Of a stretch of DNA of 34,962 nt, positions 1-34,962 are shown piece by piece (the stretch's first letter is position 1; every line of letters starts with the position of its first letter). The notes beneath the pieces were generated by a model. It made no database searches, had not been told where the DNA came from, and was given only the letters and a program-made list of their open reading frames with translations. The DNA is from Minisyncoccia bacterium (GTDB lineage Bacteria > Patescibacteriota > Minisyncoccia > Phycocordibacterales > UBA2100): NCBI GenBank assembly GCA_049306055.1, contig JBAQPT010000124.1:1-34962 (forward strand), written 5' to 3'. A program made the position numbers and the translations under genes.

Positions 1-2
1 CG

Positions 3-1103
3 AAAAAGCGGCCGAGTGCGCGTGCTATTAGCGAAGAATTAGATGGTGTCGGAAGCGTGTACAACGCCTTCACTTCAAAAGAACGCACCGCCTACTGGGC
101 GAAAGTGAGCGAGGACTATCTTGATACAGCGCTTGATGTTGTGAGCGACATCTTTCTCAATTCTCTTTTGCCAGCAAAAGAAATCACGAAAGAGCGCGGC
201 GCGATCATTCAGGAGATTGATATGTACGAAGATATGCCGATTCGTACCGTGAATGACGTGTTTGATGCACTCATTTTCGGCACCGAGCATCCACTGGGAC
301 GCACAATTTTGGGGCCGAAGGCAAACATTCGCGCATTTTCTCGAAATGATTTCGCGAAATACTTGCAGCGCAATTACACGCCGCAAAATACAGTTGTCTG
401 CGTTGCCGGTTCCTTTTCAGAAGCAAAAGTGCTTGCGAAAGTGAAAAAAGAATATGGTCGGTTGCCGTCAAACCCAAGCCCGCGATTTCTTCCGATTGCC
501 ATGACACAATCGTCGCCACGTGTTTCGATCAAGGAAAAGAAAACGGATCAGACGCAAATGATTCTTGGTGTTCCTGCGTATCCATTCCTCCACAAGGACG
601 AATTCGCCCTCGAGGTTTTGACGACGATTCTTGGTGCGGGTATGTCGAGCAGAATGTTTATGGAAGTTCGCGAAAAGCGCGGCCTCGCATACTCAGTGCA
701 TGCATGGACGGATAAGTATCCAGATGTTGGCTATTTTGCGGTGCAGGCCGGAGTTGAGCACGGTAAACTTGAACTTGCGCTTCAGACGATGCTCGGAGAA
801 TTTAAGAAAATTGCAAAAACAAAAGTGAGCGCTGAAGAATTGAAGAAAGCGAAGTCGTATTTGAAAGGTACGCTTGCTCTTCGACTCGACACGACGGACT
901 CAGTTGCAGAACATGCGGCGACGTCCCTCATCAATATCGGCAAAATCCGCAGTTTGAAAGAAATTGAAAAAGGAATCGACCGTGTCACTGCGGCAGACAT
1001 CCAAAAGGTTGCAAAAGATATTCTTAAAACTAAGCAATTGAATCTCGCGATCATCGGCCCGCACTCAAATTCAGAAAAATTGCAAACGCTCTTGCGGGTC
1101 TAA
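3..1103 (+). CDS. M16 family (insulinase/pitrilysin-like) peptidase, C-terminal part; 5' end lies outside the window
   Basis: The frame is open from base 3 (KKRPSARAISEELDGVGSVYNAFTSKERTAYWAKV). The pattern is M16-like (NAFTS.E.T.Y; RMFMEVREKRGLAYSV). Stop is TAA at 1101-1103. The GTG at 57 in the ORF track is internal. Confidence 0.8.
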   Translation, partial: KKRPSARAISEELDGVGSVYNAFTSKERTAYWAKVSEDYLDTALDVVSDIFLNSLLPAKEITKERGAIIQEIDMYEDMPIRTVNDVFDALIFGTEHPLGRTILGPKANIRAFSRNDFAKYLQRNYTPQNTVVCVAGSFSEAKVLAKVKKEYGRLPSNPSPRFLPIAMTQSSPRVSIKEKKTDQTQMILGVPAYPFLHKDEFALEVLTTILGAGMSSRMFMEVREKRGLAYSVHAWTDKYPDVGYFAVQAGVEHGKLELALQTMLGEFKKIAKTKVSAEELKKAKSYLKGTLALRLDTTDSVAEHAATSLINIGKIRSLKEIEKGIDRVTAADIQKVAKDILKTKQLNLAIIGPHSNSEKLQTLLRV

Positions 1104-1354
1104 AGTGCCCCTTCGCTCATCAAAATCTCTCGCTTGCGGCTAGTTCCACCGCGATTGTAACTGCCGAGACCACCGTCGGTGCGGACAACACGATGGCATG
1201 GAATCTCAGGATCGTAATTCGTGCGCATGATGGCGCCGACAGCGCGCGCCGCTTTCGAGTTCCCTGCTTTCGTCGCGACTTGCTTGTACGTCATCGAGCC
1301 GCCTTTCGGGATTTTCTTTACTATTGCCATTACTTTTTCGCGGAAGGTTTTCAT
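1100..1354 (-). CDS. MGMT family protein (O6-alkylguanine-DNA alkyltransferase DNA-binding/active-site domain only, 84 aa)
   Basis: Contains the PCHRVV active-site motif in ...YDPEIPCHRVVRTDGGLGSY.... I chose the ATG at 1354 (MKTFREK) because TATACT-N6-ATG lies upstream and this start avoids overlap with the upstream gene, which stops at 1377. The ORF-track start at 1411 is probably an extension. Confidence 0.75.
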   Translation of the reverse strand: MKTFREKVMAIVKKIPKGGSMTYKQVATKAGNSKAARAVGAIMRTNYDPEIPCHRVVRTDGGLGSYNRGGTSRKREILMSEGAL

Positions 1355-1376
1355 ATTTTCAGTATACACGACGCAT

Positions 1377-2192
1377 CTAAAATCCAAGTGAACTTTGCGT
1401 TTCTTTTTCATCTGATTTTATTGGAGACTTTTGCGGCATAAACTTTTGCAACTTTTTACCTACCATTTCTCGATACACGCAGTAATCACACCCATCGCCC
1501 GCCTTGGGAAGCGCGTCGCTTTCCAAACATTCCTTAATCTTCATGAGTGATGGCTCGACCCAGGAATCATTTCCTTTATGCGCAATGAGCGTCACTTCAA
1601 ATTCAAGAAGTCCGTCGAACGCTTTTTTGTCTTTTCCGGCATTTGCGTACACGAAGAAGCCGGTGTCAGAAACGGTGAAGCCATTTTGGCGGAAGAGCCA
1701 TTGATACACTTCCATCTGCTTTTTGTATCCGTCATGCCAATCCTTGTCGAGCGCCTCGATTTTTTCGTCTTTGCTGGTTGATTTGTAGTCGACAATCATG
1801 AGTTCGCCCGCAGGGTTTACCCAGACATCGTCGATAGCGCCAGAAACGGTAAATCCTGTCGCCGAATGCTTGCAATCAATGCCTTTGAAATTCTCTCGCC
1901 AAATGTCCATTTTTGGGTGCTCAAAGGGAACGGCATCAATACCATATTGCTCCATCAAAGGATGCGCGGTCTTCCCTTTACGATGAATGTCGAACTCTTT
2001 TTTTAAGAGCGCGTCGACGGCGCTGTTCAAGTTGAACGGAAAGCCGGGCGGACGGGCGGTGCCGAGTTTGTTATCGATATAAAAACACCGTGCGCACTCG
2101 GTAAAGAGACCGATTTTTGAACGCGAGAGGCGCCATCGATCACCTCCGTAATTCCAGCCAGGATTACGGTCAGGTTTGTAGTACTGCGACAT
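1377..2192 (-). CDS. PD-(D/E)XK nuclease family protein (Cas4/RecB-like, with Cys clusters)
   Basis: Has an N-terminal CxxC (CARCFY) and a C-terminal CDYC. The core reads IDDVW...MIVDYKST...YKKQMEVYQW, which fits D..(D/E)xK..QxxxY. TGaTATAAT lies 6 nt upstream of the ATG. Confidence 0.7.
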   Translation of the reverse strand: MSQYYKPDRNPGWNYGGDRWRLSRSKIGLFTECARCFYIDNKLGTARPPGFPFNLNSAVDALLKKEFDIHRKGKTAHPLMEQYGIDAVPFEHPKMDIWRENFKGIDCKHSATGFTVSGAIDDVWVNPAGELMIVDYKSTSKDEKIEALDKDWHDGYKKQMEVYQWLFRQNGFTVSDTGFFVYANAGKDKKAFDGLLEFEVTLIAHKGNDSWVEPSLMKIKECLESDALPKAGDGCDYCVYREMVGKKLQKFMPQKSPIKSDEKETQSSLGF

Positions 2193-2221
2193 CGGACGAT
2201 TATATCATCGCAAGCTTTAAT

Positions 2222-2641
2222 TTAGGAGTCATGCAGCTTTTTGAAGTACTGCTCCACAAACCAGAGGCCGAAAAAGATGCTGAGCGTGAGCGCTGACGCG
2301 AAGATCGCGAGCGCGTACAAGCCGAACGCCACAAGGACGCCGACGGAAGCGGAAACCCAGAGGCCTGCAGCTGTCGTAATCCCGTGCACACTTTCGCCGC
2401 GCATAAAAATGAGACCAGCGCCGATGAAGCCAACGCCTTGCACGATACCTTGCGCCACGTCGAGTGATGTCGCGCTTATCGACGCCGCGCCGAGAATGAA
2501 GACACATGCGCCAAGCGAAACAAGTGCATAGGTGCGCATGCCTGCCTGCTGACGCGCGATAACTGAACGCTCAGTACCCATCACAACGCCCAAAAAAGCC
2601 GCGAGGAGCAACTTTCCAAACATGATGAGCATCGGATCCAT
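2222..2641 (-). CDS. MgtC/SapB family membrane protein
   Basis: LLLAAFLGVVMGTERSVIARQQAGMRTYALVSLGA is the MgtC N-terminal signature, and the protein has 4-5 TM helices. The track start at 2662 is a TTG. The ATG at 2641 is preceded by TATCAT-N6. Confidence 0.75.
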   Translation of the reverse strand: MDPMLIMFGKLLLAAFLGVVMGTERSVIARQQAGMRTYALVSLGACVFILGAASISATSLDVAQGIVQGVGFIGAGLIFMRGESVHGITTAAGLWVSASVGVLVAFGLYALAIFASALTLSIFFGLWFVEQYFKKLHDS

Positions 2642-2667
2642 ATCGTAATGATAACCCCGCAAAACGC

Positions 2668-3543
2668 TTATGACACCACAGAGTGCACTCGTGGTGTGAA
2701 TTGATGCGCATCGGTCAGAACTGGTTGGCAGAGGAATTTCGCTTCTTCCATGACTTGCCGCACGCGGTCGGGCTTCACACCGTATTCTTCCAGAAGATGC
2801 GGGCTCTGGACGTGCTTACAGAGCACAATGTTGTTTTCCATGAGGCGATGCTTTTCACTTTCAGTGAGCGTTGTGAGGCAGGTCAAGGGATGTACGCGCG
2901 CTTCTTCGATCATATGCATCAAACCGCGATGATGTGGAAAATCCCATCCGATGAGCGTAAGTCCGGAACACTGTGCATACCGAATCGCATTCCGCGTAAA
3001 GCGCGTATTGGTGACGAGCCATCCCTCGTCGACGCGCGAAGATCTTTCGGGAGATTTTTTTAGATCTTCATAGCGCGCGTGTACGTAGAGCGCGTCTTTG
3101 ATATCAGTTTTTCCGCCGGGCTCATTATGAAATTTTGCTTCAATGCCAATTCGTTTCCCCGCTTTTTCAGCGAGAACATCGACTTCGTGCGGTGCACAGC
3201 GGCCCGTGACAGCTACGCCGGTTTTTGCACGCCAGCCGTGCGCGCGCAAAACTTCCGCCAAGAATTGTTCAAACGGGAACCCGGATGGCCCGAGCGCAAA
3301 GAGCGCGCGCTTAACCGAATAGCGCGCAGCAACCGCCGGCGCAGATTCTTCGCGTAGCATTCCAAACGCGCGCGAGTAAATCTCTTCCGTGCGCATGCCG
3401 TCCTGTAATTCTTTTTCAACGGCGCTCACAATATGCTGACGCGCGTCAACAGACGCTCCAGCGCGCTGCAATGAGTGCTCCAATTTATGTGGATCGAACG
3501 GTTCGCGTTCTCCATCCGCCTTCACGATCCAGATATGTGACAC
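2668..3543 (-). CDS. ATP-cone domain protein fused to a restriction-endonuclease-like (PD-(D/E)XK) domain
   Basis: The N-terminus IWIVKADGEREPFDPHKLEHSLQRAG resembles an ATP-cone. The middle section HEVDVLAEKAGKRIGIEAKF fits D...ExK. GTG start lies 9 nt after the mnmA stop. Confidence 0.65.
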   Translation of the reverse strand: MSHIWIVKADGEREPFDPHKLEHSLQRAGASVDARQHIVSAVEKELQDGMRTEEIYSRAFGMLREESAPAVAARYSVKRALFALGPSGFPFEQFLAEVLRAHGWRAKTGVAVTGRCAPHEVDVLAEKAGKRIGIEAKFHNEPGGKTDIKDALYVHARYEDLKKSPERSSRVDEGWLVTNTRFTRNAIRYAQCSGLTLIGWDFPHHRGLMHMIEEARVHPLTCLTTLTESEKHRLMENNIVLCKHVQSPHLLEEYGVKPDRVRQVMEEAKFLCQPVLTDAHQFTPRVHSVVS

Positions 3544-3552
3544 CGTTCTATT

Positions 3553-4578
3553 CTACGATGAAATGATGCCGCCACCGACCAATTTATCCCCATCATAGAG
3601 GACAAGTGATTGGCCTGGCGGCGCAAGATGTGGCTGATCGAAAGTAACACCATCGTTTTTAAACACGCAGGTCATCGGCGTTTCCCGATAACGAGCTTGT
3701 GCTGAGAGAGACGCTTCATCTTTTGGCGCCTCATTCACCCAACTCTTGTCGAGCAATTTGATTTCCGCTCGCATCGCGCGAGTGCGATCGGTCGAAACGG
3801 TAATCGTATTTGTCTTCGTATCGACGGCAATCACATAATGCGGGACTTCGTGAGATGTTTGCGCATTGATTCGAAATCCGTGTCGTTCGCCGAGAGTGTA
3901 GAGCGCCGCCCCGTCATGCTCGCCAATTTCCGTACCGTTTTCATCGAGCACCTTCCCCTTTTCGAGCGTCACATAGTGCGCGAGAAAATCACGCATGGTA
4001 ATGTCGCCCACGAAGCACAGCCCTTGGCTGTCGTGTTTTTTTGCGACCGGAAGATTGAATTTCTCGGCAAGCGCTCGGACTTCGGGTTTTGTGAGACCTC
4101 CGACTGGAAACAGAATGTGCTGCAAATCATTTTGCGTCAGTTGCCACAAAAAATAGGACTGATCTTTATTCGTGTCTTTGCCGCGATGCAATTCACCGTT
4201 GATATTTTGCGCATAGTGACCGGTTGCAACGCAGCCCGCGCCCTCGGAAAGCGCCCATTTCAGAAATGCACCGAATTTGATATGACGATTGCAAAGAACG
4301 TCCGGATTCGGCGTAATGCCGCGCGCATAATTGGCAACCATGTCGTCGATAACTGTTTTTTTGTATTCCTCGCTTAAGTCGATTTCTTTAAATGGAATCT
4401 CAAGCGTGGCGCATACACGCATCGCGTCAAGCCTGTCTTTTTGCCACGGGCAATCGATAAATTCCGGCCGCCAGATCTTGATGAAAGCGCCGATGACGTT
4501 GTAACCCTCCGCTTTAAGAAGCGCGGCGGAAACGGCGCTATCTACGCCGCCGGAGAGACCAACGAATACCGTTTTCAT
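3553..4578 (-). CDS. mnmA: tRNA 2-thiouridine(34) synthase MnmA
   Basis: Has the PP-loop VGLSGGVDSAV, plus DQSYFL and GLCF motifs. Length is typical. Confidence 0.92.
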   Translation of the reverse strand: MKTVFVGLSGGVDSAVSAALLKAEGYNVIGAFIKIWRPEFIDCPWQKDRLDAMRVCATLEIPFKEIDLSEEYKKTVIDDMVANYARGITPNPDVLCNRHIKFGAFLKWALSEGAGCVATGHYAQNINGELHRGKDTNKDQSYFLWQLTQNDLQHILFPVGGLTKPEVRALAEKFNLPVAKKHDSQGLCFVGDITMRDFLAHYVTLEKGKVLDENGTEIGEHDGAALYTLGERHGFRINAQTSHEVPHYVIAVDTKTNTITVSTDRTRAMRAEIKLLDKSWVNEAPKDEASLSAQARYRETPMTCVFKNDGVTFDQPHLAPPGQSLVLYDGDKLVGGGIISS

Positions 4579-4595
4579 CTCGACACACTACTAAG

Positions 4596-5633
4596 TTATG
4601 TACCGATGTACAATGCTTTCTTCTCCAAATGCTCCTCATACGTTTTTGAGAAATACGTGTTGTGATTGCGATCGGCGAGGTAGAAAAGATAGCCTTCGTC
4701 TATTGGATTTGCAGCGGCGCGCAGGCTTGAGAGCGACGGAGAGCCGATTGCACCTGGTGGCAGGCCTTTGTGGACATAGGTGTTGTACGGATCATTTTTG
4801 TTCTGAAGATCGGCGTTCGTGAGTGTGAATGTCGCGCGACCGATTGAGTAGAGAAATGCCGCATCAACTTGCAGCGCCATGTTGATCTTGATGCGTCGCC
4901 ATAAGACGCCAGCGATACGACGCCGCTCCTCGTATTGAATGCCTTCTTTTTCGAGAATAGATGCCATGATAACGATCTCATTCAGCGGGCGACCGGATTT
5001 TGTAATGTCCCCCATCAGCTCCTGGATCCGCGCGTCGAAATTCTGCCGCAATGCGTCGATCACAATGTCCTCATTTGCGTTCGGCAGGAAGAAATAGGTG
5101 TCAGGAAAAAGAAAGCCTTCTTGCGGCTGCGCTTTTGCAAGGAATTTCTCTTCATCGAAACGTTGCAACTGCGCGCCGAAGATTTTTGCCATGTCGCGCG
5201 TCGTCATGCCTTCTGCGACACGAATACGAATCGGCTCGAGACCGAATGCCCCGGTCGTGATGCGTCGCGCGACGGAGAGAATGTTTGTTGGTTCTTTAAA
5301 CAGATAATCGCCGGCACGAACACCGCGGTCACGGCCAAGAATTTGTACAGCGATTTGAAGCGCGAGCGCTTCCTGGACAACTCCTTGCTCTTCAAGCGCG
5401 CGACTGACGTCCGCAGCCGAGGCTCCTTCGGGAACTGAGATCAGTTCTCCTGTCGGAAATTCTTGCGGCGGAGCGATAACGAAAACGTACGCAACGAGCG
5501 CCGCGAGGCCGCCAGCGATGATAATTCCCATCGAGCGGCGGTTGGAATGCGTGCGCCAATGTTCCGCAATCCGATGCGACTCTTCGTCCACCCATGTCAA
5601 AAAACGCGCGAGGTTCTCTTTGAAGGTATCCAT
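4596..5633 (-). CDS. mltG: endolytic murein transglycosylase MltG (YceG-like)
   Basis: Has an N-terminal TM helix, ASILEKE, NTYVHKGLPPGAIGSP and YLFY...HNTYFSKTYEEH. TAATTT-N7-ATG lies upstream. Confidence 0.88.
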   Translation of the reverse strand: MDTFKENLARFLTWVDEESHRIAEHWRTHSNRRSMGIIIAGGLAALVAYVFVIAPPQEFPTGELISVPEGASAADVSRALEEQGVVQEALALQIAVQILGRDRGVRAGDYLFKEPTNILSVARRITTGAFGLEPIRIRVAEGMTTRDMAKIFGAQLQRFDEEKFLAKAQPQEGFLFPDTYFFLPNANEDIVIDALRQNFDARIQELMGDITKSGRPLNEIVIMASILEKEGIQYEERRRIAGVLWRRIKINMALQVDAAFLYSIGRATFTLTNADLQNKNDPYNTYVHKGLPPGAIGSPSLSSLRAAANPIDEGYLFYLADRNHNTYFSKTYEEHLEKKALYIGT

Positions 5634-5643
5634 TGCAGAAAAA

Positions 5644-7101
5644 TTAGACGGGCAAATTTGACGGGGCTTCGGCTTTCTTCGTCGGAATACGCGCGAGTCC
5701 TGGTGCCTTTACGGTATTGGATGGTGGATGCCAAATCGTCGCAAGTGTTTCGACTGAAAGAACATTAAACGGCGTTTTCCATGGATAGCCGAAGAAGCAA
5801 CGCCGACGATATGCATCAATGAAGCGGCGCGAAAAAAGGCGCCAGCGGATACCATTCCAATCCTGCCATGCGTAGTCGAAAATATTGTGTCCGCGTCGCG
5901 GACGGAACATGCTCATCCAGTTTGGATTTGCATAGGGACGAAAAATCCAGCGCATCGCCGTAAATTCTGGACTGCGCATTTTGTTTGCCGGAGCGCAGTA
6001 AATGCCGCGGATGCCGACTTCAAACGGTAATTTTGAAAGGTGGCGCTCCATCGTGCGGATCTGTTCGGTCTGCTTCCACGTCGGGCGGGGGAAGCCAGCA
6101 TCGTCGGATTGGTCTCCATCATCTTTGAGCTGTGTTGATTCGAGACGAATCTTCTCAACCACGCCCTCAACCGCCTCCTTCCAATCACTCGAGAGATGCG
6201 ATCGGATAACGATCTGGACCCACATTTGCTCTTCTTTATTGCACGTACTCAAGACTTCAATCACCGACGCAAATGGATCGACGCGCAGTTCGTCTTTCGG
6301 ATCCTTGTCGAGTTCGTAGTCGATGTATGTTTTCGGTTGGTACGCATTGATTTCCGCGTAATATTCACTGTCAGGTTCTGGCTGGTCCGCTGATCGCGAT
6401 TCGAGTGGGTATTCGGTTACGAAACACTCGACACTGTCGTCATACACAAATTTTTTCGAATAATCCTCCGCTTCCACAATTTCGACTTCCGGATACTGCG
6501 CGTACAAGTTCATCTCGATCGTGTTGCGAAAGGCGCCCTTTGTCCAAATATAAAAATGGACTTCCCCTCCAAGCGAAACAAGCTCGAAGGAAAAGTAGGG
6601 ACGTTTACCGCCATACCAGTTGCGGTCAATGAAGGTCGTCTCGCTGTAACGAACCCAGAGATTTGAAAACACTTGTTCCATGGCTCGCGGCGATTTCATG
6701 ACATTTGGAGGCATTTTTACTTCAAGCAACACCGGCTCAGTCTTTTTGTAGGTAAAAAGTGATTGTGCGAACCAAATCCACGCGCCCCAAAAGGCGTAGA
6801 TGGCGGCAAACGGACCGTAGACCGGGAATCCAAAGAGAAGCCAGCCGCCGACAAGGGTCGTAAATTCGGGAAGCAAGTTTGCCGTCGCGATGAAAAGCGG
6901 CACATAAATTCCCACCAGAAATCCTCCGCGCGAAATGCACCAATCGCCAACATATTCGACCCACACAGTCAGTGAGAGCCAGTTTTTTGTGATGTCGTGC
7001 CACGCCGTTTTCTCTTCTGGCGCAATAACATGTTCGATTCCGCTTGCAACGGAGCCAAAAATCGCGTCGGCAAATCCCGGTTTTGCCTCCTCATCTGCCA
7101 T
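5644..7101 (-). CDS. hypothetical multi-pass membrane protein with a large C-terminal soluble domain
   Basis: The 485-aa ORF has about 4 N-terminal TM helices followed by a Trp/Arg-rich domain. No catalytic or Walker motif was recognised. TGaTACACT-N6-ATG lies upstream. Confidence 0.6.
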   Translation of the reverse strand: MADEEAKPGFADAIFGSVASGIEHVIAPEEKTAWHDITKNWLSLTVWVEYVGDWCISRGGFLVGIYVPLFIATANLLPEFTTLVGGWLLFGFPVYGPFAAIYAFWGAWIWFAQSLFTYKKTEPVLLEVKMPPNVMKSPRAMEQVFSNLWVRYSETTFIDRNWYGGKRPYFSFELVSLGGEVHFYIWTKGAFRNTIEMNLYAQYPEVEIVEAEDYSKKFVYDDSVECFVTEYPLESRSADQPEPDSEYYAEINAYQPKTYIDYELDKDPKDELRVDPFASVIEVLSTCNKEEQMWVQIVIRSHLSSDWKEAVEGVVEKIRLESTQLKDDGDQSDDAGFPRPTWKQTEQIRTMERHLSKLPFEVGIRGIYCAPANKMRSPEFTAMRWIFRPYANPNWMSMFRPRRGHNIFDYAWQDWNGIRWRLFSRRFIDAYRRRCFFGYPWKTPFNVLSVETLATIWHPPSNTVKAPGLARIPTKKAEAPSNLPV

Positions 7102-7138
7102 TACAGCAGTGTATCAGAAAACGCGCAGGACTTGGAGA

Positions 7139-8185
7139 TTATCCCCGCGCAGCAATGTACTTCCCTTCGTTGTCACGTTTGAATTCGCTGTGCTGGAGAT
7201 TGACGACGATCGTCGCGTCTTTGACGTAGCGTTCGCGCTTCACGCGATCGATAATCTCATCGCGGGTGAGCGCGCCATCACGAGCGAGAATGTTGCGGAT
7301 GACTTCGCGAACAACGCCTGGAGCGTAACCCCATTCCTTGAGTGCGTAGAGACCGCGGCCGACAAGAACGAAGCGGCCGTCTTTGATGAGTTCGTTGTGT
7401 GTTGTTGCCGGATGTGCTTCGCGCTTGAAGAGATTACGGATGCCACCAGCGACTTCGGTGAAGTGCATCGGAGAACCGTGACGCTTGAGCGTGAGATAGG
7501 CGAAATCGCGCGTGTTCTTGATGCGAACATGCGGGCTTTCAACGCGACCCCACTCGCCGAGCGGATTGCGTCCGAGTCGCTTGGAAAGCGCAAGCCAACG
7601 TTTCAACACCTCTTCGTCACGTGCTTTTGCGCCCGCGTCTTTGAGATTCTTAGAAAATTCTGCAAGGAAATCGTCCTCCGGCATAAGTGCCATCGGCTCG
7701 ATTGATTCGTACAAACGTGAAAGCGCATTCTCGACAGCTTCCATGATGGATGCATCCACGTGCCAGCGGCGATGAAAATCAGCGTCTTCACGCTTCTCGC
7801 CAAAATGATGACCAACGGTGAGAAGGAAGAGAATATGGCTGCGATCCGCGTCCGACTTCGGAACTTCCGCAAGAATGATGCTTTCAGGGAGCGCACCGCC
7901 CAATTCGGCGATGGCTTTCTTCAATTCCTCCATCGTCTTTGCGTGCTGCGTGTAGGCGCCTGAATCGCGGACCGAGGCAATACCGCTGGATTCGATCTGG
8001 CGGATGCGTTCGCGGGTAATGCCGTATTCCTTGCCGATAGCCTCAAGCGTGCGGCCCTTGCCACCCTGGAGGCCGAAACGGTCGGTCAAAACGCGACGAA
8101 CACGCTCTGGAAGACCCCCGAGGAGGTCTTTGGTGACGTGCTTTGGTGAAAACGAAACACTCTGCGCTCGCTTGTTGGTTGTCAT
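7139..8185 (-). CDS. sigma-70 region-4-like HTH protein with a C-terminal HARE-HTH-like winged helix
   Basis: RVLTDRFGLQGGKGRTLEAIGKEYGITRERIRQIESSGI resembles sigma region 4.2. The C-terminus HFTEVAGGIRNLF...LIKDGRFVLVGRGLYALKEW is HARE-HTH-like. Confidence 0.65.
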   Translation of the reverse strand: MTTNKRAQSVSFSPKHVTKDLLGGLPERVRRVLTDRFGLQGGKGRTLEAIGKEYGITRERIRQIESSGIASVRDSGAYTQHAKTMEELKKAIAELGGALPESIILAEVPKSDADRSHILFLLTVGHHFGEKREDADFHRRWHVDASIMEAVENALSRLYESIEPMALMPEDDFLAEFSKNLKDAGAKARDEEVLKRWLALSKRLGRNPLGEWGRVESPHVRIKNTRDFAYLTLKRHGSPMHFTEVAGGIRNLFKREAHPATTHNELIKDGRFVLVGRGLYALKEWGYAPGVVREVIRNILARDGALTRDEIIDRVKRERYVKDATIVVNLQHSEFKRDNEGKYIAARG

Positions 8186-8287
8186 GGCAATTTAAATAGT
8201 TGGTGGAAATTGTTGAGAATTGACTTGCGTCTTTTCCGTGACATACCTTATATCAATACCGGCCTCATGTGTCAAGCGGTAGTCAAG

Positions 8288-8375
8288 GATAATTTTCTAC
8301 TGAAAATTTCCTTGACCCTGCCTCGCGCTGTCGCGCTCCGGCCTTGCGTTGGGGCCCCACCCCCAACTCACACCT
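8288..8375 (+). repeat. Structured intergenic module, copy X (family of 5 in this window)
   Basis: Ordered blocks: AATTTTCTACTG / AAAATTTCC / CCCTGCCTCGC (8316-8326) / hairpin GCGC-tgtc-GCGC / GCTCCGGCCTTGC (8335-8347) / hairpin TTGGGG-N6-CCCCAA (8349-8366). 8339-8364 matches 34245-34270 at 24 of 26 positions. Confidence 0.8.
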
Positions 8376-8443
8376 CTATCCACACGAAACCCCCAAACGC
8401 CATCGTTCTACCGTGTTACGAGCTAAAAAGCAAGGGTGGTAGT

Positions 8444-9841
8444 ATGCAGTGCATGGCCAACGTCCGAGTTCCACCCCAAGACATCGAAACAGAAAAAGCA
8501 CTCCTCGGCGCCCTCATGATTAATCAAAACGCGATGTATGACGCAGCGGACGTCGTGCGCGCAGATTCGTTTTATGCCGGAAAACATCGCACGATTTTCG
8601 ACGCGATCGTAAGCTTGCACGCAAAAGGCGAGCCGATCGATATCGTTACTGTTTCTTCAAAGTTGGATGAGCGAAAGCAATTGCAAGATATCGGCGGACG
8701 CGCGTACCTCTCAGAGCTCGCGGGAAGCGCGGCCTCACCTGGCTCAGCCGCGCACTACGCATCGGTCATCCAGACGAAATTTATGCTGCGCTCGCTTATC
8801 GAAGCGGCGGCAAAAATTGGCGAGCTTGGTTTTGCAGAAGATCGTGAAATTGAACAAGTTTTGGATGAGGCGCAAACGGCGGTGTTCGCGATTTCCAATT
8901 CCTCGACGATGCGCAATTTCACCGCCATCAAAGAAGAGCTTGCTGAGGCATGGGAGCGTCTTGAAAACCTGCAAAAACACGAGGGAGCGTTGCGTGGCAT
9001 CCCGACCGGCTTCCCTGCGCTCGATAGCATGCTTTCTGGTTTACAGAAAAGCGATCTGATCATCCTTGCGGCACGCCCAAGTATGGGTAAAACAGCGCTT
9101 GCGCTTGATATTGCGCGGCAGACAGCAACAAAACACTCGACACCGGTCGGTGTTTTTTCTCTCGAAATGTCCTCGCAGCAGTTGGTGGATCGTATGCTCG
9201 CGGCACAGGCCGGGGTGAATTCGTGGCGCCTTCGCACGGGAAAGATTTCAAGAGACGATGAGTACCAGCGCCTGCAAGAAGGTATCGCGCAGCTCTCCGA
9301 GGCGCCGATTTATATCGACGATAAACCGGGCAACACCGTGCTTGCAATGCGTTCAACCGCGCGTCGCATGAAAATGGAAAAAGGGCTCTCGCTCGTCATC
9401 GTCGATTACTTGCAGCTCATTACGCCATCGACCATCGGCTCCAATGTTTCTGTTGTGCAGCAAGTCACGGAAATTTCACGCGCCTTGAAGCAGATGGCAC
9501 GTGAGCTTGAAGTGCCCGTACTCGCGCTCTCGCAGCTTTCTCGTGCTGTTGAACAACGACGCGGGCGTCCGCGCCTTTCAGACCTTCGCGACTCCGGCTC
9601 TATCGAGCAAGACGCCGATGTTGTTATGTTTATTCACCGCGAAGACATGATGGGTTCGCGCGGCACCGATGAAAAGAATAATGTTGCAGAAATCTTGATC
9701 GAAAAGCACCGTAACGGCCCAGTCGGCAAAGTCGATCTTCTCTTCGACGAGCAGCAAACGACGTTCCGCACCGTCGAGAAAGCCGACTTTGGCGACTTTA
9801 CACCGGAAGCAGCCGTCAGCGGCGAAGAAAATCCATTCTGA
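8444..9841 (+). CDS. dnaB: replicative DNA helicase DnaB
   Basis: PPQDIETEKALLGALM, Walker A ARPSMGKTA, and SQLSR...RPRLSDLRDSGSIEQDAD. The ATG at 8444 is preceded by AAGGGTGG. The track start at 8210 runs through the intergenic repeat. Confidence 0.93.
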   Translation: MQCMANVRVPPQDIETEKALLGALMINQNAMYDAADVVRADSFYAGKHRTIFDAIVSLHAKGEPIDIVTVSSKLDERKQLQDIGGRAYLSELAGSAASPGSAAHYASVIQTKFMLRSLIEAAAKIGELGFAEDREIEQVLDEAQTAVFAISNSSTMRNFTAIKEELAEAWERLENLQKHEGALRGIPTGFPALDSMLSGLQKSDLIILAARPSMGKTALALDIARQTATKHSTPVGVFSLEMSSQQLVDRMLAAQAGVNSWRLRTGKISRDDEYQRLQEGIAQLSEAPIYIDDKPGNTVLAMRSTARRMKMEKGLSLVIVDYLQLITPSTIGSNVSVVQQVTEISRALKQMARELEVPVLALSQLSRAVEQRRGRPRLSDLRDSGSIEQDADVVMFIHREDMMGSRGTDEKNNVAEILIEKHRNGPVGKVDLLFDEQQTTFRTVEKADFGDFTPEAAVSGEENPF

Positions 9842-9853
9842 TAAGATGGTGCG

Positions 9854-10456
9854 ATGGATACGATTGATCGCTTGGCCGACCTCTTTCAAAAGTTCCCCGG
9901 CATCGGCCCGCGGCAAGCGCAGCGCTTTGTGCAGTATCTGTTGCGTGCGCCATCGGTGCGGCGCGAACTTCTTGAGAGCGTACGCGACCTTGGTACGAGC
10001 GTGCATCAATGCCCCGATTGTATGCGCTATTCAACGAGCAAGAAGGGACACTGCTCGATCTGCGCGAGCGAGGCGCGAGATCAGTCGGCGCTCGCAGTTG
10101 TCGCATCTGACGCTGACCTTCTTGCGGTTGAGCGCTCACACACGTTCAAGGGTCGCTATTTTGTGCTCGGCGGATTGATTTCGCTTGCTTCGGAAAAGAC
10201 GAGCGGGCTTCGTGTTAAAGAATTACTTTCTTCCATTCCGAAGCGTGCAAAAGCTGGGCTTGCCGAAATTATTCTTGCCTTTCCCGCAAATCCTGAGGGT
10301 GACGCGACGGCGGTGCGCGTTCGCGAAGAACTAGAAAAAACTGCAACGGAACGCACGCTCAAAATAACCAAGCTCGGCCGTGGTCTTTCGACCGGTTCCG
10401 AACTTGAATATGCCGACGCTGACACACTGAAGAGCGCTTTGGATAATAGAAAATAA
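9854..10456 (+). CDS. recR: recombination protein RecR
   Basis: HhH motif FPGIGPRQAQRF, a C4 zinc finger (CPDC...CSIC), and a Toprim-like C-terminus. Confidence 0.92.
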   Translation: MDTIDRLADLFQKFPGIGPRQAQRFVQYLLRAPSVRRELLESVRDLGTSVHQCPDCMRYSTSKKGHCSICASEARDQSALAVVASDADLLAVERSHTFKGRYFVLGGLISLASEKTSGLRVKELLSSIPKRAKAGLAEIILAFPANPEGDATAVRVREELEKTATERTLKITKLGRGLSTGSELEYADADTLKSALDNRK

Positions 10457-10463
10457 AAAATAC

Positions 10464-10490
10464 GAGCCCGCCGCAACGCGCGACGGGCTC
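10464..10490. terminator. hairpin between convergent recR and the DUF1153-like gene
   Basis: GAGCCCG-N13-CGGGCTC, flanked by A-rich sequence on the 5' side and T-rich sequence on the 3' side. Confidence 0.5.
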
Positions 10491-10494
10491 ATGA

Positions 10495-10767
10495 TCATTT
10501 TGCTCGATAGAGCTGTGTATAGGTGGAGCGCAAGCCCGGCAAACCGTGTGCTGTGTACAGGTTTGCCCAACCTAGCAGTTCGTCGCTTGGAAGATCGAAA
10601 CGCTGCTGCGCTTCGGGCATGGAAATCAATCCTCCCCGAATCGCAACGACGACGACAGCCTTCCGATACGGCGTCCACCGTTTCGTTGACGCAGGCGGGA
10701 TGTCCGCCGGCGTAATCACCTCCTTTTTCGGGCCCACGAGGTGAAGCGGGTTTACTGACGTGCGCAT
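10495..10767 (-). CDS. DUF1153-like small HTH protein
   Basis: PPASTKRWTPYRKAVVVVAIRGGLISMPEAQQRFDLPSDELLGWANLYTAHGLPGLRST fits the DUF1153 pattern (RW..RKA.VV.A...GLI...A...Y.LS.EE...W....HG...LR.T). AAGGGAG-N6-ATG at 10767. Confidence 0.65.
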   Translation of the reverse strand: MRTSVNPLHLVGPKKEVITPADIPPASTKRWTPYRKAVVVVAIRGGLISMPEAQQRFDLPSDELLGWANLYTAHGLPGLRSTYTQLYRAK

Positions 10768-10875
10768 TTCAAACTCCCTTGGTTGGAGTTTGACGCGCTC
10801 CCTACTTTTTTTGTTTTCGAGCAGCCGCGTCATTTATACCACAAAATATACGTTAAGTCCATCGCGTACACCCGT

Positions 10876-10904
10876 AAGCAAAACGACCCTTTGGGGGCCG
10901 TTTT
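10876..10904 (-). terminator. imperfect intrinsic terminator after rplU
   Basis: On the minus strand: AAAACGGCCCC-caaa-GGGTCGTTTT, followed by GCTT. Confidence 0.45.
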
Positions 10905-10905
10905 G

Positions 10906-11220
10906 TTAGAGAGAAATTTTTACTTTCGTGTACGGTTGTCGGTGACCCTTCTTTTTCATGTAGCGTGACTTCTGGCGGTAGCGGAGAACAACTTTCTTTG
11001 CATCGCGGCCTTCTTCGAGGATTTCGCCACCCACTTTTGCTCCGGAAACCATCGGGGTACCTACGGCAACCTTGTCGCCATCGGCGGTGAGGAGGACCTG
11101 GTCGAAATTGACCTTCGCCCCAACCCCCTTGGTGCCCTTCAGGGTCTCGACGTAAATGACGTCCCCGTCCTTGACGAGGTACTGCTTGGCGCCCGTTTCT
11201 ATGATCGCGAATTTAGCCAT
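10906..11220 (-). CDS. rplU: 50S ribosomal protein L21
   Basis: MAKFAIIETGAKQYLVKDGDVIYVE...KVVLRYRQKSRYMKKKGHRQPYTKV. No rpmA follows it. Confidence 0.93.
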   Translation of the reverse strand: MAKFAIIETGAKQYLVKDGDVIYVETLKGTKGVGAKVNFDQVLLTADGDKVAVGTPMVSGAKVGGEILEEGRDAKKVVLRYRQKSRYMKKKGHRQPYTKVKISL

Positions 11221-11259
11221 ACGTGGCGTCACTATACGACATCGTTCGAAAATGCGCAA

Positions 11260-11586
11260 TTATTCACCCTTAAGCTCCGCAGCTCTCCCTTTAATGACCT
11301 CAAACTCCTTCCGCGCAGCTTCTTCCACAAACGCATCAAGGTTCGGGATGAATTTAAGGAAGAAATCTAGGATCTTCTGCGGGTCGCCGCTTTTTGCGAT
11401 CGCTTCGAAATCGGCACGCTCCGATTCCGGTATCTTTTTGAAAATCTCGACGACAACGCGCGTCAGTATGGCCTCACTCATGAGGTGTAATGTCGCATTC
11501 TGCGTATCCGTGTCTTCGCGCTCGATTCCGAGCTTTGCGAGAATGCTCTCCGCCATTTCTTCGCCGAGCAGGTCTTTAAGTGCCAT
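11260..11586 (-). CDS. hypothetical small acidic helical protein
   Basis: The ORF is continuous with the operon. The start is ambiguous (ATG at 11586 or 11604) and overlaps the end of the upstream gene. Confidence 0.5.
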   Translation of the reverse strand: MALKDLLGEEMAESILAKLGIEREDTDTQNATLHLMSEAILTRVVVEIFKKIPESERADFEAIAKSGDPQKILDFFLKFIPNLDAFVEEAARKEFEVIKGRAAELKGE

Positions 11587-12661
11587 ATCGAACGCGCGAC
11601 GCAAGAAGAGAGACGTACTCGCTCACGGACATCTTTGTCGGAATTATTTGTGCGACGAGGGTGGGGTAGTTTTTCTGTATCATCTTGCTCCATCGCTCGA
11701 TAAAGACAGGGTCCGTCATCAACCGATCGAAATAGATAGGATCGTTGACTTCCGTCCACGAGATCGTACCTCCTGTTCGATTGAGAAGCGTGTTTTGATA
11801 GACTTCGTCGTTTGCTACTTCCTGGAAGGATTGGACGAGCGCCGCCCGCCCTGCTGTGTTCAAGTCTAATTCCGCAGCGATGAGCACATTGTTCAATTTT
11901 GAGAGAAGCGTGCTCCATACGCTCTGCCTTCCCGTTAGAATCGTGGGATCTGGCGCAGTTTCGGGGATGATCGTATTAATTATGCGCGGGTTTTGCGGAG
12001 AACCCTTCAGGGCAGTTGTTGCGCTCTGGGGCTCTGCTGGTGCTACCGGCGGAGGCACTTTGGGATCAGGTATGTGAGGAGATCGCGAAGGTGTCGACAA
12101 ACCACTGTTTAAATACGCATCGATCGCCGCACCTGCAACGACGTAAGTTACAAGGCCGACAAATAGCGCGCTCGGTACGCTGATACTCGGCATACGGTTC
12201 TTCAGCCACGTGTGCGTTTTTGTCCCGAGCACCGCGCCGGCGACGGATCCGAGGATCGGCGGCAACGATTTTCGCCAATTCTGAACGTCCATGTACATCA
12301 TCATGACGATAACGACGGGGAGTGCGGATATCGGTGTCCTTTGGACGAGTTGGGACTCCGCGTACGCATTTAGGGCATTATTGGTCGCCCTGAGAGGACG
12401 GATTTTCTTGAGTTCACGCGTTGCTGCCTTGAGCCGATCATGCGACGCGAGCACGAGTGATCCAACATTATACGTAAGTTCACCAAATCCCTCGCCGGCC
12501 TTCCTTGAAAATTTTTTCGCTTGTTTGACGAGCGCCTCTGCTTTGTTGCGCACACGAGATTCTTGCGTATTCAAATCAGCAGTAAAAAAACGTTGGCGTC
12601 GTTCTCTAAATCCAGTCCAATCGCTGTCGGAATCACGAATATGCTCGCGCATGTCTCTCAT
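11576..12661 (-). CDS. hypothetical membrane protein (central TM pair, Pro-rich linker)
   Basis: 361-aa ORF with TM segments near LPVVIVMMMYM and SALFVGLVTYVVAGAAI. TAGACT-N6-ATG lies directly after a terminator. Confidence 0.55.
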   Translation of the reverse strand: MRDMREHIRDSDSDWTGFRERRQRFFTADLNTQESRVRNKAEALVKQAKKFSRKAGEGFGELTYNVGSLVLASHDRLKAATRELKKIRPLRATNNALNAYAESQLVQRTPISALPVVIVMMMYMDVQNWRKSLPPILGSVAGAVLGTKTHTWLKNRMPSISVPSALFVGLVTYVVAGAAIDAYLNSGLSTPSRSPHIPDPKVPPPVAPAEPQSATTALKGSPQNPRIINTIIPETAPDPTILTGRQSVWSTLLSKLNNVLIAAELDLNTAGRAALVQSFQEVANDEVYQNTLLNRTGGTISWTEVNDPIYFDRLMTDPVFIERWSKMIQKNYPTLVAQIIPTKMSVSEYVSLLASRVRYGT

Positions 12662-12670
12662 TGTATCAGT

Positions 12671-12706
12671 CTAAAATAGAAGGTGCCCCGACGGAGCCGG
12701 GACACC
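12671..12706 (-). terminator. intrinsic terminator after the 85-aa secreted-protein gene
   Basis: On the minus strand: GGTGTCCCG-N7-CGGGGCACC (9 bp including one G-U), followed by TTCTATTTTAG. Confidence 0.6.
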
Positions 12707-12738
12707 CTGTGTTGAATGCGGTTGTGCCGCCGATCAGA

Positions 12739-12996
12739 TCAGTTCGTGAAGTTGTACCAGACCGATGCGGGGCTGAAGAAATCTCCCCAGGTGCGGCTGT
12801 CGTTGCACGGGCCCTGCCCGTACATGTCGTACTGGTCGCACCGCCCGCGATTCAGGCCGATCTTCTCCTTAGTCCCGATGCCGGCGTCGTAGTACTGGAC
12901 CCTGGCCCTGCTGTACGCGTGACTGGCCACTACTGTTGCAGTGTACCCAGCAGCTGCAAGCACGAGCGCAATGCCGACGATTCTTGGGCCTCTCAT
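12739..12996 (-). CDS. small secreted protein (signal peptide, 2 Cys)
   Basis: MRGPRIVGIALVLAAAGYTATVVASHA looks like a signal peptide. The gene has its own terminator downstream. The SD is weak (GGAG-N3). Confidence 0.45.
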   Translation of the reverse strand: MRGPRIVGIALVLAAAGYTATVVASHAYSRARVQYYDAGIGTKEKIGLNRGRCDQYDMYGQGPCNDSRTWGDFFSPASVWYNFTN

Positions 12997-13126
12997 CGCA
13001 TCTACTCCATGTGAAGTGTCCGCAGGATGCGGACCGTCTTTACACCCGCGTCATTGCGAGTGCAAACAGGATTCTAACAGTACTTTTCATGAAGGCAAGT
13101 TGATTCTCCTTCCTGCATGTGGAGTA

Positions 13127-13774
13127 CTACTCTTCTGTTGTCTGTGGCTTTTCGAACAAACCCACGTCCAACGCCGCCAAACGGGTCTTCGCTTGCTCCT
13201 TTAGAGCCTTCGAACTGATTTGAAACCGCGCATCAGTCGAAAAAGCATCAATAGCCTCTTTCACACTGTCCATGAGCGGCTGAGGGTCCGGCGCAGATAC
13301 CTCCCCCTTTTCGAGCTGAGTCATTTCTTTATTAATACGGTCAAGATCAGATTGATTTAGAACATCGGGGTAATGTGGTAGTAAGTCGTACGCTTCTTGT
13401 GCCGCTTGATAGATTAAGTAGCAGCGTCTATAAGCAATGCTGACGTCTTTAAACTGATCAAGGGCGCTTAACTCCGATGCTGCTGCAGAAATGGTATGCC
13501 CTATTATTCCTAGCAGCTGGTTGTAGTTAGGATCAGAGCGGTCAGGCTTGGAAGTAGCGTTATGGTGCTCTTTCATTTTCTCAAACGCATACACCATACG
13601 AGCTTGATGAATCAAATTACCTATTTCATTCGGGAGTTTTGCTCGCTCCATAGCTCGTAGCGCTGGGGGGCCGCTAAGAAAATATTCATCTTCAGCTTCT
13701 GAAAGTGCAATAACCTCCGCAAAAGCAGCTTGTTCTTGAGCTTTTGCCTGCGCTTTTTCCAGATCGTCAGACAT
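13127..13774 (-). CDS. hypothetical helical protein, translationally adjacent to rmuC
   Basis: 215-aa ORF that starts 4 nt after the rmuC stop. No recognised motif. Confidence 0.55.
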   Translation of the reverse strand: MSDDLEKAQAKAQEQAAFAEVIALSEAEDEYFLSGPPALRAMERAKLPNEIGNLIHQARMVYAFEKMKEHHNATSKPDRSDPNYNQLLGIIGHTISAAASELSALDQFKDVSIAYRRCYLIYQAAQEAYDLLPHYPDVLNQSDLDRINKEMTQLEKGEVSAPDPQPLMDSVKEAIDAFSTDARFQISSKALKEQAKTRLAALDVGLFEKPQTTEE

Positions 13775-13777
13775 ATA

Positions 13778-14854
13778 TCAACGATCGTCCCCTCCTTGCG
13801 GTTTTTCCAAAAGTTCGACTTCCAGTCCTGTCGATTCACCAGTGATGCGAAGAACATCCTTGTCGATTTTCCCAAGCTCCTTTGCCCCCGCATTGAAATG
13901 ATTCACCGTGGTCGAGAGCGAGTTCCCTACTTTTTTGTAATAGTCTTCGTATGCCTTCAGGTGGCGTGAAAGATTTTCGACATTCTTTGCGATGTCCTTT
14001 GCCGTCTCTTCGATTTTGAATGCCTTGAAGCCGTAGAGGACTGATTGGAGGTACGCGGCAAAGGTTGTCGGAGAGACAATGATGACTTTCTTTTCGTTGT
14101 AGGCGTAGTCGATAAGGTTGCGCGTGTTTACTTTCACGGAGCCGACTTCGTTGATGAGAAGGTCGTAGTAAATCGCTTCGGCGGGGATATACATAAAGGC
14201 AAACGGGAGCGTGCCGTCTTTGGTGCGGACGTATTTCGCCGTTTCGTCGATGCGCATTTTGAGGTCGTTTTTGAATTGCTTCTCGAGATCGGCACGCTGA
14301 TCGTCGTCGACCGCCTGGACGAGTCGTTGATAGTTATCGAGGGAAAACTTCGCGTCGATCGGGATAACGCCTTCTTTGGTAACGACCACTGCATCAACCG
14401 TTTCCCCTCCCGGAAATTCGTACTGCATTTTGTACGAGCCAGGCGGAAGGATATTGGCAAGAATAAGTTCGAGCGATGCTTCGCCAAGATTTCCTCGTTG
14501 CTTTTGATGCTTCAAGACTTTCTCGAGGTTCGCAAGCTGCTCCGCGATCGTCATGAATCGCGTCGTGGCTTCGTTCGTCTTTGTCTGCTCGCGCGCAACT
14601 TCGGTAAGTTGCTTTGCAACAAGATCGCGAATGTCGGACGCGAGTCGTTGAGACTCGCCGAACTGCGTTTTCATGCTTTCAAACATCCGGTTCGTTCCTT
14701 CGCCGAGCTTGCTCTCCATAGTGCGCGAAAGGTCTTGCAGCTGATTCTGAAGAAGGACCATGCTGTGACTGTCTTGCGGCTGCTGCCGACGCCATAAAAA
14801 GAACGCCATAACGCCAAGATTGAGCACCAAAAGCCCGATTATGAGCCATTCCAT
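13778..14854 (-). CDS. rmuC: DNA recombination protein RmuC
   Basis: Has an N-terminal TM helix, a coiled coil, IPIDAKFSLDNY, FAFMYIPAEAIYY and IIVSPTTFAAYLQSV. TGgTACTAT-N6-ATG lies upstream. Confidence 0.88.
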   Translation of the reverse strand: MEWLIIGLLVLNLGVMAFFLWRRQQPQDSHSMVLLQNQLQDLSRTMESKLGEGTNRMFESMKTQFGESQRLASDIRDLVAKQLTEVAREQTKTNEATTRFMTIAEQLANLEKVLKHQKQRGNLGEASLELILANILPPGSYKMQYEFPGGETVDAVVVTKEGVIPIDAKFSLDNYQRLVQAVDDDQRADLEKQFKNDLKMRIDETAKYVRTKDGTLPFAFMYIPAEAIYYDLLINEVGSVKVNTRNLIDYAYNEKKVIIVSPTTFAAYLQSVLYGFKAFKIEETAKDIAKNVENLSRHLKAYEDYYKKVGNSLSTTVNHFNAGAKELGKIDKDVLRITGESTGLEVELLEKPQGGDDR

Positions 14855-14888
14855 GGTGCAATAGTACCATGGGTCGATTTTCGACCGA

Positions 14889-15743
14889 ATGTGTCATACA
14901 ATTTCACTAGTCGGTTCCAAGGTGGAGGATCCCGTGAAAAGACCATCGTTCGCTGAATTCGATCAACTTCTCCGGAAGGCGCAGTATCTTGAGAAAATGC
15001 ACGAGCTCAAGTCCGAATATGGCGCTCGAGATGAACGTGTTTCGCAAGTGCGTGCGAAACTGATCAAGCTGAAAGAAGAGTCTGCTGAGTATATGGAAGC
15101 AGATGTGGCCGTAGAATTTGCTCGCGAGAGCGCGCATCTAAGTGGCAAAGGTAAAAGACACACTGGCCTTACGTACATCGATCTCTACGAAACACACGTA
15201 GTTGAACCAAATGGTTCGAGAAAGATTTACGAAATTCATACCGGTAAACTTGGGTATGCAGATACTCTGTTCAGACGCCATATTGAGCTGGTGAATTTAG
15301 TGATCAACGGACCTGTTCCAGAGCATTCACCAAGCCCTTCACTCATCAACGACGCTTTACGCGGAAGCGATGGTGAAGTCTGGTGGCGAGATGGTTTGCG
15401 CCAAGGAACATGGGACTTCCTCCCGCGCCCTGAGTACGTCGAGATCCTGATGGAATTGTGGCTCGAGTACGAGCAAGAGGTAGTCGCAACGTATGCACAA
15501 GCACTAGAAGATCAGCGCGAGGCAATATCCTGGGCACTCTATGACCTGTTTATCGGAATTGAGCCGTTTTCCGGCGCCAATGATCGAACGGCACGTCTAT
15601 TGCTGCAATCAGTGCGGCGTAGAATTGGCCTTGAGCCCGTGCTCATCCGTCAAATGCATGGCCGTTATCACGAGAAGCGATTTGTGTTCTTCCGCGACAC
15701 AATATTTGTGCCCCTGATGAGAGACTATCAATTCATCATCTAG
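14889..15743 (+). CDS. Fic/Fido-fold protein with a degenerate active-site motif
   Basis: IGIEPFSGANDRTARLLL (15561-15596) aligns to the Fic motif HPFx(D/E)GNGRxxR with His replaced by Glu and GNG replaced by AND. An alternative start is the GTG at 14934, preceded by AAGGTGGAGGA. Confidence 0.6.
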   Translation: MCHTISLVGSKVEDPVKRPSFAEFDQLLRKAQYLEKMHELKSEYGARDERVSQVRAKLIKLKEESAEYMEADVAVEFARESAHLSGKGKRHTGLTYIDLYETHVVEPNGSRKIYEIHTGKLGYADTLFRRHIELVNLVINGPVPEHSPSPSLINDALRGSDGEVWWRDGLRQGTWDFLPRPEYVEILMELWLEYEQEVVATYAQALEDQREAISWALYDLFIGIEPFSGANDRTARLLLQSVRRRIGLEPVLIRQMHGRYHEKRFVFFRDTIFVPLMRDYQFII

Positions 15744-15748
15744 CCCTG

Positions 15749-15777
15749 TCCCCTCCGCGGCCTCGCCACGGAGGGGA
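15749..15777 (+). terminator. intrinsic terminator after the Fic-like gene
   Basis: TCCCCTCCG-N11-CGGAGGGGA followed by TTATTCTGTATATTTCTT. The T-rich tail contains the -10 box of the next gene. Confidence 0.6.
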
Positions 15778-15797
15778 TTATTCTGTATATTTCTTAT

Positions 15798-16244
15798 ATG
15801 CTCATAGACCAAATCAAAAGTGACATGAAGGAGGCGATGAAAGCGAAGGACGATCTGCGAGTGCAGACACTTCGCGGCGTTATTGCTGCATGTACAAACG
15901 AACTTGTCGCGAAAAATATGAAGCCGACGGACGCGGTGGACGACGCCATGGTGCTGGCCGTTTTGAAACGACTCGGCAAGCAACGAAAAGATTCGGCAGA
16001 ACAATTTGAAAAAGGCGGCCGCGCGGAACTTGCCGCAAAAGAATTGAAAGAGTTGAAGATTCTCGAAAACTACTTGCCGCAACAAGCTTCGCGCGAAGAT
16101 ATTTTGAAAGTAGCGCAGGCGAAAAAAGAAGAATTGAAAGTGGACGCCGCGGGCAAGGGCAAGCTGATGGGAATTGTGATGAAGGAACTCGGAGGTAATG
16201 CCGACGGTGGACTCGTAAAGGAAGTCGTTGAGTCGCTTTTTTGA
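15798..16244 (+). CDS. GatB/YqeY domain-containing protein
   Basis: IKSDMKEAMKAKDDLRVQTLRGVIAA...ELKILENYLPQQ...GKLMGIVMKELGGNADG. Confidence 0.88.
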   Translation: MLIDQIKSDMKEAMKAKDDLRVQTLRGVIAACTNELVAKNMKPTDAVDDAMVLAVLKRLGKQRKDSAEQFEKGGRAELAAKELKELKILENYLPQQASREDILKVAQAKKEELKVDAAGKGKLMGIVMKELGGNADGGLVKEVVESLF

Positions 16245-16245
16245 T

Positions 16246-17427
16246 TTAAAGCAACTTCCGGTGCAGGTGGTGCGAGAGGAGGACCGAAGCTGCTGCTGCA
16301 AATGCGGCGGCCACCATTATGATCGCAAAGGCGATAACCGTTGGGTACATAAAGACGATCTTTGCAAAAATGAGACACGTAATGATGCGGCCAAGGGCGA
16401 GTCCCATTTCTTTTAGCGCCGTGTATTCATCCACATAATGCCCGTGATCTGCCCATTGATCGTGCGTGTGTGCGTCAACACCACGACTGCGCGGCGATGC
16501 GCCCGAATGGTAATACACGTCAGCGACGATAATTTGCACGGGCGTTCCTGCGGCGAGACGGAAAATCCAACTTGAGAAAGCGATTGTGGCGAGCACGTAG
16601 GGCGAACGTTCCGCACGGACAAATTGCAGCGCACGTCCGATAATTTTTCGTCCGAGAAACGCGACAAGAAACGTGATTGCCATCACGATGCCAAAAGCAG
16701 TGAATGATTGATTCAAAATGAGGAATGCCGCGAGTGGCCAGATGAGAAGAAGCGCGGTGCCCTGTATGCCATCGAGAACTGAAAGCCACAAGACACCGCG
16801 ATGCGCGCGAGAAAAAAGCGCATTGAGCGTCCCGACATAACTCCATTCAAACCGTTCATAGGTCTCTGGCATTTCCACAAGCGCGATTGCTGCGGCAAGC
16901 GCGATTGCTGCGGCGGAAGCGAAGAGAAGCCCCGCTCCCCCGCTTACTTCCGCGATAACGTAGCCGCCGATAAGCGGCACAAGTGCGAGCGACGCTTCGC
17001 CATAACCGAATCGACTCCTGTCGGGCGCAGCGGCAGCATAGGGCACGAAATACAGCGCCCGCTGGATGCCATTCAGAATGACAAATCCGGCGATAAGCGA
17101 AAATGCCACGTCAGGAAATTTTGCAAAACGCGAAATGAAAAGCTCGGCGAGAAAACCAAACGAGACGAGCGACGCGAGCGAGCCGAGAATAAGTGCGCGC
17201 CGCACCCCATGCCGCAGCGCCGCGCCCGCAAGCGGCGTCAGCAGGAACGAGATACCGTGCGAGATTGCAAAAAGAAGCGCGGTGCCGCCAAGCGCGAGCG
17301 CGATATCACCCGAGAAAACATGCAACACGCGAAACACGATTACCCACGCGAAAAAGTTTCCTGCGGCAAGGGCGAGACGGAAAAGATAGCGATGAATCGC
17401 GAGCACTCGCGGGCCAATCTCGCCCAT
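16246..17427 (-). CDS. MFS-like multi-pass transporter
   Basis: Roughly 10-12 TM helices. LAGAALRHGVRRALILG resembles MFS motif A. Confidence 0.55.
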   Translation of the reverse strand: MGEIGPRVLAIHRYLFRLALAAGNFFAWVIVFRVLHVFSGDIALALGGTALLFAISHGISFLLTPLAGAALRHGVRRALILGSLASLVSFGFLAELFISRFAKFPDVAFSLIAGFVILNGIQRALYFVPYAAAAPDRSRFGYGEASLALVPLIGGYVIAEVSGGAGLLFASAAAIALAAAIALVEMPETYERFEWSYVGTLNALFSRAHRGVLWLSVLDGIQGTALLLIWPLAAFLILNQSFTAFGIVMAITFLVAFLGRKIIGRALQFVRAERSPYVLATIAFSSWIFRLAAGTPVQIIVADVYYHSGASPRSRGVDAHTHDQWADHGHYVDEYTALKEMGLALGRIITCLIFAKIVFMYPTVIAFAIIMVAAAFAAAASVLLSHHLHRKLL

Positions 17428-17429
17428 AG

Positions 17430-17846
17430 CTACACCCGAGGGCGGTACGCCATTTCAGAACGCGGACGCGGCGTTACTTTTGCTGTTGTGGAAGAAATGC
17501 TCCAGGGAAAAGAAAACGTGAGAACGGGAATAATCGCGACCAGCGCATACCCTGCCCAGACGCTCCATTCGGCGTACAGCGTCCATCCTGAAAACGGTAC
17601 GAGAAAAATTGCATCGAGAATGATTGCGGCTACTGCCCAAGAAATCGAATACGGAAGAACGTCCATGCGCGTGGCGAGATGCAGTGAACGAGCCGCAAAC
17701 GTTGTCACGAGCGCGAGTGTGCCGATACGAAATACGAGAGAAAGAATACCAAGCGACAGGCCGTAAATAACGAGACCTGACCAAATGAGATACATGATCG
17801 CGTACACGACGATTCCCCAACCGACGGCGCGCAAAGCAAACTGCAT
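17430..17846 (-). CDS. hypothetical 4-TM membrane protein
   Basis: The ATG at 17846 (MQFALRAVGWG) is preceded by TATGAT-N6 directly after a terminator. The longer track ORF (to 18089) overlaps the RRM gene. Confidence 0.55.
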   Translation of the reverse strand: MQFALRAVGWGIVVYAIMYLIWSGLVIYGLSLGILSLVFRIGTLALVTTFAARSLHLATRMDVLPYSISWAVAAIILDAIFLVPFSGWTLYAEWSVWAGYALVAIIPVLTFSFPWSISSTTAKVTPRPRSEMAYRPRV

Positions 17847-17856
17847 ACACAAATCA

Positions 17857-17891
17857 TACACCCCCGCGGGCTTTCGCCGTGCGGGGGTGTA
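17857..17891 (-). terminator. intrinsic terminator after the RRM gene
   Basis: On the minus strand: TACACCCCCGC...GCGGGGGTGTA followed by TGATTTGTGT. Confidence 0.6.
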
Positions 17892-17910
17892 GATAACTGA
17901 TTTTACAAAA

Positions 17911-18240
17911 TTACCAGTTGTTGCGTCGGTCGCCGCCGTAGCCGCCACCGCCACCTCCACCACCTCCGCGGAAATCGCGGCGAGGGCGTTCTTCCATTGG
18001 TCGCGCTTCGTTGACCGTGAGCGTGCGTCCGCCGAAATCTTTGCCGTTCCACATGTCGATCGCCTTTGCAGCGTCGTCATCGGAAGCAAATTCGACGAAA
18101 CCGAAGCCCTTCGAGCGGCCGCTCATCTTGTCCATGATGATGATCGCGGACGAGACTGCACCTGCTTGCGAAAAGGCCTCCTTGAGCTCGGTATCCGACG
18201 TAGAGTACGGAAGCCCGCCAACATAGAGTTTCTTTGCCAT
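17911..18240 (-). CDS. RRM-type RNA-binding protein with a Gly/Arg-rich tail
   Basis: RNP2 KLYVGGL, RNP1 KGFGFVEF, and a C-terminal RRDFRGGGGGGGGGYGGDRR. Confidence 0.9.
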   Translation of the reverse strand: MAKKLYVGGLPYSTSDTELKEAFSQAGAVSSAIIIMDKMSGRSKGFGFVEFASDDDAAKAIDMWNGKDFGGRTLTVNEARPMEERPRRDFRGGGGGGGGGYGGDRRNNW

Positions 18241-18385
18241 GCTTGCCAAAATTGCTTTGACTAAATATTGATGTAAATCAACCTTCTCCTTACGCCTGTT
18301 TCGGCTTTGGCCTGCACAGCTTTGGGGGAAACTTACATTCGCCCGCAGACTAGCATGCCCAGAGGAATGCGCAAGCGGCTGTCCA

Positions 18386-18416
18386 CAAATAAAAAGGGCC
18401 GACACTGTGCCGGCCC
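18386..18416 (-). terminator. intrinsic terminator after the 221-aa hypothetical gene
   Basis: On the minus strand: GGGCCG-N9-CGGCCC followed by TTTTTATTTG. Confidence 0.6.
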
Positions 18417-18448
18417 CTGATTCTATTGCGAGCGAAGTCCCGCCTGAA

Positions 18449-19114
18449 CTAATCTCCGGTGTCGCTGTACAGATTGGCAGCCTGCGCAAGCACGTGCACG
18501 CTCCCGAGCTTCAAGGGCTCATGATCCGGTGCCGTGAGAACACCGCATCCGAGTATGACGGAGTAGGAGCGCTTGAGGTAGAACGACTGCACGATTCGGC
18601 CGGTGAAGCGATGTCGGGTGTTGTACACAGGCGCCTGATCAACTTCTTGGATGTCGAGCGACGAGCGTTCGATCAAGCCTTGCGCCGTGGTGAGCTCCTC
18701 CCACGTCAGCGGAAACAGCACGGCAAAGATGTCCCCTTGTCGCTTCGCTTTTCTGGAGCGAGTTTCCATCACGCGGATAACTTCCGGCTTGAGCGAGTTG
18801 TAGAATCCTCGCTCGCGGCCACGAATAAAGGCCGAAAAGGCATCTTCATGGAGACGAACAGAAAAAGGCCTCTGCTCGTCAGTTCCGCCGAACCAAACGC
18901 TCTGCTGAGCAGAGTCGCCGCGACGCTCGGGCGGAATACTGCAGCGAAATAGAAACTGATCTCCATCCTTCAGTGGGAAAAATTCCGCTTCCGGGTCCGC
19001 TGGCAACCTGATGACCTCGTCTTCAAGAGTCGGCACGACAACGTCTTTCGTAAACACAAGACGAGCTTTGCCGGCTGACGTTGGCGCTTTTGTTCCCATC
19101 TCAAAAAGCTTCAT
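18449..19114 (-). CDS. hypothetical protein (221 aa)
   Basis: GGAG-N7-ATG at 19114. Motifs KRQGDIFAV, TRHRFTG and APDHEPL are present, but I recognise no family. Confidence 0.6.
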   Translation of the reverse strand: MKLFEMGTKAPTSAGKARLVFTKDVVVPTLEDEVIRLPADPEAEFFPLKDGDQFLFRCSIPPERRGDSAQQSVWFGGTDEQRPFSVRLHEDAFSAFIRGRERGFYNSLKPEVIRVMETRSRKAKRQGDIFAVLFPLTWEELTTAQGLIERSSLDIQEVDQAPVYNTRHRFTGRIVQSFYLKRSYSVILGCGVLTAPDHEPLKLGSVHVLAQAANLYSDTGD

Positions 19115-19195
19115 CACTGGTCTCCGTTATCACTCTAGAGTGCACTCCCTCGCCATTGAGAGAGCTGTGACGGGTAATATCACAATATGCAGCCC

Positions 19196-19225
19196 TTGTC
19201 GATGACACTATTTCCATGCTATAAA
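19196..19225 (+). promoter_or_regulatory. candidate promoter of tRNA-Ala
   Basis: TTGTCG-N18-TATAAA, with the -10 box ending 10 nt before the mature 5' end. Confidence 0.35.
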
Positions 19226-19235
19226 TATCGCCGAA

Positions 19236-19311
19236 GGGCCGTTAGCTCATCTGGTAGAGCACCTCATTTGCAATGAGGGGGTGGCAGGTTCGAGTCCTGT
19301 ACGGTCCACCA
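19236..19311 (+). tRNA. tRNA-Ala (anticodon UGC), CCA encoded
   Basis: The cloverleaf folds by hand: acceptor GGGCCGT/ACGGTCC with G3-U70, D stem GCTC/GAGC, anticodon stem CCTCA/TGAGG with loop TTTGCAA, and T arm GCAGG-TTCGAGT-CCTGT. The 3' end is ACCA. Confidence 0.93.
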
Positions 19312-19500
19312 AAGACACAAAAGCCTCCCCTGCGGGAGGTTTTGTGCTTTGGTGGAAGCCGGAGCGATGTCACAGAAGCTTCTGCGACCGCGAGGCCGGG
19401 TCGGGAAATTTTTTGAGCGACGGCGAGAAAAATATTCCTGACCTCACAAGCAGTTGTTGAATTCGCGATGAAATTATTTGTGACCCACAAAAAATTGACT
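19312..19500 (-). repeat. Structured intergenic module, copy A, minus orientation, tail-to-tail with tRNA-Ala
   Basis: Read on the minus strand: AATTTTTTGTGGG / CGCTCAAAAAATTTCC / CCCGGCCTCGCG / hairpin GTCGCAGAAGCTTCTGTGAC (19369-19388) / ACATCGCTCCGGCTTCC (19354-19370) / terminator hairpin. Confidence 0.8.
19316..19350. terminator. bidirectional intrinsic terminator (tRNA-Ala on plus, module A on minus)
   Basis: GCCTCCC-ctgc-GGGAGGT, with TTTTGTGCTTT on plus and CTTTTGTGTCTTT on minus. Confidence 0.7.
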
Positions 19501-19522
19501 AATCTTTCAAAAAGTATATAAA
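19495..19522 (+). promoter_or_regulatory. candidate sigma-70 promoter of the 72-aa ORF
   Basis: TTGACT-N16-TATAAA. GGAGGG-N4-ATG follows at 19555. Confidence 0.5.
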
Positions 19523-19554
19523 AGCTGAACTGTTCTCAAGAAACGGAGGGTGAA

Positions 19555-19773
19555 ATGGACCAAAGGACCATCGAAGCAGCTCAAGCATGCCTTGTGGCAG
19601 CGGTGAAAGTGAGGCCAGGAAAACCAAATCGCTTGGATCTCGTGAACGTCCTCATGTTTGCGGGGCTGGAGCGAAGCGAAGCAGAAGCAGTGGTCTCGGA
19701 CGCCATTGCCTGCCACATCATTATGCGCACGATCGACCAGGGCTATAGCGCGGGTTATGCCGTGCGCAAGTAG
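19555..19773 (+). CDS. hypothetical small protein (72 aa)
   Basis: It has its own promoter, a strong SD (GGAGGG) and a downstream hairpin terminator. Confidence 0.55.
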   Translation: MDQRTIEAAQACLVAAVKVRPGKPNRLDLVNVLMFAGLERSEAEAVVSDAIACHIIMRTIDQGYSAGYAVRK

Positions 19774-19808
19774 AACCCGTCTCGTACGGTGAATACGCTC
19801 GTCTTGAA

Positions 19809-19848
19809 CGCGCAGCTAACTAACCCTAGCTGCGCGACTCTATTTTTT
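19809..19848. terminator. hairpin terminator between the convergent 72-aa ORF and ddl
   Basis: CGCGCAGCTA-N8-TAGCTGCGCG (10 bp), followed by ACTCTATTTTTT. Confidence 0.65.
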
Positions 19849-20808
19849 ACTGAGCCCAATCACATGCCCCAAAAACCCAAGCATAGACGCACCAACACTT
19901 TCTAACATGTGAGGAAAGGCTGCGTGTTCGTGAAGACCGGGATACGCATTTACTTCGAGAAGGTACGGGCCGCGTTTGGTGAGAATGAAATCGGCGCGTG
20001 AGTAATCGGAGAGGCACAGCGCTTTGTGCGCGGCGCGCGCCGCATCTTCAAGCGCGCGCTTTTCCATGTCAGAGAAATCGCTCGGTACGAGATATTGTAA
20101 ATCCCCTTTCGCATGATGATCGAAATGAAGAAACGGCGATTCTTCCGGATACACAACGCGCGCTGGCGGAAGCGCGTACAAATCTTCTCCGCGATAATCG
20201 TTGATGACGCCGACCGTCGCCTCTTCGCCAATCACAAATTCTTCGACAAGCGCCGCGCCATACGCTTCAAGCATGTCCGCAAGCGAATGCGGAAGTTCGA
20301 TGATTGTTTTTACCAACGTGATGCCATGCGATGCGCCGCCAAAGGGTGGCTTCAAAAGATATGGCGGACCGATGTAGGAAAAAATGGTGCGTGCCATCTC
20401 GTCGACCGGCATGTCGGATTCGGCTGAAAAGGATACAGCGCGCGGCATGCGGATGCCAGCTTTTTTCAACATGATTCCCGCCTGGATTTTGTTGAGCGAG
20501 ATTGAGCTGCCGAGCGGATCAGAGCCAACATACGGAACCGCATTTTGTTCAAGAATGCGCTGCACGGTACCGTCTTCTCCGACGCCGCCATGAAGCGCGT
20601 TCAAAACAACGTCCACCTGCGCAAGTGCGCGTGATGGTTCGACGGGCATACCTCGCGCGTGCCAGAGGCCAGTTTTATCAATGAAAATATCGCGAGCATC
20701 GAAGTGCTCTTCCGGAAGCGTGTTCAGCATCGTCGCCCCAGTCTTGAGCGAAAGATCGTATTCTTGCGACGTGCCTCCACGGAGGACGCCAACAACCATG
20801 CGTGACAT
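19840..20808 (-). CDS. ddl: D-alanine--D-alanine ligase
   Basis: VGVLRGGTSQEYDLSL, ALHGGVGEDGTVQ and ATP-grasp motifs including EVNAYPGL. The ATG at 20808 is preceded by TGcTATACT-N6. The track start at 20961 is an extension. Confidence 0.9.
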   Translation of the reverse strand: MSRMVVGVLRGGTSQEYDLSLKTGATMLNTLPEEHFDARDIFIDKTGLWHARGMPVEPSRALAQVDVVLNALHGGVGEDGTVQRILEQNAVPYVGSDPLGSSISLNKIQAGIMLKKAGIRMPRAVSFSAESDMPVDEMARTIFSYIGPPYLLKPPFGGASHGITLVKTIIELPHSLADMLEAYGAALVEEFVIGEEATVGVINDYRGEDLYALPPARVVYPEESPFLHFDHHAKGDLQYLVPSDFSDMEKRALEDAARAAHKALCLSDYSRADFILTKRGPYLLEVNAYPGLHEHAAFPHMLESVGASMLGFLGHVIGLSKK

Positions 20809-20826
20809 GCAAAAAGTATAGCATCC

Positions 20827-20859
20827 AAAAAAAGCCGCTGGCACGCAATGCGCCAGCGG
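20827..20859 (-). terminator. intrinsic terminator after the YdcF-like gene, fused to the ddl -10 box
   Basis: On the minus strand: CCGCTGGC-N9-GCCAGCGG followed by CTTTTTTT, then GGATGCTATACT-N6-ATG. Confidence 0.65.
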
Positions 20860-20885
20860 GAAGTGTCTACAAAAAGCCACAAAAG

Positions 20886-21446
20886 TCAGATGTTGCCGAG
20901 CAACAAATCGCGATGACGCGCCGCGAACTCGTACGGGATTCCGTAGAATGGTCGGCGCCATTGCCGCTGCGCAGCATCAGGTTCCCAGCAACATGCTGGC
21001 AGATGCTCTGGGATGATCACCTCGAAGCCGGCCTTCTTGTACGCACGGGCCGCGCGCCAAACGTGCGGAACGAATGCAATGACGACCACGCGCTTCCGTT
21101 GATATTCTGCGCACTGCACAAACTGCTGGCGCGCGATCGCTCCGGTGTCGAGATATTCCGGCGAATCGATCTGTCGCAAGGTTTTCCCTGCGACCGGAAT
21201 TCCGAGCTCCAAGAGATGGCACGCAACCTCGCCCTGCGCGTAGATTGGCAATCCTAGTCGTTTGTGCAGTGCAATCGCGGTCTCCGCGAGTACGCGGTTT
21301 GTCTTGCTCGTCATGCCACCCGGCAGATCTGAGCATGCCTGGGTGATGATGGCCTGAGCGTTCATGACTGATCCGCTCGCGTCGGGCGCGTTCCAATTGC
21401 CGAATGTGCGATGTGCATTCACGATCCAATTCCTGATGTGAACCAT
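20886..21446 (-). CDS. YdcF/DUF218-like protein
   Basis: VVVIAFVPHVWRAARAYKKAGFEV resembles the DUF218 core. GGAGGG-N4-ATG. Confidence 0.5.
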   Translation of the reverse strand: MVHIRNWIVNAHRTFGNWNAPDASGSVMNAQAIITQACSDLPGGMTSKTNRVLAETAIALHKRLGLPIYAQGEVACHLLELGIPVAGKTLRQIDSPEYLDTGAIARQQFVQCAEYQRKRVVVIAFVPHVWRAARAYKKAGFEVIIPEHLPACCWEPDAAQRQWRRPFYGIPYEFAARHRDLLLGNI

Positions 21447-21499
21447 TTAGCCCTCCAAGGCTTTCAGTGGCAACTTGCGGAACTCTACTCTTTTTGAAA

Positions 21500-22762
21500 T
21501 CAGCCGTCAAAATTACGCTTCGCAAGACGCTTTCGGTGCCAATTAATTGCATATCTGTGCGCTTCGTTGTTGGCAAGCAGAATGTCGCGTTCGTGCTCGG
21601 TAATGTTTTTTTGATCGCCCGCAAGACGCGAAGGGCGATGAAATTCGTCTTTCACGACTCCAATAATCGGGATCATAATGCCGGCGTTCGCGAGTACTTT
21701 TTTCGCGGCATTCATTTGCGCGGTCGAGCCGTCGACGATGATGAGGCGTGGATATGGCCATTCAGGATGCAAGAAGCGGCGAGAGAGAATTTCAGAGAGT
21801 GCGCCAGGGTCGTTGTTCGTAAATCCACGAATTTTGAATTTGCGGTATGCGCTTTTTAACGGCTGACTGTCTTCAACAACAGCCATAACTCCAACGGTTT
21901 CAGTTCCTCCAGTATGCGCGACATCATATGCTTCGATGCGTGAGCCTTTCGAATGCACGGCGCCGCCGGTTGCGAAGCGCGATTCGTTTTTGATGAGGGA
22001 GATGTCGTTGATATGCGTGAGCGCAGAGATTTGGCGTCGCGCCATCGTCGCGTCTTCGAAACGTTCATTCTTTGCGGCTGCGTTCATTTCTTTTTCGAGT
22101 TCTTTTATCAATTTCTTTTTCTTGCCGCTGAAAAGAAGACAGATGTTATGGACGGTTATCGCGTATTCACGCGCATCGGTTTCTCCTGTGCAGACACCGG
22201 GACACATGCCAATCTGCCTGCTGAAGCACGGACGACAATTTGCCTTCCCCGCCTTCTTTTGTTCATCACACGGCGTGCACTTTTCGTCGCGATACGGAAA
22301 AATGCGGCGCACCAATTTCATCGCGTCGCGAAGCGCGAGTCCGTGCGGAAATGGGCCGAAGAGATGTTTGATGTTCCCGCCCTTCCAGTTCGTAAAAAGA
22401 TCGCGACCGCGGACGACGAGGATTTTCGGAAACTTTTCTTTTGTGAGGACAAGATAGTTATAGCTCGAATTGTCTTTCGATGCGATGTTGTACGGCGGCT
22501 CGAGTTTTTTGATCGTGTTTGCTTCGAGAATCAAAGCTTCAAGAACGGAATCGGTTTGTTCCCAGGTGAGCGTGTCAGCTTCGAGAACCATGCCCGCGAT
22601 TGCCGTTGAGCGCGCTTCCACCAAATCTTTTGCAAAATAGCTGCGCACGCGGTCGCGCAAGGACGTCGCTTTCCCGACATACAAAACCTTCTTCCCTTTC
22701 TGGAAGCGATAAATCCCCGGCTCTTCGGGAAGGTTGAATCGGGCAAGGTCGTCGCGTTGCAT
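21500..22762 (-). CDS. uvrC: excinuclease ABC subunit C, short form lacking the C-terminal (HhH)2 domain
   Basis: GIY-YIG (PGIYRF...VLYVGKA...RVRSYF), UVR domain (FEDATMARRQISAL) and endonuclease domain (RIEAYDVAHTGG...EAHRYAINWHRK). The protein ends right after that, at 420 aa. Confidence 0.9.
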   Translation of the reverse strand: MQRDDLARFNLPEEPGIYRFQKGKKVLYVGKATSLRDRVRSYFAKDLVEARSTAIAGMVLEADTLTWEQTDSVLEALILEANTIKKLEPPYNIASKDNSSYNYLVLTKEKFPKILVVRGRDLFTNWKGGNIKHLFGPFPHGLALRDAMKLVRRIFPYRDEKCTPCDEQKKAGKANCRPCFSRQIGMCPGVCTGETDAREYAITVHNICLLFSGKKKKLIKELEKEMNAAAKNERFEDATMARRQISALTHINDISLIKNESRFATGGAVHSKGSRIEAYDVAHTGGTETVGVMAVVEDSQPLKSAYRKFKIRGFTNNDPGALSEILSRRFLHPEWPYPRLIIVDGSTAQMNAAKKVLANAGIMIPIIGVVKDEFHRPSRLAGDQKNITEHERDILLANNEAHRYAINWHRKRLAKRNFDG

Positions 22763-22770
22763 TAAAAGAC

Positions 22771-22798
22771 TTTGCCACGACTAGGGCGTCGTGGCAAA
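22771..22798 (-). promoter_or_regulatory. perfect 11-bp inverted repeat 8 nt upstream of the uvrC ATG (terminator of the upstream ORF and/or an operator)
   Basis: TTTGCCACGAC-tagggc-GTCGTGGCAAA. On the minus strand it is followed by GTCTTTTA and then the ATG. Confidence 0.5.
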
Positions 22799-22820
22799 TT
22801 TATCTTTCGTTGGGACTTGT

Positions 22821-23084
22821 TCAGGTCATGAGGCCAAAGTGGTGCTGCAGGGCTCTCTTCACATACGGCGGCAGTGTTGGTGCATTCTGCCAACGACGAT
22901 TCGCAATGCCGTATCCGAATGCAATACCCGGGAGCGTGTCGCCATATTCTGCATGGCGCTCATACGCTTTTGTATATGCTTCCAATTCGGTCGTTACACC
23001 GTATTCTTTCATGAGTCGTGTGACGTCTGGATGTATCAGGTTCGACGTCTTCTGCTCTTGATACGCAAAGGCTAGCTGTCCCAT
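22821..23084 (-). CDS. hypothetical small protein (87 aa)
   Basis: GGGAGG-N6-ATG, balanced composition, and a hairpin downstream. Confidence 0.5.
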   Translation of the reverse strand: MGQLAFAYQEQKTSNLIHPDVTRLMKEYGVTTELEAYTKAYERHAEYGDTLPGIAFGYGIANRRWQNAPTLPPYVKRALQHHFGLMT

Positions 23085-23198
23085 CGTTGCCTCCCGTGTT
23101 TCCTGCCACGAACCATACTCCCATGGTGTTCGTTTGCAATTGCTTGGTGGGGATATATAGTGGCCGCGGTACTAATCCTCGTCAGGAGATGAGAGCCA

Positions 23199-23423
23199 AT
23201 GGTTACGATTCCGTTCCCGAAGTGGCTGAAAGCTGCCCTGCTCGCTATCCTCATCGCGGCCCTCACCTTGCTGGTCAGCGAAATGGTTCCGATTGCTCGC
23301 ACAAACGCGCAGTGGATGCGCGGCATCGCTAATTGGTGGCAGATCGTAACGAGCACGCAATGCGTCGTGTTCGTGGTCATCGGCATCGCTAGCGGCTACA
23401 TAGCCAGGTGGATCACTGGCTAA
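23199..23423 (+). CDS. hypothetical small 2-TM membrane protein (74 aa)
   Basis: Two hydrophobic helices and a strong terminator immediately downstream. The overlapping minus-strand ORF (23072-23386) is Arg-rich and implausible. Confidence 0.45.
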   Translation: MVTIPFPKWLKAALLAILIAALTLLVSEMVPIARTNAQWMRGIANWWQIVTSTQCVVFVVIGIASGYIARWITG

Positions 23424-23437
23424 CCTCGGTCCGGTAG

Positions 23438-23470
23438 GCGACCTGCAACTTCAAGCGAGTTGCAGGTCGC
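23438..23470. terminator. bidirectional terminator (small membrane ORF and uvrA)
   Basis: GCGACCTGCAACT-N7-AGTTGCAGGTCGC (13 bp), followed by TCTGTTTTATTT. Confidence 0.7.
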
Positions 23471-23476
23471 TCTGTT

Positions 23477-26080
23477 TTATTTCTTTCTTTTGAGCACTCG
23501 CTTCAAATAGCGGCCCGTGTGCGAATTTTTATTGGCAGCGACATTTTCCGGCGTGCCGTGCGCGACGATTTTGCCGCCGCCAATGCCGCCTTCCGGTCCC
23601 ATGTCGATGATATGATCGGCACATTTAAGGACATCGAGATTGTGTTCGATGACGACGACTGAATTCCCGCGATCGACGAGCCGTTGCAAGATTTCAATCA
23701 ATTTCGCAACGTCGTCGTAGTGAAGGCCGACGGTGGGCTCATCGAGAAGATAGATCGTTTTATTTTGCAGTGGTCGGTACAATTCTGATGCGATTTTCAC
23801 ACGCTGCGCTTCCCCGCCCGAGAGCGTTGTTGCACTTTGCCCGAGACGAAGATAGCCGAGGCCGACATCGTCGAGTGTTTTCAATCGATCTGAAACCGCT
23901 GGGATGTCCTCGAAAAATGCGAGTGCTTCTTCAATCGTCATTTCGAGAATGTCGTGAATACTTTTCTTTTTGTATTTCACTTCGAGTGTCTCTTTCATAA
24001 AACGCTTGCTGTTGCAGACATCACACGTGACGTAGACCGTCGGCAAGAAGTGCATTTCCACCGCGACCATCCCATTGCCTTCGCACGCTTCGCAGCGGCC
24101 GCCTTTGCGATTGAAAGAAAAACGACTTGGCCCCCAACCGCGTGAGCGCGCCTCTTCGGTCATCGCAAACATGTCACGAATATGCGTCCACGCGCCGGTG
24201 TAGGTCGCCGGGTTTGAGCGCGGTGTACGACCAATTGGCGATTGATCGATGAGAATTGAACGCGAAAGATACTCGGTGCCGGTAAATTCGCCGACGTTGT
24301 AGATTTTTGCAGTGCGATAGCGGCGATCGAATCGTGCTTGCAAGTTGCGATGCAAAATCTCATAGAGGAAGGTGGATTTTCCTGAGCCCGAAACGCCAGT
24401 GACGCAGACCAATTTTCCGAGCGGTACGTCGGCATTTACGTTTTGGAGACTAAATTTATTGGCGCCGCGAATTTTGATCTTTCCTTTATCTTGCGTGCGG
24501 CGTTCGGCAGGCAATTCAACTTGTACTTCTTCGCGTAGATACGCGAGCGTGCGCGAACCGCTTTTGTTTGTCTTTGCCGTGAGCAAATCTTCAAGCCAAT
24601 CCGCAACGACGATGTTGCCGCCGTGCGTTCCTGCGCCGGGGCCAATATCGACGATATAATCCGCCGCGAAAATTGTGTCTTCGTCGTGTTCAACGACAAT
24701 GACGGTGTTGCCGAGTTCACGCAAATGCTTGAGCGTTGTGATCAGGCGGTCGTTGTCGCGCTGGTGGAGGCCGATTGTCGGTTCATCGAGGACGTAGAGC
24801 GCCCCGACAAGACCGGAGCCCAGTTGCGAAGCAAGACGAATACGCTGTGCTTCACCGCCCGAGAGTGTATTTGCTTTACGATCGAGCGTCAGGTATTCGA
24901 TACCAACATCGAGCATGAATTTAAGGCGATTTTGAATTTCCTTAATCACCGCTTTTGAAATCTCTTTTTCTTTTTCAGAAAGTTTCAACGCGGAGAAAAA
25001 TTCTGCCGCTTTTTCGATGGACATTGAGGAAATCTGCACGATGTTTACTTTTTTCTCCGCGTTTCCTTCTGCGTAGAGAGCGACGTTCAATGCTTCACTG
25101 CGAAGACGCGCACCAGCACAGGTTTCGCATGGCTCGTCGCCCCAAATGTACTTCGTGCCGAGGCCATTGCAGGTCGGGCACGCGCCATACGGCGAGTTGA
25201 ATGAGAAAAGACGTGGCTCGACTTCGGGAAATGAGAAACCGTCGTAGGCACACATGAATTTTGCGGACATGACGTGGCCTTCGCCATTCGGATCGGTGAT
25301 TTTTACCAGACCGTCGGCTTCGTGGAGCGCACGCTCGATTGCTTCGGCGGCGCGTTCACGTGTTCCCTTTGGATCATCAGAAAATTCTGAAAGGAAAATA
25401 TCATCGACAACGATATCAATGTCATGTTTGAAATGCTTTTTGAGTTCGATGCGGGAGCGCAGCGATTTTTCCTCGCCGTCCACAATCGCTTTTTCAAAAC
25501 CCTTGTTGAGCATGTCGTAAAGCAACTGGTAGTACTCACCTTTGCGACCAACAACTACGGGCGCGGAAATGCGGATTTTTGCTTTGGAAACTCCCGCGGT
25601 AAGCTTGACTCCTGATTTCTTGGCTAATTTGCTCGTTTTTTCGACTGCGCGCAAAACAGTCTCGAGAATTTCCTCGTTAGAAAGTTTCTTCACTTCCCTA
25701 CCGCAAATAGGACAATGTGGGTGGCCGATGCGGCTGTAGAGCACGCGCAAGTAATCGTAAATCTCGGTGATTGTTGCGACGGTCGAACGCGGATTGTTCG
25801 AGCGGCTTTTTTGGTCAATAGAAATTGCGGGAGAAAGCCCAGAAATCTCGTCAACATCCGGCTTCTGCATTTGGCGGAGGAATTGACGTGCATACGCAGA
25901 AAGTGATTCGACGTATTTTCGTTGGCCTTCCGCGAAAATCGTATCGAATGCCAAAGACGACTTTCCGCTGCCGGAGAGCCCCGTAAACACGATCATTTTA
26001 TTGCGCGGCAATTCAACGCTCACATTTTTGAGGTTGTGTGTCCGAGCACCTTTCACGATGATTTTTCCTTTATCTTCCAT
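23477..26080 (-). CDS. uvrA: excinuclease ABC subunit A
   Basis: Two ABC ATPase modules (GLSGSGKSS, GVSGSGKST, LSGGEAQR twice) and zinc fingers (CPICG, CPTCNGLG, CEACEGNG, CDVC). Start is the ATG at 26080, or the GTG at 26086. Confidence 0.93.
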   Translation of the reverse strand: MEDKGKIIVKGARTHNLKNVSVELPRNKMIVFTGLSGSGKSSLAFDTIFAEGQRKYVESLSAYARQFLRQMQKPDVDEISGLSPAISIDQKSRSNNPRSTVATITEIYDYLRVLYSRIGHPHCPICGREVKKLSNEEILETVLRAVEKTSKLAKKSGVKLTAGVSKAKIRISAPVVVGRKGEYYQLLYDMLNKGFEKAIVDGEEKSLRSRIELKKHFKHDIDIVVDDIFLSEFSDDPKGTRERAAEAIERALHEADGLVKITDPNGEGHVMSAKFMCAYDGFSFPEVEPRLFSFNSPYGACPTCNGLGTKYIWGDEPCETCAGARLRSEALNVALYAEGNAEKKVNIVQISSMSIEKAAEFFSALKLSEKEKEISKAVIKEIQNRLKFMLDVGIEYLTLDRKANTLSGGEAQRIRLASQLGSGLVGALYVLDEPTIGLHQRDNDRLITTLKHLRELGNTVIVVEHDEDTIFAADYIVDIGPGAGTHGGNIVVADWLEDLLTAKTNKSGSRTLAYLREEVQVELPAERRTQDKGKIKIRGANKFSLQNVNADVPLGKLVCVTGVSGSGKSTFLYEILHRNLQARFDRRYRTAKIYNVGEFTGTEYLSRSILIDQSPIGRTPRSNPATYTGAWTHIRDMFAMTEEARSRGWGPSRFSFNRKGGRCEACEGNGMVAVEMHFLPTVYVTCDVCNSKRFMKETLEVKYKKKSIHDILEMTIEEALAFFEDIPAVSDRLKTLDDVGLGYLRLGQSATTLSGGEAQRVKIASELYRPLQNKTIYLLDEPTVGLHYDDVAKLIEILQRLVDRGNSVVVIEHNLDVLKCADHIIDMGPEGGIGGGKIVAHGTPENVAANKNSHTGRYLKRVLKRKK

Positions 26081-26128
26081 ATGCACGCAATTCGACCCCC
26101 TCATTGGAGATAGGGGGTAACACGGAGC

Positions 26129-26156
26129 ATTATACCATTTACTCGCACAAAGTTAA
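26129..26156 (-). promoter_or_regulatory. candidate uvrA promoter
   Basis: On the minus strand: TTAACT-N16-(TGg)TATAAT. The roughly 45-nt leader contains the hairpin CCCCCT-N9-AGGGGG. Confidence 0.5.
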
Positions 26157-26176
26157 GGACCGCCGTAGCGGTCCTT
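26155..26176 (-). terminator. hairpin after the 123-aa ORF
   Basis: AAGGACCGC-cgta-GCGGTCCTT (9 bp). The T-tract is better on the plus strand, so the direction is uncertain. Confidence 0.4.
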
Positions 26177-26202
26177 GTTTGTTGTTTCGAACGAGACGCA
26201 AA

Positions 26203-26574
26203 TCAGTACTGATGTCGCTTGACCTGCCACCCCCTTGAATTTGCCATGGAGAAGCGCAACGATCGCTGCAGAATCATGAACGTTCCACGCCCATGAAATT
26301 CCACCAAACAGTTGCCCTTGTTGTTGGCTTTCCACTCCTTCAATTGCGCAGCCTTCCAGTTCTCGTGTGCGGGCACAATACCGACGAGGCCGTCATAGAG
26401 ACCCCTTGGCAACTCGTAGATCGACCCCGGCGTGATGGTTGCGTGCATACCAAACGGCGGTTCGAGCATTTCTTCGCTCGGCGAAATCCACTCACTATTC
26501 CGCGCTCTGCGCGGACTCTGCATTGGCAAGAATGGTTTGCGCCCGAGGGAATTTCCCCATGATGATCCAAGCAT
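26203..26574 (-). CDS. hypothetical protein (123 aa)
   Basis: TATAGT promoter-like box, then GGAGA-N8-ATG. The 3' end is uncertain because an overlapping -1 frame stays open to 26153. Confidence 0.45.
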   Translation of the reverse strand: MLGSSWGNSLGRKPFLPMQSPRRARNSEWISPSEEMLEPPFGMHATITPGSIYELPRGLYDGLVGIVPAHENWKAAQLKEWKANNKGNCLVEFHGRGTFMILQRSLRFSMANSRGWQVKRHQY

Positions 26575-26629
26575 TTGCTGGTTCTCCAGTCGGTTTGAGC
26601 TGCACTCGCGCCACTATACGAGAATTAAG

Positions 26630-27538
26630 CTAAAGTACAACCGCCTCTTCAGTTAAAACAACATCAAATTGCTCTTTCACTTCGTCTTTTACTTTCTGCG
26701 CGAGTTCGCGGACTTCTTCGGCTGTAGCTGAGCCAGATGCATTGATGATGTAGTTTGCTTGCTGCGGCGAGACTTGCGCCCCGCCAAGCGTTGCGCCTTT
26801 CATGCCCGTCTTTTCGATGAGCCAGCCGGCAGGAACGCGGCCGCCGCGCGAGGTGGTTTGTTTTTCCTGTTCGAACAATGAGATGATTTTCTGCGGCGCG
26901 ACGGGATTCATAAAGTACGAACCGGCGGCTTTGACGTTTTGAATGTGCCGCTTTTCGCGTTCGCGAATTGTTTCGTCGATAAGCGCCGCTTCTGACTTCC
27001 CTAGTTGCACATGCACATCAAGAATGACCCATTCTGGATTCTTCTTGAAGTAGCTCATGCGGTAGTCGAATTGGCATTCTGCGTTTGAAAATTCATGCAC
27101 GTCTTCGGTCCTCGTGTTGATGGCCCGTACCCACGTCACGAAATCTTTTATTTCCGGGCCGAAAGCGCCGGCGTTGCCGCGCACGGCGCCGCCGATCGTG
27201 CCGGGGATGCCGGAAAGCTTCTCCCATCCGCCGAGACCCTGCGCTGAGGCGGCGCGAATAAGATCGAGTAAAACGCAACCGGCCTGCGCTTCAAGGCCGT
27301 TATCAGTTACAGAAAATTTCTCTCCTGCAACACGAATGACGAGACCATCGCGTCCCGAGTCAGGAATCAAAAGATTGCTTCCGCCTGCGATAACACAAAA
27401 CGGCACCCCTTTTTCGCGCGCCCATCCCAAGGCATCCCGCACGCCCGCTTCGTCAGAGACCTCAACAAAATACCGTGCCGGGCCACCGATCTGGAAGGTG
27501 GTGTAGGGGGCCAGCGGCACGTTTTCGCGGATTTCCAT
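26630..27538 (-). CDS. murB: UDP-N-acetylenolpyruvoylglucosamine reductase MurB
   Basis: APYTTFQIGGPARYF, GGGSNLL, GIPGTIGGAVRGNAGAFG and GGAQVS. TGcTATCCT-N6-ATG at 27538. Confidence 0.9.
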   Translation of the reverse strand: MEIRENVPLAPYTTFQIGGPARYFVEVSDEAGVRDALGWAREKGVPFCVIAGGSNLLIPDSGRDGLVIRVAGEKFSVTDNGLEAQAGCVLLDLIRAASAQGLGGWEKLSGIPGTIGGAVRGNAGAFGPEIKDFVTWVRAINTRTEDVHEFSNAECQFDYRMSYFKKNPEWVILDVHVQLGKSEAALIDETIREREKRHIQNVKAAGSYFMNPVAPQKIISLFEQEKQTTSRGGRVPAGWLIEKTGMKGATLGGAQVSPQQANYIINASGSATAEEVRELAQKVKDEVKEQFDVVLTEEAVVL

Positions 27539-27603
27539 GCGATGAGGATAGCATTTATCGTGTAAAAAGGGAGCCGGCGCACAGTGATGTACGCCGAACA
27601 ATC

Positions 27604-27891
27604 TTACGCACCTGCCTCCTCTACCAGTAACTGTAACGTCGCATAATCGTCGTACCGCAAGAGGCAGATGCCCCTATGAGCTTCGCCGTCCGGCCGTCTA
27701 ATCTGCATTGCGAACGTCCTGCGATCATCAGCCGCTTGAAAAACGAACTGCCAGCCTTTTTTCAGCGTGATTGCAGTAATCCCGCCGCGTGTCGTTACTT
27801 TCGGCTCGACCCCTTGGTTGTTTGCCAATAGTTGTATATAAAGTTCATCGAGGTCTTCAAGTATCGCAGCGCTTGTCAACATCGCTATCAT
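27604..27891 (-). CDS. hypothetical small protein (95 aa)
   Basis: GGAGGA-N4-ATG, and the stop lies 65 nt before the murB ATG at 27538. Confidence 0.5.
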   Translation of the reverse strand: MIAMLTSAAILEDLDELYIQLLANNQGVEPKVTTRGGITAITLKKGWQFVFQAADDRRTFAMQIRRPDGEAHRGICLLRYDDYATLQLLVEEAGA

Positions 27892-27903
27892 CGTCTCCTC
27901 CTA

Positions 27904-27930
27904 CAAAAGCGCCGCGAGGGTTCCGCAGCG
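27904..27930 (-). terminator. intrinsic terminator after uvrB
   Basis: On the minus strand: CGCTGCG-N7-CGCGGCG (with one G-U), followed by CTTTTGTAGG. Confidence 0.55.
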
Positions 27931-27965
27931 AACTACACTCAGTAGATACCCCTTTTCGCGGTACG

Positions 27966-29975
27966 TCAACTCTTCTCTTGGAGCTTACGAATTTCGTCGC
28001 GTAGCAACGCCGCGGTCTCGAAATCGAGATGATCGGCCGCTTGATGCATCTCCTCGCGTTTTTGTTTGATGAGTTTTTCGACATTGCCTCCGGCTGCTGC
28101 CATGTCGGTTGCCGCAAGATCCGTGACTGCGCGCTCGCGGGCACGTTGAATGTCGCCGATGATGTCGTGAATCTTCTTGAGAATTGTTTTCGGCGTGATG
28201 TTGTGTTTTTTGTTGTATGCGATTTGGCGTTCTCTGCGGCGATTTGTTTCGCCTATTGCTCGATCCATGGAGCCGGTCATATTGTCAGCATAGAGAATGA
28301 CGCGGCCGAGGACGTTGCGCGCGGCGCGTCCGATCGTTTGGATGAGTGATGTTTCGCTTCGCAGGAATCCTTCTTTGTCCGCGTCGAGAATACCGACAAG
28401 TTCGACCTCTGGAAGGTCGAGTCCTTCGCGCAGAAGGTTGACGCCGACAAGGACATCGAAAATTCCTTTGCGGAAATCGGTGAGCGTTTCGATGCGCTCG
28501 ATCGTTTTCACATCGGAGTGAATGTATTTCGCCTTGATGCCTTTGTCGATAAGAAAGTTGGTGAGATCTTCTGCCATCTTTTTGGTGAGCACGGTCACCA
28601 TGGAGCGACCGCCGCGTTTCGTCGTATCTTCGGCTTCCGCAATAAAGTCTTTCACTTGCCCAACAAAATCTCCGCGCGCAATGACCGGACGCACCGTGAT
28701 TTCGGGATCGATAAGCCCCGTCGGGCGAATGATCATTTCGACCGGCTTGCCGCTCTTTTCGAGTTCGTATTTGCCCGGTGTCGCAGATGTATAGAGAGTT
28801 TGATCTGTTTCTTTCAGGAATTCGTCGAATTTGAGCGGACGATTGTCGACGGCGCTCGGGAGTCGGAAACCGTGCTCGATCAGTGTAAGTTTGCGCGCTC
28901 TATCCCCTGCATACATCGCGCCAATCTGCGGCACCGTAACGTGACTTTCGTCGATGATGGTGAGGAAATCGGGCGTGCCGTTTTTTTTATGCGGGAAATA
29001 ATTGAGAAGCGTGTACGACGGTTCGCCCGGCTGACGGCGATCGAAATGGCGTGAATAGTTTTCAATGCCGCTACAAAATCCGAATTCACGAATCATCGCG
29101 AGGTCTTGGCGCGTTCGGCGCTTCAAGCGCTCAGCCTCAAGAATTTTTCCGCGTTCGTCAAAATCTTTCAACTGCGCTTTCAGTTCGGCTTCAATGTCTT
29201 TCAGCGCGGCATCAACGACATCTTTCGGCGTCACATATTGCTTGGCTGGAAACATGAACACTTCGCTCATTTTTTTGTTGATCACGCGTGTGATGTGATC
29301 CATTTCTTCGATCTTGGCAACTTTGCCACCCGTGAGATCGATGCGGTACACGACGCGCTCACCGGCGGGCATGACTTCAACCGCAGAGCCGAGCGCGCGA
29401 AACGAGCCAGGCGAAAGGTCGCCCGTTGTGCGCTCGAAGTACATCGAGATGAGCTTGCGGGTGAAGGTCGCACGTGTGAGCGGCATCCCCTTTTCGAGTT
29501 TGAAAATGTACTTTTCGTATTCGCGCGGATTGCCGAGGCCATAAATGCACGAAACCGACGCAACAATGATGACGTCCTTGCGCGTAAGAAGCGCTTGTGT
29601 CGCGGCGTGACGCAGGCGTTCGATGTCTTCGTTGATCATCGCCTCTTTTTCGATGTAGGTGTCGGTGACCGGAACGTAGGCTTCCGGCTGATAGAAGTCA
29701 TAGTAGGAAACGAAATAATGCACCGCGGCATCAGGAAAGAATTCACGATACTCTGCCGCCAACTGGGCCGCGAGCGTTTTATTGTGCGCGATGACGAGCG
29801 TGGCCTTGCCCGTCTTTTCGATCAGATTCGCCATCGTGTAGGTTTTTCCGGAGCCGGTAACGCCGAGGAGCGTCTGGTCGCGCTCGCCAGCTTTGAGGCC
29901 TTTTATGAGCGCGTCGATAGCGACAGGTTGATCCCCGGCTGGTTTGTAGTCTGATTTAAGCTTGAAAACTGACAT
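27966..29975 (-). CDS. uvrB: excinuclease ABC subunit B
   Basis: YKPAGDQPVAI, GVTGSGKT, DESH, a helicase C domain and a C-terminal UVR motif (FETAALLRDEI). Confidence 0.93.
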   Translation of the reverse strand: MSVFKLKSDYKPAGDQPVAIDALIKGLKAGERDQTLLGVTGSGKTYTMANLIEKTGKATLVIAHNKTLAAQLAAEYREFFPDAAVHYFVSYYDFYQPEAYVPVTDTYIEKEAMINEDIERLRHAATQALLTRKDVIIVASVSCIYGLGNPREYEKYIFKLEKGMPLTRATFTRKLISMYFERTTGDLSPGSFRALGSAVEVMPAGERVVYRIDLTGGKVAKIEEMDHITRVINKKMSEVFMFPAKQYVTPKDVVDAALKDIEAELKAQLKDFDERGKILEAERLKRRTRQDLAMIREFGFCSGIENYSRHFDRRQPGEPSYTLLNYFPHKKNGTPDFLTIIDESHVTVPQIGAMYAGDRARKLTLIEHGFRLPSAVDNRPLKFDEFLKETDQTLYTSATPGKYELEKSGKPVEMIIRPTGLIDPEITVRPVIARGDFVGQVKDFIAEAEDTTKRGGRSMVTVLTKKMAEDLTNFLIDKGIKAKYIHSDVKTIERIETLTDFRKGIFDVLVGVNLLREGLDLPEVELVGILDADKEGFLRSETSLIQTIGRAARNVLGRVILYADNMTGSMDRAIGETNRRRERQIAYNKKHNITPKTILKKIHDIIGDIQRARERAVTDLAATDMAAAGGNVEKLIKQKREEMHQAADHLDFETAALLRDEIRKLQEKS

Positions 29976-30049
29976 AGCAATCCCCCATACTAGCGAATTC
30001 GAATGAAGACTGCTAGGGTATTGGCGGGCTAGCAACACATGAGGGAATC

Positions 30050-30241
30050 ATGCTGCAAGCATTGCTGAGAAAATCGTGCTCGTGCAAACGAGAGCCGTCA
30101 ATTGGCATGCTCTTGCTGCTTTTGCAGGGAGAAATGAAATATCCCGATCACGATACCAAGGACGACACTAAGAAGTGGCAACAACGAATAGACGCCCTCG
30201 AGGGGCGCATTGCATTTCTGAAGACTAAGAAAAAGAAATGA
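30050..30241 (+). CDS. hypothetical small basic protein (63 aa)
   Basis: GAGGGA precedes the ATG and a terminator lies downstream. Composition is only moderately protein-like. Confidence 0.35.
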   Translation: MLQALLRKSCSCKREPSIGMLLLLLQGEMKYPDHDTKDDTKKWQQRIDALEGRIAFLKTKKKK

Positions 30242-30267
30242 GTGAGTGAGTGATACTTTACGCGTCT

Positions 30268-30296
30268 GGCGGCTACTACAAGCCGCCTTTTGTTTT
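30268..30296 (+). terminator. intrinsic terminator
   Basis: GGCGGCT-actaca-AGCCGCC followed by TTTTGTTTT. Confidence 0.65.
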
Positions 30297-30389
30297 GTAG
30301 CTTTCGCTACGGCGGAAGTCCTGAAAAGTCGTAGGTGTACCGCATCCCCCCCCCTTGTACTCCTCGGAGGTGAAAGTGGTGTGAAAGGA

Positions 30390-31673
30390 TTATTCGAGAG
30401 AAAGAACGCGGACGTTGCGCTTGCCGCGTTTCAAAAGTGCGAGGCCGTTTTTAAAATCGTCTTCTGAAAGCACTGCTTCGGCGGAAATCGTCTCCCCATT
30501 CAAGGTGACGGCATTGTTTGCGAGAAATTCGCGTGCTTCGCGTTTTGAACTGGCGAGGCCGGAAGAAACGAGGATGTCGGCGATTGGCGTTGCGAGCTTA
30601 ACGTCGCTTCCGGGCGCTTCCTTTTTGAGCATTGCAATCGAATCGCTTTCGAGATCGGTTAGCGTTGAATCGCCGAAGAGAAGTTCGGAGATGCGCGCGG
30701 CAGATTCCGCCGCTTGTTCGCCATGGACGAGCGTCGTTACGGCATGTGCAAGGGCGCGCTGCGCTTCTCGCGCGCTGGGATTTTTCAAATGCGAAACCAT
30801 GATCGTCTCAATCTCCTCTTTTGGCATGAGCGTCATCTTTAAAAGATATTCTTCGACTGAATCATCTTCAGCATTCAGCCAAAACTGGTAGAACTGATAG
30901 ACACTTGTTTTTGTTTCGTCGAGCCATACCGTCGCACCGCCCTCGCTCTTTCCAAATTTCTTTCCGGTAGCCTTGTCGACGAGAAGCGGCCAGGAAAGCG
31001 CGAAAGCCTCTCCGCCGGTTGTGCGGCGAATAAGTTAGACGCCGGAGAGAATATTCCCCCACTGGTCCGAACCGCCAACTTGGAGGTCGCATCCGTATTC
31101 TTTGTGAAGCTGCAAAAAGTCGTATGCCTGCAACAACATGTAGGAAAATTCGGTGTACGAAATGCTTTGATCGGGTGTTTCGAGCCGTGGGCGGACACTA
31201 TCGCGCTTCACCATTTCGTTTACCGTAAAGTGCTTACCGATATCGCGCAGAAATTCCATGAGATTGAGTTCGCGAAGCCAATCGGCGTTGTTCACCATTT
31301 CAAAATCAACGCCCGCCTCGCCTTGACCGGCGAGTCGAGGCGGGCCACCGAGAAGTTGCGTGAATTGTTTTTTGAGCGCTTTTGAATTTTCATCAACGGT
31401 TTCGTCGGAAAGAAGGTTGCGTTCTGCGCTTTTGCCGCCCGGGTCGCCGATCATTCCTGTTCCGCCGCCGACAATGATGATGAGTTTGTGGCCATCATCA
31501 ACAAATCGGCGCAGCACGAGAATGCCTTGCAGTTGCCCGACGTGCATAGAGTTTGCGGTCGGATCGACGCCAAGATAGAGCGTTCGCTTTTCGCCGTCAG
31601 TTATTTCTTCAAGTTTTTCCGACGAGTGCTGATACACGTAGCCGCGTTCGCGCAGAATTTCGGACAGCTTCAT
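30390..31673 (-). pseudogene. tyrS: tyrosine--tRNA ligase interrupted by one in-frame TAA (31035-31037); otherwise full length (427 codons)
   Basis: N-terminal part: HIGH-like [19 protein letters not shown] and [17 protein letters not shown]. Then TAA. The same frame continues LIRRTTGGEAFALSWPLLVDKATGKKFGKSEGG (KMSKS), then VYQFYQFW and the S4 domain to 30390. Confidence 0.88.
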
Positions 31674-31680
31674 AGGCGGA

Positions 31681-31689
31681 AATATAGCA
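31681..31689 (-). promoter_or_regulatory. extended -10 box abutting the tyrS start
   Basis: On the minus strand: TGcTATATT-N7-ATG, directly after the terminator T-tract. Confidence 0.5.
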
Positions 31690-31690
31690 C

Positions 31691-31722
31691 AAAAAAAGGC
31701 CGTGCCACGAGAGGGCACGGCC
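31691..31722 (-). terminator. orphan intrinsic terminator immediately upstream of tyrS
   Basis: On the minus strand: GGCCGTGCC-ctctcgt-GGCACGGCC (9 bp), followed by T7. Confidence 0.7.
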
Positions 31723-31815
31723 AAGGTAAGACAGCCGGGGCTACAACGCGAACCTGGAGAGACACGGAGCCACACAGATGCCGCAGAGAACTATACCGGC
31801 TATTCTGAAAATTAC

Positions 31816-31848
31816 AAAGAAAAAGGCCGCGCTCGAGGGAACACGGCC
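31816..31848 (-). terminator. intrinsic terminator after the metallopeptidase gene
   Basis: On the minus strand: GGCCGTG-N10-CGCGGCC (a G-U pair on minus only), followed by TTTTTCTTTG. Confidence 0.6.
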
Positions 31849-31913
31849 TAGTGGGAGTCGCTGTCAGGAAGGAGAGAGAAACCGCCTGACGCCCACATTG
31901 CGAAACTATATGC

Positions 31914-32333
31914 CTATTTACGAAAATCGCCAATCCCCCGCTCTTCTTCGAGTGTGCGCACGCCGTGTTCGTCAATTCCAAAATGATGCGCATACTCATG
32001 CCAAATTGTGTCCGCAATTACGTCACGCACGTCGAGCTTGTCTTCTTCGGCCGCAGCGAGAATTGGTAAGCGATACAGCGTGATAGTGTCAGGCATCACC
32101 ATTCCTCCTGCCTGCGCAGGCAGGTCGCCGTAATGCGCGCCACGTTCGGAGAGCGGGACGCCTTTATAGAGGCCAAGAAGCGTCTCGTCGTCCGAAAGTC
32201 CCTGCAATTGACGATCTTCTTCCGACGGTTCGTCTTCTATGAGGAGCGCGACGTTGCGAATCTTTTCACGTGCCCATTCGGGCAAACGTTCAAAGCCCTC
32301 AGCGGCGAGTTTTTCAAATTCACGAACATGCAT
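31914..32333 (-). CDS. zinc metallopeptidase family protein (HExxH)
   Basis: WHEYAHHFGIDEHG. The track start at 32351 is a TTG. The ATG at 32333 is preceded by TGgTATGTT-N6. Confidence 0.7.
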   Translation of the reverse strand: MHVREFEKLAAEGFERLPEWAREKIRNVALLIEDEPSEEDRQLQGLSDDETLLGLYKGVPLSERGAHYGDLPAQAGGMVMPDTITLYRLPILAAAEEDKLDVRDVIADTIWHEYAHHFGIDEHGVRTLEEERGIGDFRK

Positions 32334-32366
32334 TGGAAAAACATACCACAACTATCGGAACTCGTC

Positions 32367-33308
32367 TCAAGAAATCGGACACGGTTCGTTATACGCGTCT
32401 TGGTACCGCTTTTTAAACTCTTCGATCGTGTATTTGTGCTCTTGCGTCCCAACAACCTCCACGGCGAAAACGGCAGCGACGCTTCCGAGCTTTGCGCATG
32501 TTTCCGGCGGAAGTCCACCGAGGAATCCCTTCGCGTATCCGGCACGGAAGGCATCCCCTGCGCCCGTTGGGTCAAGAACTTTTTCCGACGGCACAGCTTT
32601 TACACGAATTTCGTTGTTCGGCGTGATGACACGCGAACCTTCGGCGCCGAGTGTAATGATGAGCGTTTTCGCATGTTGCAAAATATCCCCTTCCTGCCAG
32701 CCAGTTTTCTGTGTGATCATCGCAAGTTCGTAATCATTGCCAAAAACAACTTCCGCGCCATTGATGCCGTTTTGCATGTCGCTTTCTGAGAGCGCTGGGA
32801 TCATTTGCCCCGGATCGAAAAAGAATGGAATCTTGCGCGCGCGATACAATTCTGGAAACGCGTGCATGTCTTCGAGACAGCCGGGCGCGACGATCGCAAG
32901 CTTCGCGCCGTCAAACGGCAATTGATCGCCGTACCCTTTCCCACCAGCGCCGGGGTGAAATGCTGCAATCTGATTGTCGCCGCGGTCAGTCATCATGTAC
33001 GCAAACGACGTATCGAGCGACGGCTCGCGATGAATTGTTGTCGTGTCGATATTGAGCGACTTCAAATATGTTTCGTACCGTTCAAAATCTTTTCCTGCAG
33101 TCGCGATAATCGACGGCGATTCGCCAAGCAATGCAAGCGAATATGCAATATTCGTGGAACAACCGCCAAAATGCTCTTTATGATCCGGCACAACGAAACT
33201 GACGTTGATGTTGTGGAGCTTCTCCGGCATAAAATGATTCCGAAACAGATCCGGAAAATCCATGATGTGGTCGTACGCCAAAGAGCCGGAAATAAGAATT
33301 TTGGACAT
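32367..33308 (-). CDS. PfkB-family carbohydrate/nucleoside kinase
   Basis: ISGSLAYDHI, GGCSTNIAY and DPTGAGDAFRAGY. The ATG at 33308 is preceded by TGcTACGAT-N6. Confidence 0.85.
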   Translation of the reverse strand: MSKILISGSLAYDHIMDFPDLFRNHFMPEKLHNINVSFVVPDHKEHFGGCSTNIAYSLALLGESPSIIATAGKDFERYETYLKSLNIDTTTIHREPSLDTSFAYMMTDRGDNQIAAFHPGAGGKGYGDQLPFDGAKLAIVAPGCLEDMHAFPELYRARKIPFFFDPGQMIPALSESDMQNGINGAEVVFGNDYELAMITQKTGWQEGDILQHAKTLIITLGAEGSRVITPNNEIRVKAVPSEKVLDPTGAGDAFRAGYAKGFLGGLPPETCAKLGSVAAVFAVEVVGTQEHKYTIEEFKKRYQDAYNEPCPIS

Positions 33309-33322
33309 GCCGGAATCGTAGC

Positions 33323-33356
33323 ATAAAAAGAAACGGCCCACGCAAGTGCGCGGGCC
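33323..33356 (-). terminator. intrinsic terminator after the Cys-rich gene, abutting the pfkB-family start
   Basis: On the minus strand: GGCCCGCGC-actt-GCGTGGGCC followed by GTTTCTTTTTA. Confidence 0.6.
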
Positions 33357-33373
33357 GGGTTGCTGCTGCTGTG

Positions 33374-34024
33374 TCAGTACGAACGGTAGCGAGGTAAAAG
33401 TTGCTCCGCCTTCAGTGCAGAGAGATTACCTGCGATGACTTGCTTCACGAAAGCTTCTTGACGTTGCTTCGGAGCCTTTTGGACAACCATCGCTTGACCA
33501 TAACCAAGCCGACGAGTCACTGGCAAAGAATCGTTCAAAAATGCGAACGCCTGGCTCGATAGCTTTGAGCGGAAATTTGCTCGGTTATTAACCCAGATAT
33601 ACTCACGCCTCAGTTCCTGCGCAATAAACCCGCGTTCTAAGCTGAACTCATCGATAAGCCGTTCGATGTACTGAATCTCGGCCCAAAGCGTCAGGTTTTT
33701 CCCGGTCTTGATTGCAGTGATGATGTCATCGATCTCTCGCTGCCTCTTATCAAGCTTTTCATCCTCAGGCTCGGCTGCGACACCACCATGCTTCTTACAA
33801 AGCCCGGTATCTGGGTTAATTGCGACCTGACTTCTTTTGCCGCGATCCTCACGTACGCACTCGACGCATTTGCGCCACGGACTCTTGCAGCGCATCTTTG
33901 CGCAGCCGCCGAAGTTAATGGTGGGTCGAGACGACCACGCGCTGCAATTTCCTTCATTAGCCGGTTCTATGACGCAGTCTTTATGCTTCGACTCTGTTTC
34001 GGATTTCTCTGTCTTGACGGTCAT
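33374..34024 (-). CDS. hypothetical Cys-rich (zinc-ribbon-like) protein with a helical C-terminal domain
   Basis: AGGGAG-N7-ATG at 34024. Contains CAKMRCKSPWRKCVECV (C-x4-C-x6-C-x2-C). The 100-codon N-terminal extension in the track covers the intergenic repeat. Confidence 0.55.
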   Translation of the reverse strand: MTVKTEKSETESKHKDCVIEPANEGNCSAWSSRPTINFGGCAKMRCKSPWRKCVECVREDRGKRSQVAINPDTGLCKKHGGVAAEPEDEKLDKRQREIDDIITAIKTGKNLTLWAEIQYIERLIDEFSLERGFIAQELRREYIWVNNRANFRSKLSSQAFAFLNDSLPVTRRLGYGQAMVVQKAPKQRQEAFVKQVIAGNLSALKAEQLLPRYRSY

Positions 34025-34119
34025 CGTCTCGCTCCCTGTCGTTAAGACACACAAGCATTCTTGCGGCAGCATAGCAGTGACGAGAGCTTTCCACAATGAA
34101 TGAGATCTTTGTTTTTTAC

Positions 34120-34275
34120 GAGAAAATTTTGTAGTGTAGCACCGCAGGTCACATATATTTCCTTGCCGACGCTCGGAAATTTCGCGATCACGCATAAATC
34201 GCCGGTGCGATTTTGCGCGATCCCGCCTCGCAGCCGAGCTGCTTCGGCCTTGCGACGGGGCCCCACCCCCCGTCT
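34120..34275 (+). repeat. Structured intergenic module, copy Y1
   Basis: AAATTTTGTAGTG / GACGCTCGGAAATTTCGCG / inserted hairpin 34191-34217 / TCCCGCCTCGC (34221-34231) / GCCGAG-ctgc-TTCGGC / GCTTCGGCCTTGC (34241-34253) / GACGGGG-N7-CCCCGTC (34254-34274). Confidence 0.8.
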
Positions 34276-34358
34276 CACCCGTCTCGCGGTTTCGCCGGTT
34301 GACGAAACATCGCTCCGACTCCAATATGTCAGAAAAGGCAAAGAAGTTTGCCTTTTCT
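34276..34358 (+). repeat. Structured intergenic module, copy Y2 (short form), ending 10 nt before tRNA-Glu
   Basis: CCCGTCTCGCG (34278-34288) / GTTTCG-N8-CGAAAC (34289-34308) / ACATCGCTCCGACTCC (34307-34322) / AGAAAAGGCAAA-gaag-TTTGCCTTTTCT (34331-34358, a perfect 12-bp stem). Confidence 0.75.
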
Positions 34359-34368
34359 GTAGCATATT

Positions 34369-34440
34369 GGCCCTATCGTCTATCGGCTAGGACACATCCT
34401 TCTCAAGGATGGAAGGCGGGTTCGATTCCCGCTAGGGTCA
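34369..34440 (+). tRNA. tRNA-Glu (anticodon CUC), CCA not encoded
   Basis: Acceptor GGCCCTA/TAGGGTC, D stem GTCT/GGAC, anticodon stem CATCC/GGATG with loop TTCTCAA, and T arm GCGGG-TTCGATT-CCCGC. Discriminator is A. Confidence 0.9.
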
Positions 34441-34580
34441 AAAACGACACGAAGACATTCCCTGCGGAATGTCTTCGTGGGTTTTTGAAGACGGAGGCAT
34501 GTTTTGTCAGCAGACAAAACGGCCGAGTCCGGGGCTGGAAAATTTTTGAGCGTCGTCTGCCGACCCCGGACAAAAAATTA
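34441..34580 (-). repeat. Structured intergenic module, copy B, minus orientation, tail-to-tail with tRNA-Glu
   Basis: Read on the minus strand: TAATTTTTTGTCCGGGG / GACGCTCAAAAATTTTCC / AGCCCCGGACTCGGCC / GTTTTGTC-tgct-GACAAAAC (34501-34520) / ACATGCCTCCGTCTTC / terminator hairpin. Confidence 0.8.
34448..34486. terminator. bidirectional intrinsic terminator (tRNA-Glu on plus, module B on minus)
   Basis: CACGAAGACATTCC-ctgc-GGAATGTCTTCGTG (14 bp), with GGTTTTT on plus and TCGTTTTT on minus. Confidence 0.75.
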
Positions 34581-34655
34581 TTGTGGCTCATGGATTTTAT
34601 AGCTTTATTTTGAGCCGCAAAATTTTCATTCAAACGGGACAGTTGGAACCGACGC

Positions 34656-34961
34656 TTATTTTTCGTACATTTGGCTTCTTACATTCTCAAGTTCAAGTAA
34701 AAGCTGCGGGTCAGTAATTTTACTAAAACGTGGGACATGATTGCCGTCCTTTTCAATTTCTTCCATAAACATATCCAGCGGGCGCGCTTGGTACGAGGCA
34801 GGCGCGAACCAATCCGCGTCATAGAGCGGACGGTAAAGGACGGAATAGCTCTTGTCCTCGGTGTTTCGAGCAAGACCCACTACTTCATACATGTAATTAT
34901 GCAGCTCGCCACTTGGGTCATGTTTGTAATGCACGTAAAAGCCATTTTCAGGGATGTTCAT
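34656..34961 (-). CDS. DUF1653-like protein; N-terminus at or beyond the window edge
   Basis: GFYVHYKHDPSGELHNYMYEVVGLARNTEDKSYSVLYRPLY fits the DUF1653 pattern. The ATG sits 1 nt from the window end, so the true start is unverified. Confidence 0.65.
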   Translation of the reverse strand: MNIPENGFYVHYKHDPSGELHNYMYEVVGLARNTEDKSYSVLYRPLYDADWFAPASYQARPLDMFMEEIEKDGNHVPRFSKITDPQLLLELENVRSQMYEK

Positions 34962-34962
34962 A

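Follow-up and report, generated by a model that had tools for sequence, protein, structure and literature searches.

An undescribed family of ~90-base, two-hairpin elements behind tRNA genes of Patescibacteria

A structured repeat recurs five times in a 34,962-nt contig of a Minisyncoccia bacterium (here called the window), with copies on both sides of a tRNA-Glu gene, which raises the questions of what kind of element this is, on which strand it is read, and why it lies beside tRNA genes. The five copies are members of an undescribed family of ~90-base, two-hairpin elements found behind Patescibacteria tRNA genes. A covariance model (R1) trained on 36 copies from other genomes plus window copy C (37 sequences) matched exactly the five copies listed in an initial annotation of the window (cmsearch, E values of 1e-20 to 5e-6). 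No other sequence in the 35 kb scored below an E value of 0.1 when the search was run unfiltered, so the family is confined to intergenic DNA, as the annotation had stated. A de novo repeat search in the window recovered the pairs B and C (32 nt, 84%) and A and Y1 (30 nt, 90%). A degenerate 20-base pattern selected 44 loci, 43 of them in Patescibacteria metagenome-assembled genomes, and R1 identified 75 copies in the window and these loci. The family ranges across Patescibacteria (candidate phyla radiation), mostly Paceibacteria/Parcubacteria, in dozens of genomes. The covariance search originally proposed as a check returned further copies, and the covariation held.

No known family was recognized. 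At the Rfam 15 gathering threshold, tRNAs alone passed in the window and at the element in 20 loci, and at E values up to 10, the element was overlapped only by chance-level matches, namely, RNAI on the terminator hairpin (19 bits versus 47) and ivy-DE (14 bits versus 41). ARAGORN and the Rfam tRNA/tmRNA models called canonical tRNAs alone and did not recognize the element. A full-text search of the literature on noncoding RNA, tRNA-like RNA, MITEs, and T-loop integration in Patescibacteria/Parcubacteria returned no description of it.

A unit is ~140 to 190 nt long and, taken in the orientation of the upstream gene, runs from the tRNA 3' end (X) through a hairpin (H0), a segment X', and an 88-nt core, often followed by X again (X_R). 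H0 often resembles an intrinsic terminator. X' is 3 to 18 nt long and complementary to the final bases of the upstream gene; at tRNAs, the stretch it complements starts at the T-loop or at the discriminator and extends to the 3' end. X_R is a direct repeat of the terminal 3 to 22 bases of the target. The core begins AAGNCGG and holds two hairpins. H1 has a 3-bp base helix, a GGA/GA internal loop (in short, GA/GA), a 3-bp helix, and a variable stem-loop, and H2 is an A/T-rich 16-bp stem that contains a single bulged A and ends in the apex GAGCGACGGCGA, with a cap reading GA-GC-GACG-GC-GA. The motif GACGG is present twice per core. The conserved loops bear a mere resemblance to K-turn, T-loop, or ANYA motifs.

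The structure covaries strongly. In the 37 sequences, 92.5% of cells were paired versus 75.9% in shuffled controls, a level that none of 500 shuffles reached; cells with double-sided changes numbered 203 versus 65 in shuffles, and controls with slid partners were only 30 to 54% paired. Compensatory stems had been proposed from the window alone together with conserved unpaired blocks (numbered 0 to 3), and both features are borne out in a genuine family. Two pairings had been overlooked, that of blocks 0 and 1, which forms H2, and that of blocks 2 and 3, which forms the base of H1. Blocks 1 to 3 do recur, with the strand reversed: block 1 is the reverse complement of the 5' arm and apex of H2, block 2 that of the 3' strand of H1, and block 3 that of the 5' strand of H1. 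Block 0 is the H2 3' arm in copies A and B; the A/T-rich DNA that was given this name in C and Y1 is unrelated and lies beyond the element. The hairpin named hp2 exists but is the separate hairpin H0, whose stem beside tRNAs runs into the tRNA 3' end.

The functional strand is that of the neighboring tRNA. Read on this strand, the stems contain 88 G.U against 13 A.C pairs overall, and when G.U and A.C positions of the two strands are compared in the upper H2 stem, the opposite strand shows 15 A.C versus 2. Tandem G.A/A.G pairs recur on the tRNA strand, where the opposite strand would have C.U/U.C, and the sense strand folds 3 to 6 kcal/mol better than the antisense strand. The initial annotation had instead read a small RNA or structured site on the strand opposite the tRNA; it would end at the bidirectional terminator that both share, and the inverted copies would pair into a leader-trailer processing stem around tRNA-Glu. 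An element so read would end at a terminator-like hairpin, and the stems can form on either strand, but this reading would have to accept the mismatched pairs and the less stable fold, and an inverted upstream copy was found at no other locus; we regard it as extremely improbable.

The window features referred to below are as follows.

8276 to 8370, minus strand: copy A, a 95-nt insertion (cmsearch, 42.9 bits; match at 8281 to 8344)
19236 to 19311, plus strand: tRNA-Ala(TGC) (ARAGORN; Rfam tRNA, 63.6 bits)
19306 to 19355, plus strand: long hairpin (LH) of unit C, made of X-H0-X', CCACCAAAGACACAAAAGCCTCCC-CTGC-GGGAGGTTTTGTGCTTTGGTGG (from the sequence; terminator-like match)
19356 to 19443, plus strand: copy C, complete 88-nt core (cmsearch, 101.2 bits, E value of 1e-20)
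34143 to 34275, minus strand: copy Y1 (cmsearch, 36 bits at 34186 to 34250 and 19 bits at 34157 to 34180)
34252 to 34321, minus strand: copy Y2, a partial unit (cmsearch, 34.8 bits, E value of 5e-6)
34321 to 34370, minus strand: hairpin H0 of unit Y2, CCAATATG...CATATTGG (from the sequence; previously called hp2 of Y2)
34368 to 34441, plus strand: tRNA-Glu(CTC) (ARAGORN; Rfam)
34438 to 34487, plus strand: LH of unit B, TCAAAAACGACACGAAGACATTCC-CTGC-GGAATGTCTTCGTGGGTTTTTGA (from the sequence; terminator-like on both strands, 14 pairs)
34488 to 34589, plus strand: copy B, core of the tRNA-Glu subfamily, sub2 (cmsearch, 71.1 bits)

In unit C, the last bases of tRNA-Ala (CCACCA) are the 5' foot of the terminator-like hairpin preceding the core, and the GGTGG that closes the 3' arm of this hairpin is the complement of the tRNA 3' end; positions 19302 to 19450 fold at -77.2 kcal/mol (z = -8.5). 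Copy C carries H1 at 19358 to 19396 and H2 at 19399 to 19443 with the apex GAGCGACGGCGA, and its minimum free energy fold is the consensus structure (-38.4 kcal/mol, z = -4.1; antisense, -32.1). It ends at 19443, not at 19500 as first drawn. The long hairpin of unit B resembles a bidirectional terminator, and its stem begins within the last bases of tRNA-Glu. H1 of copy B is intact; a ~14-nt insertion (about 34556 to 34571) splits its H2 apex, and the predicted fold lacks a canonical H2.

On the other side of tRNA-Glu, H0 of Y2 abuts the 5' end of the tRNA on the opposite strand with a 2-nt overlap. Y1 and Y2 had been described as tandem copies. They are adjacent, but together they form a composite in which Y2 supplies a hairpin and a complete H1 (GAGTCGGAGCGATG-hp1-CGCGAGAC), with the G-rich hairpin that opens Y1 standing in place of H2 (deleted in the alignment). 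Y1 consists of that G-rich hairpin (H0', 34254 to 34274), H1' (34222 to 34251), an extra hairpin (34192 to 34221), and H2 (34147 to 34191, apex at 34157 to 34180). A composite of the same type occurs in units 2 and 3 of locus L020. Copy A runs in the order TGA, H0' (8348 to 8367), GC, core (8281 to 8345), and ACCGC, its H2 apex shrunk to the tetraloop AGUA, and folds at -46.2 kcal/mol (z = -6.4). It lies directly upstream of the -35 hexamer TTGACA of a sigma70_r4 gene.

The association with tRNA genes suspected from the window holds across genomes. In the 44 pattern-selected loci and the window, 35 of 57 tRNAs have a same-strand unit 30 to 150 nt downstream (33 of the 35 in other genomes), and the element is only downstream and co-oriented; an inverted downstream unit was found at none of the 57. 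These 35 units speak against inverted copies serving as a processing stem. The upstream inverted Y2/Y1 arrangement is peculiar to the window, and block 3 of Y2 and that of B are only ~10/14 complementary (by eye). Cores lie directly after the terminator-like hairpins of tRNAs and of rplL, on the same strand.

The flanks are derived from the target. Complementarity of X' to the tRNA 3' end over at least 10 nt occurs in 44% of cognate versus 4% of noncognate pairs, and X_R repeats of at least 10 nt occur in 32% versus 1.2%. Among 34 tRNA-adjacent units, 11 have X_R direct repeats of 12 to 22 nt and 13 have repeats of at least 8 nt; flanking repeats overall span 3 to 22 nt, with 83 nt in L036. 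Because the X'/X_R inverted repeats copy the neighboring tRNA, they are not element specific. Left flanks vary (...GGTCAC, ...CCACCA, ...TTCGA, and ...AGGTG), with no fixed tetra- or pentanucleotide. A closing helix like an acceptor/T-stem is confined to the T-loop class. With regard to reverse transcription of mature tRNA, X_R contains a CCA that the tRNA gene lacks in two loci (L003 and L019), and three others (L023, L029, and L040) do not show this. Subfamilies follow tRNA identity across genomes, for example, sub1 with tRNA-Ser and sub2 with tRNA-Glu. At tRNA-Glu loci of eight genomes, the core is 84.5% and the tRNA 81.6% conserved, versus 66% for H0 and 56% for the downstream flank.

Several familiar readings fail. 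The element is noncoding, as originally judged: small open reading frames on the tRNA strand (MFCQQTKRPSPGLENF and MSQKLLRPRGRVGKFF) differ in frame when set against the conserved block, and hp1 varies in length by indels that are not multiples of three. An internal ECF or sigma-70 promoter was rejected on hexamer spacing (by eye) and empty consensus scans. An intron in the tRNA T-loop was rejected: neither a D arm nor an anticodon arm precedes the split T-arm-like flanks. A classical MITE derived from a DDE transposase does not fit copy A, which lacks terminal inverted repeats and a fixed-length target duplication, or the repeats of 3 to 22 nt elsewhere. A class C group II intron does not fit an 88-nt core that starts AAGNCGG and has no Rfam intron match.

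Signs of mobility come from comparing sites. Copy A is missing at the orthologous site in L020 (GTGTGGATAGGTG directly followed by TTGACA) and from 80 metagenome orthologous loci (81 with L020), 392 kb in which R1 had no match. It is a lineage-specific insertion and the only clean empty-versus-filled site. Its ends (TGAGTTGG... and ...GACTACCGC) lack terminal inverted repeats, and the target is not duplicated over 2 bp or more. L026 carries one more gene-proximal unit than L015 at the 3' end of rplL. Tandem arrays occur in eight loci, and in five arrays (L045, L026, L020, L012, and L022) scores drop with distance from the gene. In L029 and L030, a newer unit lies between the tRNA and an older unit, and the displaced tRNA 3' end keeps its old terminator; type-2 units in L017 and L036 have the same order, the old terminator still following the displaced 3' end. 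There has been no burst in recent times, since the copies that share a genome are not near-identical. The neighborhoods of the elements have no transposase, integrase, or reverse transcriptase in common (the widest neighboring protein family is at 4 of 44 loci), and an H2 pattern search of 2.9 million viral contigs found no copies.

The covarying structure, strand asymmetry, tRNA association, X/X'/X_R pattern, tandem arrays, and one presence/absence insertion described above are observations; the reading of them that we tentatively favor is a small noncoding, nonautonomous mobile element that targets tRNA 3' ends or terminators via a single-stranded intermediate. Units would insert, always co-oriented, directly behind a tRNA 3' end or terminator and occasionally behind other genes, such as rplL, and repeated insertion at one gene end would produce a tandem array. 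Movement may proceed through a single-stranded, sense-strand intermediate, either single-stranded DNA in an IS200/IS605-type "peel and paste" or RNA produced by read-through from a strong upstream promoter. X' could act as a guide that pairs with X, and an enzyme presumably supplied in trans would recognize the core. Several observations sit poorly with mobility. A core as conserved as the tRNA fits purifying selection in situ, and hence a host function, at least as well; subfamilies track tRNA identity, and copies within a genome are not near-identical. To our knowledge, no transposase makes flanking repeats of such variable length. No candidate enzyme recurs nearby, viral contigs hold no copies, and the mobile reading has a single clean empty-versus-filled site.

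The main rival is a host-beneficial structured small RNA or cis-acting RNA domain, cotranscribed with the tRNA by read-through of H0, which we consider possible but on balance unlikely. In the T-loop class, the X'/X_R helix would mimic the acceptor/T-stem minihelix of the neighboring tRNA, including the discriminator and sometimes CCA, and RNase P or RNase Z could excise the unit in the way known from tRNA punctuation. Local duplication would have left the extra and decayed copies as a side effect. Consistent with this, the core but not H0 or the flanks is conserved like the tRNA, compensatory changes are many among orthologous copies, G.U and tandem G.A pairs lie on the sense strand, the pairing of subfamily with tRNA is kept across many species, and there is no space for a separate promoter. 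A hairpin interrupts X' exactly at the boundary of acceptor and T-stem in L003, L008, L017, and L023, giving a tRNA-like junction, and in L016, X' is perfectly complementary to the tRNA (18/18) where X_R has diverged. Yet roughly one copy in two (sub2, and sub3 of the "end class") is closed by a helix of just 3 to 4 bp and thus has no minihelix, copy A lacks the conserved H2 apex and lies in a divergent promoter region where no upstream gene shares its orientation, arrays and insertion polymorphisms call for an extra mechanism, and H0 resembles an efficient terminator in many units.

Footprints of site-specific integration, left by a minimal element whose attP is a copy of the tRNA 3' end and which is served in trans by a tyrosine recombinase, would account for the 12- to 22-nt direct repeats from the T-loop to, or beyond, the tRNA 3' end, for arrays that build up at one site, and for older terminators after displaced 3' ends in L029, L030, L017, and L036. 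The integrating form would be an ordinary double-stranded circle or a folded single-stranded circle like that of CTX phage, with the X'/X_R stem mimicking the duplex target and the core as the loop. X' and X_R are inverted copies ~90 nt apart, in the manner of the CTX attP hairpin. Integration of this kind is improbable given that no integrase is nearby, end-class repeats are merely 3 to 5 nt, the copy A and rplL sites are not tRNAs (copy A having no repeat at all), and the repeats fit each host's own tRNA, unexpected for a transferable attP. A double-stranded regulatory module between a terminator and the next promoter, such as a protein-binding site, UP element, or insulator, is less probable by far: A, Y1, and C do precede sigma-70-like promoters belonging to the next gene (by eye), and GACGG is repeated in each core, but compensatory stem changes and strand-asymmetric G.U/G.A pairs are unexpected for duplex sites, the covariation already counting strongly against them. 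The neighbor that B and many other copies face is a convergent gene or a further tRNA, and no promoter is present there; consensus promoter scans are empty inside the element.

The mobile-element reading can be set beside known systems. Like IS200/IS605 elements and PATEs, the family is strand specific, with no terminal inverted repeats or target duplication in copy A, hairpins near both ends (in copy A, 3 nt separate H0' from the left end and 5 nt separate H2 from the right end), insertion directly 3' of a recognized sequence, and a flank read by an internal guide; here, X' would pair with the left flank X and likewise with X_R at the right end. Unlike theirs, the guide-like segment is 3 to 18 nt rather than 4, there is one guide, placed between two hairpins, H0 and H2 at the ends do not resemble each other, and the target is a gene 3' end rather than a fixed tetranucleotide. 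No Y1 (HUH) transposase, sought as an IS200/IS608 TnpA-like open reading frame, was found by tblastn in the 739 kb examined, which is weak evidence given the approximate query sequences. REP/BIME and REPIN-RAYT systems share extragenic structured repeats after genes, tandem clusters, compensatory stem changes, lasting persistence at conserved positions, and mobilization in trans. REPs, however, are ~35-nt hairpins with a 5' GTAG, and REPINs are inverted doublets, whereas here an 88-nt two-hairpin core with conserved loops keeps a single orientation to the upstream gene and has flanks derived from tRNA 3' ends; no RAYT was seen at the loci examined.

Class C group II introns likewise insert in the sense orientation just downstream of intrinsic-terminator stem-loops, need read-through transcription, and pair with the upstream flank, but the core is far too small and has no domain V, GUGYG...AY ends, or reverse transcriptase. 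Integrative elements that use tyrosine integrases at tRNA genes (T-loop sublocation) also leave an intact tRNA, an insert flanked by direct repeats of its 3' end, and arrays from repeated integration, and CTX-type folded single-stranded attP sites have an inverted site copy ~90 nt from the junction; the unit differs in being just ~140 to 190 nt, in having no integrase and many repeats of only 3 to 5 nt, and in using some non-tRNA sites. RNAs from tRNA 3' external transcribed spacers (3'ETS-leuZ) and mascRNA-type RNAs match in lying on the tRNA strand within the 3' trailer, in their possible release by tRNA-processing enzymes, and, for the T-loop class, in minihelix mimicry. They are single lineage-specific loci, in contrast to a multicopy family behind many tRNAs with an intervening terminator-like hairpin and insertion polymorphism.

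A more specific and rather doubtful proposal is that the unit is a guide-bearing insertion module: X' would pair with the tRNA-gene 3' end, as gene, single-stranded DNA, or transcript, and steer the trans-acting enzyme to insert the unit at precisely that site, and X_R would be the end read by the same guide. If true, this would be nucleic acid-guided and effectively programmable targeting, specific to the candidate phyla radiation, with an 8- to 18-nt guide, mechanistically akin to IS200/IS605 guide-target pairing or bridge-RNA logic. In a variant, the released RNA would be a tRNA-minihelix mimic cut by tRNA-processing enzymes.

Patescibacteria, whose genomes are tiny and whose intergenic regions are short, make up a very large, nearly uncultivated share of bacterial diversity, so a multicopy element conserved at the level of tRNA yet missing from Rfam is unexpected. 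In the pattern-selected loci, it occupies the trailer of roughly half of the sampled tRNA genes. If mobile, it would represent targeting of gene 3' ends by target-complementary sequence and would provide a marker for recent genome change; if a host RNA, it would be a new widespread class of noncoding RNA tied to tRNA expression or processing. Either way, the covariance model can be used now to annotate these genomes and would keep the hairpins from being called terminators or small open reading frames.

The window is Patescibacteria-type chromosomal DNA carrying housekeeping genes (dnaB, recR, mnmA, mltG/yceG, rmuC, uvrA/B/C, murB, ddl, and tyrS), and a search of its whole length against Rfam at gathering thresholds returned two tRNAs and nothing more. 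All five copies of the structured repeat reported in the initial annotation (A, B, C, Y1, and Y2) are visible in the sequence, where a repeat search paired B with C (32 nt, 84%) and A with Y1 (30 nt, 90%). The same five were recovered by R1, a covariance model of the conserved core with its hairpins H1 and H2; with filters off, R1 found only these copies in the window and nothing further below E = 0.1.

tRNA genes and element copies in the window
8281 to 8344, minus strand: copy A, R1 score 43 bits; short hp1 (variable stem-loop of H1), H2 apex cut down to a tetraloop
19236 to 19311, plus strand: tRNA-Ala(TGC)
19356 to 19443, plus strand: copy C, 101 bits; complete
34186 to 34250, minus strand: copy Y1, 36 bits; composite, with its true H2 apex at 34157 to 34180
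34252 to 34321, minus strand: copy Y2, 35 bits; H1 only
34368 to 34441, plus strand: tRNA-Glu(CTC)
34488 to 34589, plus strand: copy B, 71 bits; insertion of ~14 nt within the H2 apex

Together, Y2 and Y1 run in the order hairpin, H1, G-rich hairpin, H1', extra hairpin, and H2, and a composite of this type also lies 3' of tRNA-Ala in L020, a locus from another genome. The insertion in copy B (~14 nt, 34556 to 34571, starting TCTGCCGACCCCGG) falls in an apex that is otherwise invariant in the family. Because the inserted bases pair with the H2 base, canonical H2 is not the predicted fold of copy B, which may be a decaying copy. Elsewhere in the window, tyrS (30390 to 31775, minus strand) is a continuous frame but for one in-frame TAA (31035 to 31037), at a position that we take to be conserved by comparison with E. 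coli TyrRS; a pseudogene, a split gene, and an assembly error are all possible explanations. Within a minus-strand ORF (16246 to 17427) that had no Pfam match, 18 nt (CAAGCGCGATTGCTGCGG) are perfectly duplicated in tandem (16878 to 16913).

A degenerate 20-base pattern based on copies B and C (GCTCNNAAAWTTTCCN{3,4}CCCNGNCTCG) matched 44 loci when run against one representative genome per GTDB species. All but one were in Patescibacteria MAGs (43 of 44; labeled Paceibacterota, Parcubacteria, Lloydbacteria, Zambryskibacteria, Minisyncoccia, and "Saccharibacteria"), and the 44th, in a planctomycete, looks like a chance match. The flanks of the matches align as a single clear family, and R1 detected 75 copies across the window and the 44 loci. 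No Rfam family covered the element in 20 of the 44 loci or, at E values up to 10, in the window, and no description of it was found in the literature. (Locus L030 also carries a LOOT RNA, at 186 to 308 on the minus strand [RF03000, 78 bits], which has no relation to the element.)

About 30 of 46 exact-pattern copies have a tRNA 66 to 115 nt away from the conserved block, encoded on the other strand from the one read in the initial annotation, so that the order on the tRNA strand is tRNA, hairpin, element. Read on this strand, the core is 88 nt long and forms two hairpins. From its 3-bp base helix, in which GAC/GUC covaries with GCC/GGC, H1 continues through a GGA/GA internal loop and a second 3-bp helix (GCG/CGC covarying with GGC/GCC) to the variable stem-loop previously described as hp1. 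H2 is a 16-bp stem with one bulged A and an almost invariant cap (GA-GC-GACG-GC-GA). In the alignment of 37 distinct core sequences from which R1 was built, paired cells reached 92.5%, compared to 75.9% when columns were shuffled (none of 500 shuffles equaled the real alignment), and double-sided changes occurred in 203 cells, compared to 65 in shuffles. Sliding the partners by 1 to 3 columns reduced paired cells to 30 to 54%, and all eight hp1 pairs covaried.

Core mismatches were distributed unequally between strands, with G·U on the tRNA strand versus A·C on the other strand at 88 versus 13 overall and 15 versus 2 in the upper H2 stem. Some hp1 stems contain tandem G·A/A·G pairs, which would be C·U/U·C on the strand originally chosen. 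For copies C, B, and A, the sense fold is 3 to 6 kcal/mol better than the antisense fold, and the minimum-energy fold of copy C is the consensus structure. The G·U/A·C asymmetry, the tandem G·A pairs, and the folding energies point to the tRNA strand as the functional strand. Given this strand evidence and the two-hairpin fold, the conserved blocks of the initial annotation are real sequences read in the wrong orientation, being reverse complements on the tRNA strand; nor are they unpaired, as blocks 0 and 1 form H2 and blocks 2 and 3 form the H1 base. Its opposite-strand sRNA runs against the same strand evidence, and its leader-trailer processing stem found no support.

According to R1, 35 of 57 tRNA genes in the window and 44 loci have an element 30 to 150 nt downstream on the same strand and 0 of 57 have an inverted one at that distance, in a sample that is biased, since the loci were picked by the B- and C-based pattern for carrying the element. 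These tRNAs are Glu, Ser, Ala, Arg, Leu, Lys, Val, Gly, Trp, and Tyr, and at two loci the element lies directly past the rplL stop codon and terminator. Across genomes, core subfamilies follow tRNA type: "CCCTACCC" cores lie behind tRNA-Ser, "CCAGCCCC" cores behind tRNA-Glu, and "CCCGACCC" cores behind the remaining tRNAs. These results establish a new, widespread family whose sense strand folds as a single strand and which is associated with tRNA gene 3' ends.

The gene and core are separated by a hairpin, H0, which is often terminator-like and is bidirectional in copy B. On the tRNA strand, the loop of several H0 hairpins (L010, L026, L027, L031, and L042) and of the window Y2 hairpin (34321 to 34370) is C-GAA-G; such loops are known for very stable DNA mini-hairpins, which hints weakly at a role for the hairpins as single-stranded DNA. 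The bases from H0 to the core (X') are the complement of the end of the upstream gene (X), which extends H0 to a long hairpin taking in the tRNA 3' end. In an "end class," to which copies B and C belong, X comprises just the last 3 to 5 bases and the A-tract. In a "T-loop class," X' is 8 to 18 nt long, terminating in every case at the complement of TTCGA, and the core is followed by X_R, a direct repeat of the tRNA from T-loop C56 to the 3' end or past it (exact over up to 22 nt). Complementarity of X' to the tRNA 3' end over at least 10 nt was found in 44% of cognate versus 4% of noncognate comparisons, and direct repeats in X_R of at least 10 nt in 32% versus 1.2%. In the end class, too, the 2 to 3 bases that follow the core tend to agree with the end of the tRNA (e.g., CCGC in L045 and GAC in L022). 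Since X_R matches the tRNA end, X' is able to pair with upstream X or with X_R, the latter closing the core. In L016 and L025, X' is still perfectly complementary to the tRNA though X_R has diverged. At L014 (3890 to 3977) and L024 (2480 to 2560), 3' of tRNA-Ser(CGA) on the minus strand, a terminator hairpin precedes an imperfect, X'-like T-arm/acceptor complement with no recognizable core; these may be remnants after core loss.

Insertion of units is evident from comparisons between loci. Synteny between L020 and the window covers dnaB, recR, and the sigma70_r4 gene next to copy A (~72% nucleotide identity). The L020 intergenic site orthologous to copy A reads GTGTGGATAGGTG followed by TTGACA, and the window has 95 extra bases (8276 to 8370) exactly at the junction. 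On the minus strand this insert consists of TGA, a G-rich hairpin, GC, the core, and ACCGC; it has neither terminal inverted repeats nor a target duplication of at least 2 bp. In 80 further metagenome loci with an orthologous sigma70_r4 gene (80 to 47% amino acid identity), R1 had zero matches over 392 kb, and the insert is missing from the intergenic regions, where the promoter and flanking motif are retained. Copy A is the one fully clean empty-versus-filled site. The divergent promoters between dnaB and sigma70_r4/HARE-HTH are conserved in relatives (window 8222 to 8300 and orthologous regions of L020 and L047 to L058), with TTGACT-N17-TATATC on one strand, TTGACA-N17-TATAAG on the other, and the rest of the spacer unalignable.

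The rplL 3' end carries one unit in L015 and three in L026; because the second L026 unit and the L015 unit have nearly the same H1, the extra L026 unit is the gene-proximal one. Tandem arrays occur in L045, L026, L020, L012, L022, L030, L029, and L006, and in five of these eight the R1 score drops with distance from the gene (102, 36, 19, and 20 bits in L020). In L029 and L030, an older end-class unit is separated from the tRNA by a T-loop-class unit, and the displaced X_R still precedes the older terminator. L017 and L036 have the same stacked layout with a tRNA-proximal "type-2" insert, a second kind of insert whose core (ending ...GTACTGNNNCTGTAAGG) occupies the slot between X' and X_R. Since the two cores share this slot, the flank architecture is a property of the insertion process, not of one core. 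The type-2 inserts (L017, 451 to 607; L036, 4563 to 4683; tRNA strand) are unrelated to the element core and comprise an AT-rich hairpin and then GTACTGNNNCTGTAAGG, flanked by an exact 20- to 21-nt repeat of the tRNA 3' end; in L036, the entire 83-nt X-H0-X' segment is duplicated around the insert. At L014 (4402 to 5311), L011 (387 to 1114), and L018 (1513 to 3129), 0.7 to 1.6 kb with ORFs lies between tRNA-Glu and a hairpin-plus-core unit. These stretches end in tRNA-3'-end-like sequence (TTCCAATTC…GGGTCAC) and may be larger integrated elements at the element's tRNA sites.

Copies that share a genome are old paralogues rather than recent duplicates, and their nearest relatives lie at like tRNA types in other genomes. 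Among tRNA-Glu loci from eight genomes, mean pairwise identity was 84.5% for the core (88.5% without hp1), 81.6% for the tRNA, 66% for H0, and 56% for the 60 nt that follow. Genes for transposase, integrase, or reverse transcriptase did not recur near units, no IS200/IS608 TnpA-like ORF was found in 739 kb searched with approximate query sequences, and IMG/VR viral contigs contained zero copies. Conservation, old paralogy, the retained X' complementarity in L016 and L025, and the failure to find such enzymes or viral copies fit either selection in place or a vertical element maintained in a REPIN-like manner.

Our leading, still tentative, interpretation is that the element is a non-autonomous mobile element moving via a single-stranded intermediate. 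This would be sense-strand single-stranded DNA or RNA from read-through of a strong upstream promoter; judging from the sequences, X' could guide the element to the target end, with X_R as the matching element end. IS200/IS605-type elements and their non-autonomous PATE derivatives are closest in mechanism and class C group II introns in target choice, yet the element does not qualify as a member of either, nor as a classical MITE, a REP, or an integrase-bearing island. The main alternative, which we consider less likely, is a host RNA excised from tRNA read-through transcripts, for which T-loop-class mimicry of a tRNA minihelix would provide the punctuation. A mobile origin and a host RNA are not mutually exclusive.
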